Shown: positions 1 through 52,723 of the stretch, one piece after another
How positions within the stretch are numbered: position 1 is the first letter of the stretch
Layout of the letters: each line of letters opens with the position of its first letter
Assembly: GCA_045533905.1 (NCBI GenBank)
Contig: JAZSIR010000023.1
Location: 1-52,723 of the forward strand
Source: Clostridia bacterium
GTDB lineage: Bacteria; Bacillota; Clostridia; UMGS1883; UMGS1540
Direction: 5' to 3'
DNA length: 52,723 nt
The notes under the pieces: generated by a model
The model's input: the letters and a program-made list of their open reading frames with translations, nothing else
What the model was told of the DNA's origin: nothing
Database searches by the model: none
Translations under genes and position numbers: made by a program

Positions 1-25
1 CATTTATCAAAGTGAGGAGATCATT

Positions 26-295
26 ATGTTCGAGGACAAAACATTAGTTTGCAAGGATTGCGGTAAGGAATTCGTTTTCACTGCCGGTGAGCAGGAGTTC
101 TACGCAGAAAAAGGATTCCAGAATGAGCCCATGCGTTGCAAAGAATGCCGTATCGCAAAGAAGCAGGCACTTCGTGAAAATCGCGAAATGCACACAACTG
201 TTTGCGCAGCTTGCGGCAAGGAAGCAAAGGTTCCCTTCATTCCGAAGAATGACAGGCCGATCTATTGCAGCGAATGTTTCGCAAATCACCAATAA
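26..295 (+). CDS. Small double zinc-ribbon protein (zf-trcl-like plus CxxC-x17-CxxC domain), function unknown
   Basis: Four CxxC pairs (CKDC, CKEC, CAAC, CSEC), the FxFTAGEQEFY motif typical of this family, and RBS GAGGAG. Confidence 0.8.
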   Translation: MFEDKTLVCKDCGKEFVFTAGEQEFYAEKGFQNEPMRCKECRIAKKQALRENREMHTTVCAACGKEAKVPFIPKNDRPIYCSECFANHQ

Positions 296-325
296 TCTCT
301 CGCTTTGAGAGCTTACAGTGTGAAA

Positions 326-358
326 AGAAGGGCACGCAATGTCTTGCGTGCCCTTTTC
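326..358 (+). terminator. Intrinsic terminator
   Basis: GGGCACGCAA-tgtc-TTGCGTGCCC 10-bp stem followed by TTTTCT. Confidence 0.75.
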
Positions 359-397
359 TCAAAGAAAATTACGAGCCGTATGAAAGAGGATAGCAAT

Positions 398-1561
398 ATG
401 AAAAGAGCACTGGCTTTATTACTGGCCGTTTTTTGCATTCTGCCCACCGCTTCCTGCAAAAAGAAGGGGGAGCCGCAAAACACGCCTTCCGGCGCTATGG
501 TACAAAAAGAAGACCTTGTGGCCGATGCAGATGCAATACTTGCGGGAATGACGATGGAGGAGAAGATTTACCAGCTTTTTCTGGTCACGCCCGAGGCCCT
601 TTCGGGAGAGAATGCAGTCAAATCCGTTTCGGATGCTACGCGTGAAGGGCTTGCCAACCGTCCTGTTGGCGGCGTAGTCCTTTTTGGAGATAACATTGCA
701 GATAAAGAACAGGTCAAAAGCCTCATTTCGGAAATGCAGGAGGCCTCGCCGCTTCCGCTTTTTGTGGCGGTAGATGAAGAAGGTGGCATCGTTTCACGAC
801 TTTCGGGCGTGGAGGGAATGGGCGTCACGGCACAGCCGCCTATGCGCGAGGTGGGAGACAAGGGCGACGCCGGGCGCGCATACGAAATCGGCAAAACCAT
901 CGGAGAAGAAATTCGAGCCCTTGGCTTTAACACCGATTTTGCACCGGTTGCGGACCTTCTTATCGATGAAAATAATACGGAAATCGGCTCCCGCTCCTTT
1001 GGTACGGATGCAGAGATTGTCAGCGAAATGGTTGCGAAGATGGTACAGGGCCTTCGGGATGGCGGCGTAGCCAGCACCTTAAAGCACTTTCCGGGACACG
1101 GCAGCGCGATGAGTGATTCGCATAGCGGCAGAGCCAGAAGCGAGAGAACGCTCGAAGAAATGCAGGAGGCAGAGCTTTTGCCTTTTAAGGCCGGCATCAA
1201 TGCCTTTACCGATTTTGTTATGGTTTCCCATATGGTCAACCGTGACCTTACAAAAACCGATATGGAATGTTCTATGTCCACGAATGTGATGAAACGAATC
1301 CTTCGTGACGGCATAGGCTATCCGAATATTATCATTACAGATTCGCTTTCGATGAAAGCCATCACGAACCATTATTCCGCAGGGGCGGCGGCGCTGACTG
1401 CCTTTGAGGCCGGTGCGGATATGCTGCTTATGCCTGAAAACCTCGAAATGGCGGCAGATGCACTTTGCGGTGCCGTTATAAGCGGCCGTATTTCGGAAGA
1501 ACGCCTCAATGCAAGCGTCCGACGTATTTTGCGCGTAAAACTGGAAAGAGGCATTATATAA
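398..1561 (+). CDS. nagZ: GH3 beta-N-acetylhexosaminidase (NagZ-like), probable lipoprotein
   Basis: DEEGG motif, KHFPGHGSAMSDSH NagZ consensus, ITDSL nucleophile region; signal peptide ending TASC; start moved to ATG 398 after GAGGA. Confidence 0.85.
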   Translation: MKRALALLLAVFCILPTASCKKKGEPQNTPSGAMVQKEDLVADADAILAGMTMEEKIYQLFLVTPEALSGENAVKSVSDATREGLANRPVGGVVLFGDNIADKEQVKSLISEMQEASPLPLFVAVDEEGGIVSRLSGVEGMGVTAQPPMREVGDKGDAGRAYEIGKTIGEEIRALGFNTDFAPVADLLIDENNTEIGSRSFGTDAEIVSEMVAKMVQGLRDGGVASTLKHFPGHGSAMSDSHSGRARSERTLEEMQEAELLPFKAGINAFTDFVMVSHMVNRDLTKTDMECSMSTNVMKRILRDGIGYPNIIITDSLSMKAITNHYSAGAAALTAFEAGADMLLMPENLEMAADALCGAVISGRISEERLNASVRRILRVKLERGII

Positions 1562-1576
1562 GAAGGGACGAGCCTT

Positions 1577-4500
1577 ATGGATTTTGTACATCTTCATGTG
1601 CATAGCGAATACAGCCTTCTGGATGGGGCATGCCGCATTCGTGACCTTGTGAAGCGCGCGAAAGCGCTCGGGCAGAAAGCTATGGCGCTGACGGATCACG
1701 GGGTGATGTACGGCATTATCGATTTTTACGATGCCGCCAAGGAAGAAGGCATAAAGCCCATTATCGGGTGTGAGGTCTATACTACCGATGTGCACCGCAC
1801 GCAGAAAACGGCGGGGCGCGAGGAAGAGATAGGCCATCTTGTCTTGCTCGTAAAAAATGAAGAAGGCTATAAAAACCTTATTCGCATTGTATCCGTAGGC
1901 TTTACAGAAGGCTTTTACTATAAGCCTCGTGTAGATATTGAAACGCTTCGCGCGTATAGCGGGGGTCTCATTGCGCTCTCGGCTTGCCTTGCCGGGGATA
2001 TCCCAAGAGCACTTATGCGCGGCGACTATGCCGACGCCAAAATGCGCGCCGAGCGGTATGTGGAAATTTTCGGCAAGGAGAATTTCTTTATTGAACTTCA
2101 GGACCACGGCATTGAAGAACAGAAAAAAATCAATCCGCTTCTTTTGAAGCTTTCGGAAGAGACGGGGATAGGCCTTGTAGCTACGAATGACGTACACTAT
2201 ATCGAGAAAAAAGACGCTCGGTATCAGGACGTTCTTCTCTGTATTCAAACAGGCAAAAACGTAAGCGATACCGACCGTATGCGCTTTACGGGTGAGGAGT
2301 TTTACGTAAAGAGTGGCGAGGAGATGGCGGCACTTTTCCCGTATGCACCCACTGCAATTTCAAACACAGAGAAAATTGCAGATGCCTGTAATTTTGATTT
2401 CACCTTCCACCAGCGCCTTTTGCCGAAATATGATGTGCCGGAAGGGGAGGATGCTTTTTCGTACCTTAGAAAGCTTTGCGAAAAAGGTCTTTATGAGCGG
2501 TATGGTACACCTTCCGAAGAAGCAATAGAACGCCTTTCCTACGAGCTTGGCGTTATCGAGAGTATGGGGTTTGTGGACTACTTCCTCATTGTATGGGACT
2601 TTGTGAACTATGCAAAATCAAACGGCATTGCAGTAGGCCCCGGGAGAGGCTCTGCGGCAGGCAGCATTGTTGCGTATTCCTTATATATCACGGATGTTGA
2701 CCCGCTTCGGTATCAGCTTCTTTTTGAACGTTTCTTAAATCCCGAACGCGTCAGCATGCCCGATATTGATATTGACTTTTGTTATGTACGCCGTCCGGAG
2801 GTTATTGAATATGTAAACCGCAAATACGGGGCGGATCGCGTGGCGCAGATTATCACATTCGGAACAATGGCGGCAAGAGCCGTTATCCGAGACGTAGGCC
2901 GCGTTTTAGGTATGCCGTATCAAGACGTGGATGCTGTTGCAAAGCTTGTGCCGAATATTCTGAATATAAAGCTTCGGGATGCGATTGATATGACGCCAAA
3001 GCTCCAGGAGGCACGGGAAAAAGATGCCAGAATTGATGAGCTTTTGGAAATTTCGCTGGCGCTTGAAGGCCTTCCGCGCCATGCCTCGACACACGCCGCA
3101 GGCGTTGTAATTTCGAATGCCCCGGTATCGGTACATGTGCCGCTGCAGAAAAATGATGATGTTATTACCACACAGTTCCCTATGGGCACGCTCGAACGCC
3201 TCGGCCTATTGAAAATGGACTTTTTAGGGCTTCGAAACCTTACCGTAATTCAGGATGCGGCCGAGATGGCGGGCATTACGCTTGACACCAAAACGATGGA
3301 GTATGATGCACCCGAGGTTTTCGAGCTTATCAGCCGCGGTGACACGGCCGGCGTTTTTCAGCTGGAAAGTGCGGGGATGAAGGCGTTTATGCGCGAACTT
3401 TCGCCGGATTGTCTCGAAGATGTTATTGCGGGTATTTCCCTCTACCGTCCGGGTCCGATGGATTCGATTCCCACCTATATTAAAAATAAGAAAAACCCTG
3501 ATAAAATTCAGTATCTCCATCCGCTACTGGCGCCGATTCTGCGCGTTACCTACGGCTGCATTGTGTATCAGGAGCAGGTTATGCAGATTGTGCGCGAGGT
3601 AGGCGGTTACAGCATGGCGCGTGCTGACTCCGTGCGAAAAGCGATGAGTAAGAAGAAAACCGACGTTATGGAAAAAGAACGCGAGGTTTTCATAAATGGT
3701 CTTGTCGAAAACGGGGAGGTTATCATTCCCGGTGCCGTACGAAACGGCGTGGACGCGAAAATCGCAAATCAGATTTACGATGCAATGATTGACTTTGCAA
3801 AGTACGCCTTTAATAAGTCGCACGCGGCGGCATATGCCGTTCTCGCGTACGAAACGGCATACTTAAAGTGCTTTTACAAGGTCTACTTTATGGCAGCCCT
3901 CTTTAACAGTGTCCTCGGTAACGGCGATAAAATATCTTCCTACGCGGTGGAGTGCGCCAATATGGGCGTAGAACTTCTGCCGCCCGATATCAATAAAAGC
4001 TATTATAAGTTCCGCGAGGAGAATGGCGCCATCCGCTTTGGTCTCGGCGCGGTGCGAAGCGTGGGGCAGGGCTTTGCCGAGCGCTGTGTGCGCGAGCGGG
4101 AGGAAAAGGGCGATTTCCGCAGCCTTGGTGACTTTATCGAGCGTATGCTCGGCAAAGATATGAATAAGCGTGCCCTTGAAGAGCTGATTGCAGGCGGCGC
4201 CTTTGATTTTACGGGTGTCAGCCGCGCGCAGATGCTCGCAAGCTTCGAAACGATGGTGGATACACGCGCGAGCCGCCAGAAAAACAATATTGCGGGGCAG
4301 ATTTCTCTCTTTGGAGAAACGATGGCAGCAGAGGATTCTTATCCGAATATCCCCGAGCTTTCCACAAAAGTGCGCCTTGCAAAGGAAAAAGAAGCGCTTG
4401 GTATTTATATGTCGGGCCATCCGCTCGATGCCTATAAAGAAACCATTGCAGCCCTCGGTGTCTCTTCTGTCGCAGAACTGAAAGACACGGAAAGCGGACA

Positions 4501-4984
4501 TTTTTCTGATAGACAAATGGTGCAGATTGCAGGCCTTATTTCTGCACGAAAAAATAAGATTACGAAGAAAAATACGATGATGGCGTTTCTCGGTGTCGAG
4601 GATTTAACTTCCGGTATGGAAGTCATTGTGTTCCCCAAAGTGCTCGCGGAGGCGGACGAAGTGGCCAAAGAAGGCACAGCTGTCATTATAAAGGGCACCT
4701 TAAGCCTTCGGGAAGAGGAAGAACCTAAAATTCTGGCAGAAGAAATCCGGATTCTTCCAAGTACGGCACCTGCAAAGCGAAAGGTGCGCATCGCGCTTTC
4801 TGCAGAATCTCTTAAAAAGCTTGATACTTTTTATCCCGTCGTGATGGCGGCAAAAGGGGAGGATACGCTCCTGTTCGACATAGAAGGAGAAACCCACACC
4901 GTGCGCTTTCCGGTAGATGCCGGCGAAGCGTTCCTTAAAAAAGCTGCGGCTCTTTTTGGGGAGGAGAATATAAAAACAGAATAA
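1577..4984 (+). CDS. dnaE: DNA polymerase III alpha subunit (DnaE)
   Basis: PHP domain HLHVHSEYSLLDG, GRGSAAGS, MPDIDIDF, YAFNKSHA and a C-terminal OB fold; no intein-sized insertion. Confidence 0.97.
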   Translation: MDFVHLHVHSEYSLLDGACRIRDLVKRAKALGQKAMALTDHGVMYGIIDFYDAAKEEGIKPIIGCEVYTTDVHRTQKTAGREEEIGHLVLLVKNEEGYKNLIRIVSVGFTEGFYYKPRVDIETLRAYSGGLIALSACLAGDIPRALMRGDYADAKMRAERYVEIFGKENFFIELQDHGIEEQKKINPLLLKLSEETGIGLVATNDVHYIEKKDARYQDVLLCIQTGKNVSDTDRMRFTGEEFYVKSGEEMAALFPYAPTAISNTEKIADACNFDFTFHQRLLPKYDVPEGEDAFSYLRKLCEKGLYERYGTPSEEAIERLSYELGVIESMGFVDYFLIVWDFVNYAKSNGIAVGPGRGSAAGSIVAYSLYITDVDPLRYQLLFERFLNPERVSMPDIDIDFCYVRRPEVIEYVNRKYGADRVAQIITFGTMAARAVIRDVGRVLGMPYQDVDAVAKLVPNILNIKLRDAIDMTPKLQEAREKDARIDELLEISLALEGLPRHASTHAAGVVISNAPVSVHVPLQKNDDVITTQFPMGTLERLGLLKMDFLGLRNLTVIQDAAEMAGITLDTKTMEYDAPEVFELISRGDTAGVFQLESAGMKAFMRELSPDCLEDVIAGISLYRPGPMDSIPTYIKNKKNPDKIQYLHPLLAPILRVTYGCIVYQEQVMQIVREVGGYSMARADSVRKAMSKKKTDVMEKEREVFINGLVENGEVIIPGAVRNGVDAKIANQIYDAMIDFAKYAFNKSHAAAYAVLAYETAYLKCFYKVYFMAALFNSVLGNGDKISSYAVECANMGVELLPPDINKSYYKFREENGAIRFGLGAVRSVGQGFAERCVREREEKGDFRSLGDFIERMLGKDMNKRALEELIAGGAFDFTGVSRAQMLASFETMVDTRASRQKNNIAGQISLFGETMAAEDSYPNIPELSTKVRLAKEKEALGIYMSGHPLDAYKETIAALGVSSVAELKDTESGHFSDRQMVQIAGLISARKNKITKKNTMMAFLGVEDLTSGMEVIVFPKVLAEADEVAKEGTAVIIKGTLSLREEEEPKILAEEIRILPSTAPAKRKVRIALSAESLKKLDTFYPVVMAAKGEDTLLFDIEGETHTVRFPVDAGEAFLKKAAALFGEENIKTE

Positions 4985-4997
4985 TTCCCTTTTGCTA

Positions 4998-5026
4998 TTG
5001 ACATAATACAGAAAACTGCTTATAAT
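4998..5026 (+). promoter_or_regulatory. Consensus sigma-A promoter
   Basis: TTGACA-17 bp-TATAAT perfect match upstream of the hemolysin III gene. Confidence 0.8.
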
Positions 5027-5059
5027 AATATAAGAAACTATGTGTATGAGGAGAAGGAT

Positions 5060-5734
5060 ATGAAAAGACAAAAATTATCTGAGCGCTCACTTCCCGATTA
5101 TACAAAAGGTGAAGAAATTATGAATATGGTCACCCATATTGTAGGTGGTGCCGCCGGCATTGTTGCGCTTGTGCTGGGCATTGTCATTGCGGCTTTTTCG
5201 AAAAGCGGCTATAGTATGGCCGGTGCCATCGTATACGGAATCTCCATGATTTTGCTCTATACCTTTTCGAGCGTATATCACGGGCTTCGTCCGAGCCTGC
5301 TTGCAAAAAAGGTTATGCAGATTATTGACCATTGCTCCATTTTCATTCTCATTGCCGGCACCTATACGCCGATTGTGCTTTGCGCCTTGCGGGAATGGAG
5401 CCCTGCACTTGCCTGGGTTATATTCGGCGTTGTGTGGGCAGCTGCAATTGTAGGAATTACTTTTAACGGCATTGATATTCGGAAGTATCACACGTTTTCT
5501 GCCATCTGTTACCTTTGTATGGGTTGGTGCATTGTTTTTGCATACCGCGCGCTCGATTTTCTCATGGCGCGTGGCGGTATTGGTCTCCTTGTAGCCGGCG
5601 GCCTCGCGTATACCGTGGGCGCTATGTTCTACTATTTCCTGAAAAAGAAAAGGTATATGCACTCGGTATTTCATTTCTTCGTACTTGCCGGAAGCATTTG
5701 CCATATGCTCTATATTTTGCTATACATTCTGTAA
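5060..5734 (+). CDS. Hemolysin III / PAQR (TrhA-like) membrane protein
   Basis: EEIMNMVTH, SSVYH, DHCSIFILIAGTYTP and HSVFHFFV motifs; about 7 hydrophobic helices; alternative GTG start at 5042. Confidence 0.88.
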   Translation: MKRQKLSERSLPDYTKGEEIMNMVTHIVGGAAGIVALVLGIVIAAFSKSGYSMAGAIVYGISMILLYTFSSVYHGLRPSLLAKKVMQIIDHCSIFILIAGTYTPIVLCALREWSPALAWVIFGVVWAAAIVGITFNGIDIRKYHTFSAICYLCMGWCIVFAYRALDFLMARGGIGLLVAGGLAYTVGAMFYYFLKKKRYMHSVFHFFVLAGSICHMLYILLYIL

Positions 5735-5741
5735 GAAAAAT

Positions 5742-5779
5742 AAAAAGGACTGTAAAGCTTTTGCTTTACAGTCCTTTTT
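5742..5779. terminator. Bidirectional intrinsic terminator
   Basis: AAAAAGGACTGTAAAGC-tttt-GCTTTACAGTCCTTTTT between convergent genes. Confidence 0.85.
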
Positions 5780-5780
5780 G

Positions 5781-7982
5781 TTATATTTTTTCTAAAGCTG
5801 CATATGTTGCCATTAGCGTTTTCTTTCCAACTGTCAGGAAGTTAATTTCCAGCTTTGTGTCATTGCCCAACGGTGCAACAGAAAGCACGGTGCCTTCGCC
5901 GAATTTGCGGTGGCGTACGCGGTCACCGACAGAAAGGTCGCAGTTTGCACTTGCCTTTGTCGGCGCCGCCGCAGCGGTAATCGTTGTGCCAAAGCTGCGG
6001 GAGACGGGCTGCTTTCGCGGGAAGGGTGTTGTATCAAAGCTATGGGTGATTCTTTCGGTACCTTCCGAAACATAGAGGCTTTCCGGAATATCTAGCATAA
6101 AGCGGGAAACGCGGTTTCGCGTTGTAGCACCCATCAGCGTACGTGTCTGCGCGTGTGTCAGGTAGAGAAGCTTTTTCGCGCGTGTGAGTGCCACATAGCA
6201 GAGGCGGCGCTCCTCTTCAATTTCCGCGCTTTCAAAAACGGCGCGGTAGGAGGGAAATACCCCTTCCTCAAAGCCTGCTACAAATACGGCGGGAAATTCA
6301 AGACCTTTCGCCGTGTGAATCGTCATAAGCGTTACACAGTCGATATCTTCATCGTAATCGTCGATATCCGAAACGAGCGCTACATTATCCAGAAAATCCG
6401 TAAGGGAAGAGGCTTCAGCCTCTTTTTCGTATTTCATACCGACCGAGAGGAATTCCTTGAGGTTTTCAATACGGACGGCATCCTCAGGATTGGAAGGATT
6501 AAACTGCGCCATATAGCCGCTTTTTTCGTAAATCATCTCAATCAAAGCGGTGATGGGAATGTTCCCGACTTCCGCGCGAAGCGCCTCAATCATCTCGGAA
6601 AAGGCGTACATTTTGGAGAAGGATGCGCCAATTTCCGCGGCAGCACCTTCGTCGCGGATGACAGAATACAGGCTCTCGCCTCTTGCCTCGGCCACAGCCA
6701 TCGCCTTCCCGAGGGAGGTGGCACCAATACCGCGCTTCGGCTCATTGATAATCCGCGCAAGGCTTACATCGTCATCCGGATTATGCACGGCGCGAAGATA
6801 GGCAATGATGTCCTTGATTTCCTTGGCATCGTAAAAACGGTGTCCTTTTACGATTTTGTAGGGAACGGCATTTAAGAGAAGCTGTTCTTCAATCGGGCGG
6901 GACTGCGCATTCATACGGTACAGTACCACCATCTCCGAATACGGCATATCTTCCTGCCGGTGGAGGCGCGAAAGCTCTGTGGCAATATAGCTCGCTTCGT
7001 CATACTCAGTGCTCGCGCAGTATTTCGTAAGCTTTGCCCCTTCGCCGTTATCCGTCCAAAGCCGTTTTCCAAGTCGCTCGGTATTATGTGCAATTACGGC
7101 GTTTGCGGCATCTAAGATGTTCTGCGTGGAACGGTAGTTTTGTTCGAGACGGATGGTTTTGGCATCCGGGAACGTTTTTTCAAACTGCAATATGTTCTGG
7201 ATGTCGGCACCGCGGAATTTATAAATGCTCTGGTCCTCGTCGCCCACAACACAGAGGTTTCTGTGCTTTTCAGCAAGAAGGCTTACGATGCGGTACTGCA
7301 CAGCGTTCGTATCCTGGTATTCATCCACGTGTATATAGGTAAACTGCCGTCTGTAATATTCCAGAACTTCGGGGCACTCTTCAAAAAGGCGCACCGTAAG
7401 GCATAGTAGGTCATCAAAATCGACGGCGTTAAAACGCTCGAGCTGCTTCTGATAATAGGTGTATACGCGGCAAAAGCCTTCCATACGGAAGTTCCCTTCG
7501 TGCCGCGCGGCAAAGTCCTCAGGGGAGAGCATTTCGTTCTTTGCACCTGAAATTGTGGAAAGGCAGCTCGATACGCTATATGTTTTATCATCGAGATTTA
7601 AGGTCTTTACAGCGTCGCGGATAATGGCCTTTTGCTCGGCCGTATCATAAATCGTAAAATCCTGCTTATAGCCGATTTTTTCGATATCACGCCGCAGAAA
7701 ACGGACGCAGGCCGAGTGGAAGGTGCGCGCCCAGATAAAGGCAGCCGAAGGGCCAACGAGCGTTTCAAGGCGTGTTTTCATCTCTGCCGCGGCTTTATTT
7801 GTAAACGTGATTGCCAGAATGTTTTCGGGCCGCACGTTTTTTTCACTGATTAAATAGGCAATGCGGTACGTAAGCACGCGGGTTTTTCCGCTGCCTGCAC
7901 CTGCAAGCACCAAAAGCGGGCCTTCGGTGGTCGTCACCGCGGCACGCTGCACATCATTGAGTCCTTGTAATAGGTTTTGCAT
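5781..7982 (-). CDS. pcrA: ATP-dependent DNA helicase PcrA/UvrD
   Basis: AGAGSGKT, DEYQDTN, QNYRST, KGLEF, EERRLCYVALTRA and a C-terminal Tudor-like domain (VRHRKFGEG). Confidence 0.96.
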   Translation of the reverse strand: MQNLLQGLNDVQRAAVTTTEGPLLVLAGAGSGKTRVLTYRIAYLISEKNVRPENILAITFTNKAAAEMKTRLETLVGPSAAFIWARTFHSACVRFLRRDIEKIGYKQDFTIYDTAEQKAIIRDAVKTLNLDDKTYSVSSCLSTISGAKNEMLSPEDFAARHEGNFRMEGFCRVYTYYQKQLERFNAVDFDDLLCLTVRLFEECPEVLEYYRRQFTYIHVDEYQDTNAVQYRIVSLLAEKHRNLCVVGDEDQSIYKFRGADIQNILQFEKTFPDAKTIRLEQNYRSTQNILDAANAVIAHNTERLGKRLWTDNGEGAKLTKYCASTEYDEASYIATELSRLHRQEDMPYSEMVVLYRMNAQSRPIEEQLLLNAVPYKIVKGHRFYDAKEIKDIIAYLRAVHNPDDDVSLARIINEPKRGIGATSLGKAMAVAEARGESLYSVIRDEGAAAEIGASFSKMYAFSEMIEALRAEVGNIPITALIEMIYEKSGYMAQFNPSNPEDAVRIENLKEFLSVGMKYEKEAEASSLTDFLDNVALVSDIDDYDEDIDCVTLMTIHTAKGLEFPAVFVAGFEEGVFPSYRAVFESAEIEEERRLCYVALTRAKKLLYLTHAQTRTLMGATTRNRVSRFMLDIPESLYVSEGTERITHSFDTTPFPRKQPVSRSFGTTITAAAAPTKASANCDLSVGDRVRHRKFGEGTVLSVAPLGNDTKLEINFLTVGKKTLMATYAALEKI

Positions 7983-8107
7983 ATGAGTTCCCCTTTGCAT
8001 ACATGGTAAAACGAAAAAGGCCGCACCGCAGGTCTCGCTCAGCCCGCGTAAAGCAAGATGCTTTGCGCCTTGCAGCGTACGTGCGGTGCAGCCTATAAAA
8101 GTTTTTC

Positions 8108-9052
8108 TTATGCGTTCTTCTTTGCGATAGTGTCGATTGCCTTCTGGGCGATGTTCTGTGCGGTGAGACCGTACATTTCAAGAAGCGGAGCGGGTTTGCC
8201 GCTCTTGCCGAATTTGTCCATAATACCAACGCGTGTGAGCGGGGTGGGGGCTTCTTCGGAAAGAACTTCTGCAACAGCCGAGCCGAGGCCGCCGATGATG
8301 TTGTGTTCTTCTGCTGTTACAACTGCACCTGTCTTCTTTGCAGTTTTTACGATCAGCTCTCTGTCGATGGGCTTGATGGTGTGGATGTTGATGATTTCAG
8401 CGGAAATGCCTTTTTCTGCAAGGATTTTGCCGGCTTCAATTGCTTCCTGCACCATAAGACCGGTTGCGATGATGGAAACGTCGCTACCTTCCGAAAGCAC
8501 GATGCCGCGGCCAAGCTCAAACTTGTAGGTAGCCGGGTCGAAAAGTGTGGGAACGGAAAGACGACCGAAGCGGAGGTAGAAAGGACCATCCGTTTCAATA
8601 GCGGCAAGTACCGCTGCGCGGGATTCCGTAGCATCAGCAGGGCTGATAACGGTCATACCCGGGAGTGCGCGCATGAGAGCGATGTCTTCAATAGCCTGAT
8701 GTGTCGGACCATCTTCACCAACAGAAATGCCGGCGTGAGTGGCACCGATTTTTACGTTCAGGTGCGGATAGCAGATAGCGTTACGAATCTGCTCAAAAGA
8801 TCTGCCGGAAGCGAAAACAGCAAAGGAGCTTGCAAAAACAGTTTTGCCTGCAGCAGCAAGACCGGCAGCTGTTGTCATCATATTGGCTTCCGCGATACCC
8901 ATGTTAAAGAAACGTTCGGGATACTCTTTCTTGAAGGTATCCGTTTTGGTGGATTTGGAAAGGTCAGCATCCAAAACCACAAAGTTATATTTTGCGCCGA
9001 ATTCTGCCAGCGCTTCACCGTATGCTTCTCTTGTAGCTTTCTTATCAGCCAT
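8108..9052 (-). CDS. Transketolase, C-terminal (pyrimidine-binding) subunit
   Basis: GIAEANM, GEDGPTHQ and AEEH motifs. Confidence 0.92.
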   Translation of the reverse strand: MADKKATREAYGEALAEFGAKYNFVVLDADLSKSTKTDTFKKEYPERFFNMGIAEANMMTTAAGLAAAGKTVFASSFAVFASGRSFEQIRNAICYPHLNVKIGATHAGISVGEDGPTHQAIEDIALMRALPGMTVISPADATESRAAVLAAIETDGPFYLRFGRLSVPTLFDPATYKFELGRGIVLSEGSDVSIIATGLMVQEAIEAGKILAEKGISAEIINIHTIKPIDRELIVKTAKKTGAVVTAEEHNIIGGLGSAVAEVLSEEAPTPLTRVGIMDKFGKSGKPAPLLEMYGLTAQNIAQKAIDTIAKKNA

Positions 9053-9878
9053 TGCAATTTCCCTCCAACTCTTTCATAGCGATTGCATATTCTTCATCGT
9101 TCGGGGCCTTGCCATGCCAGCCGGCCTGGCCTTCCATGTAGGAAACGCCCTTGCCCTTAATGCTTTTTGCGATAACAACCGTGGGTTTGCCCTTCGTAGC
9201 CTTTGCTTCGTCAATGGCTTTTTCCAAAGAGGAAAAGTCGTGTGCATCAGCGTATACAACGTGCCAACCGAAAGCTTCGAACTTCTTGTCAATCGGTGTG
9301 GGGTTCATAACCTTTGTGATGTCGCCGTCAATCTGCAGACCGTTAAAGTCAACAAAAGCGGTGAGGTTGTCAAGTTCGTAATGGGCAGCAAACATAGCCG
9401 CTTCCCAAACCTGACCTTCTTCGATTTCGCCGTCACCGAGGATAGAATATACACGGTAATCCTTCTTGTCAATTTTAGCGGCAAGTGCCATGCCGTTTGC
9501 GGCACAGATGCCCTGACCGAGAGAACCGCTCGACATATCTACGCCCGGAACACCCTTCATATCCGGGTGACCTTCGAGGTAGCTGTCAATGCTTCTGAAA
9601 CCCTTCAGATCCTCTACCGGGAAGTAGCCGCGTTCTGCGAGTGCGCCGTAAAGTGCAGGTGCACAGTGGCCTTTCGAGAGAACGAAACGGTCGCGGTCGG
9701 GGTTTTTCGGGTCCTTCGGGTCAATATGCATAACGTCGAAGTACAGATAGGCCATAATGTCAGCAATGCCGAGAGAACCACCCGGATGTCCGGCGCCGGC
9801 ACTATGTACCTCCGTTACGATGTGCTGACGAATGCGGTTCGCTTTTTCAGCCAGCATTTTTTCCTTAGATTTTTCCAA
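9045..9878 (-). CDS. Transketolase, N-terminal (TPP-binding) subunit
   Basis: GHPGGSL, DRFVLSKGH, GSLGQG and GDGE..EGQVWEA TPP motif; overlaps the partner gene. Confidence 0.92.
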   Translation of the reverse strand: MEKSKEKMLAEKANRIRQHIVTEVHSAGAGHPGGSLGIADIMAYLYFDVMHIDPKDPKNPDRDRFVLSKGHCAPALYGALAERGYFPVEDLKGFRSIDSYLEGHPDMKGVPGVDMSSGSLGQGICAANGMALAAKIDKKDYRVYSILGDGEIEEGQVWEAAMFAAHYELDNLTAFVDFNGLQIDGDITKVMNPTPIDKKFEAFGWHVVYADAHDFSSLEKAIDEAKATKGKPTVVIAKSIKGKGVSYMEGQAGWHGKAPNDEEYAIAMKELEGNCNG

Positions 9879-9932
9879 AGCTTCTCATCCTTTCAAATCT
9901 ATATTTCACCGCCCGAAAAGGCGGGAATAAAC

Positions 9933-10799
9933 TTACGGTTTTAAGGGGGAAAATCCTTGCCCGTTTACTTCACGGGCATCGCTTATGACTACGAAAGCAG
10001 ACGGGTCAATTTCGCGTATGATGTTTTTGATGTGCGCCATATCATGGCGGTACATCGTGCAAAGAAGAACGGTGCGGTCTTCGTTTGTGTACATACCAAC
10101 GCCCGAAAGACGCGTGACACCTCGTCCTGTCTCGCACATGATGCGCTTGGAAATTTCGTCACCACTCTGGCTTATGATATAGGTGAATTTCGTGGCAGTG
10201 CCGCCTTCGTTTAAAATATCAATCATACGGCTGGAGATGACCATGGCAATGATAGCGTAAAGGCTGAGCTTGATATTTCCGTATACAGCGCTTTGAATGG
10301 CGATAATAATAAGGTCACAGCAAAGGATGGCGCGCCCGAGCTGCAGCGTGGGCTTTTTGGATTTAATGAGCCAACCTAAGATATCAGTGCCGCCCGAGGA
10401 GCCGCCTGCATAGAGAATGAGGCCGTAGCCGAGGCCGATAAAGAAACCACCGAAGATGGCAGAAATAATCAGATCATCACCAATGCCTAAAATGGCAGGG
10501 TCAATTTTTCCCACAAGGTCAATGAAAACAGCGTTTGCGGCCATACCGAGAAGACTTTTAACAAAGAAGTCCCGCCCGAGGACACGAAGCCCCATAATAA
10601 AGAGGGGAATGTTGATAATCGCGTACCATGTACCGACCGAGAGGGGAACCACGGAAGAAAGCATGTCCGCCACACTTGTAACGCCGCCCGGCGCAATATG
10701 ATGCGGAAGGAGAAAGAAATTTAAGGCAAATGCCGCCGAAAGGGCGCCTAACAAGATAAGAAGTGTGCTTTTAACATATTTCGTCATAGAGAAAATCAA
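9933..10799 (-). CDS. YitT family membrane protein (DUF161/DUF2179)
   Basis: APGGV, NIPLF, SSGGTD, RGVT..G.GMYT and DPSAFV motifs; alternative ATG start at 10787. Confidence 0.88.
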   Translation of the reverse strand: MIFSMTKYVKSTLLILLGALSAAFALNFFLLPHHIAPGGVTSVADMLSSVVPLSVGTWYAIINIPLFIMGLRVLGRDFFVKSLLGMAANAVFIDLVGKIDPAILGIGDDLIISAIFGGFFIGLGYGLILYAGGSSGGTDILGWLIKSKKPTLQLGRAILCCDLIIIAIQSAVYGNIKLSLYAIIAMVISSRMIDILNEGGTATKFTYIISQSGDEISKRIMCETGRGVTRLSGVGMYTNEDRTVLLCTMYRHDMAHIKNIIREIDPSAFVVISDAREVNGQGFSPLKP

Positions 10800-11157
10800 A
10801 CACCTTTCCTAAAAGGAAGGAGAGCCTGTCTGTCTGCTCTTCCAAGTATAAATGCCCAACCAAAGCCTCAAGACCTGTGGCGTGGCGGTAATGAATCACA
10901 TCTGCATTTTTGGGTACGGTGCCGGATTTTGCGTTGCGCCCGTGTTTGAATACCTGCATCTCTTCTTCCGTAAGAAGGGGAGATATGTGCTGCATAGCGC
11001 GAAACTGCGCCGCAGCGCAAACCATGCGCGAGGCCTTGTGATGAAGTGCATTCACCGTGGCCGCGCCGCACTCTGAAAGGCGCTTTCGTATGTATAACCC
11101 GTACACCGCATCGCCTACAAAGGCGAGAACGAGGGGCGCATTTATGCTCTGTGCCAT
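10771..11157 (-). CDS. mrnC: Mini-ribonuclease III
   Basis: [13 protein letters not shown] and [15 protein letters not shown] motifs; overlaps the end of cysS as is typical. Confidence 0.92.
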
Positions 11158-12515
11158 TTTACGCCCTCACGTGTATCTTCTAAAATAATGCCCATTTCGA
11201 GAAGCTCGGCGCGAATCGCATCGGCTGCGGCAAAATCTTTCTGGCGGCGTGCGGCCTGGCGCTTTTCAATGAGGGCCTCTACTTCTGCATCCACTTCGCC
11301 CGTACGGTCACCCTGGAGTATTCCGAGAATGCCGGAAAGCTCGTCGAAAGCGGCAAGGCAGGCACCGGCAGCATTTTCGCCGCCTGCATCTAAAAGAACG
11401 TTGATGGCGCGTGCCATTTCAAAAAGGGCAGAGATGGCATCGGCCGTGTTCAGATCATCATCCATCGCCGCGAGGAACTTGGTACGCTTTTCTGCAATTT
11501 CCTCGGGGAGTGCGCCGTCACCCTTCGGGAGTGCCATAAGGCGCTCGCGCACGGTGTAGAGTCTTTCAAGACCGGTTTTTGCGGCGGCCATTAAAGAGTC
11601 GCTAAAGTTAATGGGGCTTCTGTAATGCGCAGAAAGCATAAAGAAGCGCACAACTTCGGGTGCGTATTTCGCAATAATATCGCGCACGGTGAAGAAGTTC
11701 CCCTTGGATTTCGACATCTTTACATTGTCAATATTAATATAGCCGTTATGGAGCCAGTAGCGTGCAAACGGTGCGCCGTTATGCGCGCATTCGCTCTGTG
11801 CAATTTCATTTTCGTGGTGGGGGAAGATAAGGTCCTTACCGCCGCTGTGGATATCGATGGTTTCGCCGAGGTAGCGGCACGCCATTGCGGAGCACTCAAT
11901 ATGCCAGCCGGGGCGACCCATACCCCAAGGGCTTTCCCAGGCGATTTCCGTATCGACCTTGCGCTTTTTCCAAAGTGCAAAATCGAGCGGATCCTCCTTG
12001 CGCTCATCTATACTGATGCGCGCGCCGGAAACAAGCTCTTCAAGCGGCTGATGGCTCAGCTTTCCATAGTCTTTAAATTTTTTGGTGGAGAAGTATACGT
12101 CACCGTCTACTTCGTATGCAAAACCCTTTTCGATAAGGTCGGAAACGAGGGTGATGATAGCGTCAATATTTTCCGTAGCACGGGGATGTACGCTTGCTTT
12201 TTCAATGCCGAGCGCCTCTGCATCTTCAAAGTATGCCTGTATGTATTTTTCGGCAAGAAGCGGCACGGTGGTACCTTCTTCCTCTGCACGGTTTATAAGC
12301 TTATCGTCTACATCCGTGAAGTTCTGCACAAAGGTTACCTTATAGCCGAGATAGCGAAGATAGCGGCGGAGCGTATCAAACACAATAAATGGACGTGCAT
12401 TTCCGATATGGAAATAGTTATATACCGTAGGCCCGCAGGAGTACATTTTTACTTCGCCCGGCACAAGCGGCACAAACTCTTCTTTTTGTCTTGTCATTGT
12501 ATTATAAAGCTGCAT
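11142..12515 (-). CDS. cysS: Cysteinyl-tRNA synthetase
   Basis: [20 protein letters not shown] and KMSKS motifs; start at MQLYNTM. Confidence 0.97.
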
Positions 12516-12564
12516 CCGAAAATCGTTCCTTTCCTTGCAATCAAACAAAAAAAATTCTCTTTAT

Positions 12565-12594
12565 ATTGTACCACGCCCCAAGGCGAAAAGTCAA
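12565..12594 (-). promoter_or_regulatory. Sigma-A-like promoter for the cysS operon
   Basis: Minus strand TTGACT-18 bp-TACAAT with TG extension. Confidence 0.55.
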
Positions 12595-12642
12595 CCTTTT
12601 TTTGCCGTAAAAAAGGGAATTTTCCACAGAAAAAACTGTACC

Positions 12643-12671
12643 GAATAGAAAAAGATTTTTGCGGCATACTA
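12643..12671 (+). promoter_or_regulatory. Putative forespore sigma-G/F-type promoter
   Basis: GAATA-17 bp-CATACTA upstream of the VanW-domain gene. Confidence 0.45.
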
Positions 12672-12693
12672 AACGGGAAAAGGAGTGAAATGT

Positions 12694-13278
12694 ATGAAAA
12701 TCATTTTTGCACTTTTGGTAGTTTTAATGCTTGGCGGTTGCAGGATGGAAACGAAGGACATCCCGATGCCGAGCGAGATGCCGCAAATTATACCGACAGC
12801 TACCCCCGAGGCGACGGAAACTCCCGTCGCCCTCGGCGGTTTTGAAACAGAAATTCTGGATGCCGAGCCGAGCCGCGTGCGGAATTTAGAGCTTTGTGCC
12901 GCCGCGCTAAATGGCGTAAAAGTAGAGCCCGGTGCCGAATTTTCTTTTAATGGCACCGTGGGGGAACGCACGAGCGCAAAGGGGTATGAGAAAGCCAAAG
13001 TGCTGATAGAAGGAAAGCGCGAGTATGCCGTAGGCGGTGGCGTTTGCCAGATTTCAAGCACCCTTTTTAATGCCGCCGAGGCGGCAGGTATGGAAATCCT
13101 CGAACGGCATAATCACACAAATGATGTCCATTATATAGAAATCGGGCGCGATGCGGCCGTTGCCTTCGGCACGCAGGATTTTCGCTTTCGAAACCCTCTT
13201 CCGGATACTGTACAAATCACCGTTTCTATCGGCGAGGGCAAAGTGAAAACAGGAATTTATAAACTCGGGAAAGCATAG
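12694..13278 (+). CDS. VanW-domain (YoaR-like) lipoprotein
   Basis: FSFN..VG.R....GY, GGGVCQISSTLFNA, ERHNH and GRDAAV motifs; lipobox LGGC. Confidence 0.85.
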   Translation: MKIIFALLVVLMLGGCRMETKDIPMPSEMPQIIPTATPEATETPVALGGFETEILDAEPSRVRNLELCAAALNGVKVEPGAEFSFNGTVGERTSAKGYEKAKVLIEGKREYAVGGGVCQISSTLFNAAEAAGMEILERHNHTNDVHYIEIGRDAAVAFGTQDFRFRNPLPDTVQITVSIGEGKVKTGIYKLGKA

Positions 13279-13299
13279 CGCGCAGTACTTATCGGAAAG

Positions 13300-13344
13300 A
13301 ACAAAATCACCCTCTTTTCCATATTGTGCAAAGGGGGTGATTTT
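13300..13344 (+). promoter_or_regulatory. Putative sigma-K/E-type promoter overlapping an RBS-sequestering hairpin
   Basis: AACA-16 bp-CATATTGT; stem AAAATCACCCTCTTT / AAAGGGGGTGATTTT covers the RBS. Confidence 0.5.
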
Positions 13345-13824
13345 TTGCCAACGCGACCATTTAGACGCGACCTTGCCGTGCGCTACGCCGAAAAGTGGGC
13401 ATACGGGAGAAACCCTGCCTATTACGATTTTTCGGAGCTAGGCGGCGATTGCACCAATTTCATTTCGCAGTGCCTCTATGCGGGAAGCGGCGTTATGAAT
13501 TTCACACCCGAAACCGGCTGGTATTACCGAAATATAAACGACCGCGCACCTGCGTGGACGGGTGTGCGGTTTTTATACGATTTTCTCATTCGCAATCGCG
13601 AAAAGGGACCGTATGCTACGGAAACCGACGCGAGAGAAATGGAACTTGGTGACGTGATTCAGCTGGGGGCGGGCGACAGGTTTTATCATTCGCTTCTCGT
13701 AACCGGAATAGAAGGAGATGCGATTTTTGTGGCGGCGCATACGTTCAATGCTTACATGCGCCCGCTTTCGAGCTATAGGTATGATAAGGCAAGGTTTTTG
13801 CACATAGAAGGCGTTTATGTATAA
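13345..13824 (+). CDS. Putative amidase domain protein (Amidase_6 / YhbB-like)
   Basis: AVRYAEKWA..RNP.Y, GGDCTNFISQCLYAG, GDVIQL, HS and AAHT motifs; TTG start after GGGGGTGA. Confidence 0.8.
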   Translation: MPTRPFRRDLAVRYAEKWAYGRNPAYYDFSELGGDCTNFISQCLYAGSGVMNFTPETGWYYRNINDRAPAWTGVRFLYDFLIRNREKGPYATETDAREMELGDVIQLGAGDRFYHSLLVTGIEGDAIFVAAHTFNAYMRPLSSYRYDKARFLHIEGVYV

Positions 13825-13825
13825 G

Positions 13826-13852
13826 AAAGACCCGCCACGTGGCGGGTCTTTT
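13826..13852. terminator. Bidirectional intrinsic terminator
   Basis: AAAGACCCGCCA-cg-TGGCGGGTCTTT between convergent genes. Confidence 0.8.
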
Positions 13853-15028
13853 CTATTCAATGGCAAACGCTTCTCGGATTTTGGTGCCGAGGTCCTCGGG
13901 CGTCAGATTATGCACACCTTGCAAAATGGCAATACCAAGTTCCTCTGCACGCTCGGTAAACGATTCGTCCGGCACAAAACTCGTGAGAACCAGAAGCTTT
14001 TTCGCGCAGCCGCGGCCAAAGCGGTCGGCCACAACAGCGATTTTATAAAGCTCGTCAGAATCGACAAAGCCGTTCTTGCAGGAGACGATGTGCGGACAAA
14101 GTCCCCGCATCAAAAATACGTCCACTTCGTTTAATACATCATCCCGCGGATAGGGGGAGGGGATGGCATCCCAGTCCATCACAACGCCCGTGGCCGCATC
14201 GGTAAAGGGCGTATTTCCTGCGATAAATGCCGCGTGGTATACATAAAGCTCGAGCACGGAGCCTTCCTTCACAAGTGCAGTTTGCACGGCTTCGCTCTTG
14301 TAGCGGAAGGACATAAAGTCCCCTTTTTCGCGGAAGTCGACAAGGGCACCGACTGCGGCGAGCGCGCGCACCGTTTTGCGGAGATTTTCGGCTTTGTGCG
14401 GTGCAAATTTCTTGAAGACCGCATTCATATGGAGTTCGCCAAACATTTCCTCGGGACGGCAGAATGCATGCAGTGCGCTTATGGCACTGTTCCAGGTGGC
14501 AGGGTCGCGATGTGCCACAGACCACACGAGAAGCACATCCTCCCAGAAGTCAACAGACTGCGGAATCGGGAGTGCCTCCGTCACATTTCCGCCGTGGAGA
14601 TACACATTCTCGGCAATCGAAAGTGCCGCTTTTCGGGGCTTCGGGTACGCGGCCTTAAAGGAAACCGGAGAAATCGAACCGGTGCACGGATCGACCGTAT
14701 GCATCGGCAGCGCGTATCTTTCCGAAAGCGCCCCCATCGAAACGAGGATTTCCGTCCGTCCGCCCGTAAGGTCAAACACACAACTTTTGTGGGAAAGAAG
14801 AATTTCCTCCAGTTTTTTTGTGATGGCGGCAAAATCCGTAGGATCCACCTGCACAACCTCTACCGAAAGCATACGTCCGCGGCTTAGGGAGAGCTTTTCC
14901 AGCTTTGTGCGAAACGAGAGCATCGGGATCATTTGTGCACCTACCAAAACCACCAAATCCGGGGCAAGGAGCAGGGTGCTTGCGGCATTATGTATAGGTG
15001 TGGAATCAAAAAATTCGATAATGGTCAC
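13853..15028 (-). CDS. Card1/Can2-like (DUF1887) CARF-domain protein with a C-terminal restriction-endonuclease-like domain
   Basis: N-terminal Rossmann-like CARF pattern (IEFFD.TP..N, FDLTGG); C-terminal G..LELYVY, NEVDVFL, SCKNG and ELYK; GTG start with GGAG RBS. Confidence 0.7.
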   Translation of the reverse strand: MTIIEFFDSTPIHNAASTLLLAPDLVVLVGAQMIPMLSFRTKLEKLSLSRGRMLSVEVVQVDPTDFAAITKKLEEILLSHKSCVFDLTGGRTEILVSMGALSERYALPMHTVDPCTGSISPVSFKAAYPKPRKAALSIAENVYLHGGNVTEALPIPQSVDFWEDVLLVWSVAHRDPATWNSAISALHAFCRPEEMFGELHMNAVFKKFAPHKAENLRKTVRALAAVGALVDFREKGDFMSFRYKSEAVQTALVKEGSVLELYVYHAAFIAGNTPFTDAATGVVMDWDAIPSPYPRDDVLNEVDVFLMRGLCPHIVSCKNGFVDSDELYKIAVVADRFGRGCAKKLLVLTSFVPDESFTERAEELGIAILQGVHNLTPEDLGTKIREAFAIE

Positions 15029-15040
15029 GGGTATGTCTCC

Positions 15041-18000
15041 TTATGCGTTCTTCGGAATATCGGAAATCTGCATCGAAAGTAGCTTCGAAACACCTTTTTC
15101 CTGCATCGTCACACCATAGAGAACATCTGCCGCTTCCATCGTGCCGCGGCGGTGTGTAACGATGATAAACTGTGTATCGGCGTAGTTACGGAGATACGCG
15201 GCAAAGCGGTCGATGTTATGGTCATCGAGGGCGGACTCGATTTCGTCCAGTATACAAAACGGCGCGGGTCTGACGCGAAGGACAGAGAAGAGGATGGCAA
15301 TGGCACAAAGCGCCTTTTCGCCGCCCGATAAAAGCGAAAGATTCTGGAGTTTCTTTCCGGGAGGCTGCACATCAATCTCAATGCCGCTTTCGAGTACATT
15401 TTCGGGGTCAGAAAGCGTGAGTTTTCCCGTGCCGCCGCCAAAGAGGGCGCGGAATGTATCTTTGAAATGCTCGGCGATTTCCGAAAACCTTTTTCCGAAG
15501 GTTTCGGTCATCACGCGCGTCATATCCGTAATAATCTTCTGAAGCTCGGCCATAGCCTTTTCAAGGTCGGCAATCTGGGAGGAGAGGAAGGCGTGGCGCG
15601 TCTTTACCTCTTCATATTCGGAAACGGCATCCACATTCACACTGCCGAGCGCACGGATGGCGCGGCGAAGCTGTGCCGCTTCTTCCTTGGCAGGCCCGAT
15701 GGGGCCGATATCCTTCTGGAACTCTGCGGCCGCGGAATAGGTAAGCTCATAGGCGTCCCAGAGATGTGTAATCGTCGTATCCAGAGAATCCTGCATTTTT
15801 TCGAGCTTTGCCTCAAGGCGGGTACGCTCTCCCTGCAGAGAATAGAGCGTTTCGTTCTGTGCTTTCATATCTTCGCGCATCTTTGCCGTACGGGCATCGG
15901 AGCCTTCCTTGTCCGTATGCATACGTGCGAGAGACTCTGTAAGTTCCTCCGCACGCTTTTTCGATTCTTCCACATCGAGAAGACGGTCGCGATGGCGGAG
16001 ACGAAGTGTCTCGACATTTTGCATAGCGAGGCGTTTCTGGTATTCTTTTTCCGCAATTTCGCCTTCTGTTTTTTGTATGGAGACGAGGAGCTGGTCGCGG
16101 TGCATAACCGCCGCCGTCATATCTCTTTCGGCAGAGTTTACCGAAACCTGCAAATCAGCAAGCGCATCGCGCCGCCTGCCTTGCGCCTCCATATATTCGC
16201 GTAAAAGCGCGCGGGCAGCTTCTGCTTTTTCGAGTGCCGCCGCGTGACGTGCGCGAAGGTCTGCCTCTGCTTTTTCAAGGCGCATGCGTTCTTTATCGGC
16301 GTTTTCCATCTGGAGAAAAGCGCTTTCAAGGTCGGCAGAAAGGCGGGCAAGAAGCTTTTCTTCATTCTCTTTTGCATCGGCGCAAAGCGAAATTTTGCCC
16401 TCGCAAGAGAGGAGAGACGCCTTTTTCTCGCCATGGGATTGCCGCACCGATTCCATATCGCGCGCGATATCGGAAAGACGATCGGAAAGCTCGTCGATTG
16501 TATCTTCTGCCTTCTCCATTTTGGCGGAAAGCGTCTTACATTCTTTTTCGAGCGCCGCAATTTCTTCGCCGCGCCCAAGGAGATTCCCCTGATTACCGCG
16601 GCTTCCGCCCGACATAGAGCCGCCGCGCTGGAGTACTTCGCCGTCCGTCGTTACAATTCTAAACTGATGCTTAAACTTTCTGGCGGCCGCGATGGCATTA
16701 TCCATATTGTCGATAATCACCGTGGTGCCGAGAAGCTGGGTAATAATTTCGCGGTAAGCGGCATCGGTTTCTACGAGATCGCATCCAAGACCGATAAAAC
16801 CGGGGCAGGAGGCGATATTTCTCTCATTTTCAAGGCGTCTTCCGCGCATAGCGGTAATCGGCAGGAATGTGGCGCGCCCAGCGCCGGTGCGCTTTAAGTA
16901 CGAAATGGCGGCCTTGGCATCCTCTTCGCTGCCGACTACAATGTTCTGAAGCGACCCACCAAGTGCCGTTTCAATGGCTACAAGATAGCGGGGTTCTACG
17001 GAAATCAGTTTCGACAAAACACCGCGGATATCTACCGTAAGATTTGCACCGAGGACTGCGCGAACGCCCTTCCCGTAGCCTTCCATATTCTGCTCCATAT
17101 CCGAAAGCACATTTTTTCTCGAAAGGCGCTGGTTATAGGTGCGCATCAGTTCGTTGTATGCATTTTTCTGTGCGGAAAGTGTATTTTCTGCCTTCGGCCG
17201 TTCCTCTTTCAGTTTCTCGAAAGCGGCAACTAAATCGGCGATAGCTTTTTTGAGTGTTTCTTTTTCCGTAAGGAGCGCGGCACTAGTCTTTTCATTTTCT
17301 GCAAGGCGGCGTTGCACTGCTTCCATTTCACCTTCCAGTTCCTCTTTCCGTGCTTCTAAATTATAGCCCGAAAGGGAGGATATGCGCCCTGTTATCTCTT
17401 CTGCCTGTGCCATAAGCTCGGCAGCGCCGGCAGATAAATCTTCTGCCACTTTCGATTGGGAAGTGATGGCATCGCCACTTTCCGAAAGGCGGGCACGCCC
17501 GCTTTCTACAGCCGCTTCCGCTTCCGAAAGTGCATTCTTTGCCGCTGCAATCTGTGCCTCGGCATTCCCTGCTTCTGCCCGAAGGACTTCGAGTGCCTTT
17601 TCGAGTGCCGCTTTCTCGGCTTCGTATTTTTCGGCCGTTCCCGTTTCCGTTTCCATACGCTGCAGAAGAAGGGCATTATCGCCCTCAAGGCCTTTTATGG
17701 AAAGGTCGGTCGAGTGGAGAAGGGCGCGCACGGCTTCCATTTCCGCATCGCGCGTCTTCATTTCGCTGTATAAAGCCTCTTCCTCCGCCTGCATGGCGGT
17801 AAGGCGGGCCGTTTCCGCTTCAAGCTGCGTGGAAACGGTCTCAAACAAAGCGGCAATTTCTGCCTTTTCTTTTTGCAATTTGTCAATATCTAAAATCGAA
17901 AGATTGATTTCGAGTGTTTTCAGTTTTTCGTATAAATCAAGGTATTCGCGCGCGCGGCGTGCCTGCGTCTCGAGGGGGCCGAGACGAGCAGAAAGCTCCC

Positions 18001-18595
18001 CGTGAATATCCCGCACGCGGTTTAGGTTATCTTCAGTAGTTACAAGCTTTCTCGTTGCTTCATTCTTTTTGTATTTGTATTTCGAAATGCCGGCGGCTTC
18101 TTCGAAAATCTGGCGTCTGTCCTCCGATTTTTGCGAGAGAATAGAATCAATCTGTCCCTGGCTTATAATGGAATACCCGTCACGCCCAAGACCTGTGTCC
18201 ATAAAAAGCTCATGAATGTCGCGAAGGCGGCAGGGGGCTTTGTTGATAAGGTATTCACTTTCGCCGCTACGGTACACTCTTCTCGTTACCGTAATTTCCG
18301 TATACGGACTTGAAAAAAGCCCGGAAGAATTGTCAAGCGTCAAAGACACTTCGGCAAAGCTTACGGGTTTATGTTTGGCGGTGCCGGCGAAGATAACATC
18401 TTCCATACGGCTGCCGCGGAGAGATTTTACGCTTTGTTCCCCAAGGACCCAGCGAATGGCGTCGGTAATATTACTCTTACCGCTGCCGTTAGGGCCGACA
18501 ATGGCGGTGATTGCATAGTCAAAAGAAACTGTAAGCTTATCCATAAACGATTTAAAGCCGTACATATCGAGTTTCTTTAAATACAATGCATTCAC
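15041..18595 (-). CDS. smc: Chromosome segregation protein SMC
   Basis: GPNGSGKSN Walker A, coiled coils, hinge (GRATFLP, GG.MSGG), LSGGE signature and LDEIE Walker B. Confidence 0.97.
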   Translation of the reverse strand: MNALYLKKLDMYGFKSFMDKLTVSFDYAITAIVGPNGSGKSNITDAIRWVLGEQSVKSLRGSRMEDVIFAGTAKHKPVSFAEVSLTLDNSSGLFSSPYTEITVTRRVYRSGESEYLINKAPCRLRDIHELFMDTGLGRDGYSIISQGQIDSILSQKSEDRRQIFEEAAGISKYKYKKNEATRKLVTTEDNLNRVRDIHGELSARLGPLETQARRAREYLDLYEKLKTLEINLSILDIDKLQKEKAEIAALFETVSTQLEAETARLTAMQAEEEALYSEMKTRDAEMEAVRALLHSTDLSIKGLEGDNALLLQRMETETGTAEKYEAEKAALEKALEVLRAEAGNAEAQIAAAKNALSEAEAAVESGRARLSESGDAITSQSKVAEDLSAGAAELMAQAEEITGRISSLSGYNLEARKEELEGEMEAVQRRLAENEKTSAALLTEKETLKKAIADLVAAFEKLKEERPKAENTLSAQKNAYNELMRTYNQRLSRKNVLSDMEQNMEGYGKGVRAVLGANLTVDIRGVLSKLISVEPRYLVAIETALGGSLQNIVVGSEEDAKAAISYLKRTGAGRATFLPITAMRGRRLENERNIASCPGFIGLGCDLVETDAAYREIITQLLGTTVIIDNMDNAIAAARKFKHQFRIVTTDGEVLQRGGSMSGGSRGNQGNLLGRGEEIAALEKECKTLSAKMEKAEDTIDELSDRLSDIARDMESVRQSHGEKKASLLSCEGKISLCADAKENEEKLLARLSADLESAFLQMENADKERMRLEKAEADLRARHAAALEKAEAARALLREYMEAQGRRRDALADLQVSVNSAERDMTAAVMHRDQLLVSIQKTEGEIAEKEYQKRLAMQNVETLRLRHRDRLLDVEESKKRAEELTESLARMHTDKEGSDARTAKMREDMKAQNETLYSLQGERTRLEAKLEKMQDSLDTTITHLWDAYELTYSAAAEFQKDIGPIGPAKEEAAQLRRAIRALGSVNVDAVSEYEEVKTRHAFLSSQIADLEKAMAELQKIITDMTRVMTETFGKRFSEIAEHFKDTFRALFGGGTGKLTLSDPENVLESGIEIDVQPPGKKLQNLSLLSGGEKALCAIAILFSVLRVRPAPFCILDEIESALDDHNIDRFAAYLRNYADTQFIIVTHRRGTMEAADVLYGVTMQEKGVSKLLSMQISDIPKNA

Positions 18596-18623
18596 CGCCT
18601 TTCTTTTGTTCTTTTTGAGAGTA

Positions 18624-19463
18624 CTACTTTACATAAATGATACCGATCGTGCCGGGGCCGCAATGGCTTGAAATTACACAGCCGGCATCGGTTTCGTAAA
18701 TCGTTTCAAAAAGGTTTGCATTTTGCAGTGCTTCTCGCGCCGCGTCTAGAATTTCTGCATCGACACCGGAGTTGGCTAAAATAACATAGGAAGAAGCCGG
18801 CGGAATTTCCGAAAGCCGCTCTTCAATGTATTTCGAAACAATCATCTTAAATTTACCGCGGTATTTTTTCTCCATACCGAGCATACCGTCTGTAATGGCA
18901 ATGCAAGGCTTTATGCCGAGGAGGTTGGCGCCGAGCGCCGTCACGCCGCTGCATCTGCCGCCTTTGTGCATGTAGTCGAGCCTGTCGAGTACAAAGCTTA
19001 CATCACAGCGGGCGGAGAAGGCCGCGCATTCTTCTTGGATGGCCGCCGCCTCCATGCCACTTTCGCGAAGCGAGATGGCGTGGAGAAGTACAAGCGCCTC
19101 ACCCGAGGAGAGGGAATTTGTATCTACAACGAATACATTTTCAAATTCTGCCGCCGCAATGCACGCGTTTTGGCAAGCGGAGGAGAAGCGGGAGCCGATC
19201 GAGAAATAGACAACAGCATCGCCTTTTTCCAAAAGTTCGCGGAAGAAATCTTCAAATACCGCGGGTGCGATGGCGGCCGTTTTCGGCATCATACCGGTCT
19301 CTTTTTCTTTTTGGTACAGTACATCGCGCGTGATGGTTACGCCGTCGATAAAATCTTCATCGCCAAAGCTGATGTGATAAGGAAGCACAGAAACAGCATT
19401 GTCTGTGAGAAAATGCTTCGGGATATCACAGGAACTGTCTGTGGCAAATACTATTTTCTGCAT
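18624..19463 (-). CDS. DegV family fatty-acid-binding protein
   Basis: TDSSCD, PKTA, KGGR, LGIKP and HCGPGTIG motifs; alternative start at 19472. Confidence 0.9.
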   Translation of the reverse strand: MQKIVFATDSSCDIPKHFLTDNAVSVLPYHISFGDEDFIDGVTITRDVLYQKEKETGMMPKTAAIAPAVFEDFFRELLEKGDAVVYFSIGSRFSSACQNACIAAAEFENVFVVDTNSLSSGEALVLLHAISLRESGMEAAAIQEECAAFSARCDVSFVLDRLDYMHKGGRCSGVTALGANLLGIKPCIAITDGMLGMEKKYRGKFKMIVSKYIEERLSEIPPASSYVILANSGVDAEILDAAREALQNANLFETIYETDAGCVISSHCGPGTIGIIYVK

Positions 19464-19483
19464 AGGTAACATCCTTTCCGGAA

Positions 19484-20362
19484 TTAGTCCTCCAGTTTAC
19501 GGAGTTCTTCATTTTCCTTTTCGTTTACAACTTCTTTGTTTTGACGGTTGCCGCGGCGTAAAAATTTCACTTCCTCGCGTGAAAAGTCGGCAATTACGCC
19601 TTCGTCCGAGCCTTCAAGCCGCACGCGAAGTCTTCCCGATAAAAGTGCCACGGAAACGACTGTGCCGTTGCCGCGCGGCGTTTTTACGAGTGCGCCGACG
19701 GGCGGGGTAATCTTATGGAGTGCCTCGTAGGAATCCTGCTCGTATTTAAGGCAGCACATAAGTCTGCCGCATGTGCCGGAAATTTTGGCAGGGTTTAAGG
19801 AAAGACCCTGTTCTTTAGCCATTTTAATCGAAACAGGCTGAAAGTCGTTTAAAAATGTGGAACAGCAAAGAGGTCTTCCGCAAACACAAAGGCCGCCCAT
19901 CATTTTCGCTTCGTCGCGAACGCCTACCTGGCGAAGCTCGATACGGGTGCGGAAAACGCTTGCAAGATCCTTTACGAGCTCGCGGAAGTCCACGCGGCCG
20001 TTTGCGGTGAAATAAAAGAGAATCTTGTTGGCATCGAAAGAGTATTCAACATGAATCAGCTTCATATCGAGCCCGTGCTTTTCGATTTTCTTAAGACAAA
20101 TATCAAAGGCTTCCTTTTCCTTGCGACGGTTCGTTTCTACCTGCCGCGTATCCTGTGCGGTGGCAATACGAACCACTTTTTTAAGCGGGGAAACCAGTTC
20201 TTCGTCAGGTACATCGGAAATCGGAACCGAAACCTCGCCGTATTCAAGCCCGCGTGCCGTTTCCACGACCACGTGCATACCTTGCTCGATGGGCAGATCC
20301 GTCGGGTCAAAGTAATATACTTTTCCGTTTTCCTTAAATCTGACGCCTACTATCCGTGTCAT
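19484..20362 (-). CDS. ricT: PSP1-domain Fe-S protein RicT/YaaT
   Basis: VVVETARG, GRVDFRELVKDLA, CGRPLCC and CGRLMCCLKYE motifs; start MTRIVGV after GGAGG. Confidence 0.92.
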   Translation of the reverse strand: MTRIVGVRFKENGKVYYFDPTDLPIEQGMHVVVETARGLEYGEVSVPISDVPDEELVSPLKKVVRIATAQDTRQVETNRRKEKEAFDICLKKIEKHGLDMKLIHVEYSFDANKILFYFTANGRVDFRELVKDLASVFRTRIELRQVGVRDEAKMMGGLCVCGRPLCCSTFLNDFQPVSIKMAKEQGLSLNPAKISGTCGRLMCCLKYEQDSYEALHKITPPVGALVKTPRGNGTVVSVALLSGRLRVRLEGSDEGVIADFSREEVKFLRRGNRQNKEVVNEKENEELRKLED

Positions 20363-21329
20363 GACAATACCTCCAACATTCTGATAGAAAATCCGTAATC
20401 CATACGGAGAAATTAGAGCCTTTTCCGATAGAAGAGGCAAGTGAAAGTGCTTTTTCATAGCACCGGAGTGCCGCATAGGGCGATACGGAAAAAGCAAATT
20501 CCGCAATTTCGCTTTGATAATCCCCGTTTAAGGGAACAAAGGTGTCTGCTAGCTGCAAATACATACAGTCCCGCATCCAGGAAGAAAAGAAGGCGAGCAT
20601 ATCTGAAAGCGCACTTTCATATTCCTCAAAACAGCGCACAAGCGAATATATGCCGGCGCGGGAGGAGGCGAGGCGGGGGATAAGCGAAAAAAGTGCCGCG
20701 CGCATAGAAAGATACGCTTCGTTTTCTGCAAGGCTCTTCGCCGTACCGATACTGCCGCCGGCACTTCTGGCAAGAAAAGGTGCATCTTCCTGCCGTGAAG
20801 GGTAATTTTCACATAAAAACATACAAAGCTCCGCTGCGGTACATCCGGCAAGCGGAAGCACAATCGCGCGGGACACAACGGTATTTAAAAGTGCTTCCCG
20901 CGAGGTGGCGGTCATCAAAATCGTCACATATGGGGGCGGCTCTTCAAATGCCTTGAGTAGCGTATTTTGCACAGCAGGGCTCAGCTTTTCCCCGTCCGGA
21001 AAAATGTAAATTTTCCGTTCCGCCAAAAAAGGCTTCACATACATTTCTGCCACGATGGTGCGGGCGCGCTCCACCGAGAGAGAGGCTTTTTCCGTATTCT
21101 CTACATAAATGATATCCGGATGATTGCCGCTCTTTGTTTTTATGCAGGTACTGCATGTGCCGCAAGGCTTATTTTCTCCTTCACAAAGGAGCATTTCGGC
21201 CACATGGCGGCACAACGTTTTTTTGCCCATACCAACAGCACCCTCGAAAATATACAGATGTCCGACGGTATTTTTTCGGAGTGCTGCCTTAAAATATGCA
21301 ATTTGTGCGTCTTTACCGTAGAGCTTCAA
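20334..21329 (-). CDS. holB: DNA polymerase III delta-prime subunit
   Basis: GMGKKT P-loop, C..PCGTCSTC zinc module, HPD, NTLLKAFEEPP and TVVSR; lies between darA and ricT. Confidence 0.88.
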   Translation of the reverse strand: MKLYGKDAQIAYFKAALRKNTVGHLYIFEGAVGMGKKTLCRHVAEMLLCEGENKPCGTCSTCIKTKSGNHPDIIYVENTEKASLSVERARTIVAEMYVKPFLAERKIYIFPDGEKLSPAVQNTLLKAFEEPPPYVTILMTATSREALLNTVVSRAIVLPLAGCTAAELCMFLCENYPSRQEDAPFLARSAGGSIGTAKSLAENEAYLSMRAALFSLIPRLASSRAGIYSLVRCFEEYESALSDMLAFFSSWMRDCMYLQLADTFVPLNGDYQSEIAEFAFSVSPYAALRCYEKALSLASSIGKGSNFSVWITDFLSECWRYCHDTDSRRQI

Positions 21330-21652
21330 ACCTTTTCAAACCTGTCAACATCCACAACGAAAATGGTAGCACCGCCCACTTCCACTTCAATCGGCTGGGG
21401 CGTGTACATGCCTGCCATGCCGGCGGAGACGGGGGTGGTCATAATATGCTTTCGTGTGTGGCACCTTTCCTTGAAAATGGAGATTGCTTCTTCCACACGT
21501 TCTTCTTCCGTACCTACCAGCAGTGTTATGTTGCCTGCACGGAGAAAGCCGCCCGTGGTGGCAAGCTTCGTTACGCTGAAGCCGGCATCGTTGAGGGCAC
21601 CGAGCGTTTTGTTTCCATCCTCGCTGTGTAAGATTGCTAAAATGAGCTTCAT
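21326..21652 (-). CDS. darA: Cyclic-di-AMP receptor, PII-like (DarA/PstA/YaaQ)
   Basis: MKLILAI, TKLATTGGFLRAGN.T and VEVGGATIFV motifs. Confidence 0.92.
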   Translation of the reverse strand: MKLILAILHSEDGNKTLGALNDAGFSVTKLATTGGFLRAGNITLLVGTEEERVEEAISIFKERCHTRKHIMTTPVSAGMAGMYTPQPIEVEVGGATIFVVDVDRFEKV

Positions 21653-21713
21653 AAAGAAATCTCCTTTCAAAATAAATTCGGAAGTATAGATATTTCTACT
21701 ATACCCAATATAT

Positions 21714-21742
21714 AGTATAACATAAAGGAAATAAAAAAGCAA
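21714..21742 (-). promoter_or_regulatory. Sigma-A-like promoter for the darA-holB-ricT-degV-smc run
   Basis: Minus strand TTGCTT-17 bp-TATACT with TG extension. Confidence 0.55.
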
Positions 21743-21753
21743 AGATTTTTTGT

Positions 21754-21787
21754 AAAAAAGAAACAGCGCACCGCATAGGGTGCGCTG
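21754..21787 (-). terminator. Intrinsic terminator after the dehydrogenase-like gene
   Basis: CAGCGCACC/GGTGCGCTG stem followed by a U-tract on the minus strand. Confidence 0.7.
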
Positions 21788-21796
21788 AAAAGCTTC

Positions 21797-22756
21797 TTAT
21801 ATGAACAGATTGCCCTTGAGAAAAGGCGAGTTCACGATATGGTGCGGCACTTCTCTGTGCAAAACGCGGATAGCGTTTTCCGTGCACGCGACATGAAGCT
21901 CCGCTACTGCCTCGCGCGTGGCATGCGCGCAGTGCGGCGTGATGAGCACATTGTCCATTTCGAAAAGGCGGCTGTTTCGGGGGAGAGGCTCTGTCTCAAA
22001 TGCATCGAGCGCCGCGCCCGCAATTTCGCCCGAGAAGAGGGCGTAGGTAAGCTCGCTTTCGTCAATAACACCGCCGGGGCTTACCGAAAGAAGCACAGCT
22101 TCCTTTTTCATCCGCTGAAACTGTGGCATCCCCATCATATGGCGGGTATCCTCTGTGTACGGCGTGCAAAGGCCAACAAAGTCCGAATTTTCCAAAAGAG
22201 ACAGGAAGTGCACACTGCCGGCATCCGGTGCGGCAAAGGGGTCAAAGAAAAGCGTGTCCATTCCCAAACCGCGCGCCATCGCCGAAAGCGTCGCGGCTAT
22301 ATCTGCACTGCCGATAATGCCGAGTGTTTTACCGCGCAGACGGGCGAGAGAGCCAATATATTCCGCACCCCATTTTCCGGCCTTTGCAAAGAGACTGCCG
22401 AGGGGAATACGCTTGGCATAGGCAAGAAGAAGTGCAAAGAGGTATTCTGCCGCATCCTCGTCGCCGTAGCCGGGCGTGTTGCATACATAAATGCCGCGTG
22501 CCCCTGCGGCCGCAAGATTGATGTTTTCATACGTTTTGCCCATAGTGATGATGGCTTTGCATTTTTCCAGGGCACCGATCACATTTTCCCCGATAGGGGC
22601 ATCGTTTACCAGAAGGATATCGGCATCGCGCACAATAGGGCGAAGTTCATCCGCCGCCTGAAAGTATGTAACCAAAAAGGTGGCACCCTCGGCGCGAAAG
22701 GCCTTTTTCTCATAGGAAAAATCAGCGCCGGAGCGGTCAAGCATTACGATTTTCAT
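21797..22756 (-). CDS. D-isomer 2-hydroxyacid dehydrogenase family protein with degenerate motifs
   Basis: Family architecture retained (VCNTP, LRGKTLGIIG, GAALDAFETEP, ITPH), but GxGxxG and the NxxRG arginine are lost. Confidence 0.8.
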   Translation of the reverse strand: MKIVMLDRSGADFSYEKKAFRAEGATFLVTYFQAADELRPIVRDADILLVNDAPIGENVIGALEKCKAIITMGKTYENINLAAAGARGIYVCNTPGYGDEDAAEYLFALLLAYAKRIPLGSLFAKAGKWGAEYIGSLARLRGKTLGIIGSADIAATLSAMARGLGMDTLFFDPFAAPDAGSVHFLSLLENSDFVGLCTPYTEDTRHMMGMPQFQRMKKEAVLLSVSPGGVIDESELTYALFSGEIAGAALDAFETEPLPRNSRLFEMDNVLITPHCAHATREAVAELHVACTENAIRVLHREVPHHIVNSPFLKGNLFI

Positions 22757-22780
22757 AGAAAGACATCCTTTCGAATGGGA

Positions 22781-23251
22781 TTATGCAAGTGTTCGTATTT
22801 CTGTGGAAATTACGCCACCGGAAATTTCAATAATGCCAAAGGAAGGCGCACCGCTTGCAGGCAGTGCGATGCTGCCGGGATTAAAAAGGCGCACATCCGA
22901 AACCACGCCGTCAAACACCTCGTGCGTGTGCCCGAAAAGCACAATATCGGCGCCTTTTGCGGCCGCGGCAAGCTCGGAAAGTCCGCTTTTTACGCTGCGC
23001 GTGTGTCCGTGACAAAGAAAGAAGCGTTTGCCGCCGATCTCCGTCACTTTTTCATACGCGCCGCCGGCACAAAAATCACAGTTGCCGCATACATAGGAAA
23101 TAGGGGTGTTCGGGTACACTATACCGAGATCCTCCGCATCGCGCGCGGTATCTCCGAGATGTATAATGTGGTCTATGGGTCCCGCGGCATCCATCGCCCG
23201 AAGGCAATTATGCATACGGCCGTGGCTGTCACTGAAAACGGCAATTCTCAT
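22781..23251 (-). CDS. Metallophosphoesterase (YfcE/MJ0936 family)
   Basis: SDSH, HLGD, GNCD, HGH, GHTH and NPGS motifs. Confidence 0.9.
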   Translation of the reverse strand: MRIAVFSDSHGRMHNCLRAMDAAGPIDHIIHLGDTARDAEDLGIVYPNTPISYVCGNCDFCAGGAYEKVTEIGGKRFFLCHGHTRSVKSGLSELAAAAKGADIVLFGHTHEVFDGVVSDVRLFNPGSIALPASGAPSFGIIEISGGVISTEIRTLA

Positions 23252-23277
23252 ACATATCCCGTCCTTTCCTTACCAAT

Positions 23278-23306
23278 ACTATATCGCAAAATTGAGGCGG
23301 TGTCAA
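23278..23306 (-). promoter_or_regulatory. Sigma-A-like promoter
   Basis: Minus strand TTGACA-17 bp-TATAGT. Confidence 0.65.
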
Positions 23307-23345
23307 GCCTTCTGCGGTGAGGTGGCAGTTTTTTGCGAAAATCTC

Positions 23346-23374
23346 TTGCTTTTCGGGCAGAAAGCGTGTATAAT
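23346..23374 (+). promoter_or_regulatory. Sigma-A-like promoter for ruvX-DUF1292
   Basis: TTGCTT-17 bp-TATAAT. Confidence 0.6.
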
Positions 23375-23386
23375 AAATGACGGTGA

Positions 23387-23806
23387 TTGAAATTGCGTAT
23401 AATAGGTCTTGATTATGGTGACAGCCGCATCGGCGTTGCGGTCAGCGATCTTCTGGGGCTCACGGCGCAGCCGGTGGGGGCGCTTATGGAGAAAACCTGG
23501 TCGCAACAAATTGAAAAGCTTGCAGGCATCGTGGATGAATACGGCGCAGAAGCCTTTGTGATCGGTATGCCAAAAAATATGAACGGCTCCATCGGTCCCC
23601 GCGGCGAGATTACGAGAAAGTTTATCGAGCTTCTCCGTACGCGCTTTTCGCTGCCGGTGTATGAATGGGATGAAAGGCTTACGTCCGTGGCGGCGCACCG
23701 AGCGCTTATGGACGGCAATGTACGTGGCACCAAGAAAAAAGGCAAGGTGGATATGCTGGCAGCCGTGTTTATTCTCCAGGGATATCTCGACAGCCTTCAG
23801 AATTGA
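23387..23806 (+). CDS. ruvX: YqgF/RuvX family nuclease (pre-16S rRNA maturation / resolvase-like)
   Basis: GLDYG..RIGVAVSD, WDERLTS and VD..AA..ILQ.YLD motifs. Confidence 0.92.
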   Translation: MKLRIIGLDYGDSRIGVAVSDLLGLTAQPVGALMEKTWSQQIEKLAGIVDEYGAEAFVIGMPKNMNGSIGPRGEITRKFIELLRTRFSLPVYEWDERLTSVAAHRALMDGNVRGTKKKGKVDMLAAVFILQGYLDSLQN

Positions 23807-23821
23807 AAGGAGCATGTAAAA

Positions 23822-24118
23822 ATGCAGGAAGAAAGAGAAAATGTAATCATACTCATCGACGATGAGGGCAAGGAAATGCCTTTCGAGGTGCTGGATATCA
23901 TCGAAGAGGATGAAAAACGCTATGCAGTCGGCATCCCGGCAGAGGAAGCGGAGGACGAAGCGGAAGAAGGCACCGTTCTTATTATGCGCATTGTGCCGGC
24001 AAATGACGAAGAGGATATCCTCGAGCCGATTGAAGATGAAGCAGAACTCCAGAAAATCTTTGAGATTTTCAAAGAACGGATGGAAGAAGAATTTGAATTT
24101 GAGGACGAAGAGGAATAA
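23822..24118 (+). CDS. DUF1292 (YrzB-like) acidic protein
   Basis: I.L.DDEG.E..FE motif, highly acidic, conserved position after ruvX. Confidence 0.8.
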   Translation: MQEERENVIILIDDEGKEMPFEVLDIIEEDEKRYAVGIPAEEAEDEAEEGTVLIMRIVPANDEEDILEPIEDEAELQKIFEIFKERMEEEFEFEDEEE

Positions 24119-24129
24119 GCCTTTTGCAT

Positions 24130-24322
24130 CCTTCCCTGCGTTGTGCGCCGGCGGTATCTATTTTAGCCAACACTAAAATGTAAGGGAGGCAAATCGTTTC
24201 TGCGGTGTGTTAGGCCCCCCGCCCGAAAGGCCGGTCTGAGGGTAACCCGTAAACAGAAAATATGCCACCCACCTGCATAACAGGTTAAAATTCTCCTGTA
24301 AGACGGCAATCGCGGGGCTATT
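24130..24322 (+). ncRNA. ssrS: 6S RNA (SsrS)
   Basis: Long irregular rod: CCCTGCG pairs with CGCGGGG, TTTTAGCC with GGTTAAAA, GGGAGGCA with TGCCACCC, TTTCTG with CAGAAA; A-rich central bubble; Firmicute-type GGGAG..CCCACCTG..CAGG..ACGGCA elements; about 190 nt. Confidence 0.8.
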
Positions 24323-24330
24323 TGAAAGCC

Positions 24331-24365
24331 GAGCGGGACTTCTTTTTGGAAGTCCCGCTTTTATT
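24331..24365 (+). terminator. Intrinsic terminator after 6S RNA
   Basis: AGCGGGACTTC / GAAGTCCCGCT stem followed by TTTATT. Confidence 0.8.
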
Positions 24366-24421
24366 ATAGGTAATAAAAAATAAAAAAATTGCAAAAAGCA
24401 TAAAAAATCGTCAAAAAGTAG

Positions 24422-24450
24422 TTGTCAAACAGAAGAATCTGTGCTATAAT
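24422..24450 (+). promoter_or_regulatory. Sigma-A promoter
   Basis: TTGTCA-17 bp-TATAAT with TG extension. Confidence 0.7.
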
Positions 24451-24505
24451 ATACGAAATATGGAGTTTGTCTTTTGATTGACAGAAATACAAGGAGGATA
24501 CCACT

Positions 24506-25924
24506 ATGTTCAGAAGAATTGTAACGCTTGCGCTCACAGCATTGCTTTTCGTTTCCGTGCCGGTTATGGCCGCACCGAGCGAATGGGCAGCAGTTGAGGT
24601 AAATGCGGCGATTTCTGCCGAAATTGTGCCGGAGCGCATCCAGAGCGAATATCAGGCAGCGGTAACCCGTGAGGAATTTTGCGAAATGGCAATGCTCCTC
24701 TGGTGCAAGCTGACCTCTCTTCCCATGCCGGAGGCAGAAGCAGGCTTTGAAGATACTGTAAACGCTTCTGTTGCCGCGGCAAAGAGCCTCGGCATCGTCA
24801 AGGGCGTTTCCGACACGGCGTTTCTGCCGAATAATCCCGTAACCCGCCAGGAAATGTGTGTAATGCTGAAAAATGCACTCGTTTCGGCACGGCCGGAGAT
24901 TGTGTTCCCGGCAGAGTTTGCAAACACATTCCCGGACAGCGCAGCCATTGCTGACTGGGCGCTCGATTCGGTACAGGCTATGAATCTTCTCGCCGTTATG
25001 CTCGGCGATGAAAAAGGCAACATTAACCCGCTCGGGAACACTACAAGAGAACAGTCCATTCTGCTCGCATACCGCCTTCTCAGCACGGAGAGTATGACGA
25101 TGCAGGAATATGTTGAAAAATTCCTGATTCCCGTAAGCGGCAACACACATGAAAATATGCTTTCCGGCGCATTTGCCATCGGCACGGCCGGCGGCCCCGT
25201 TTATTATTCGGATGCCACGGGCATCTATAAGATGGGCAGTGAAGAGGCCGTTGTGAACAAGCCGGCAAAAAATATTGTGGTATTCAGCGAAACTATTTAT
25301 TATATCGGTGCAGATGACTGCATATATATGGTAAAGCCGGCGGACGGCACGGAAACAAAGCTCATCGAAACAAAGAGCGATGCCTTTGCCGCAGTAAGCG
25401 ATGCTCTCTATTACAGAAGCCTTGGAGACGGCAAGATCTACAAGATGCCTTTGGAGACGAAGACGGCAGAACTCTTTATCGATAAGAAGGCAGAGCTTCC
25501 CGTGTTTTCCGGAAGCACCGTATTCTATTCCGATGGTGAAAAGATTTACGAAATCAGCAAAAGCGGCAAGCACCTTCCTGTCTACACGGGCAAGAACAGC
25601 CATTTCACCATTAAGAACAGCAAGATGTACTTCTTGAATGCTGACAGTATGCTTGCCAAGGCAGACTTAAACGGCGCAAACTACGAAGTGATTTCTACGC
25701 TTCCGCTCCGTTCCTTTGCCTTTACGTATGACTGCTTTGCGGCCCTCGGTCGTGACGATAATGCCCTTTACAAAGTCGATTTCGGTGGCCGCTATGCCAT
25801 CCGGATGGATGTGGGCACATATGAAGCCGTGAACACATACGGCGATTATATCTTTATGAGAACCGCAGACGGCAGTATTTATGGCGTCACAAGCCTTGGC
25901 ACCGGCAAGACAAAGATAAAGTAG
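24506..25924 (+). CDS. Secreted S-layer-homology (SLH) protein with a DUF5050-like beta-propeller
   Basis: Signal peptide; three SLH-like repeats (VTREEF, GIVKG..FLPNNPVTRQE, NPLGNTTREQ); repeated IYY/LYY..IYK blades. Confidence 0.78.
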   Translation: MFRRIVTLALTALLFVSVPVMAAPSEWAAVEVNAAISAEIVPERIQSEYQAAVTREEFCEMAMLLWCKLTSLPMPEAEAGFEDTVNASVAAAKSLGIVKGVSDTAFLPNNPVTRQEMCVMLKNALVSARPEIVFPAEFANTFPDSAAIADWALDSVQAMNLLAVMLGDEKGNINPLGNTTREQSILLAYRLLSTESMTMQEYVEKFLIPVSGNTHENMLSGAFAIGTAGGPVYYSDATGIYKMGSEEAVVNKPAKNIVVFSETIYYIGADDCIYMVKPADGTETKLIETKSDAFAAVSDALYYRSLGDGKIYKMPLETKTAELFIDKKAELPVFSGSTVFYSDGEKIYEISKSGKHLPVYTGKNSHFTIKNSKMYFLNADSMLAKADLNGANYEVISTLPLRSFAFTYDCFAALGRDDNALYKVDFGGRYAIRMDVGTYEAVNTYGDYIFMRTADGSIYGVTSLGTGKTKIK

Positions 25925-25935
25925 GAGGACAGAAA

Positions 25936-26934
25936 ATGAAACAGTATAAAATTGCGGTTGTTGGCGCAACCGGTATGGTAGGCAGAACCTTCCTGAAAGT
26001 TCTGGAAGAATATAAGTTACCGGCAGAAAGCTACACGCTTTTCTCTTCGGCAAGATCTGCAGGCAACAAAATCAGCTTTATGGGAGAGGAATACACCGTG
26101 CGCGAGCTTACGGAAACTTCCTTCGATGAAGGCTTTGATATTGCCCTCTTTTCCGCAGGCGGCAGCACAAGCGAAAAATTTGCTCCGATTGCCGCAGCAA
26201 AGGGTTGCCTCGTAATCGATAACTCCAGCGCATGGCGTATGGATCCGAATGTGCCGCTCGTAGTGCCGGAAGTAAACCCCGAAGATATTCTGAAGCATAA
26301 GGGCATCATTGCAAACCCGAACTGCTCCACCATTCAGGCAATGGTAGCTTTAAAGCCGCTTTATGATGCATACGGCATCGAGCGTGTTGTCTACTCGACA
26401 TATCAGGCAGTATCCGGCGCAGGCCGCGGCGGTTGGGATGACCTTGAGAACGGTATGAAGGGCGAAGCACCGAAGAAGTTCCCGTATCCCATCGTCGGCA
26501 ACTGCATTCCGCATATTGATGTATTTCTTGAAAATGGGTATACTAAGGAAGAAATGAAGATGGTGAACGAAACCCGCAAGATTCTGGGTGACGATTCCCT
26601 CCGCATCACGGCTACCACCGTGCGCGTTCCCGTATTCAACGGCCATAGCGAATCCATTAACGTAGAACTCAAAAAGCCGTTTGTCCTTGAAGAACTCGTA
26701 GAAGTTCTCCGTAAGGCACCGGGCATCGTGATTGAAGACGATACTAAAAACAACGTATATCCGATGGCCATTCACGCTACGGGACGCGACGAAACATTTG
26801 TCGGCCGTATCCGTCGCGATGAAAGCGTGGAAAACGGCGTAAACCTCTGGGTTGTTGCAGATAATATCCGCAAGGGTGCAGCATCCAATGCAGTTCAGAT
26901 TGCGAAGAAGTATATCGAACTTATTGGCGAATAA
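25936..26934 (+). CDS. asd: Aspartate-semialdehyde dehydrogenase
   Basis: [22 protein letters not shown] and DNIRKGAA motifs. Confidence 0.97.
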
Positions 26935-26951
26935 AAGAAAGCGAGGCGTAT

Positions 26952-27851
26952 GTGCGCATGAAGAAGTTACCTTTTACCGGAAGCGGCGTTGCACTGATAA
27001 CCCCGTTCAAAAACGGAAAAATCGATTTTGACAAGATGGGTGAACTCATTGAATTACATATCGAAAAACAGACGGACTCCATCATTATCTGCGGCACCAC
27101 GGGCGAATCGGCCGCTATGCCGGATGCGGAACATATTTCGGCTATCGAATATGCAGTAAACAAAGCTGCAGGCCGTATTCCGATTATTGCGGGTGCAGGC
27201 TCGAATGATACGGCACACGGCGTAGCCCTCTCCGCGAAAGCGGCCAAGGTAGGCGCGGATGCACTTTTGTCTGTAACGCCTTACTATAACAAGGCTACAC
27301 AGAAGGGCCTTGTCCGTCACTATACCGAAATTGCAAAGGTTGTGGATATTCCGATTATCCTTTATAATGTGCCCTCGAGAACGGGTGTGAACATTCAGCC
27401 GGAAACTCTTTTGGAGCTTTCCAAAATTGAGCATATTGTCGGTGTAAAAGAAGCAGGCGGTAACATTTCGCAGGTTGCCAAAATTGCCTCTCTCTGCGGC
27501 GATGAAGTTGCCATCTATTCGGGCGATGACGATATGATTGTGCCTGTTATGTCCCTCGGTGGCGTAGGCGTTATTTCCGTTCTGGCTAACATTCTTCCGA
27601 AGGAAACGCACGATATCACCGCTATGTGCTTTGCGGGCGACTATAAGGGTGCAAGAGAGCTGCAGCTTAAGTATTATGATCTTATCAAGGCGCTCTTTAT
27701 CGAAGTAAATCCCATCCCCGTGAAAACGGCGATGAACCTTCTCGGCTATGACGTAGGCGAGCTCCGGTTGCCGCTTTGCGAAATGGAAGAAAAGAATGTG
27801 GCTGTTCTGAAACGAGAACTCGAAAAGATAGGCCTTACAATCCAAGCGTAA
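26952..27851 (+). CDS. dapA: 4-hydroxy-tetrahydrodipicolinate synthase
   Basis: [24 protein letters not shown] and NPIPVK motifs; alternative start at 26958. Confidence 0.96.
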
Positions 27852-27866
27852 AGGAAAGAGCTGCCA

Positions 27867-28628
27867 ATGACAAATGTAATTTTAAGCGGTGCAAACGGAA
27901 AAATGGGGAAGACGGTTGCGGGCATCATCGCCGATATGCCGTCGGTGTCTGTTTGTGCCGGTATCGATGTGTACACGAAGGAGTATGGTGACTTCCCGAT
28001 TGTGGAAAAACCGCGGCTGTTAGAGACGGAAGGCGATGTGATTATCGACTTTTCCAATCCCGCCGCCCTTCTGGACCTTTTGCCCTATGCGATGGAGAAG
28101 AAAATTCCTGTGGTGGTTGCCACAACAGGACTCGGCGCGGAGCATAAGAGCTTGCTTGAGGCCGCTGCGAGAGAAATCCCCGTGTTCTTCTCAGCCAATA
28201 TGTCCCTTGGCGTAAGCCTCCTTACGGAGCTTGTGAAAAAAGCGGTAGCGGTACTTGGCGATGGGTTCAATATTGAAATTATCGAAAAGCATCATAACCG
28301 TAAGCTCGATGCGCCGAGCGGCACGGCAATGGCGATTGCCGATGCCATTTCGGAAGCGGCAGCGGATGCAAAGGAATATGTGTATGACCGCCATAGCGTG
28401 CGTCGTGCCCGCGGGAAAGAGGAGATTGGTATTCACGCCGTCCGCGGCGGTACAATCGTCGGTGAACACACGGTGCTCTTTGCAGGCCAGGATGAAGTAA
28501 TTGAAATCAAGCACAGCGCAGGCAGTCGCGATATTTTCGCGGTAGGTGCCGTTCGTGCGGCTTTGTTTTTGCTGGACAAGCCCGCTGGTCTCTACAATAT
28601 GCGCGATCTCGTTTCGGCATCCGAATGA
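27867..28628 (+). CDS. dapB: 4-hydroxy-tetrahydrodipicolinate reductase
   Basis: GANGKMG, ATTG and EKHHNRKLDAPSGTA motifs. Confidence 0.96.
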   Translation: MTNVILSGANGKMGKTVAGIIADMPSVSVCAGIDVYTKEYGDFPIVEKPRLLETEGDVIIDFSNPAALLDLLPYAMEKKIPVVVATTGLGAEHKSLLEAAAREIPVFFSANMSLGVSLLTELVKKAVAVLGDGFNIEIIEKHHNRKLDAPSGTAMAIADAISEAAADAKEYVYDRHSVRRARGKEEIGIHAVRGGTIVGEHTVLFAGQDEVIEIKHSAGSRDIFAVGAVRAALFLLDKPAGLYNMRDLVSASE

Positions 28629-28645
28629 AATAATCGAAAAAGTTC

Positions 28646-28674
28646 TTGCAATCTTTGAGAAGATAGGATAAAAT
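28646..28674 (+). promoter_or_regulatory. Sigma-A-like promoter for efp
   Basis: TTGCAA-17 bp-TAAAAT. Confidence 0.55.
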
Positions 28675-28710
28675 AAAAGTATAAACATTGGAAAGGAATG
28701 GAAACATAAG

Positions 28711-29268
28711 ATGATTAGCGCAGGAGATTTCAGAAACGGTATTACCTTTGAAATGGAGGGCAACGTCTTCCAGATCGTAGAATTTCAGCATGTAAAACCC
28801 GGTAAGGGCGCAGCCTTCGTAAGAACGAAGCTGAAGAATGTTATCAACGGCGGCGTTGTGGAAAAGACCTTCCGCCCCACCGATAAGATGCCCAAGGCTC
28901 ACATCGAACGTAAGGATATGGAATACCTCTACAATGACGGCGAGCTTTTCTACTTCATGGATCAGGAAAGCTACGAACAGATGCCGCTCAATGCCGACCA
29001 GCTCGGCGATGCGCTCCGCTTTGTAAAGGAAAATATGCTCGTTAAGATTCTGTCTTACAAGGGCAACGTATTCGGTGTAGAACCGCCGAACTTTGTAGAA
29101 CTCCAGGTTGCAGAAACCGAACCGGGCGTCAAGGGCGATACAGCCACGGGCGCACAGAAGCCTGCAATTTTGGAAACAGGCGCACAGATAAATGTTCCGC
29201 TCTTTATCGACCAGGGCGATATGATCCGTGTAGATACTCGTACCGGCGAATATATGGAGCGTGCATAA
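28711..29268 (+). CDS. efp: Elongation factor P
   Basis: [20 protein letters not shown] and DTRTGEY motifs. Confidence 0.98.
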
Positions 29269-29294
29269 TATTTAACTCTGAAGGAGGAACGAAA

Positions 29295-29717
29295 ATGGCA
29301 GCACTTGAAGAAAAGGTAGCATACCTGAAGGGCCTTTGTGAAGGCATGGAGATCGACACCGAGAAGGGCGAAGGCAAGCTCCTCGCCAAGATTATTGAGG
29401 TTCTCGGCGATATTACGGAAGAATTTGCCTGCTTTGCAGAAGATTATGAAGAACTGCAGGCACAGGTAGATGAAATCGACGAAGATCTGGGCTATGTAGA
29501 AGAAGATCTGTATGGCGATGACGAGGACGAGGAATGTGATTGCGGTTGCTGCGATTTTGACTGTGAAGATATAAAGTGCCCGAACTGCGGCGAAGAAATC
29601 TTCCTCGATGCGGATGTACTCGATCTTGAGGATGATGTTCTCATTTGTCCCGCTTGCGGCCACGAAATCGAACTGGAATGCGATTGCTTCTCGGACGATT
29701 TTGACGAAGAAGAATAA
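29295..29717 (+). CDS. CD1247-like acidic protein with a C-terminal zinc ribbon
   Basis: KVAYLKGL.EG N-terminus, CPNC..CPAC, conserved position after efp in Clostridia. Confidence 0.75.
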   Translation: MAALEEKVAYLKGLCEGMEIDTEKGEGKLLAKIIEVLGDITEEFACFAEDYEELQAQVDEIDEDLGYVEEDLYGDDEDEECDCGCCDFDCEDIKCPNCGEEIFLDADVLDLEDDVLICPACGHEIELECDCFSDDFDEEE

Positions 29718-29724
29718 AAACGAC

Positions 29725-29770
29725 AAAAAAACGGCGTGGAACGAAAAGTTTCGCGCCGTTTTTTGTTTTT
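29725..29770 (+). terminator. Intrinsic terminator
   Basis: AAAAAAACGGCGTGGAAC / GTTTCGCGCCGTTTTTT stem with U-tract. Confidence 0.75.
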
Positions 29771-29887
29771 TGTTACTTTTTACCAAAAGGAAAAATTCCA
29801 AAACCACGAAACCGCAAAAAAAGCGGCCCGGGGACCTTTTTGTTCGCCAATTTATTCTAAAAATTTAGAAAAAAATCAAAAAACCTA

Positions 29888-29916
29888 TTGCATTATATAG
29901 ATACTTGTGCTATAAT
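29888..29916 (+). promoter_or_regulatory. Sigma-A promoter for the ABC permease pair
   Basis: TTGCAT-17 bp-TATAAT with TG extension. Confidence 0.65.
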
Positions 29917-30084
29917 TAACATATCATTTATGGTGATTGTGCATAAGCTTTTGCAAAATATGCAATATTGAGGGCTTAAGAGTGCAGAAAAACTGTACAA
30001 ACCGCACAAGACTGAAAGGTGCTGGCCGGGTCCGGGGCCTGCTTACTTTATGAAAAACAGCGGACAGAAAGGTTTGGATACGCT

Positions 30085-30966
30085 ATGACCAGGAAACATC
30101 AGCGCTGGGGATGGCTGTTCGTATCACCGTACATAGTTAGCTTGCTCTTCTTTACGTTGGTACCGCTCGTTATTTCCATCTTTTTATCCTTTACGCGCTA
30201 CGACATGCTGAACCCTCCGAAGTGGGTAGGCCTTCAGAACTATATTAAGGCGACCATAGCAAGTGAGGCTGTATGGAAGTCTTTTAGAAACGTCTGGGTA
30301 TTCGGCATCGTTTATGAGACATTCAACATTTCGCTGGGCTGCGTATTGGCAGCACTTCTGAATCAGAAGATCTGGGGTCTTTCGGCTTTCCGTCTTATCT
30401 ATTATGTACCGGGCCTTACCCCGACTGCTGCTTCCGCCCTTGTTTTCAACCGTCTGTATAACCCGAAAAAGGGTACTTTGAATATGATTCTGGGCTACAT
30501 CGGCCTCGGCCCCTTCAAATGGAACTACAGTATGAACTGGTTTGAAGTTGTTGTTTCCATCATCATCATGCAGCTCTGGCGTGGCATTGGCGGTAGCGCT
30601 ATCTTCCTCATCGCAGGTATGCAGAACATCAGTAACGACGTAATCGAAGCTGCGGATATTGACGGCGCAGGCCCGATCCGTAAGTTCTTCAAGATTACCA
30701 TTCCGCTTCTTACACCGACCATCTTCTTCCTGGTCATCACCGGTATCGCCGGCGCACTCCAGGTATTCGAGCCGTTCTTTCTTCTTGCGAAAGAAACCGG
30801 TGCTGACGTAGGCGTTATCAACACACAGATTTACGGCCTTATGTGGATGGGTACCTCGCAGGTTGGTCGTGCAGCTGCCCTTGGTTGGTTCAGCTTCATC
30901 TTCGTTGCTCTGGTAACATATCTCCAGAAGAAATATGAGAAAAAGTGGGTGCACTATGATGCCTAA
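30085..30966 (+). CDS. Carbohydrate ABC transporter permease (CUT1, MalF/UgpA-like)
   Basis: WVGLQNY, EAADIDGA EAA loop, ITIPLLTP; about 6 TM helices. Confidence 0.9.
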   Translation: MTRKHQRWGWLFVSPYIVSLLFFTLVPLVISIFLSFTRYDMLNPPKWVGLQNYIKATIASEAVWKSFRNVWVFGIVYETFNISLGCVLAALLNQKIWGLSAFRLIYYVPGLTPTAASALVFNRLYNPKKGTLNMILGYIGLGPFKWNYSMNWFEVVVSIIIMQLWRGIGGSAIFLIAGMQNISNDVIEAADIDGAGPIRKFFKITIPLLTPTIFFLVITGIAGALQVFEPFFLLAKETGADVGVINTQIYGLMWMGTSQVGRAAALGWFSFIFVALVTYLQKKYEKKWVHYDA

Positions 30967-31837
30967 TACAGCTACATTAAACACAAACGTAAAACGCCCC
31001 GGCTTCTTTAAGCGTCGCAGAGAATTCAACATATTCGGTGTTCTGGTACTTTTCCTTGGTTGCTTCATCGTTTTGTACCCGTTCATATATGCTCTTTCTG
31101 CATCCCTTGCAGAAAATGAAGCCGGTGTATATTCCACCAAGTTATTCCAGGCTTTCAGGTTTGACAACTACGCCCGTGTATTTAGGGAAGCGGACTTCTT
31201 TACATACATCGGCAACACAATATTCCTCGTTGTTGTAAACAGTATTGGTACGGTTTTATCGAACAGCTTTATCGGCTTCGGTTTTGCACGGTACAATTTC
31301 AAAGGTTCGAATGCGCTCTTCTTCTTCTGCCTTTGCACGATGTTCCTTCCCGGTACCGTTATGAGCATCCCGATGTTCGTTATCTGGAGTGAGCTCCACT
31401 GCGTGGATACATACATTCCGCTTACCATCGGTGCATTCTTCGGTGGCGCTATGAACATTTTCCTTATGCGTCAGTGTTTCATGGGTCTGCCGGCAGGTCT
31501 GTATGAAGCGGCGATGATCGACGGTGCACAACCGCTTTACATCTGGGCTCGCATTTATATGCCACTTGCCCGTCCGATGATTGCAACTATGGTACTGCGC
31601 GTATTCACCGGTACATGGAACGACCTTTTCGGTCCCTTGATTTACCTCACAACCAACGAAAAGCGTACCATCTCCCTTGCACTTGCAAACTTCAACTCGA
31701 AGTACGGCGAAGGTGGCGGTGGCGCACAGCTCGTTATGGCCGCGGCCATTATCGCAATGGCACCCTCCATCGTAATCTACGGTTTCGTACAGAAGCAGTT
31801 CATTGCAGGTCTTGCATCTGCAGCCATTAAGGGTTAA
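30956..31837 (+). CDS. Carbohydrate ABC transporter permease (CUT1, MalG/UgpE-like)
   Basis: GFARYNFKG, EAAMIDGA, WNDL and QKQFIAG.....IKG motifs. Confidence 0.9.
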   Translation: MMPNTATLNTNVKRPGFFKRRREFNIFGVLVLFLGCFIVLYPFIYALSASLAENEAGVYSTKLFQAFRFDNYARVFREADFFTYIGNTIFLVVVNSIGTVLSNSFIGFGFARYNFKGSNALFFFCLCTMFLPGTVMSIPMFVIWSELHCVDTYIPLTIGAFFGGAMNIFLMRQCFMGLPAGLYEAAMIDGAQPLYIWARIYMPLARPMIATMVLRVFTGTWNDLFGPLIYLTTNEKRTISLALANFNSKYGEGGGGAQLVMAAAIIAMAPSIVIYGFVQKQFIAGLASAAIKG

Positions 31838-31852
31838 TCAGAAAAAAGCTAT

Positions 31853-31886
31853 AAATAAGCCGTTACAGTCCGTAACGGCTTATTTT
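31853..31886 (+). terminator. Intrinsic terminator
   Basis: AAATAAGCCGTTAC / GTAACGGCTTATTT stem. Confidence 0.8.
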
Positions 31887-31960
31887 GTGAATCGGGGTAA
31901 GAATCCCCGAAATGGGGAATACTAGAATTCGGCAGTTTTTTTGGAAAGGAAACAGGCAAA

Positions 31961-34213
31961 ATGATGATGTGTTCACGCTGCAACAAGAATGTGGCAGTGA
32001 TGTTTGTAACAAAAATTGAAAACGGCGAAAAGAAAACAGAAGGGCTGTGTCTTTCCTGCGCAAAGCAGTTAGGCCTTGATATGGGGCAGCTTGCGGGGAA
32101 TATGGGGATCGATCCCGAAAACTTTGAAAACATCAGCGAACAGGTAATGGAAATGATGGAGGAAGGGGATGGCGAAGGCGGTAGCCTTTTCCGTGACCTT
32201 TTCGGCTTTTTGGAGGGCGATGAAGGCGAAGCCAAGGAAGAAGAGCCGTACGAAAAAGAAGAGAAAAAAGCCGATAAGAGAAAGAAGAAGGATAAGAAGC
32301 GGATGCTCGATTCCTTCGGCACAAATCTTTCTGCGCGTGCAAGATGCGGCGAAGTAGACAGAGTCATCGGCCGCGAGGCGGAGATTACGCGATGTATGGA
32401 AATCTTAAATCGCCGCACGAAGAATAACCCCTGCCTTATCGGGGAGCCGGGTGTTGGCAAAACGGCCATTGCAGAAGGGCTTGCTATGCGCATTGCGGAA
32501 GGCCGCGTGCCCGAAAAGCTTCTCGATAAAGAAATCTTTCTCCTTGACTTTACGGCCATCGTCGCGGGTACACAGTTTCGCGGTCAGTTTGAAGCCCGCC
32601 TTAAGAGTATCATTGAAGAAACCAAAAAGCTCGGCAATATTATTCTGGTGATTGATGAGCTGCATAATATTGTAGGTGCAGGCGATGCTGAGGGCGCGAT
32701 GAGCGCGGCCAATATCTTAAAGCCGGCGCTTGCACGCGGTGAAATTCAGGTTATCGGTGCCACCACCACGGCCGAATACAGAAAGCATATTGAAAAGGAT
32801 GCGGCACTCGAGAGAAGATTCCAGCCGATTTTGGTGGAAGAGCCGAGCGTGGAGGAAACGATTACCATTATCGAAGGCATCAAGGAATATTATGAGGATT
32901 ACCATAAGGTAAAAATCCCGTACGAGGTCATCCGTGCGGCGGCCGTGATGAGTGAAAGATATATCACGGATAGATTCCTTCCCGATAAAGCAATTGACGT
33001 AATTGATGAAGCAGCTTCACGTGCAAATCTCAAAAATATACTTCTTGCGCGCCTTGCAAAGCTTCGGAAAGAGCTTTCCGCCGTGCAGGCCGAGAAAGAA
33101 ACGGCCGGTGGGGAGGATTCTGTTGAAAGCTATGAAAAGGCCGCAGACCTGAAAACCAGAGAATGTCGTCTCGAGGAGAAAATCCGCGAAGCAGAAGCGG
33201 AGATGGGCGAGGTCACGCTCACGGAGGAGGATGTGGCACGTGTTATTTCCGGCTGGACGAAAATCCCCGTCGGGCAAATTACAAAGGCAGAAACGTTGCG
33301 CCTTTTGGAGTTGGAGGAAACGCTTCGCAAACGCGTACGCGGGCAGGAAAAGGCAATTGCCGCCGTTGCGGGCGCTATGCGCCGCGGGCGTGCGGGGCTC
33401 TCGAAAGTGAGAAGACCGGTGTCCTTTATTTTCACGGGGAGTACGGGCGTTGGCAAAACGGAGCTTGCCCGCGCACTTTCCGAGGCAATGTTTGATACCG
33501 AAGAGGCGCTTATCCGCGTGGATATGTCGGAATATATGGAAAAGCACGCCGTTTCGAAGCTTATCGGCTCGCCTCCCGGCTATGTGGGATATGACGATGC
33601 CGGCCAGCTTACCGAAAAAATCCGCCGCCGTCCCTACAGTGTTATTCTGCTGGACGAAATCGAAAAGGCACACGCTGATGTGATGAACGTCTTTTTGCAG
33701 ATTTTAGATGACGGGCGCATCACGGATAGCCACGGCAAGCTCGTAAGCTTTGAAAACACGGTGATTATTATGACCTCCAACGCCGGCTCTGATTATAAGG
33801 GCACGGCGCCGGGGTATACCGCATCCCCTTCGCGCGCGGCAGAGGAAAAAGCAGAAAAGGCACTTCGCAGCTTTTTCCGGCCGGAGTTTCTCAATCGCAT
33901 CGATGAAATTGTAGTGTTCGAGAGCCTCGAAAAACCGGTGCTGATGGAAATTCTCGAGAAGATGCTTTCGGAATTTTCCGAAATGCTTTCCGAACGCGGC
34001 ATTTCGTTTGCAATTACCGATGCGGCGAAGGAAGTGCTTCTTGAAAAAGGGCTTGATGTGAAGAATGGCGCAAGGCCACTTCGCCGCGCCATTCAGAAGC
34101 ATATTGAGGACCGTGCGGCCACCCGGATTATCGAAGGTACGCTTCGCGCAGGCGACACGCTTTCGGTACGAAGTGAGGGTGATTCGCTTGTTGTTGAGAA
34201 AAAAAGCGAATGA
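31961..34213 (+). CDS. Class I Clp/Hsp100 ATPase (ClpC/ClpE-like) with an N-terminal zinc finger
   Basis: CSRC..CLSC N-terminal zinc finger; two AAA+ modules ([13 protein letters not shown] and [14 protein letters not shown]); GYVG pore loop; GARPLRR. Confidence 0.9.
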
Positions 34214-34237
34214 TTTTGAATAAATATGTAAAAATAC

Positions 34238-34266
34238 TTGCCAAAATACAGAAAATATGATACAGT
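34238..34266 (+). promoter_or_regulatory. Sigma-A-like promoter for ferredoxin
   Basis: TTGCCA-17 bp-TACAGT with TG extension. Confidence 0.5.
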
Positions 34267-34294
34267 ATACAGAGAATAAAGGAGGTGTACATAG

Positions 34295-34465
34295 ATGGCA
34301 TATATTATTTCCGAAGATTGCATTAGCTGTGGTGCATGCGAAGCAGAATGTCCCGTTTCCTGCATTTCCGCAGGCGATAACACTTTCGTTATTGATGAGG
34401 ATGCTTGCATCGAATGCGGCAACTGCGCAAACGTATGTCCGGTTTCCGCTCCCCAGCAGCAGTAA
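34295..34465 (+). CDS. Clostridial-type 2[4Fe-4S] ferredoxin, 56 aa (not in the ORF track)
   Basis: Manual translation MAYIISEDCISCGACEAECPVSCISAGDNTFVIDEDACIECGNCANVCPVSAPQQQ has two CxxCxxCxxxCP motifs; RBS AAAGGAGGTG. Confidence 0.95.
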   Translation: MAYIISEDCISCGACEAECPVSCISAGDNTFVIDEDACIECGNCANVCPVSAPQQQ

Positions 34466-34529
34466 AAAAGGGTAAGAATGTCGGGGTCGCCCTTGGGCGG
34501 CCCCGTACACATACCGGGGGATTTTACAA

Positions 34530-35258
34530 ATGGAAGAATTTGAAAGAAAAGATGACCTTGGCATTTCCGGTCTCCATATCTGGCAGGACAGGCGCGAATT
34601 CTGCTTCGGTGTAGATGCCGTGCTTCTTTCTGCCTTTGCCGAAGTGAAGAAGGGCGAAGCCGTTCTCGATTTGTGTTCGGGAAACGGCATTGTTCCGATT
34701 CTTCTCGCGGGCAAAACAGAGGCCGGAGAAATCGTAGGTATTGAAATAAACCCCGCATCCGTTCGGCTTGCCGGGCGAAGCGTACGGGAAAATAACCTTT
34801 CCTATGTGCGCATTGTAGAAGGGGACATAAAAGATATTCGCGCCCATATCGGGCAGAAGCGGTTTGATGTGGTCACGGTAAACCCGCCGTACATAAAGGA
34901 TGGCGGCATACAGAATCCGAATCCCGCAAAGGCCGCCGCGCGGCACGAGATTTTGTGCACGCTTTCGGATGTACTTTCGGCGGCCGCAAAAAGCCTTCGC
35001 TTTGGCGGGCGGTTTTATATGGTGCACCGGCCCGACAGGCTTACGGATATTTTGAAAGAAATGCGAAGCGCAGGGATTGAGCCCAAACGCCTTCGCACAG
35101 TACATACAAGAGCGGATAGTGCCGCAAGTCTTGTGCTTTTGGAAGGCACTTTGGGCGGCGGTACTTTTTTGCGTGTGATGCCGCCGCTTGTTTTATACAG
35201 GGCGGACGGGCAGTACACCGAAGAAGCGCTCGCATGTTACGGAAGGAGCACCCAATGA
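34530..35258 (+). CDS. tRNA1(Val) adenine-37 N6-methyltransferase family (YabB-like)
   Basis: FGVDAVLL, LDLCSGNG SAM motif, NPPY and ARHE; directly upstream of rsmI. Confidence 0.88.
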   Translation: MEEFERKDDLGISGLHIWQDRREFCFGVDAVLLSAFAEVKKGEAVLDLCSGNGIVPILLAGKTEAGEIVGIEINPASVRLAGRSVRENNLSYVRIVEGDIKDIRAHIGQKRFDVVTVNPPYIKDGGIQNPNPAKAAARHEILCTLSDVLSAAAKSLRFGGRFYMVHRPDRLTDILKEMRSAGIEPKRLRTVHTRADSAASLVLLEGTLGGGTFLRVMPPLVLYRADGQYTEEALACYGRSTQ

Positions 35259-36082
35259 GCGGAACCTTGTACGTTTGCGCAACGCCCATCGGAAATTTAT
35301 CGGATATTTCAGAAAGGCTCCGGCAGACGCTGGAGTCGGTAGACCTTGTGGCGGCAGAGGATACGCGCCATACGGGGAATCTCTTAAAGCATCTCGGCAT
35401 TTCCAAACCGTGCATCAGCTATTTTGCACATAACAGACGTGGACACGGTGAAGTCATTATCCGCGAGCTTCTGGATGGAAAGAACGTGGCCCTCGTCAGC
35501 GATGCGGGCACGCCCGCGATCAGCGATCCCGGCGAAGAACTTGTGGCGATGTGCGCGAAGGAGAATATTCCCACCGTGCCCGTACCGGGCGCCTGTGCGG
35601 CCATCAGCGCCCTTTCAGTTTCCGGCCTTCCCACAGGGCGGTTTGTGTTTGAAGGCTTTTTGCCGATGCAGAAAAAGGGCAGAATGGAGCGGCTGGAAGA
35701 GCTGAAGAATGAAACGCGAACCATCATATTTTACGAAGCACCGCATAAACTGGTACGGACGCTTGAGGATTTGGTAAAAGCCTTTGGCGGGGAGCGGCGC
35801 ATCTCGCTTTGCCGCGAAATGACAAAGGTATTTGAGGAAATTTTCAGAACAACACTTTCGGAGGCGCTTCAGAAATATACAGAGGAGCCGCCGCGCGGCG
35901 AATTTGTGCTGGTAATGGAAGGTGCCACTGTTTGTGAGGAAGCGGCCTGGGAAACCCTTACAATTGAGGAACACGTGGCATTTTATGAAAAAGAAGGTAT
36001 GAGCCGGATGGATGCGGTGAAAAAAGTGGCCGCAGACAGAGGCGTTGCAAAGCGCGAAATTTATGATACCGTTATGCGGTGA
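35255..36082 (+). CDS. rsmI: 16S rRNA C1402 2'-O-methyltransferase
   Basis: ATPIGNL.D, AEDTR, VSDAGTPAISDPG and YEAPH motifs. Confidence 0.95.
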   Translation: MSGTLYVCATPIGNLSDISERLRQTLESVDLVAAEDTRHTGNLLKHLGISKPCISYFAHNRRGHGEVIIRELLDGKNVALVSDAGTPAISDPGEELVAMCAKENIPTVPVPGACAAISALSVSGLPTGRFVFEGFLPMQKKGRMERLEELKNETRTIIFYEAPHKLVRTLEDLVKAFGGERRISLCREMTKVFEEIFRTTLSEALQKYTEEPPRGEFVLVMEGATVCEEAAWETLTIEEHVAFYEKEGMSRMDAVKKVAADRGVAKREIYDTVMR

Positions 36083-36094
36083 AAGGACCACAGT

Positions 36095-37126
36095 ATGCAG
36101 ATTGCAATTTTGTTTGGCGGAAAAAGCGGAGAGCACGCAGTTTCCTGTATGTCTGCGGCATCCGTACTGGAAAATATCGATACCGGGAAGTATTCCGTTT
36201 TGAAAATCGGCATCACGCGCGCGGGCGAATGGTATAAAACCGAGGCGGCGCCGGAAGAAATTCGAAGTGGGGCATGGGAGAATCTGCCGCGCACGAAGGC
36301 AATTCTTTCGCCTGATACCGGGGACCACGGCTTTCTTCTTTTCGAAGAGGACGGTGTGCGCACGGCGCGCATCGACGTGATTTTCCCCGTGATGCACGGT
36401 GACTTCTGTGAGGACGGCTGCCTGCAGGGCCTTTGTGAGCTTGCCGGCATCCGCTATGTAGGCTGCGGCGTTTTAGCTTCGGCCGTTGGTATGGATAAGG
36501 AACTTGCGAAAGAAAGATTTGCCGCTGCCGGCCTTCCGGTTGCAGGTGGCATTATCATAGACAAGAAGGAGGAAGCGAAGGCAAAGGAGAAAATTGCGCT
36601 CTCGCTTTCGTACCCCGTTTTTGTAAAACCAGCAAACGCCGGCTCTTCGCTTGGCGCTTTCAAGGTTTCGTCGGAGGCAGAACTCGCAGAAGCACTTCGC
36701 GGCGCTTTTTCGTATGATGAGAAGGTGCTCGTGGAAGAATTTATCGAGGCGAGAGAAATTGAGTGTGCCGTTTTGGGGAATGACGACCCGAAGGCATCCG
36801 TACTCGGCGAAATTGTGCCTTCGGCAGAGTTTTATGATTATGATGCGAAGTATGTGGACGGTACATCCCGTCTCATTATTCCCGCGCCGCTTCCGGAAGA
36901 AGAAAGCGCGCGCCTTCGTGAGTACGCCATCCGCGCCTTCAAAGCGGTCGGCGCCGAAGGCTTTTCGCGGGTTGACTTTTTTAAGGATAAAAAAACCGGC
37001 CGCATCGTTGTAAACGAAATCAATACGATTCCGGGCTTTACCCAGATCAGTATGTATCCCAAACTCTGGCAGGCTACGGGGCTTTCGTATAAAGAGCTTA
37101 TCGACCGCCTTATCGAACTGGCATAG
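36095..37126 (+). CDS. ddl: D-alanine--D-alanine ligase
   Basis: GGKSGEH.VS, HG..EDG, KPA..GSS, FYDYDAKY and NEINTIPG motifs. Confidence 0.95.
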   Translation: MQIAILFGGKSGEHAVSCMSAASVLENIDTGKYSVLKIGITRAGEWYKTEAAPEEIRSGAWENLPRTKAILSPDTGDHGFLLFEEDGVRTARIDVIFPVMHGDFCEDGCLQGLCELAGIRYVGCGVLASAVGMDKELAKERFAAAGLPVAGGIIIDKKEEAKAKEKIALSLSYPVFVKPANAGSSLGAFKVSSEAELAEALRGAFSYDEKVLVEEFIEAREIECAVLGNDDPKASVLGEIVPSAEFYDYDAKYVDGTSRLIIPAPLPEEESARLREYAIRAFKAVGAEGFSRVDFFKDKKTGRIVVNEINTIPGFTQISMYPKLWQATGLSYKELIDRLIELA

Positions 37127-37142
37127 AAGGAGAAATTTACCT

Positions 37143-37171
37143 TTGCCTTGGGGGCGAAAATATGGTATACT
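37143..37171 (+). promoter_or_regulatory. Sigma-A-like promoter for DUF1934-argS
   Basis: TTGCCT-17 bp-TATACT with TG extension. Confidence 0.55.
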
Positions 37172-37206
37172 ATAGGTACCATACTGGCGCAAGAGGAGAA
37201 AACAGA

Positions 37207-37632
37207 ATGAATAAGGAAGTAATCATTTCAATAGAGGGGCAGGAAATGGTGCCCGAGCTTGGTGAGGAAAATGTAACGGAGCTTGTAACGGAGGGCAAAT
37301 ACTATAAAAAAGGGGACAAGCATTACATTTCGTATAAGGAAACAGAAGTCACGGGCTTTGAAGAGACGACCACTATGCTCAAAATCGAAAAGGACCGCGT
37401 GGCACTTACAAGGTATGGACAGGTGAACACCCATATGGTGTTTGCACCCGGTGAAAAGCACGTGGGGTATTATGATACGCCCTTTGGAAGCTTTACGGTG
37501 GGCATCGTATCTGATGACGTGAAGGTCGAATTCCAAAAGCACAGCGGCAAAATTGATATTCATTATATGCTGGAAATTGATAACAGCACCAAGGCGGAGC
37601 ATACGCTTTCGCTGAATGTGCGCGAGGCTTAA
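37207..37632 (+). CDS. DUF1934 (YwiB-like) beta-barrel protein
   Basis: Y.E.E..G, R.G and Y.TPFG motifs; conserved position upstream of argS. Confidence 0.8.
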   Translation: MNKEVIISIEGQEMVPELGEENVTELVTEGKYYKKGDKHYISYKETEVTGFEETTTMLKIEKDRVALTRYGQVNTHMVFAPGEKHVGYYDTPFGSFTVGIVSDDVKVEFQKHSGKIDIHYMLEIDNSTKAEHTLSLNVREA

Positions 37633-37651
37633 AAGTGGAGGAGTTTTAAAA

Positions 37652-39319
37652 ATGTACACACAGGAAAGAGTTTTACATACGGTAGAGAATCTGGTGCGCG
37701 AGGCCATTTTGAAGGCATTCCCCGAAGCGGAGATGCCTGCCTTTTTGGTGGAAGCACCTAAAGCCGATGCCCATGGCGACTTTTCGACCAATGCGGCGAT
37801 GCTTTTAACAAAGCCTTTGCGCCGTGCACCGCGTGATATCGCGGCGGTAATCCTTGAAAATATGCCGGAAAACGAGCTGGTACTTCGCACAGAAGTGGCA
37901 GGCCCCGGTTTTATCAATTTCTATCTAAATCCGAACTGGATTTACGGCACGCTTTCCGATATTGAAGAACGCGGTGAAAACTTCGGCCGTGTGACGGATG
38001 GAAGCGGCAAGAAGGTAATGGTCGAATTTGTAAGCGCCAACCCCACGGGTCCGATGCATATGGGCAACGCGCGCGGCGGTGCTATCGGCGACTCGCTCGC
38101 TGCACTTCTCGATATGGCAGGCTGGGACGTAAGCCGCGAATTCTATCTCAACGATGCCGGCGCACAGATTGAAAAGTTCGGTATGAGCCTTGAGGCGAGA
38201 TATCTGCAGATTTTAACGGGCGTGGAAGATTTTCCCGAGGATGGGTATCAGGGCGCCGATATTATGGAACTTGCCCAGGCGTATATTGATAATGGCGGCA
38301 AGAATCTTCTTCAGGCAGAAAGCGCAGAGCGCCGCTGTGCACTCGTAGAATTTGCGCTTCCGAAGAACATTGCCAAAATGCAAGCCGATCTTGCCAAATA
38401 CAGAATTTCGTATGATACCTGGTACAGAGAAAGCGAATTGTATAAGAGCGGCGAAGTAGAAGAGACGATAAAGCTCCTTACAGAGCGCGGCCTCACTTAT
38501 GAAAAGGAAGACGCTGTCTGGTTTAAGAGCACGGAGTTCGGTGCCGAGAAGGATGACGTTTTAGTGCGCGCCAATGGCATCCCTACCTATTTTGCAGCCG
38601 ACATTGCATACCATAGAAATAAGCTTGCCGGCAGAAACTTTGATCTTGCCATTAACATCTGGGGCGCCGACCATCACGGTCATATCGCCCGTATGAAGGG
38701 CGCAATGGAAGCGCTCGGCATTTCAGGCGACCGCCTTCACGTCATTACCATGCAGCTTGTACGCCTTGTGGAAAAGGGCGAGGTTGTCCGTATGAGCAAG
38801 CGCACGGGGCGTATGATTACGCTTTCTGACCTTCTGGACGAAATCGGCGTAGATGCCGCCCGCTTCTTCTTCAATCTCCGCCAGGCGGGCAGTCACTTTG
38901 AATTTGACCTCGGCCTTGCCGTCGAGCAGTCGAACGATAACCCTGTATTTTACGTGCAGTACGCCTACGCGCGTATCTGCAGTATTATCCGCCTTCTCGC
39001 GGAAGAAGGCACAAAGGTGCAGAGCGTAAAGGATATTGACTGCACGCTTCTGTCAGATGAGCACGAGCGTGCTCTCATCAAGAAGCTTGCAGAATTTCCG
39101 GAGGAAATCCGCGTAGCCGCGGCGGCGTTTGAGCCGTCCCGCATCACACGCTACGCTATGGATTCCGCCGCACTTTTCCATAGCTTCTATAACGCGTGCC
39201 ACGTGCGCACGGAGGATGCTGCACTTTCTGCAGCACGCCTCGCACTTGTAGAAGCCACCCGCGTGGTGCTTGCCAATGCACTTCGTATGCTTTCTGTTTC
39301 CGCACCGAAAAAAATGTAA
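37652..39319 (+). CDS. argS: Arginyl-tRNA synthetase
   Basis: HGDFSTN, GPGFINF, SANPTGPMHMGN, MSKRTG and YVQYAYAR motifs. Confidence 0.97.
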   Translation: MYTQERVLHTVENLVREAILKAFPEAEMPAFLVEAPKADAHGDFSTNAAMLLTKPLRRAPRDIAAVILENMPENELVLRTEVAGPGFINFYLNPNWIYGTLSDIEERGENFGRVTDGSGKKVMVEFVSANPTGPMHMGNARGGAIGDSLAALLDMAGWDVSREFYLNDAGAQIEKFGMSLEARYLQILTGVEDFPEDGYQGADIMELAQAYIDNGGKNLLQAESAERRCALVEFALPKNIAKMQADLAKYRISYDTWYRESELYKSGEVEETIKLLTERGLTYEKEDAVWFKSTEFGAEKDDVLVRANGIPTYFAADIAYHRNKLAGRNFDLAINIWGADHHGHIARMKGAMEALGISGDRLHVITMQLVRLVEKGEVVRMSKRTGRMITLSDLLDEIGVDAARFFFNLRQAGSHFEFDLGLAVEQSNDNPVFYVQYAYARICSIIRLLAEEGTKVQSVKDIDCTLLSDEHERALIKKLAEFPEEIRVAAAAFEPSRITRYAMDSAALFHSFYNACHVRTEDAALSAARLALVEATRVVLANALRMLSVSAPKKM

Positions 39320-39337
39320 CGAAAGAAGGAAAATTCC

Positions 39338-40756
39338 TTGAAAAAAACGTGCAGGCGCATTCTTTTGATTGCGCTTTCGCTTCTCCTTGTAACTTCCTCT
39401 GTATATGCGTGGGAGCCGACGGGGGAAGACGAGTATAATTATATACATGACCTTGTCGATTTTGTTTCCGAGAATGCGAAGTTCCCGAAGGAAAAAAGCG
39501 AACTTTTAGATATCGCTTTCAAAGAACGCCTCACAAATCCTGCCTCTGGTTTTGACGGCATGGTGGCGGCGGTGATGGGGTCTCTCGATGAGCATAGCAG
39601 CTATCTGGATGAAGATACATATGCAAAGTTTGTAGACAGCAGCGTGATCGGTGCCTTTACCGGCATCGGGGTTACCATCGTCGAAAGAGATGGCGGCGTT
39701 GTGGTCATCTCCATTTTCCCGGATTCTCCTGCAGAAAAGGCAGGTATGCGGGTGGGGGATATCCTCATCGGTGTAGACGGTGAGAATCTGGAAGGTCGCG
39801 GCATGGAGGCCATCCGCGAGAAAATCCTGGGCGAAGAAGGCACTTCTGTTTCGGTGATGCTTCGGCGCGACGGAAAAGAAATGGCACTTACAGCCGTCCG
39901 CGCATCGCTCGATACGGACCCCGTGGTGTACGAAAACAAAAACGGCATAGGCTACATTCAGTTTTTCTCCTTTAACCCGCGTGTGGCGGAAAAGGTACAG
40001 GCTGCCGTGGACTTTTTTGAAAAAGAAGGCGTAAAAAACCTTATTGTGGACATTCGCGACAATAGCGGCGGCGAGCTTGGCTCTGCCCTTGATATTTGCA
40101 GACTGTTTACGCCGAAGGGCGTCATTATGCGCGTGGAGTACGCCGATGCGCGCTATAATCAGCTCCATTATAACGAAGAAGATAATCGCGGGCGCTTCAA
40201 TCTCGCAGTGCTTGTAAACGAGGAAAGCGCGTCCGCTTCCGAGCTTTTTGCAGGTGCCGTGCAGGATACGGCAAGCGGCACAATTATCGGCAAGAAAACC
40301 TTCGGGAAGGGCACCGTGCAAACGGTGCGCCGCCTCATAACGGGCGGCGGCATCCGTCTCACCGTTGCGGAATATAAAACGGCAGGCGGCAGAGCGTTGC
40401 ACCACGAGGGTATCACGCCCGATATCGAGGTAGAAAACACCTTTGCGCCGGCCGATGTTTCGTATATGGCCGAAATGGAATATATGCCCGAGTGGAAGGT
40501 GGGGGACAGTGGAAAAGCCGTCCTCGCGATCGAACAGCGCCTTGCATTTTTGGGATTTATGGAAGAAGCTGACTCGGTTTACGATGCCGAAACGGAAAAA
40601 GCCATCCGCTTTTTCCAGGCACAAAGTGACCTTTCCATCACAGGCACCGCAGATATTTATACACAGATTCGCCTCGGTGGCATAGACTATACCGCGCCGG
40701 TAGAGAATGACGATCAGCTGGCGCGTGCATTGGAGTTTTTACATGAAGCAGCTTAA
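39338..40756 (+). CDS. S41 carboxyl-terminal processing protease with PDZ and peptidoglycan-binding domains
   Basis: Signal peptide, GIGV PDZ, DIRDNSGG, SASASE, TFGKGTVQ, GITPD and a C-terminal PG_binding-like segment (T..AIRFFQ...L..TG). Confidence 0.9.
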   Translation: MKKTCRRILLIALSLLLVTSSVYAWEPTGEDEYNYIHDLVDFVSENAKFPKEKSELLDIAFKERLTNPASGFDGMVAAVMGSLDEHSSYLDEDTYAKFVDSSVIGAFTGIGVTIVERDGGVVVISIFPDSPAEKAGMRVGDILIGVDGENLEGRGMEAIREKILGEEGTSVSVMLRRDGKEMALTAVRASLDTDPVVYENKNGIGYIQFFSFNPRVAEKVQAAVDFFEKEGVKNLIVDIRDNSGGELGSALDICRLFTPKGVIMRVEYADARYNQLHYNEEDNRGRFNLAVLVNEESASASELFAGAVQDTASGTIIGKKTFGKGTVQTVRRLITGGGIRLTVAEYKTAGGRALHHEGITPDIEVENTFAPADVSYMAEMEYMPEWKVGDSGKAVLAIEQRLAFLGFMEEADSVYDAETEKAIRFFQAQSDLSITGTADIYTQIRLGGIDYTAPVENDDQLARALEFLHEAA

Positions 40757-41786
40757 TGTAGGAAATGTAAAGATTGGCGGCGGCGCACCCGTATCCGTGC
40801 AGACGATGACGACCACGGACACGCACGACGTTCGTAAAACCGTAGACCAGATTCGCCTTTTAGAAGAGGCGGGCGCAGATATTGTACGCCTTGCCGTGCC
40901 GGATCTTGCGGCGGCCGAAAGCTTTGCGGAAATTAAAAAGAAAACCACCGTACCGCTGGTGGCCGATATTCATTTCGATTACCGCATTGCCCTTCAGTGT
41001 ATTGCGGGCGGCGCCGATAAAATCCGCATCAATCCCGGCAACATCGGTGCGCCGGAAAGGGTGCGCGCAGTGGCGGAAGCGGCGAAATTTGCCGGCATTC
41101 CCATCCGCATCGGTGTAAACGGCGGCTCGCTCGAAAAAGAAATGTATGAAAAGTATGGCCATACGGCGCTCGCAATGGTAGAAAGCGCAAAATACCATGC
41201 TTCTCTTTTGGAGGAGGCAGGCTTTTCTGATATCATCATAAGCCTCAAAGCCTCAAATGTACAGAAAACGGTGGAAGCGTACCGTCTGATGGCGAAAAGC
41301 GCTTCATACCCCTTACATATCGGTGTTACCGAGGCAGGCACAGCCTATGCAGGCCTTATAAAATCTTCGGCAGGCATCGGAAGCCTTCTTCTGGACGGTA
41401 TAGGAGATACCATCCGCGTATCGCTTTCCGCACCGCCGGAGGAAGAGGTGCGCGCAGGCATTGCGCTTTTGAAGGCGCTGGACCTTCGGGCGGGTGCGGA
41501 GCTCATTTCCTGCCCCACCTGCGGCCGTTGTCGCATAGACCTTATGCCCGTTGCAAGGGAAATGGAAGCCTATCTTTCTAAAATTGACACGCCCATCCGC
41601 GTGGCCGTTATGGGCTGTGCTGTAAATGGCCCGGGCGAAGCGCGCGAAGCGCACGTGGGCGTTGCGGGCGGTGACGGAAAGGCGGTGCTGTTCCGGCACG
41701 GCGAAATCGTAAAAAGTATTTCCGAAGCAGAGATTCTGCCCGTCTTAAAGGGCGAAGTGGAAAGGATTATAAAAGAGTGGAAGTAA
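40743..41786 (+). CDS. ispG: (E)-4-hydroxy-3-methylbut-2-enyl-diphosphate synthase
   Basis: VADIHFD, RINPGN, IGVTEAG, SCPTCGR and MGCAVNGPGE motifs. Confidence 0.96.
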   Translation: MKQLNVGNVKIGGGAPVSVQTMTTTDTHDVRKTVDQIRLLEEAGADIVRLAVPDLAAAESFAEIKKKTTVPLVADIHFDYRIALQCIAGGADKIRINPGNIGAPERVRAVAEAAKFAGIPIRIGVNGGSLEKEMYEKYGHTALAMVESAKYHASLLEEAGFSDIIISLKASNVQKTVEAYRLMAKSASYPLHIGVTEAGTAYAGLIKSSAGIGSLLLDGIGDTIRVSLSAPPEEEVRAGIALLKALDLRAGAELISCPTCGRCRIDLMPVAREMEAYLSKIDTPIRVAVMGCAVNGPGEAREAHVGVAGGDGKAVLFRHGEIVKSISEAEILPVLKGEVERIIKEWK

Positions 41787-44700
41787 ACGGCACAAAGGCA
41801 ATTACAGAAGCTTTTGGCGGCGCTCCTATACCGAAGGACGCCGCTTGTTTTCGTGTGTCCAGATTACGGGTGGATGCCCCCACGCGCACAATGCGCGTGT
41901 CCTTTCTTCTGCCCGGGATTCCGCCGCATAGCGTAGTGCGCGCGCTTGAAAAAAGCCTTATGGAGCATTATGCACTCCATAAAATCGAAACAGAATTCAC
42001 ATTTGCCGCGCTTCCGCCTTTTGAGGAGCAGGCGGCGGCACTTGCGGGCTTTATTATCGGCCGCCTTTCGGAAGAAAAACCGGTTCTCGAATATGTGTTT
42101 AAGGATAGCGTATGGACAGAAACGGGGGAGGAACTTACCATCTGTCTCCATCACGGCGGTGCCGAGCTTCTGAAGGCAGAGTCCGCGCCTTCTGCAATCA
42201 CCCGTTTGTATGCCGCCTATACGGGGCGAAATGTTAAAATCTCCTTCACAGAAGAACTCGAAGAGGTGGATTTATCGGCGCGTCCGCTTCCGGTTGCCCC
42301 GCGTCCTGCAGTAAAAGAAACCGAGACTGCATCGGTATCTTCTGACGGCGCTATTTTAGGGAAGCTTATTGACAGCGAGCCCGCACCCATCAAAGGTATT
42401 GACGAAGGCAGTGGGCGTGTAACCGTGTGCGGGGAAGCGTTCGCGGTTGAGGGGCGTGACATTAAAGAGAAAAAGCTTCTCACCTTCAATATTACAGATA
42501 AAACCGATTCCATCACCTGCAAAATCTTTTTAACACCGGATAAATATACTGCCGTTTCCGCTTCTGTGAAAAACGGCGCCTATCTTCTTGTGCGCGGCAC
42601 GGCCGTTTTCGACTCGTTCGCGGGCGAGGTTGTCATTCGAGTGCAGGATATCTGTGCGGCGAAAAAACACGAGAAAGAGGATGTGGCACAGGAGAAGCGC
42701 GTAGAACTCCACGTGCACACACAGATGTCAAATATGGATGGCGTTTCAAGCGCCACCGCACTTGTGAAAAAAGCCATAAAATACGGGCATCCTGCCATTG
42801 CCATTACGGACCACGGCGTGGTGCAGTCCTTCCCGGAAGCTTATAAAGCGGCAAAGGGCTCTGATCTTAAGGTTATTTTTGGCGTAGAAGCCTACTTTGT
42901 GAATGACATAGGCGCTTCCCTCTACAAGGGCAAATCTTGGCCGGTAGACGGCGAAATGGTCGTTTTCGACATAGAAACTACGGGCCTTAGCCCGAAAACA
43001 GAGCGCATTACGGAAATCGGCGCCGTAAAAATCCGTGACGGGATTTTGTGCGAGACGTTTTCCACCTTCGTAAATCCTGACAAACCGATTCCGGCAAAGA
43101 TTGTGGAGCTGACGGGCATTACCGATGCTATGGTGGCGAATGCTCCGGCGGAGAAGGAAGCGGTAGAGGCATTTCTCGAATTCTGCGGCGATGCACCGAT
43201 TGTAGCGCATAACGCTTCGTTTGATACGAGCTTTATCCGCGCCGCGTGCGCCAGAATGGGCGTGCCCTATGCACCCTCCATTATCGATACGCTCGCGTTT
43301 TGCCGCGCGCTTGTTATCAGTAAGCGCCAGCATTCTCTCGATAAAATGGCAAAATATTTCGGCGTGGAAAATCCGGCACATCACCGTGCAGTAAACGATG
43401 CCGAGGTCTGTGCACAAATCTGGCTCGCCCTTTTGGAAAAGCTTCGCGCAATGGGCGTTTCCGACCTTGCCGATATCGACAAAAAAATGGCGGGAAATGT
43501 GGATATGAAGGCGCTTCCTTCGTACCATATGATTCTGCTTGCCAAAAACCGACAGGGGCTTTTTAACCTCTATACACTCATTACGAAATCGCATATGGAA
43601 TATTTCCATAAAACGCCGCGTATTCCGAAAAGCGAACTTATTCGCTACCGCGAGGGGCTTTTAATTGGCTCCGCGTGCGAAGCGGGCGAGCTTTTCCGCG
43701 CGATGGTAGCGGAGGAGCCGGAGGCAAACCTTCTGAAAATAGCCGAGTTTTATGATTATCTTGAAATCCAGCCGATCGGCAATAACCGCTTTATGATTGA
43801 AAATGGCACCGCGGCCGACGAGGAACAGCTGCGCGACTATAACCGCCGCATCATTGCAATGGGCGAAAAACTTGATAAACCGGTTGTGGCCACGGGTGAC
43901 GTACATTTTCTGAATAAAGAAGACGAGGTGTTCCGCCGCATCCTGATGGCGGGGAAGGGCTTTGACGATGCCGATAACCAGGCCCCCTTATATTTCCGCA
44001 CAACCAATGAAATGCTCGAGGAATTCGGATATCTCGGGGATGAAATGGCGCGCAAGGTTGTTATTGAAAACACCAATCGGATTGCCGAAATGATTGAAGG
44101 CATCCCGCCTGTACCTAAAGAAAAATGCCCGCCGGAAATCGAAGGATCCGACAGGGATATTATGAATATGAGCCGCGAAAAAGCAGAGAGAATTTACGGT
44201 TCGCCACTTCCTGAAATCGTACAAAAGCGTATGGACAGGGAACTCGACAGTATTATAAATAACGGCTTTGCCGTTATGTATATTATCGCGCATAAGCTCG
44301 TGAAAAAGTCGAATGAGGATGGCTATCTTGTAGGCTCCCGTGGCTCGGTAGGTTCCTCTTTTGTCGCCTTTTTGTCGGATATTACCGAGGTGAACGCGCT
44401 GCCGCCGCATTATGTGTGCAAACAGTGTAAGTATAGTGAGTTCGTAGAAAATATCTCGGGTTCGGGCTGCGACCTTCCCGATAAAAACTGCCCGAAGTGC
44501 GGCACGCCGCTGTATAAGGACGGGCACGATATTCCGTTTGAAACATTCCTTGGGTTTGACGGCGATAAGGCTCCGGATATAGACCTTAATTTCTCCGGCG
44601 ACTATCAGGCCACGGCACATAAGTATACAGAGGTTCTTTTCGGCGCGGAGAATGTTTTCAAGGCAGGCACCATTGGTACGCTTGCGGAAAAAACGGCGTA

Positions 44701-45988
44701 CGGCTATGTGCGGAAGTATTTTGAAGAACGCGGCCAGATGCTCCGTAAAGCGGAGCTTGACCGGTTAACGCTTGGCTGCACCGGCGTAAAACGTACAACC
44801 GGCCAGCATCCCGGCGGCATTGTTGTTTTGCCGAAAGGGCGCGATATCAACGAATTCTGTCCCGTGCAGCATCCGGCAGATAAAAGCGAAAGCGATGTAA
44901 AAACCACACATTTTGATTACCATTCTATCGACGAAAACCTCTTAAAGCTCGATATTCTCGGGCACGACGATCCGACCGTAATCCGAATGCTCGAAGATCT
45001 TACGGGGCTCGATGCCAAGGAAATCCCGCTCGATGATAAAGAAACGATGAGCCTTTTCACGGGGAAGGAAGCTCTGCATCTTAAGTCGGATATAAAAAGT
45101 ACCGTCGGCACACTCGCGATCCCCGAGTTCGGCACGGGCTTTGTACGGCAGATGCTTCTTGACACAAAACCGAAAACCTTCTCCGACCTTATCCGTATAA
45201 GCGGCCTTTCGCACGGTACGGATGTATGGCTCGGCAACGCGCAGGATATCGTGCGAAGCGGCACGGCGCCGCTGTCAGGCTGTATCTGCACGCGTGACGA
45301 TATTATGCTCTATCTCATTGCGCAAGGCGTAGCACCAAAACTCTCCTTCACCATTATGGAAGCTGTACGAAAAGGGAAGGGCTTAAAACCGGAATGGGAA
45401 GAAGAAATGCGCGCGAATAATGTGCCGAACTGGTACATAGACTCCTGCAACAAGATTCAGTATATGTTCCCGAAGGCACACGCGGCGGCGTATGTTACGA
45501 TGGCATTCCGCATTGCCTACTGCAAGGTGCATTATCCGCTTGCTTTCTATATGGCATATTACAGCGTCCGCGCCGATGATTTCGATGCGGCACTTATGGC
45601 AAACGGCCACAGCGTTGTAAAGGCGAAGATAGAGGAGCTTTCGGCACTCGAAACCAAAACGCAGAAGGATAAGAACGTGCTTTCGATTTTGGAAGTGTGT
45701 GACGAGATGTACGCCCGCGGCTATTCGTTCTGCCCGATTGATCTGTATACATCGGATGCTGAAAAATTCCAGGAGGTAGACGGCAAGATTCTCCCGCCGC
45801 TTACGAGTATGCAGGGGCTCGGCGCTTCCGCCGCGCACAGCATTGTGGAGGCTAGAAAAGAAGGACCGTTCCTCTCGATTGACGATCTGGTGCAGCGAAG
45901 CGGTGCCAATAAGTCGGTTATCGAGATTATGACGCGAAGCGGCGTTTTGGATGACCTTCCTGAAATCAGCCAGACAACATTATTCTGA
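41777..45988 (+). CDS. polC: DNA polymerase III PolC-type
   Basis: PHP domain interrupted by a DEDDh exonuclease (FDIETTG, HNA.FD, HRA..DA); RGSVGSS, PDIDLNF and YMFPKAHA motifs. Confidence 0.97.
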   Translation: MEVNGTKAITEAFGGAPIPKDAACFRVSRLRVDAPTRTMRVSFLLPGIPPHSVVRALEKSLMEHYALHKIETEFTFAALPPFEEQAAALAGFIIGRLSEEKPVLEYVFKDSVWTETGEELTICLHHGGAELLKAESAPSAITRLYAAYTGRNVKISFTEELEEVDLSARPLPVAPRPAVKETETASVSSDGAILGKLIDSEPAPIKGIDEGSGRVTVCGEAFAVEGRDIKEKKLLTFNITDKTDSITCKIFLTPDKYTAVSASVKNGAYLLVRGTAVFDSFAGEVVIRVQDICAAKKHEKEDVAQEKRVELHVHTQMSNMDGVSSATALVKKAIKYGHPAIAITDHGVVQSFPEAYKAAKGSDLKVIFGVEAYFVNDIGASLYKGKSWPVDGEMVVFDIETTGLSPKTERITEIGAVKIRDGILCETFSTFVNPDKPIPAKIVELTGITDAMVANAPAEKEAVEAFLEFCGDAPIVAHNASFDTSFIRAACARMGVPYAPSIIDTLAFCRALVISKRQHSLDKMAKYFGVENPAHHRAVNDAEVCAQIWLALLEKLRAMGVSDLADIDKKMAGNVDMKALPSYHMILLAKNRQGLFNLYTLITKSHMEYFHKTPRIPKSELIRYREGLLIGSACEAGELFRAMVAEEPEANLLKIAEFYDYLEIQPIGNNRFMIENGTAADEEQLRDYNRRIIAMGEKLDKPVVATGDVHFLNKEDEVFRRILMAGKGFDDADNQAPLYFRTTNEMLEEFGYLGDEMARKVVIENTNRIAEMIEGIPPVPKEKCPPEIEGSDRDIMNMSREKAERIYGSPLPEIVQKRMDRELDSIINNGFAVMYIIAHKLVKKSNEDGYLVGSRGSVGSSFVAFLSDITEVNALPPHYVCKQCKYSEFVENISGSGCDLPDKNCPKCGTPLYKDGHDIPFETFLGFDGDKAPDIDLNFSGDYQATAHKYTEVLFGAENVFKAGTIGTLAEKTAYGYVRKYFEERGQMLRKAELDRLTLGCTGVKRTTGQHPGGIVVLPKGRDINEFCPVQHPADKSESDVKTTHFDYHSIDENLLKLDILGHDDPTVIRMLEDLTGLDAKEIPLDDKETMSLFTGKEALHLKSDIKSTVGTLAIPEFGTGFVRQMLLDTKPKTFSDLIRISGLSHGTDVWLGNAQDIVRSGTAPLSGCICTRDDIMLYLIAQGVAPKLSFTIMEAVRKGKGLKPEWEEEMRANNVPNWYIDSCNKIQYMFPKAHAAAYVTMAFRIAYCKVHYPLAFYMAYYSVRADDFDAALMANGHSVVKAKIEELSALETKTQKDKNVLSILEVCDEMYARGYSFCPIDLYTSDAEKFQEVDGKILPPLTSMQGLGASAAHSIVEARKEGPFLSIDDLVQRSGANKSVIEIMTRSGVLDDLPEISQTTLF

Positions 45989-45994
45989 TATACC

Positions 45995-46024
45995 AAAAGG
46001 GTGTGACGAGAGTCACACCCTTTT
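45995..46024. terminator. Bidirectional intrinsic terminator
   Basis: AAAAGGGTGTGAC-gaga-GTCACACCCTTTT between polC and the convergent accessory operon. Confidence 0.85.
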
Positions 46025-46384
46025 AAGTTCATATTCTGCATCCAGCGTCAGCACATCGCTGTTTTGATTTGTGGTGTCTGCATTTTCCGCCACAAATACC
46101 TCGGCATCCGCAGAGAGCGCCAGATAGTGCCAGGTGCCGCGGCTCACATTGTAGGCAAAGCCCTCCGAAAGCGGCGTTTCTGTAAAATACCCGTCCTCCA
46201 TCGTCAGCATCACGGCCTCGCCTTTCAAAAGCACAAAAATTTCATCCGTTTCGTTGTGCCTTTTCATTTCCGTCACGGGGCCAAACGAATATTGCGCGCT
46301 TTTGGTTATAAAGGCGCACTTGAACCTTTCGTTTGTAAACACCGCGTCAAAGCCGGGTTTTTCTGCTTTTTTAACTGTCAGCAT
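46013..46384 (-). CDS. Cupin-fold metal-binding protein of unknown function
   Basis: RH..TDE.F.LL.G cupin motif 1 and YNV..GTWH motif 2. Confidence 0.65.
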   Translation of the reverse strand: MLTVKKAEKPGFDAVFTNERFKCAFITKSAQYSFGPVTEMKRHNETDEIFVLLKGEAVMLTMEDGYFTETPLSEGFAYNVSRGTWHYLALSADAEVFVAENADTTNQNSDVLTLDAEYELKRV

Positions 46385-46393
46385 AGCGTCCCC

Positions 46394-47650
46394 TTACTTT
46401 TCGTAGTCTAAAACTTCCCAGTCCTCCGGCGGGTTACCGAGGTCGACCACATCCATCGTCTTGCTGCCGGCCATTGCCGATTCGTGTGCCGTAAGGCCGG
46501 GGATGTTCCAGCGTGCAACTTCCCAGATGTTTGTGGGAGAGAGCTTGCCGGTTGCATATGCGCGGCAGAAATCGTCAATTAAGAAGTGATGCGTTCCGTT
46601 ATGGCCGTTTTCGATGCCTTCGTACTCTTTCGGGAGTCTCGCCGTCGGCTGAATGGGAGAGGTTTCAAAGAAGCCTGCGGTATCTGCAATTTCCTGCACG
46701 GCTTTGTCATAGTCGGAAATGATGCTGTTGTAAACACTTTCCGGCTGCAGGTCCTTTGTTACGTCCTTCATAATAACTTTGCCGGGGCGGTTTTCATCCC
46801 AATGCGCCAGGTGGTGGCGGGCAACGGCAAATTCGTAGCCACCGTCGGTGCCGTAGTACTGGGTGACATAGGTTTCAGGCGACATCCAGCCCACACATCT
46901 GTTTTCGCTGATTCTGGCAATACCGCCGTTTGAAAGCTCTACCATCATCGCGGTATTGGAGAACGGATTGTTATAGATGTTCTGGCCGTCCATACCGTAA
47001 ATGTCGGTTCGCGGGCTGCCGGCAAAGCCAAAGCCCACAACCTTTTTAACATATACGCCGGGCATTGTGGAAAGGATCATCGAGGTGGAGTGTGTGGGAT
47101 AGAACATCGGCGGAATGCCCGCAAACTTCTTCCATTCCTCTCCGCCCGAGCTTTTGAAGCTGTTTTCCATATTGCGGATATCGTGGTTATACTGCGCTTC
47201 TGCATATGTGAATTTGCCGAAGGTTCCCTTCTTGAATTCTTTTCTCAAAAAGATAGCAGGCGCTCTGTAAAAACCGGTTTCGCCCATCGAATAGGTAAGG
47301 CGGGTCTTGCGGACGAGGCTTTCGATTTCGACGAGCTCTTCCACCTTGGCGGCACCCGGAACGGCACTGTATACGTGCTTGCCGGCTTTGAGTGCCTGAA
47401 TGACAAGCGGCCCGTGCGAGGTTCGCGTTGTGAAAATAGCAACAGAGTTTACTTTATCGGAGGCAAGCGCCTCTTCAAAGCTGTCGATGATGTCCACATC
47501 AAATCTTTTCTGGAATTCTTCTGCACGCTCGCGGCGGGTGTCGCAAACATACACCTTTTCCACTTCGGGATGCGCCTTCCATAGCGGCACAAAGAACGGG
47601 CTGAATCTGCCACAGCCAATAATTGCAATTCTGATTTTTTCCTTTGCCAT
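46394..47650 (-). CDS. Gfo/Idh/MocA NAD-dependent oxidoreductase, GH109-like
   Basis: IAIIGCG Rossmann motif, H....AL.AGKHVYSAVP, YAEAQYNHD, YPTH and NGHNGTH. Confidence 0.8.
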   Translation of the reverse strand: MAKEKIRIAIIGCGRFSPFFVPLWKAHPEVEKVYVCDTRRERAEEFQKRFDVDIIDSFEEALASDKVNSVAIFTTRTSHGPLVIQALKAGKHVYSAVPGAAKVEELVEIESLVRKTRLTYSMGETGFYRAPAIFLRKEFKKGTFGKFTYAEAQYNHDIRNMENSFKSSGGEEWKKFAGIPPMFYPTHSTSMILSTMPGVYVKKVVGFGFAGSPRTDIYGMDGQNIYNNPFSNTAMMVELSNGGIARISENRCVGWMSPETYVTQYYGTDGGYEFAVARHHLAHWDENRPGKVIMKDVTKDLQPESVYNSIISDYDKAVQEIADTAGFFETSPIQPTARLPKEYEGIENGHNGTHHFLIDDFCRAYATGKLSPTNIWEVARWNIPGLTAHESAMAGSKTMDVVDLGNPPEDWEVLDYEK

Positions 47651-47652
47651 TT

Positions 47653-48642
47653 TTATCTCTCCTCTTTTTTAGGATCTGTGAAGTCCCACTCGTTTTCTCG
47701 CTTTAAGGTTTCGAACTGTTTTGTGCTCAGCTTCCAGTCCTCATCTTCACGGAATTTCCGTTTGAACTTTTTGGTGAGAAGCCCCTTCTCCTCGAGATGA
47801 ATGTAGCACGCTCTGTCGCACGCTCTTGCACAGATGGAGGTGCGGTAATAGTGCTTCGCAGGGGGGTAGAAATAGATGCTGTCTAAAATCTCCTTTGCCC
47901 CTTCTGTGTCAAATTCCGCCGTTCCGTTTATTATATCCATTCTGTTTTCGAAATCCATAAAGGCATCGGGCGGCATAAACGGGTTTTTCGAGCCGTTCGC
48001 ACCGTTATAGTAAACGGCGCAGCGCCAGGAGTCAAGCGTGCCGTCTTCCTTGATGGCTCTTCCCGGGCAAGCTTCGATGCATTTGCCGCATCTGTCGCAA
48101 AGACCTGCACCGCGCAGGGGAGAGGGCGCAATTTCCGCATCGGTTAAAATAAAGCAGTAGCGGATAAACGGGCCGTACTCCGGTGTCAGAAGAGAACCAA
48201 TCATACTCCGCTCGCCAAGGCCGCACTGAACCGCGCAATTCAAAAAGTCAATCTGATGCTCGGCTACAACGCCGCGCACAACGTCCGTATAGTCCATTTC
48301 GGGATTTGTTGCATACGGGTCGTTTACAATCAGCTGGTTCTTTCTTTGCGGCACGGCCGTAAAGCCTTCTTCCTCGATGAGGTTACTTACATTGATGAGT
48401 GCAAGCGGCATCACGGTTTCTTCAAGGTTTTCCACGCCCATCGTGGTGTACTGGTAGTACGTTGTGCCCTCTTCTGCCGTTCTGTAAATGCCGCGTAAAA
48501 CGCGAAAACCAAGGCCTACAACTGTTTTGGTTTCGGGGAAAATCTTAAAAATTTCGTCATCGGGCAAAAAACGACTTCTGTCCGCAAATCCGATAATATC
48601 CGCATCATATTTTTGCGCAAGCTCTATAATTTTGTTTTTCAT
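47653..48642 (-). CDS. QueG/reductive-dehalogenase-like cobalamin-[4Fe-4S] protein (paralog 3)
   Basis: ADIIGFA N-terminus, A..CGLGE....L.P.YGP..R...ILTD, CDRCGKCIEACP, WRC and CARACDRAC. Confidence 0.7.
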   Translation of the reverse strand: MKNKIIELAQKYDADIIGFADRSRFLPDDEIFKIFPETKTVVGLGFRVLRGIYRTAEEGTTYYQYTTMGVENLEETVMPLALINVSNLIEEEGFTAVPQRKNQLIVNDPYATNPEMDYTDVVRGVVAEHQIDFLNCAVQCGLGERSMIGSLLTPEYGPFIRYCFILTDAEIAPSPLRGAGLCDRCGKCIEACPGRAIKEDGTLDSWRCAVYYNGANGSKNPFMPPDAFMDFENRMDIINGTAEFDTEGAKEILDSIYFYPPAKHYYRTSICARACDRACYIHLEEKGLLTKKFKRKFREDEDWKLSTKQFETLKRENEWDFTDPKKEER

Positions 48643-49544
48643 ATTCTGCCCGCCTCCTTCAAATGCTTGTAGCATACAATTTCACAGCTTTTGCCGCACA
48701 GACAGGGCACATAGCCGAAGTGCGTGTTGGGCAAAAACGAAAGAGAGGGATATATTTTTTCGGCTTCCTCTTTCGTAAATTTCTTTTCGCCGCTTATAAT
48801 CGCTTCACGCTCGGGGTGGTCAGCCAGGAAATCCTCGCTCATAAACGGATTGGATTTGTGTGCCCCTCTGTAGTATACACTACATTGCCAGGTATCCACG
48901 CCGCCGCTTGCAATCGCTTTTCCGGGGCAGGCCGCCTGACACTTTCCGCACTTGTCGCAAAGGTCGCCTTCAAAAGGCGCATCAAAGTCGAGTGGCATAT
49001 CGGTAATAATATAAACAAAGCGCATAAACGTTCCGTACTTCGGCACAATCACCTTGCCGTGCAGCCCTTCTTTTCCAAGGCCGCAAACATACGCCGCCTT
49101 GTTATAGTCGATAATAACATCAGGCACGGGCTTGTCGTCACTAACGGGGCTTGCAAACTGCAACTCATAAATCCGGCTGACTTCGGGGTTCGTGGTTTTG
49201 TCACCCTTTACCTTAAAGCCCGGCACATATCTCTGGAGACACGCGTCATAGCCTTCATTTTCAATCATAGCCCCCATCTTCAGAAGAAAGATTTCAGCAA
49301 AGCTTTCGTCTATGTACTTGACGCCGAGGTTTACGTAGTTATAATACTGCGTTTTGATATCCATCGTGCCGTAGAGCCCGCGGGGCACTTTGATGCCAAA
49401 ACCGATAATGGCCTTTGCATTCGGCAGAATGGAAAACGGGTTGTGCTGCGGGTCATCACCGCGAAACATTTCAATATTCCCGATGCCGCAAAGGCTTGCA
49501 CCAAGCGCGGCGGCTTTTTCCTTTATATCTTTGGCTGTAAGCAT
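48639..49544 (-). CDS. QueG/reductive-dehalogenase-like cobalamin-[4Fe-4S] protein (paralog 2)
   Basis: LGASLCGIG, P..ILPNAKAII, CGLG..G.HG..P.YG..R...ITD, CDKCGKCQAACP, WQC and CLCGKSCEIVC; start MLTAKDIK after GGGGG. Confidence 0.7.
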   Translation of the reverse strand: MLTAKDIKEKAAALGASLCGIGNIEMFRGDDPQHNPFSILPNAKAIIGFGIKVPRGLYGTMDIKTQYYNYVNLGVKYIDESFAEIFLLKMGAMIENEGYDACLQRYVPGFKVKGDKTTNPEVSRIYELQFASPVSDDKPVPDVIIDYNKAAYVCGLGKEGLHGKVIVPKYGTFMRFVYIITDMPLDFDAPFEGDLCDKCGKCQAACPGKAIASGGVDTWQCSVYYRGAHKSNPFMSEDFLADHPEREAIISGEKKFTKEEAEKIYPSLSFLPNTHFGYVPCLCGKSCEIVCYKHLKEAGRI

Positions 49545-49555
49545 ATTCATCCCCC

Positions 49556-50635
49556 TTATCTGTCCATTTTCCAGGCTTTTTTCGTTCGCAGGGGCTCGTG
49601 GAATCTGCCTTCCATACAGCCGCCCTTTTTCTCTAAAACGCTGACGCAGGCGCGGATACATCCGCCGCATTTTGCCATATTGTAGCCCACCCAGCTCGGG
49701 AAGTACTTTTCAAGCGTCGTATACACCTTCATAATTTCTTTCTCATTTGCAACGTCTGTCTTTCCTTCTAAAAGGTCAAGCATACCGCCTTCGTTTTTGT
49801 CGAAAACCTCTTTGGGAACAAAGGGGTTATAATACCGGCCGCCGTGGGTGTAGAAGGCGTAGCAGCGCCACATATCAATGTCACCCCATTCGAGCTTTTT
49901 ACCGGCTAAGTCGACCGTGATGGTCTTGCCGGATTTAAGATCGGGGATACAGCCACCGGGACATTCTCTTACGCACGCGCCGCACTTTCTGCAAAGCGGC
50001 TCGCCCGAATACATTTCGTCATATTCGAGTTCCGCATCCGTGAAAATAAATGCGACTCTCTGGAGAGGCCCGAATTCGGGCGTAAGGAGCATTTTGCTCC
50101 AGCCGATTTCACCAAGGCCGCAGGCCACCGCTGCAATTCTGAACTGAAACTGCAAATCCGGCGGCACCTTACCTTTGGCCACCTCGCGTGTAAACTGCAC
50201 GCTTCTGTGATGCGCCGTTTTGCCCTTGGCGTGTTTGGAAACCTCAATCTGTTCCTCAGGGGAAAGGGAGTTGCCGGGGCTGCCGTCCATATCGGAAACG
50301 ATGCCTCTTGCCCCTGTGTTTCTGTATACAACCGCCTCATAGCCCTCGTCCTCAATCACTCTGCCGACGTGGTGCAAAACAGCGGGTGCGAAAATTTCGT
50401 TGATACCGCCGTATGCCATAGACGGATACTGATAAAACTGTGTACCCTCCTCAATTCCGCGCTGCACACCTCTCGGAATTCGGAAAACAAAGCCGATTAC
50501 GCTTTTGGCATTCGGAAAAAGGTAACGGGGGTCCATTTCCTTCGGTGCACCCTCAAAGCGCGACATGGGTGCGATGCCGCACTTGTCTGCCCCTGCCTCC
50601 AGTGCCGCCTTTTTGATCATCTCACTCGTTAACAT
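49556..50635 (-). CDS. QueG/reductive-dehalogenase-like cobalamin-[4Fe-4S] protein (paralog 1)
   Basis: GADKCGIA, DP..LFPNAKSVI, AAVACGLGEIGWS..LLTPEFGP.QR...FTD, CRKCGACVRECP, WRC and CGGCIRAC. Confidence 0.72.
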   Translation of the reverse strand: MLTSEMIKKAALEAGADKCGIAPMSRFEGAPKEMDPRYLFPNAKSVIGFVFRIPRGVQRGIEEGTQFYQYPSMAYGGINEIFAPAVLHHVGRVIEDEGYEAVVYRNTGARGIVSDMDGSPGNSLSPEEQIEVSKHAKGKTAHHRSVQFTREVAKGKVPPDLQFQFRIAAVACGLGEIGWSKMLLTPEFGPLQRVAFIFTDAELEYDEMYSGEPLCRKCGACVRECPGGCIPDLKSGKTITVDLAGKKLEWGDIDMWRCYAFYTHGGRYYNPFVPKEVFDKNEGGMLDLLEGKTDVANEKEIMKVYTTLEKYFPSWVGYNMAKCGGCIRACVSVLEKKGGCMEGRFHEPLRTKKAWKMDR

Positions 50636-51629
50636 ACACGTCCTCCTCCAGTTTTATAATTGCCGAATCTGCATTTGTATAGAGCAGTTTGTTATCTTTC
50701 GCTTCACTTCGGATTTTGCCATTGTCCACAATATACGGATAGAGACCCGAGGCGTGGTTCGGTTCCAGAAGGGAAAGGATATTCCCGACATATTTTTTAT
50801 CTTCTATATAGGCTCGCATAACCGCAAACGGGTCTGCACTGACGCGCGTTGCCAGCTTGAGGGAAGGGAAAAGGCCTTCGTAAAGGTGCACATCCTCAGG
50901 CCGGATAAAGCTGGACACGTCAAAGAGCTTGTAGATATTTTCGTCTTTTTTGAGAAAATCGCGGCAAACGCCGGAGAAAGCGAAGCCATTATCCATTTCG
51001 GAAATTTCGCTCTCGTGCGAAACTAAATTATCGTGAAAAACGTGCGCCGAGCAGTTGTTTAGGCAGCCGCTGTTGGCAAGCGCGTAGAGCTTTTTGCCAT
51101 TTTGGTCGCACCACTCCTTGATTTCGCGGATTTTCGTAAAGTCGCGGTTCAGCTCTCTTTTTAAGTAGAAGCTGTCAAAGTAATCCATTACATATTCCAT
51201 TCCCTCACAGCTTCCGATGGACATATTTACGGAGGCGCGCACATCCACATCTTCAAAATTTTCTTTAATAAAGCGTGCGATGAGGGGAGAGGTTGTGGTG
51301 ATACCGTTTAATATGTACTGCGTTTTCACATAGTCTGTGGTGTTACCTATTTTTTCGAAAAACGCGCGCGACTGGCTGTTTTTGCCATAGCAGGTTGCAT
51401 TGAAAAGGAGGTTTACGGGGATGCCTGCTGCCGTAAGCTTTGCAAGATCTGCCCGTTGTTTTTCGCCTGCTTCAAAGGGGAGCATATCACTTCTTTTGAG
51501 CTGATTGTTCCGGCCGTTCGGAAAGTCGCCCCACGAGAAATATACTTCGGAGATAAAGTCTTTATATCTGCATATCGCATCCACCAAACTGTCGTCTCCA
51601 AAAAGTTGATAACCGACTGAAAATTTCAT
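50622..51629 (-). CDS. U32-peptidase-like TIM-barrel Fe-S protein (putative O2-independent hydroxylase family)
   Basis: NLLFNATC, RASVN, RELNRD, LANSGCLNNC...H, FIRPED..Y and LKLATR patterns resemble a divergent U32 subfamily. Confidence 0.6.
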   Translation of the reverse strand: MKFSVGYQLFGDDSLVDAICRYKDFISEVYFSWGDFPNGRNNQLKRSDMLPFEAGEKQRADLAKLTAAGIPVNLLFNATCYGKNSQSRAFFEKIGNTTDYVKTQYILNGITTTSPLIARFIKENFEDVDVRASVNMSIGSCEGMEYVMDYFDSFYLKRELNRDFTKIREIKEWCDQNGKKLYALANSGCLNNCSAHVFHDNLVSHESEISEMDNGFAFSGVCRDFLKKDENIYKLFDVSSFIRPEDVHLYEGLFPSLKLATRVSADPFAVMRAYIEDKKYVGNILSLLEPNHASGLYPYIVDNGKIRSEAKDNKLLYTNADSAIIKLEEDVYVNE

Positions 51630-51646
51630 ATTGCACCTCCTTATGC

Positions 51647-51675
51647 TTGACTATAGCACAAAGTGGTGCTATAAT
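51647..51675. promoter_or_regulatory. Overlapping divergent promoters of araC and the operon
   Basis: Plus strand TTGACT-17 bp-TATAAT with TG extension; minus strand extended -10 TGCTATAGT; together they form TATAGCAC-N6-GTGCTATA. Confidence 0.6.
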
Positions 51676-51723
51676 GTATTAAAAAATCAGCAAAAAATAT
51701 AACAAAACAAAGAAGGATGCAAA

Positions 51724-52572
51724 ATGAAAGTTTCAGATATCAACCCGCATATCCGCTACTGCAAGGCACACTTGGCACCCACAAATACAGTGCGAACCAG
51801 CGTTTGCTATGACTGCAGAATCTTCTATATGGAAACGGCTGCGGGCCATGTGCTCATCAATGGTGTGAAATATAACTTTTCAAACGGCGATATGGTGTAT
51901 CTTCCTCCCCAAACCCACTACCGCTTCACCTTCAGCCCGTGCGAAAAATTCAAGATTGCGGTACTGGACTTTGACCTTGTGAATGATTTTTCAGACAGGA
52001 AAGAATCCCTCGGCACCGCAACGGAAGAAAGCTTTTGCCCCGATATGGTACCGGACTATGCGCTTTGTGCAGAACTTTCCGAGCCGATTATCCGAAATAT
52101 GCCAAAGCTCGCCTCAGCCATTTCGGAGAGTGCGGACGGCTTTTTAAAAAAGCCTTTATTCTATCGGGAACGCGCTTCGGCGATGCTGAAGCTCTGCCTT
52201 CTGGAGCTGGTGCAGAAGAACACGATGAACAGCCCGTACTCCCAGCTTTGCGAAAGCGTGCTTTCTTATATTCACGAAAACTACGCCGATCCCACGCTAA
52301 CAAACGAAATCATTGCAAAAAAGTTCAATTATCATCCGTATCACTTAAGCCGGATTATCAGACAGGAAACCGGCAGAACCCTGCATCAGTACCTTGCATA
52401 TTACCGCGTGCACATCGCAAAAAATCTTCTGGTAACTACGGAATATGACATCGAGGAAATTGCCTGGAGAGCCGGCTTTTCCTCTGCCGCTTATTTCATT
52501 AAAACCTTCCGGACTGATACAACGATGACCCCGAAAAAATACAGAAACCTGCATTTTCATATTGAACTATGA
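51724..52572 (+). CDS. AraC family transcriptional regulator
   Basis: N-terminal cupin-like sensor domain; C-terminal double HTH (YIHENY, LSRI.RQETG, IA..AGFSSAAYF.K.FR...MTP..YR). Confidence 0.93.
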   Translation: MKVSDINPHIRYCKAHLAPTNTVRTSVCYDCRIFYMETAAGHVLINGVKYNFSNGDMVYLPPQTHYRFTFSPCEKFKIAVLDFDLVNDFSDRKESLGTATEESFCPDMVPDYALCAELSEPIIRNMPKLASAISESADGFLKKPLFYRERASAMLKLCLLELVQKNTMNSPYSQLCESVLSYIHENYADPTLTNEIIAKKFNYHPYHLSRIIRQETGRTLHQYLAYYRVHIAKNLLVTTEYDIEEIAWRAGFSSAAYFIKTFRTDTTMTPKKYRNLHFHIEL

Positions 52573-52586
52573 AAAGCACCGACTTT

Positions 52587-52723
52587 TGAACAAGTCCAGT
52601 AAAAACGGACAATAGAAAAAAAGCACCTCCTATGGTAGAATAAAAATACCATAGGAGGTTTTGTTATGTCAGGAATTAAAGGAATGAAAAAGTATCCACA
52701 AGGAATTAGAGAAAAGATTGTAT
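52587..52723 (+). mobile_element. Probable left end of an IS3/IS150-family insertion sequence (truncated by the window edge)
   Basis: TG-initiated terminal-IR-like sequence TGAACAAGTCCAGTAAAAACGGACA, an RBS-occluding 13-bp hairpin, and an ORF start resembling an OrfA HTH; the right end and catalytic domain are not in the window. Confidence 0.5.
52666..52723 (+). CDS. Partial ORF, probable IS3-family OrfA (MSGIKGMKKYPQGIREKIV...)
   Basis: ATG after AGGAGG; the KY....R..IV pattern resembles OrfA N-termini; only 19 codons visible. Confidence 0.45.
   Translation, partial: MSGIKGMKKYPQGIREKIV

Follow-up and report, generated by a model that had tools for sequence, protein, structure and literature searches.

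We describe a four-gene unit that encodes a TIM-barrel protein with the predicted peptidase U32 fold (U32-like protein) and three paralogs (Q1, Q2 and Q3) predicted to share the fold of the epoxyqueuosine reductase QueG and of the reductive dehalogenases (RdhA). It likely forms an undescribed enzyme that works without oxygen on a compound derived from a sugar. The unit was found in a window of 52,723 nucleotides from a Clostridia bacterium (contig JAZSIR010000023.1), and related modules occur in uncultured gut anaerobes that span several phyla, including several PVC lineages. No description of the module was found in the literature searched, which left aside subscription papers and supplements, in agreement with the initial annotation of the window, whose author knew of no characterized pathway with this combination of genes.

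Organization of the Locus

Six co-oriented open reading frames form the operon (Table 1). Reading frames and junctions were read directly from the sequence and reproduce the tight arrangement reported at first: in operon order there is a 14-nt overlap, an 11-nt gap, an ATGA overlap in which the Q3 start codon overlaps the Q2 stop, a 2-nt gap and a 9-nt gap. An alternative ATG at position 49550 would shorten the gap between Q1 and Q2 to 5 nt. As also noted initially, the operon holds neither a transporter nor a B12-synthesis gene.

Table 1. Features of the module and its flanks in the window
Feature	Position	Strand	Length	Remarks
U32-fold TIM-barrel protein (P0001)	50622..51629	-	335 aa	core member
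Q1, QueG/RdhA-fold protein (P0002)	49556..50635	-	359 aa	
Q2, second paralog (P0003)	48639..49544	-	301 aa	
Q3, third paralog (P0004)	47653..48642	-	329 aa	
Gfo/Idh/MocA NAD-dependent oxidoreductase (P0005)	46394..47650	-	418 aa	accessory
Small cupin (P0006)	46013..46384	-	123 aa	accessory
AraC-family regulator (P0007)	51724..52572	+	282 aa	divergent from operon
Divergent promoter region	51630..51723		94 nt	back-to-back -10-like hexamers and degenerate 21-bp-spaced direct repeat (candidate AraC site)
13-bp perfect hairpin with A/T tails	45995..46024			folds on both strands, about -22 kcal/mol

The divergent regulator had been described as an AraC protein with a cupin sensor. Its C-terminal double HTH places it in the AraC/XylS family (HTH_18, E 5.7e-22, 78.3 bits compared with a cut-off of 33.6; HTH_AraC is also matched), but the N-terminal cupin-type sensor domain gives a weak match only (ARD, E 0.012). 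Many related loci also have an AraC gene next to the module. Sigma70-like sites are found on both strands of the intervening promoter region, and 20 related loci, picked by hand, have a comparable layout. The direct-repeat score is maximal at a spacing of 21 for a motif that was derived from those same sequences, and the repeat is thus suggestive only of an AraC site.

At the other end of the operon, the hairpin overlaps the cupin stop codon. Its folding on both strands (z -6.0 and -5.7; 0 of 200 shuffles) agrees with the initial proposal of a bidirectional terminator, likely common to the operon and polC, although a simple terminator scan did not return it among its calls.

A Four-gene Core Recurs across Genomes

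A neighborhood survey located 80 loci with a U32-like protein. Forty-two of them carry the Q triple (41 identified by script, plus L050, whose Q2 narrowly missed the identity cut), 6 a partial triple and 22 another Q relative, and 10 have no Q gene in the surveyed DNA; where genomes of loci without an adjacent Q were checked, four of five had the triple elsewhere. Gene order is Q1-Q2-Q3 in 40 of 40 complete triples, and Q2 and Q3 overlap or abut in nearly all of them, mostly by an ATGA-type overlap. All six genes are found together in 5 of the 80 loci, and a Gfo ortholog adjoins 9 of 41 triples. In close genomes the ortholog and the triple go together (13 of 13), whereas of 20 triple-bearing genomes farther away 11 contain no Gfo match at 1e-40. 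The conserved unit is thus composed of four genes, the U32-like gene and Q1-Q3, and not of the six that had been taken for one pathway. The recurrence of this core supports a dedicated, AraC-linked module.

The two parts of the core also co-occur at the genome level. Q genes are present in 14 of 41 relatives, and the same 14 have the U32-like gene; within the genus, the module is patchy (4 of 8 other genomes). In a sample of the class Clostridia, Q was detected in 27 of 301 genomes (1e-40) and the U32-like family in 24 of 300 (E < 1e-110), all 24 falling among the 27 Q-bearing ones. The source genome has two Q sets, each with a separate U32-like gene. The U32-like gene can be unlinked, and a single copy accompanies two Q1 sets in two genomes (G043 and G255). 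A third candidate for one copy serving two sets (G013) was rejected, as its second set is of a two-Q type that is U32-free in G069, G134 and G216.

Neighbors in related loci encode glycoside hydrolases (GH39, GH29, GH27, GH20, GH26, GH36, GH2 and GH106), DUF5696 and CBM9 proteins, carbohydrate esterases, UxaC, sugar symporters and AraC/LacI regulators. They converge on no single sugar, and many further neighbors in this raw survey are housekeeping genes. Together, the patchy presence and the glycoside hydrolase neighbors point to inducible sugar-linked catabolism and not to queuosine. The host genome encodes MetH and has a cobalamin-riboswitch-like element, so a cobamide is plausibly available in the host. 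MetH (31 of 32 module-positive and 30 of 34 module-negative genomes) and aroC (29 of 29 and 31 of 34, respectively) do not discriminate, because both are nearly as common in genomes without the module.

Q1-Q3 Resemble Unequal Subunits of a Class III B12 Enzyme

The predicted model of Q1 (pLDDT 86.4, with residues 109-148 poorly predicted) matches PceA, NpRdhA and QueG (Foldseek E 4e-9 to 8e-7, Z 15-16), and the PDB matches of Q2 are QueG and PceA (E 1e-7). A nitroreductase-type B12 domain joined to a two-cluster ferredoxin domain, the hallmark of class III, is seen in the Q1 model and assigned to Q2 and Q3 by homology only. Q1 has the same predicted core as QueG (PDB IDs 5d08, 5d6s and 5t8y; Z 15-15.8 over about 210 residues) and as PceA and NpRdhA (4uqu, 8q4h and 4ras; Z about 16, rmsd 3.1-3.6). 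The eight-Cys motif described for the two [4Fe-4S] clusters of QueG (PMC5175355) is found in 43/43 Q1, 40/43 Q2 and 39/40 Q3 sequences, and its seventh Cys varies in many single-Q relatives.

No sequence motif is diagnostic of B12 binding in class III enzymes (PMC4646009). In Q1, a YRNTG motif is present in 42 of 43 sequences. Sequence alignment places Q1 R166 at QueG R141 and Q1 N106-T-G at QueG D134 and PceA N272, such that Q1 and PceA both have Asn at this position; it is followed in Q1, unlike in QueG, by a conserved insertion of about 50 residues. As to the conserved active-site Tyr that class III enzymes have above the corrin, Q1 and single-Q relatives share the invariant Y70 and Y75, and an ungapped count from PceA Y246 leads to E80, which leaves Y75 and E80 as candidate positions. 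When mapped by sequence, the residues matching the cobalamin faces of QueG are kept by Q1 only and not by Q2 or Q3. Q1 is also the most conserved paralog (mean identity 81%, compared with 62% for Q2). We thus regard Q1 as the likely catalytic, cobamide-binding subunit, cobamide binding by the Q proteins being predicted from their fold, and Q2 and Q3 as likely partner subunits.

A quick tree of 19 of the type-A loci and all single-Q rows separates Q1, Q2 and Q3 into old clades (support 99 for Q2 and 96 for Q3). Two Q domains are naturally fused in three loci (L063, L080 and L125). Since single-Q and two-Q versions exist among the relatives, the family does not depend on having three subunits. 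The initial proposal was of B12-dependent reductive steps; Q1-Q3 seem more likely to be unequal subunits of a single enzyme than to catalyze three such steps in succession.

Homology to QueG, together with that of the barrel to RlhA/TrhP-type proteins, could mean that the Q proteins replace QueG in queuosine or other RNA modification, or in queuosine salvage, while the barrel hydroxylates RNA. The host genome contains tgt and queA, and no QueH was found in it. However, the DYH motif is present in 0 of 153 Q sequences, the whole Q1 model covers QueG residues 1-254 and not the C-terminal tRNA-binding domain (Q2 and Q3 are shorter), and Q1-Q3 score 26.6, 43.8 and 39.4 bits with TIGR00276 (QueG), far under the cut-off of 200. 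Q1-Q3 are therefore not members of the QueG family. The genome has a separate short QueG-like gene (contig C23; 51 bits, likewise under the TIGR00276 cut-off) and two canonical U32 genes besides the module, and housekeeping RNA enzymes would be expected neither to be so patchily distributed nor to be linked to an AraC gene. QueG is a monomer, whereas Q1-Q3 are three unequal, accessory paralogs linked to an AraC gene. We consider a role in RNA modification hardly tenable; the glycosylated queuosine substrate suggested earlier is disfavored on the same grounds.

RdhA structures tie for the best fold match and TIGR02486 (RdhA) is the best NCBIfam match of the Q proteins, as would be expected of a catabolic reductive dehalogenase for halogenated natural products. 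Yet the scores of Q1-Q3 (41.2, 49.3 and 49.7 bits) stay far under the cut-off of 160, no RR-x-FLK Tat motif is present among the N-terminal 40 residues of the 153 Q sequences, and no RdhB anchor or fused reductase is encoded in the operon or among the neighbors scanned. The Q proteins are shorter than RdhA and are paired with a U32-fold protein. This excludes them from the RdhA family, and with its sugar-gene context the module is very unlikely to act in dehalogenation.

The Q1 model also matches CblC/MMACHC, with Z 8-9. This would fit demethylation or dealkylation of an O-methyl sugar or another methylated compound, with corrinoid methyltransferases and CblC as models: Co(I) on Q1 would take the alkyl group and the barrel would bind the substrate. 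Methylated sugars are common in plant glycans, and the carbohydrate esterases and uxaC near related modules, together with a URO-D-like gene (L066 and L069), could be read in this way. The URO-D-like gene is, however, confined to these two related loci, the core is not accompanied by any methyl-acceptor methyltransferase or corrinoid activator, and a literature search gave no sugar precedent. We regard demethylation as unlikely.

The Barrel Protein Has a Predicted U32 Fold but Not the Hydroxylase Motifs

The predicted model of the U32-like protein (pLDDT 93.5) has the U32 TIM-barrel fold, with Mk0906 (PDB ID 5d88) as its best match (Foldseek E 3.4e-11; Z 18.7, rmsd 3.3 over 225 residues; the next barrel has Z 12.2). 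The U32-like label given initially is thus upheld by predicted fold, whereas by sequence alone it is weak: PF01136 is matched with E 0.058 and 13.1 bits (cut-off 22.4), and 13 of 140 family members match it at E 0.01. ESM Atlas returned unnamed clusters only, with U32 on 14-20% of their members. Four cysteines (C80, C189, C193 and C222; C-x108-C-x3-C-x28-C) are invariant in 140 sequences, as in the U32 superfamily, and likely form an iron-sulfur site. As in UbiV (PMC6747719), one Cys is far upstream of the rest, but the spacing differs from those of Mk0906, UbiU/UbiV, RlhA and TrhP. When U32-Q fusions were sought, the one long match was a histidine-kinase fusion, which is weak evidence of absence, and the longer representatives inspected were unrelated fusions or likely chimeras.

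Characterized U32 hydroxylases have an essential Glu and a C-x6-C motif (E161/C169/C176; PMC5727448, PMC6599085). The corresponding E-x7-C-x6-C pattern occurs in 9 of 140 U32-like sequences, at no conserved column, and 138 of 140 have KLATR in place of KIEGR. The two canonical U32 proteins of the same genome carry both motifs, and a profile comparison of the U32-like family with one of them gave nothing significant. The protein, which differs from known U32 proteins also in having a B12-fold partner, is thus not a member of the characterized hydroxylases (RlhA, TrhP and UbiU), and the hydroxylation step assigned to it in the initial annotation is tentative.

The missing motifs speak against a coupled redox system close to the one proposed initially, in which the U32-like protein would be a prephenate-dependent, O2-independent hydroxylase of a small molecule and the Q proteins would take its electrons or perform separate later reductions. 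The fold and the four cysteines are compatible with such a role, as is the pairing of one U32-like gene with each Q set in the source genome. The U32 mechanism that has been proposed (PMC10990095) requires an electron acceptor yet to be identified. A distant relative of the barrel adjoins an O-methyltransferase and a DAHP synthase (L116), and aroC, found in every module-bearing genome surveyed, would fit prephenate dependence. However, aroC is also in most module-negative genomes, and the U32-like gene can be unlinked or present in one copy for two Q1 sets. We consider the coupled system possible but doubtful.

The Oxidoreductase and the Cupin Are Accessory

P0005 belongs to the Gfo/Idh/MocA family (PF01408, E 2.4e-19, 70.7 bits compared with a cut-off of 24). 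It had been labeled GH109-like, and we take its YPTH and H-x-G-x-H motifs to resemble GH109. Glyco_hydro_109_C (PF21252), however, is matched with 16 bits, under the cut-off of 27, and the best PDB match is DgpA (7xr9; E 3e-21 with a profile), with 2ixa fifth (GH109, E 5e-13). P0005 is thus placed outside GH109 and is likely of the glycoside 3-dehydrogenase type; it shares the Rossmann domain family with DgpA and GH109 (2ixa and 6t2b), the similarity to either being only distant. It is accessory to the module. The cupin matches Cupin_2 (E 4.7e-6), its nearest solved structure is the uncharacterized CA_C3497 (3d0j, E 9e-8), and its operon position varies between related loci.

Discussion

The reading that we favor, and to which we give an even chance, is that the core is one inducible cytoplasmic cobamide/iron-sulfur reductase system that cleaves a C-O bond of a modified sugar. 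The sugar would be released by glycan breakdown and, in some lineages, prepared by the Gfo oxidoreductase and the cupin. The two [4Fe-4S] clusters of Q1 would supply electrons to a base-off cobamide, and the resulting Co(I) may attack the substrate in a QueG-like manner. Q2 and Q3, which keep both cluster motifs, may be structural or electron-relay subunits of a heteromer, and the U32-fold iron-sulfur protein may be a dedicated partner of Q1-type enzymes that activates or matures them or runs an oxidative half-reaction. In this reading the gene set, its co-occurrence and conservation and the predicted folds are observed, whereas the cofactors, the complex, the chemistry, the class of substrate and the control by AraC are inferred. 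More tentatively, the module could stand next to RdhA and QueG as a third functional branch of class III B12 enzymes, namely a heteromeric sugar-catabolic reductase physically and electronically coupled to a U32 partner that would oxidize or hydroxylate without O2 and pass the electrons to the cobamide subunits.

To our knowledge, class III B12 enzymes have two established activities only, dehalogenation and epoxyqueuosine reduction. According to PMC4646009, the class may include additional families, and little is known about its redox partners. The module unites the class III B12 and U32 folds in a strongly co-occurring unit. Should the U32-coupled reading be true, it would provide U32 chemistry with its missing electron acceptor and class III enzymes with their missing redox partner, and such coupling would exist in roughly one in twelve of the sampled Clostridia genomes. 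The proteins of the module are small and soluble, its regulator is suited to ligand screening, and it occurs naturally with one, two or three Q domains, which makes new anaerobic B12 chemistry of the gut directly testable.

Operon organization and predicted folds

In the window sequence, all six minus-strand genes lie at the positions given in the initial annotation, as do their five junctions and the AraC gene that diverges from them; the start of Q2 (49544 or 49550) is the sole ambiguity in the layout. The bidirectional terminator placed between the operon and polC likewise has a likely counterpart, a hairpin that folds on both strands. One arm of this hairpin is formed by the final codons and stop codon of the cupin gene (46013-46024). 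An ORF at 52667-52723, which starts at the contig end behind a short inverted repeat near 52630-52660, gives the impression of possibly being the first part of an insertion-sequence gene.

Family scans of the window proteins returned weak names only (U32 at E 0.058, ferredoxin motifs, and otherwise Gfo/Idh/MocA, cupin and AraC), with TIGR02486 and TIGR00276 scores of the Q proteins far under cut-off. In structure comparison, the barrel model (pLDDT 93.5) matches the U32 protein Mk0906 well ahead of every other barrel. For the Q1 model (pLDDT 86.4), PceA, NpRdhA and QueG are equally good matches at Z 15-16, with CblC at Z 8-9; of QueG, the model covers only the B12 and ferredoxin domains. Q2 and Q3, compared by sequence only, share 33-35% identity with Q1 and match the same PDB entries. 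The gene earlier labeled GH109-like (Gfo) has DgpA, not GH109, as its closest match. The module parts are members of known superfamilies that fall outside QueG, RdhA, the characterized U32 hydroxylases and GH109 in the respective family tests.

Features of the module in the window, in the host genome (G000; C, contig) and at related loci (L)
Feature	Position	Remarks
AraC	51724..52572	divergent
Barrel	50622..51629	minus strand
Q1	49556..50635	minus strand
Q2	48639..49544	minus strand
Q3	47653..48642	minus strand
Gfo	46394..47650	minus strand
Cupin	46013..46384	minus strand
13-bp hairpin	45995-46024	both strands; folding z near -6; between operon and polC
Second U32-like and single Q-like pair	G000:C1:80014-85252 (L001:8006-13252)	downstream of beta-helix protein and GH39; ~40% identity to window genes
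Cobalamin-riboswitch-like element	G000:C22:20918-21098 (L084)	30.7 bits, cut-off 31.5; cut by contig end
Two-QueG/RdhA-like-domain fusions, 740-770 aa	L063:6193-8421, L080:6778-9006, L125:6548-8860	

A recurrent four-gene core

The recurrence of this neighborhood, which the initial annotation had suggested searching for, is borne out across several lineages for its core genes: a species-genome scan located the barrel at 80 loci in Clostridia, Kiritimatiellae, Lentisphaeria, Opitutales and Planctomycetes, 42 of them with Q1-Q2-Q3. Another 6 have part of the triple, being cut by a contig end or having broken genes; 22 have Q relatives of another kind, one or two each, and 10 have none within the locus DNA examined; four of five genomes checked from these ten hold the triple elsewhere. 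As plain counts rather than a statistical test, since the genomes are non-independent kin, Q and barrel are present in the same 14 of 41 related genomes, and in an even sample of class Clostridia Q occurs in 27/301 genomes and the barrel family in 24/300, all 24 also having Q. In the three Q-only genomes, the Q genes are of a distinct type made up of two genes; such a type lies under AraC or LacI regulators at L119, L120, L121, L122 and L099, in genomes without the U32-like family.

The six genes do not form one fixed pathway, as had been proposed. A Gfo ortholog is present in 13/13 triple-bearing genomes among 41 close relatives; in the wider set it adjoins only 9 of 41 triples, a match at 1e-40 is missing from 11 of 20 distant triple-bearing genomes, and all six genes stand together at 5 of 80 barrel loci. 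The conserved unit is therefore the barrel plus Q1-Q2-Q3, and the six-gene set is a single lineage's version of it. Elsewhere the core is accompanied by DUF5696, a serine hydrolase, a sodium symporter or a radical SAM/SPASM protein. The gene for the last lies within or next to the module at L017, L018, L023, L105, L109 and L123; the best model for the three of these proteins tested is TIGR04317 (tungsten-oxidoreductase maturase), under cut-off, and no close copy was found in the host genome. At G000:C2:24746-26881 (L003:6747-8882), a cupin paralog with 40% identity directly follows iscS-like and nifU-like genes. On contig C1, the host carries a further locus with a single Q, in the order beta-helix protein, GH39, Q, barrel.

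At 90% clustering the barrel has 4119 relatives and Q1 2530, with no informative name among those listed. In the open literature searched, we found no description of a U32-fold protein combined with a QueG/RdhA-fold protein, and the available portion of a cold-seep survey of RdhA-like proteins does not mention U32 (PMC12219181).

Three unequal Q paralogs

A quick tree of 90 rows places Q1, Q2 and Q3 in clades of their own, each with support, and their order is kept in 40/40 complete triples, mostly with a 4-nt overlap between Q2 and Q3. Q1 proteins average 81% identity to the window copy, Q2 proteins 62% and Q3 proteins 61%. All three keep the eight-Cys motif reported for QueG (PMC5175355). 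The DYH motif of QueG (PMC4646009) was not found in them. By alignment, R166 of Q1 would be the counterpart of QueG R141, the residue that blocks cobalamin on its lower face, and a YRNTG motif (42/43 Q1) would take the position of QueG D134 and PceA N272; at both places the residues of Q2 and Q3 differ from these and vary. At L063 and L080, a two-domain Q fusion precedes one more Q gene and then a U32-like gene. We infer that the triple comprises one putative catalytic subunit and two putative partner subunits.

The U32-fold barrel

Ten barrel residues are invariant in 140 sequences (C80, C189, C193, C222, H199, D200, H205, K258, R262 and E289), and the four cysteines would be compatible with an Fe-S site of the kind in UbiU/V (PMC6747719). 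The barrel lacks the Glu and C-x6-C motif described as essential in RlhA and TrhP (PMC5727448, PMC6599085), and also KIEGR; the host's own two canonical U32 genes carry them. A C-terminal Cys cluster is present in 26/43 relatives from triple-bearing loci and 22/22 of the single-Q type, and missing from the window barrel (50625-50720).

The barrel gene does not always lie with the triple, and two genomes (G043 and G255, incomplete assemblies that may conceal a copy) each have a single barrel copy for two Q1 sets, which would suit a helper of the Q proteins. Hydroxylation would be suited by the host's one barrel for each Q type and by distant relatives in biosynthetic clusters, one of which adjoins DAHP synthase and an O-methyltransferase. 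Apparent biosynthetic clusters at L115, L116, L117 and L118 contain distant U32-like proteins that carry an N-x-x-C-x3-C motif, among genes for radical SAM, B12-radical SAM, AMP-binding, O-methyltransferase and DAHP synthase proteins.

Cofactor supply, regulation and substrate class

The host genome encodes MetH, and its cobalamin-riboswitch-like element lies upstream of ECF-transporter-like genes. Although the host carries tgt and queA and no QueH turned up in its genome, queuosine, of which a glycosylated form had been offered as a speculative substrate, is disfavored because a short QueG-like gene exists apart from the module. A repeat with 21-bp spacing recurs ahead of an extended -10 in 21 promoter regions and, in a partly circular test, may be a candidate AraC site. 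Glycoside hydrolases, esterases and sugar enzymes are numerous among the 259 neighbors scanned, as a raw tally over a chosen subset of called genes, some scanned twice, with no one sugar prominent. Together with the patchy presence of the module within the host genus and the AraC/LacI-type regulators near its loci, these many sugar-gene neighbors point to inducible, sugar-linked catabolism.

Follow-up and report, generated by a model that had tools for sequence, protein, structure and literature searches.

Three adjacent genes in a 52,723-nucleotide stretch of DNA from a Clostridia bacterium (the window) encode what, judged by sequence, are three old paralogs of a B12/iron–sulfur reductase branch that is separate from both QueG and RdhA. 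We refer to the proteins as Q1, Q2 and Q3. We propose, with a probability of roughly 45%, that they form one cytoplasmic heteromeric cobamide reductase in which Q1 would be catalytic and Q2 and Q3 would serve as electron relay or scaffold, likely acting on a modified sugar that is set free by a glycosidase, either GH109-like or GH129-like.

Positions 47653–50635 are filled by three minus-strand open reading frames: Q1 (49556..50635, 359 amino acids), Q2 (48639..49544, 301 amino acids) and Q3 (47653..48642, 329 amino acids). Q2 and Q3 are 33% and 35% identical to Q1. Starts at 50635, 49544 and 48642 were chosen by ribosome-binding site and codon score, and the coding scores were +145, +107 and +128 for Q1, Q2 and Q3, respectively. 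Longer upstream extensions and a 340-amino-acid antisense frame had negative coding scores and were rejected as coding. The stop codon of Q2 overlaps the start of Q3 (ATGA). All three genes are under purifying selection (dN versus dS of 0.013 versus 1.5 for Q1, 0.098 versus 1.5 for Q2 and 0.087 versus 2.2 for Q3) and keep a conserved order, and the sequence-only reading was right to treat them as genuine tandem paralogs. The gene for a U32-type TIM-barrel protein of 335 amino acids (50622..51629, minus strand) overlaps the start of Q1 with its 3′ end. Beyond the triad's opposite end, also on the minus strand, lie genes for a Gfo/Idh/MocA NAD+ enzyme with GH109-like residues (46394..47650; PF01408) and a small accessory cupin (46013..46384; PF07883, E 5e-6). 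An AraC-family regulator (51724..52572, plus strand; PF12833, E 6e-22) diverges from the operon across a shared intergenic region (51630..51723), where a sigma70-like match (11/12 with TG, 51647–51675, plus strand) faces araC, a consensus-scan hit that is no evidence of function. The AraC, U32-type, GH109-like and cupin genes had been absent from the sequence-only reading. No small open reading frame with two or more membrane helices was found in positions 44001–52723 of the window, which agrees with the sequence-only claim that an RdhB-like anchor is missing.

We compared the triad with both known families. The homology of each protein to the class III cobalamin/[4Fe-4S] superfamily extends over the nitroreductase-type module and the ferredoxin pattern of eight cysteines, and HHalign gave probabilities of 99.84% for QueG and 99.94% for RdhA over about 250 columns. 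Family scores were 26.6, 43.8 and 39.4 bits for the three paralogs against a cut-off of 200 for QueG (TIGR00276), and 41–50 bits against a cut-off of 160 for RdhA (TIGR02486). A phylogeny including QueG and RdhA had been set in advance as a check; it placed the triad outside the QueG clade, and a clade of QueG plus triad was rejected by the AU test (p=0.0008). A 34-row clade with the triad was split from QueG plus RdhA with support of 99/97. A branch supported at 100/100 set QueG apart and another at 97/94 set RdhA apart, with no triad protein on the QueG or RdhA side. Tree and sub-cut-off scores uphold the earlier view that these proteins are neither canonical QueG nor dehalogenases and form an unstudied cytoplasmic branch outside both. 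Q2 and Q3 were sister groups in the tree, as expected of the closer pair that had been predicted. Of 4,364 candidate proteins, 2,530 belong to the branch at E≤0.001, with at least 359 genome matches and 73–79% identity across phyla; ESM Atlas returned only unnamed ferredoxin-type or U32-leaning clusters.

All of the motifs named from the sequence alone are present. CGLG..P.(F/Y)G..R...TD, CxxCxxCxxxCP and W.C are common to Q1–Q3, and the proposed private motif NPF(M/V), in the form NP[FLY][MV], was present in 76/76 Q1, 59/76 Q2 and 76/76 Q3 sequences and in 0/29 QueG and 0/31 RdhA controls. DYH was missing as claimed (0/76 for each paralog versus 29/29 QueG controls), and so was the twin-arginine pattern (0/76 for each paralog versus 11/31 RdhA controls). 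The (P/L)RG plus EEGT/DIKT segment is present, but DIKTQYYNY proved by consensus to be a local variant of Q2. Distal cysteine spacing is indeed CxxCxxxC in Q1 and CxxxCxxxC in Q2 and Q3, but it has no diagnostic value, given that it differs among single-copy relatives (C-x4-C in L037 and L038), and as a marker of catalytic versus accessory subunits it was rejected, since it varies among complete relatives. Triad proteins end 10–50 residues after the last cysteine, and the C-terminal helical-repeat RNA-binding domain of QueG had no counterpart in the triad alignment.

The paralogs differ in the residues that would surround the cofactor. The eight Fe–S cysteines are kept in Q1, Q2 and Q3 alike, as is the equivalent of PceA Arg305 (R193 in Q1). 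In Q1, Y75, D160, R166, S180, R193 and the eight cysteines were invariant in 76/76 sequences. HHalign aligned R166 to R141 of a QueG control (L121); in QueG, Arg141 closes off cobalamin's lower face, and the R141A change leads to less Q (PMC5175355). Arginine occupied this position (−7) in 119/119 Q1, 0/109 Q2 and 1/110 Q3 sequences, and QueG controls had arginine in 27/29 and lysine in 2. Y75 (76/76 in Q1) is replaced by valine, isoleucine or leucine in Q2 and Q3, with valine in both proteins of the window. The two residues co-vary: among 59 diverse relatives, 32 had both Y75 and R166, 15 had neither, 8 had only the arginine and 4 only the tyrosine. A conserved tyrosine is found only in Q1, and its register to RdhA Tyr246 is ambiguous by five residues; in an ungapped profile alignment the RdhA tyrosine falls on E80 of Q1, not Y75, and we prefer Y75 solely for its conservation, position 80 being variable. 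The Q1 structure model had a pLDDT of 58, with pocket segments below 50, and was built on a shallow alignment (84% column identity); top Foldseek matches of this low-confidence model were QueG and PceA (E 2e-3 to 5e-3). Because only Q1 keeps the likely B12-site residues, we regard it as the likely catalyst: residue conservation predicts a catalytic cobamide/2×[4Fe-4S] subunit in Q1 and accessory Fe–S subunits in Q2, which lacks the Arg141 equivalent, and Q3, which has nearly always lost it. Q1 probably does the chemistry, and Q2 and Q3 would relay electrons. RdhA lacks an Arg141 equivalent yet binds cobamide (PMC5175355), and loss of this residue is therefore no proof that Q2 and Q3 are free of cofactor.

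The U32-type gene belongs to the conserved core of the cassette. It was present in 74/78 well-flanked triad loci, a set of related and in part redundant entries. Of the family's genomes, 11/11 that carry the branch have the gene, as against 0/11 of the rest. Its product has invariant residues C80, C189, C193, C222, H199 and H205, matches Pfam PF01136 weakly (E 0.058) and gave a model with a pLDDT of 93, for which the best match was the U32 protein Mk0906 (5d88; E 4e-10, TM 0.53/0.69). From this strict co-occurrence one might argue that catalysis actually lies with the U32-type protein, as an oxygen-independent oxidase, and that Q1–Q3, with eight cysteines in each, are a largely or wholly B12-free Fe–S wire taking its electrons; U32 oxidases need an electron acceptor of unidentified nature (PMC10990095). 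We consider this unlikely. Q1 is the most constrained gene (mean identity 78–81%) and the U32-type gene the least (51%), and across loci selected through the U32 gene Q1 averaged 78% identity, Q2 62% and Q3 59%. B12-site residues are kept in Q1, Oligosphaera has 20 branch genes versus 3 U32-type genes, and the U32 Fe–S oxidase motif CX6CX15CX3C (PMC11574389) was found in 0/70 U32-type partner proteins.

Alternatively, Q1–Q3 could be three separate cobamide enzymes that act in sequence on related intermediates. Purifying selection on all three, the retained Arg305 equivalent and residues invariant in only one accessory paralog (K76 in Q2; E71 and E128 in Q3) would fit such a pathway, which we nevertheless judge quite unlikely: Q2 and Q3 have lost the Tyr and Arg141 equivalents and evolve faster. 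Such degeneration recurs independently. In two other Oligosphaera triads the degenerate partners group in a clade of their own (100/97), in which a cysteine of the B12-proximal cluster has been lost, and the design of one complete plus two degenerate proteins thus arose at least twice. An in-frame Q2–Q3 fusion of 619 amino acids, seen once (L105, a metagenome-assembled genome), also argues against separate enzymes. Chains of 725–836 amino acids with several fused modules (24 representatives) were rejected as Q1–Q2–Q3 fusions because they form a sister clade. The triad keeps its order across Clostridia, Lentisphaerae and others, in gut and sediment anaerobes; Q1–Q2–Q3 order was found in 83/93 loci listed, and 5 loci with only Q1 and Q2 stop at contig edges. 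The triad occurs in 10/22 and the branch in 11/22 genomes of the family. Many single-gene relatives are paired with a U32 gene (L037, L187, L188 and L190), and a heteromer is therefore not required by the fold. Of the two options offered earlier, a heteromer fits better than sequential enzymes, as far as sequence can tell, because Q2 and Q3 lost residues kept by Q1 and most single-copy relatives; the earlier interpretation as a whole is partly supported.

Glycosidase-like neighbours of these loci point to sugar catabolism. In the Gfo protein, E124, Y154 and H156 are invariant and align to E149, Y179 and H181 of NagA, which we take to be the GH109 active-site residues, and its YPTH motif presumably marks a GH109 match. 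Top PDB matches were DgpA and GH109 2ixa, with DgpA scoring higher, and the score against PF21252 (GH109_C) was 16 bits for a cut-off of 27; the protein is likely an oxidoreductive glycosidase or a glycoside 3-dehydrogenase. Of the 22 family genomes, just the 10 with the triad have its gene. Among the 78 flanked loci, 18 had a GH109-like gene, 18 a GH129-like gene, none both and 42 neither; L108, outside this set, has both. The GH129-like profile matches NagBb (E 2e-42) with the W398, D435 and E478 positions conserved, and the gene was found in 0/22 family genomes (a search run without a positive control), the family carrying the Gfo version. Other branch relatives adjoin GH39, GH127, GH3 or GH63-like genes or an isomerase–kinase–aldolase set. 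The cupin accompanies 25/78 well-flanked loci at varying operon positions, and a recurrent neighbour of 663–685 amino acids had no Pfam, NCBIfam or PDB match. A close homolog of the window's AraC flanks 42/78 well-flanked loci, and others have different AraC, LacI or IclR regulators.

We give only a slim chance to a catabolic reductive dehalogenase that would act in the cytoplasm on natural organohalides. RdhA/PceA proteins are the best HMM and PDB matches, the Arg305 equivalent is kept, Q1 offers a candidate tyrosine and RdhA-like genes are expanded in Oligosphaera. However, scores stay below the TIGR02486 cut-off and the triad lies outside the RdhA clade, next to glycosidases and sugar-type regulators, and the genomes of the carriers that match best are mostly from animal guts. 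The odds are similarly long for a cofactor-service module that would reduce or dealkylate cobamides, as CblC does, or supply low-potential electrons to, for example, glycyl-radical activases or corrinoid methyltransferases. The fold is common to CblC (PMC4646009), structure search with the Q1 model gave a weak CblD match, and glycyl-radical enzymes, for which no named family scored above cut-off, adjoin branch genes in L070, L192 and L194, with a URO-D-family gene in L190. Against this, Rfam found no cobalamin riboswitch in the six sources scanned (the window and five related loci), a substrate-type regulator is attached to each locus, and one genome has twelve differently regulated branch loci, which suggests many substrates and not one housekeeping task. 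That the cassette modifies RNA, as a non-canonical epoxyqueuosine reductase or otherwise, by pairing a U32 hydroxylase with a QueG-like reductase is scarcely credible: known U32 proteins modify RNA (PMC5727448) and the host genome (95.5% complete) has queA and tgt with no QueG above cut-off and no QueH, but DYH and the RNA-binding domain are absent, the QueG clade is rejected, a separate DYH-type QueG was present in 5/5 triad-carrying relatives checked, and the distribution is patchy (10/22) and AraC-linked.

In the heteromeric reductase that we favour, the GH109-like gene product here, or the GH129-like one elsewhere, would free a modified, probably α-linked sugar that AraC would sense. Q1 would be the subunit that binds base-off cobamide and performs the reaction; low-potential electrons would travel via the [4Fe-4S] pairs of Q2, Q3 and Q1 to yield Co(I), and Q2 and Q3 may also scaffold the complex. 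Co(I) would then take off an oxygen (or other heteroatom) substituent by reduction, as QueG deoxygenates its epoxide, with Tyr75, Asp160 and Arg193 of Q1 as likely proton donors. The U32-type protein would be an obligate partner, as electron source or maturation factor. In favour of this reading, the host encodes a MetH of the B12 type as well as an ECF transporter that follows a truncated match to the cobalamin riboswitch, but the riboswitch occurs in 18/22 family genomes, including ones without the cassette.

Like QueG (TIGR00276; PDB 5D08, 5D6S), the triad combines a nitroreductase-type B12 module with an 8-Cys double [4Fe-4S] pattern, and Q1 keeps the Arg141 equivalent and an aspartate near the Asp134 position. 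QueG is a monomeric class III cobalamin enzyme (PMC4646009); the triad, in contrast, consists of three unequal paralogs with a U32 partner and sugar-type regulation, without DYH or RNA-binding repeats. With RdhA (PceA 4UQU, 8Q4H; NpRdhA 4RAS) it shares the GP..R motif with the Arg305 equivalent and, in Q1, a candidate for the tyrosine above the corrin, but not the TAT signal, RdhB, reductase domain or proline after the last cysteine, and its context is glycosidic. The partner resembles U32 proteins (Mk0906, PDB 5D88; UbiU/UbiV, TrhP, RlhA) in its TIM barrel and four invariant cysteines; unlike U32 oxidases, it spaces them as C80...C189-x3-C193...C222 with invariant H199/H205, and it is tied to B12-fold reductases, not to quinone or RNA pathways. 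The accessory genes recall GH109 NagA (2IXA), whose E149/Y179/H181-aligned residues the Gfo protein keeps, and GH129 NagBb (5WZN) as the alternative neighbour of other loci, but overall identity to these enzymes and to DgpA (7XR9) is low.

For [4Fe-4S]-containing class III cobalamin enzymes, the text of PMC4646009 lists only dehalogenation and epoxyqueuosine reduction, and predicts further families that are hard to find by sequence motifs. A survey of RdhA-like proteins describes a novel clade with TAT signal, membrane helices and RdhB, and its main text mentions neither U32 nor Lentisphaerae, although its supplementary tables could list members (PMC12219181). We found no description of the triad in the literature searched, whose scope left out most subscription papers; the U32 subfamily table of PMC5727448 could list members. 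It is possible, and we put this tentatively, that the triad represents a third functional class III B12 family, in which one catalytic and two pseudo-enzyme relay subunits are coupled to a new U32 subtype for Co(I)-driven reductive C–O or C–N cleavage on modified sugars, possibly α-GalNAc-like, and that in one cultured anaerobe it has grown to 20 genes. The residue asymmetry predicts one cobamide per trimer, on Q1, that would be lost or impaired in R166A, and since a cultured carrier, Oligosphaera ethanolica DSM 24202, exists, the branch can be tested now. If a third family is confirmed, anaerobic glycan breakdown would gain new B12 chemistry and a U32 protein might gain a defined electron partner, with a bearing on B12 use and modified-sugar fermentation by gut anaerobes and on the role of non-canonical U32 proteins.

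The interval 47653-50635 is wholly occupied by three minus-strand genes, Q1 (start 50635, 359 amino acids), Q2 (start 49544, 301 amino acids) and Q3 (start 48642, 329 amino acids), whose starts were fixed by ribosome-binding sites and codon scores. Because dN against orthologues at locus L028 (0.013, 0.098 and 0.087, respectively) is far below dS (1.5-2.2), none is a pseudogene. A 340-amino-acid antisense open reading frame had a negative coding score and was rejected. The three-gene observation of the sequence-only reading is real, and the functional unit extends beyond it: a tightly coupled operon comprises a gene for a U32-type TIM-barrel protein (50622..51629, minus), Q1, Q2, Q3, a Gfo/Idh/MocA enzyme (Gfo; 46394..47650, minus) and a cupin (46013..46384, minus), with a divergent AraC regulator (51724..52572, plus). 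Within 41777-46013, the cassette ends 25 bases from a convergent polC-like gene. Elsewhere, a 6S RNA lies at 24130-24322 on the plus strand (Rfam RF00013, 79 bits).

The triad would act in the manner of a class III cobalamin reductase, yet lies outside both QueG and RdhA. It scored 27-44 bits against TIGR00276 (cut-off 200) and 41-50 bits against TIGR02486 (cut-off 160), and homology to both families is clear from HHalign (99.84% probability to QueG, 99.94% to RdhA). In a 188-row FastTree phylogeny and a 54-row IQ-TREE mixture tree, both unrooted and with QueG and RdhA controls all from the host phylum, the wider branch split from both at 99/97, and a topology grouping the triad with QueG was rejected (AU p=0.0008). 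The separate superfamily branch proposed from sequence alone was thereby recovered, as was its closer pair, with Q2 and Q3 as sisters and Q1 next to them. Every motif that reading listed was found in Q1-Q3, and the absences it reported hold: DYH occurs in 0/76 of each paralogue versus 29/29 QueG controls, a twin-arginine pattern in none of 76 per paralogue versus 11/31 RdhA controls, and no open reading frame for an RdhB-like anchor lies near the triad. We found no published description of the cassette in openly searchable main texts, including the accessible portions of PMC5727448, PMC2822703 and PMC6356649. The novel RdhA-like clade of PMC12219181 differs from our branch in being, in the accessible text, membrane-linked.

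The paralogues are unequal. QueG Arg141 sits under the corrin and matters for activity (PMC5175355, accessible text), and every class III enzyme has a tyrosine over the corrin's upper face, with Arg305 in RdhA (PMC4646009, accessible text). HHalign aligned Q1 R166 to Arg141. With counts anchored on the G-L-G motif, arginine occupied this position in 119/119 Q1 proteins (parsed from 120), 0/109 Q2 (from 112), 1/110 Q3 (from 113) and 27/29 QueG controls. Y75 is invariant in Q1, the same position being V, I or L in Q2 and Q3; the tyrosine and Arg141 equivalents are essentially Q1-only. Eight cysteines and the Arg305 equivalent are retained in all three alike. Y75 and R166 co-vary in a set of 59 diverse relatives (both in 32, neither in 15, discordant in 8 and 4; Fisher p 3e-5, kin not being independent). 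Arginine loss should be read with caution, as RdhA binds cobamide though it lacks an Arg141 equivalent (PMC5175355, accessible text). The RdhA tyrosine falls on Q1 E80 in an ungapped alignment, a position variable among relatives.

A scan of genome contigs confirmed at least 359 relatives among the 649 stretches listed; the 80 kept among these matches, 72-97% identical to Q1, include Lentisphaerae, Kiritimatiellia and one Planctomycetaceae bin. The order Q1-Q2-Q3 held in 83 of the 93 loci listed (six being duplicates). Genome and metagenome scans together gave 163 loci, 115 with the triad. The 78 well-flanked triad loci, which are related and partly redundant, carried the U32-type gene in 74 cases, a close AraC homologue in 42 and the cupin in 25. 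A radical SAM/SPASM gene lies within or beside the cassette at L057:5969-6952 and also at L032, L111 and L116; its best match was the metalloenzyme maturase model TIGR04317 (248 bits versus 380). A recurrent 663-685-amino-acid neighbour (L066:10405-12459, L061:11942-15994), near glycerol-phosphate dehydrogenase-like genes, had no match in Pfam, NCBIfam or PDB.

Neighbouring genes offered clues to the substrate. Invariant residues of the window's Gfo protein, which has a YPTH motif, align to E149, Y179 and H181 of the GH109 enzyme NagA, which we take to be catalytic; its best PDB match was the glycoside 3-oxidase DgpA. Elsewhere a DUF5696 gene matches the GH129 alpha-N-acetylgalactosaminidase NagBb (E 2e-42) and conserves the positions of D435 and E478, presumably catalytic. 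It also conserves NagBb Trp398 (PMC8106489, accessible text). Each gene occurred at 18 of the 78 flanked loci and both at 0 (hypergeometric p 0.004, overstated by kinship), a mutual exclusion that suggests two routes freeing a similar alpha-linked sugar; L108, outside this set, carries both, and 42/78 loci carry neither. Other relatives adjoin GH39, GH127, GH3, GH63-like or esterase genes, glycyl-radical enzymes, or an isomerase-kinase-aldolase set. The clearest sugar-catabolic context among the branch loci is L188:6705-13759, where a class II aldolase, a fucose-isomerase-like protein, an FGGY kinase, a Q1-like gene and a U32-type gene form one run. No named family fits the glycyl-radical neighbours at L070:8520-10532, L192:4287-6359 and L194:13623-15500, two of them complete (671 and 691 amino acids).

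We favour, at a probability of roughly 0.45, a single cytoplasmic heteromer that would reductively strip a substituent off a modified sugar, with Q1 as the cobamide-bearing catalytic subunit, Q2 and Q3 as Fe-S electron relay and scaffold, and the U32-type protein as obligate partner. The Q1 model, of poor quality (pLDDT 58), gave QueG and PceA as top Foldseek matches at a weak E of 2e-3 to 5e-3; the U32-type model, of good quality (pLDDT 93), was closest to the solved U32 protein Mk0906 (E 4e-10). That the U32-type protein is instead the catalyst, wired by B12-free Q proteins, is an unlikely arrangement. The U32-type protein has four cysteines and two histidines invariant, and U32 oxidases require an electron acceptor still to be identified (PMC10990095, accessible text); their CX6CX15CX3C motif (PMC11574389, accessible text) was found in 0/70. 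Of the four proteins, the U32-type one shows the lowest conservation (51% mean identity), and a role as partner or maturase would fit this better than one as the substrate-specific enzyme.

The sequence-only reading had offered a hetero-oligomer or three enzymes acting in sequence, and the latter we consider somewhat less probable still than a U32-type catalyst. Hints that the three act together are indirect. One locus, L105, holds an in-frame Q2-Q3 fusion (619 amino acids) beside an unfused copy. Complete genes that stand alone beside a U32-type gene occur commonly and count against a required heteromer; among them is a fourth, Q1-like paralogue in the host (L037, G000:C1:80008-82087; 40% to Q1, tyrosine and arginine kept), preceded by GH39, beta-helix and AraC genes and followed by a second U32-type gene. 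Oligosphaera ethanolica (G422; L106, L186-L196) has 20 branch genes at 12 loci and only 3 U32-type genes; its loci range from singles and pairs to triads, with three long fusions, and most adjoin IclR/GntR regulators or glycoside enzymes. In each of two other triads there, one complete gene likewise accompanies two degenerate genes, which form their own clade (100/97), lack the tyrosine and have lost one cysteine of the B12-proximal cluster. In a sister family (P0162, P0166, P0186 and 21 other representatives), several QueG-like modules are fused into 725-836-amino-acid chains, whose middle module, in those examined, has no ferredoxin motif.

A catabolic dehalogenase is improbable, and a cofactor-service module equally so. 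Least credible is a QueG substitute: the host (1.57 Mb, 95.5% complete; the window is its contig C10) has queA and tgt (G000:C11:127471-129609) with neither QueG nor QueH found, but 5/5 relatives with the triad that were checked encode a DYH-type QueG of their own. The host also encodes a short QueG-like protein of 237 amino acids (G000:C23, L283:4069-4782), which lacks DYH and belongs to a different uncharacterised group. The host itself probably uses cobamide, judged from an 822-amino-acid MetH without the C-terminal reactivation domain (L282:1338-3806) and an ECF transporter (L281) behind a cobalamin-riboswitch match that the contig end truncates (30.7 bits, cut-off 31.5).

The host's nearest relatives among the matches listed are Clostridia MAGs. 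Within its family, the triad occurs in 10/22 genomes, to which the Gfo gene is confined (10/22); the U32-type gene occurs in 11/22, the ten triad genomes and one with a single-copy relative, and in 0/11 others. Genes flanking the cassette vary between these genomes, which agrees with a module that genomes acquire, lose or relocate whole.
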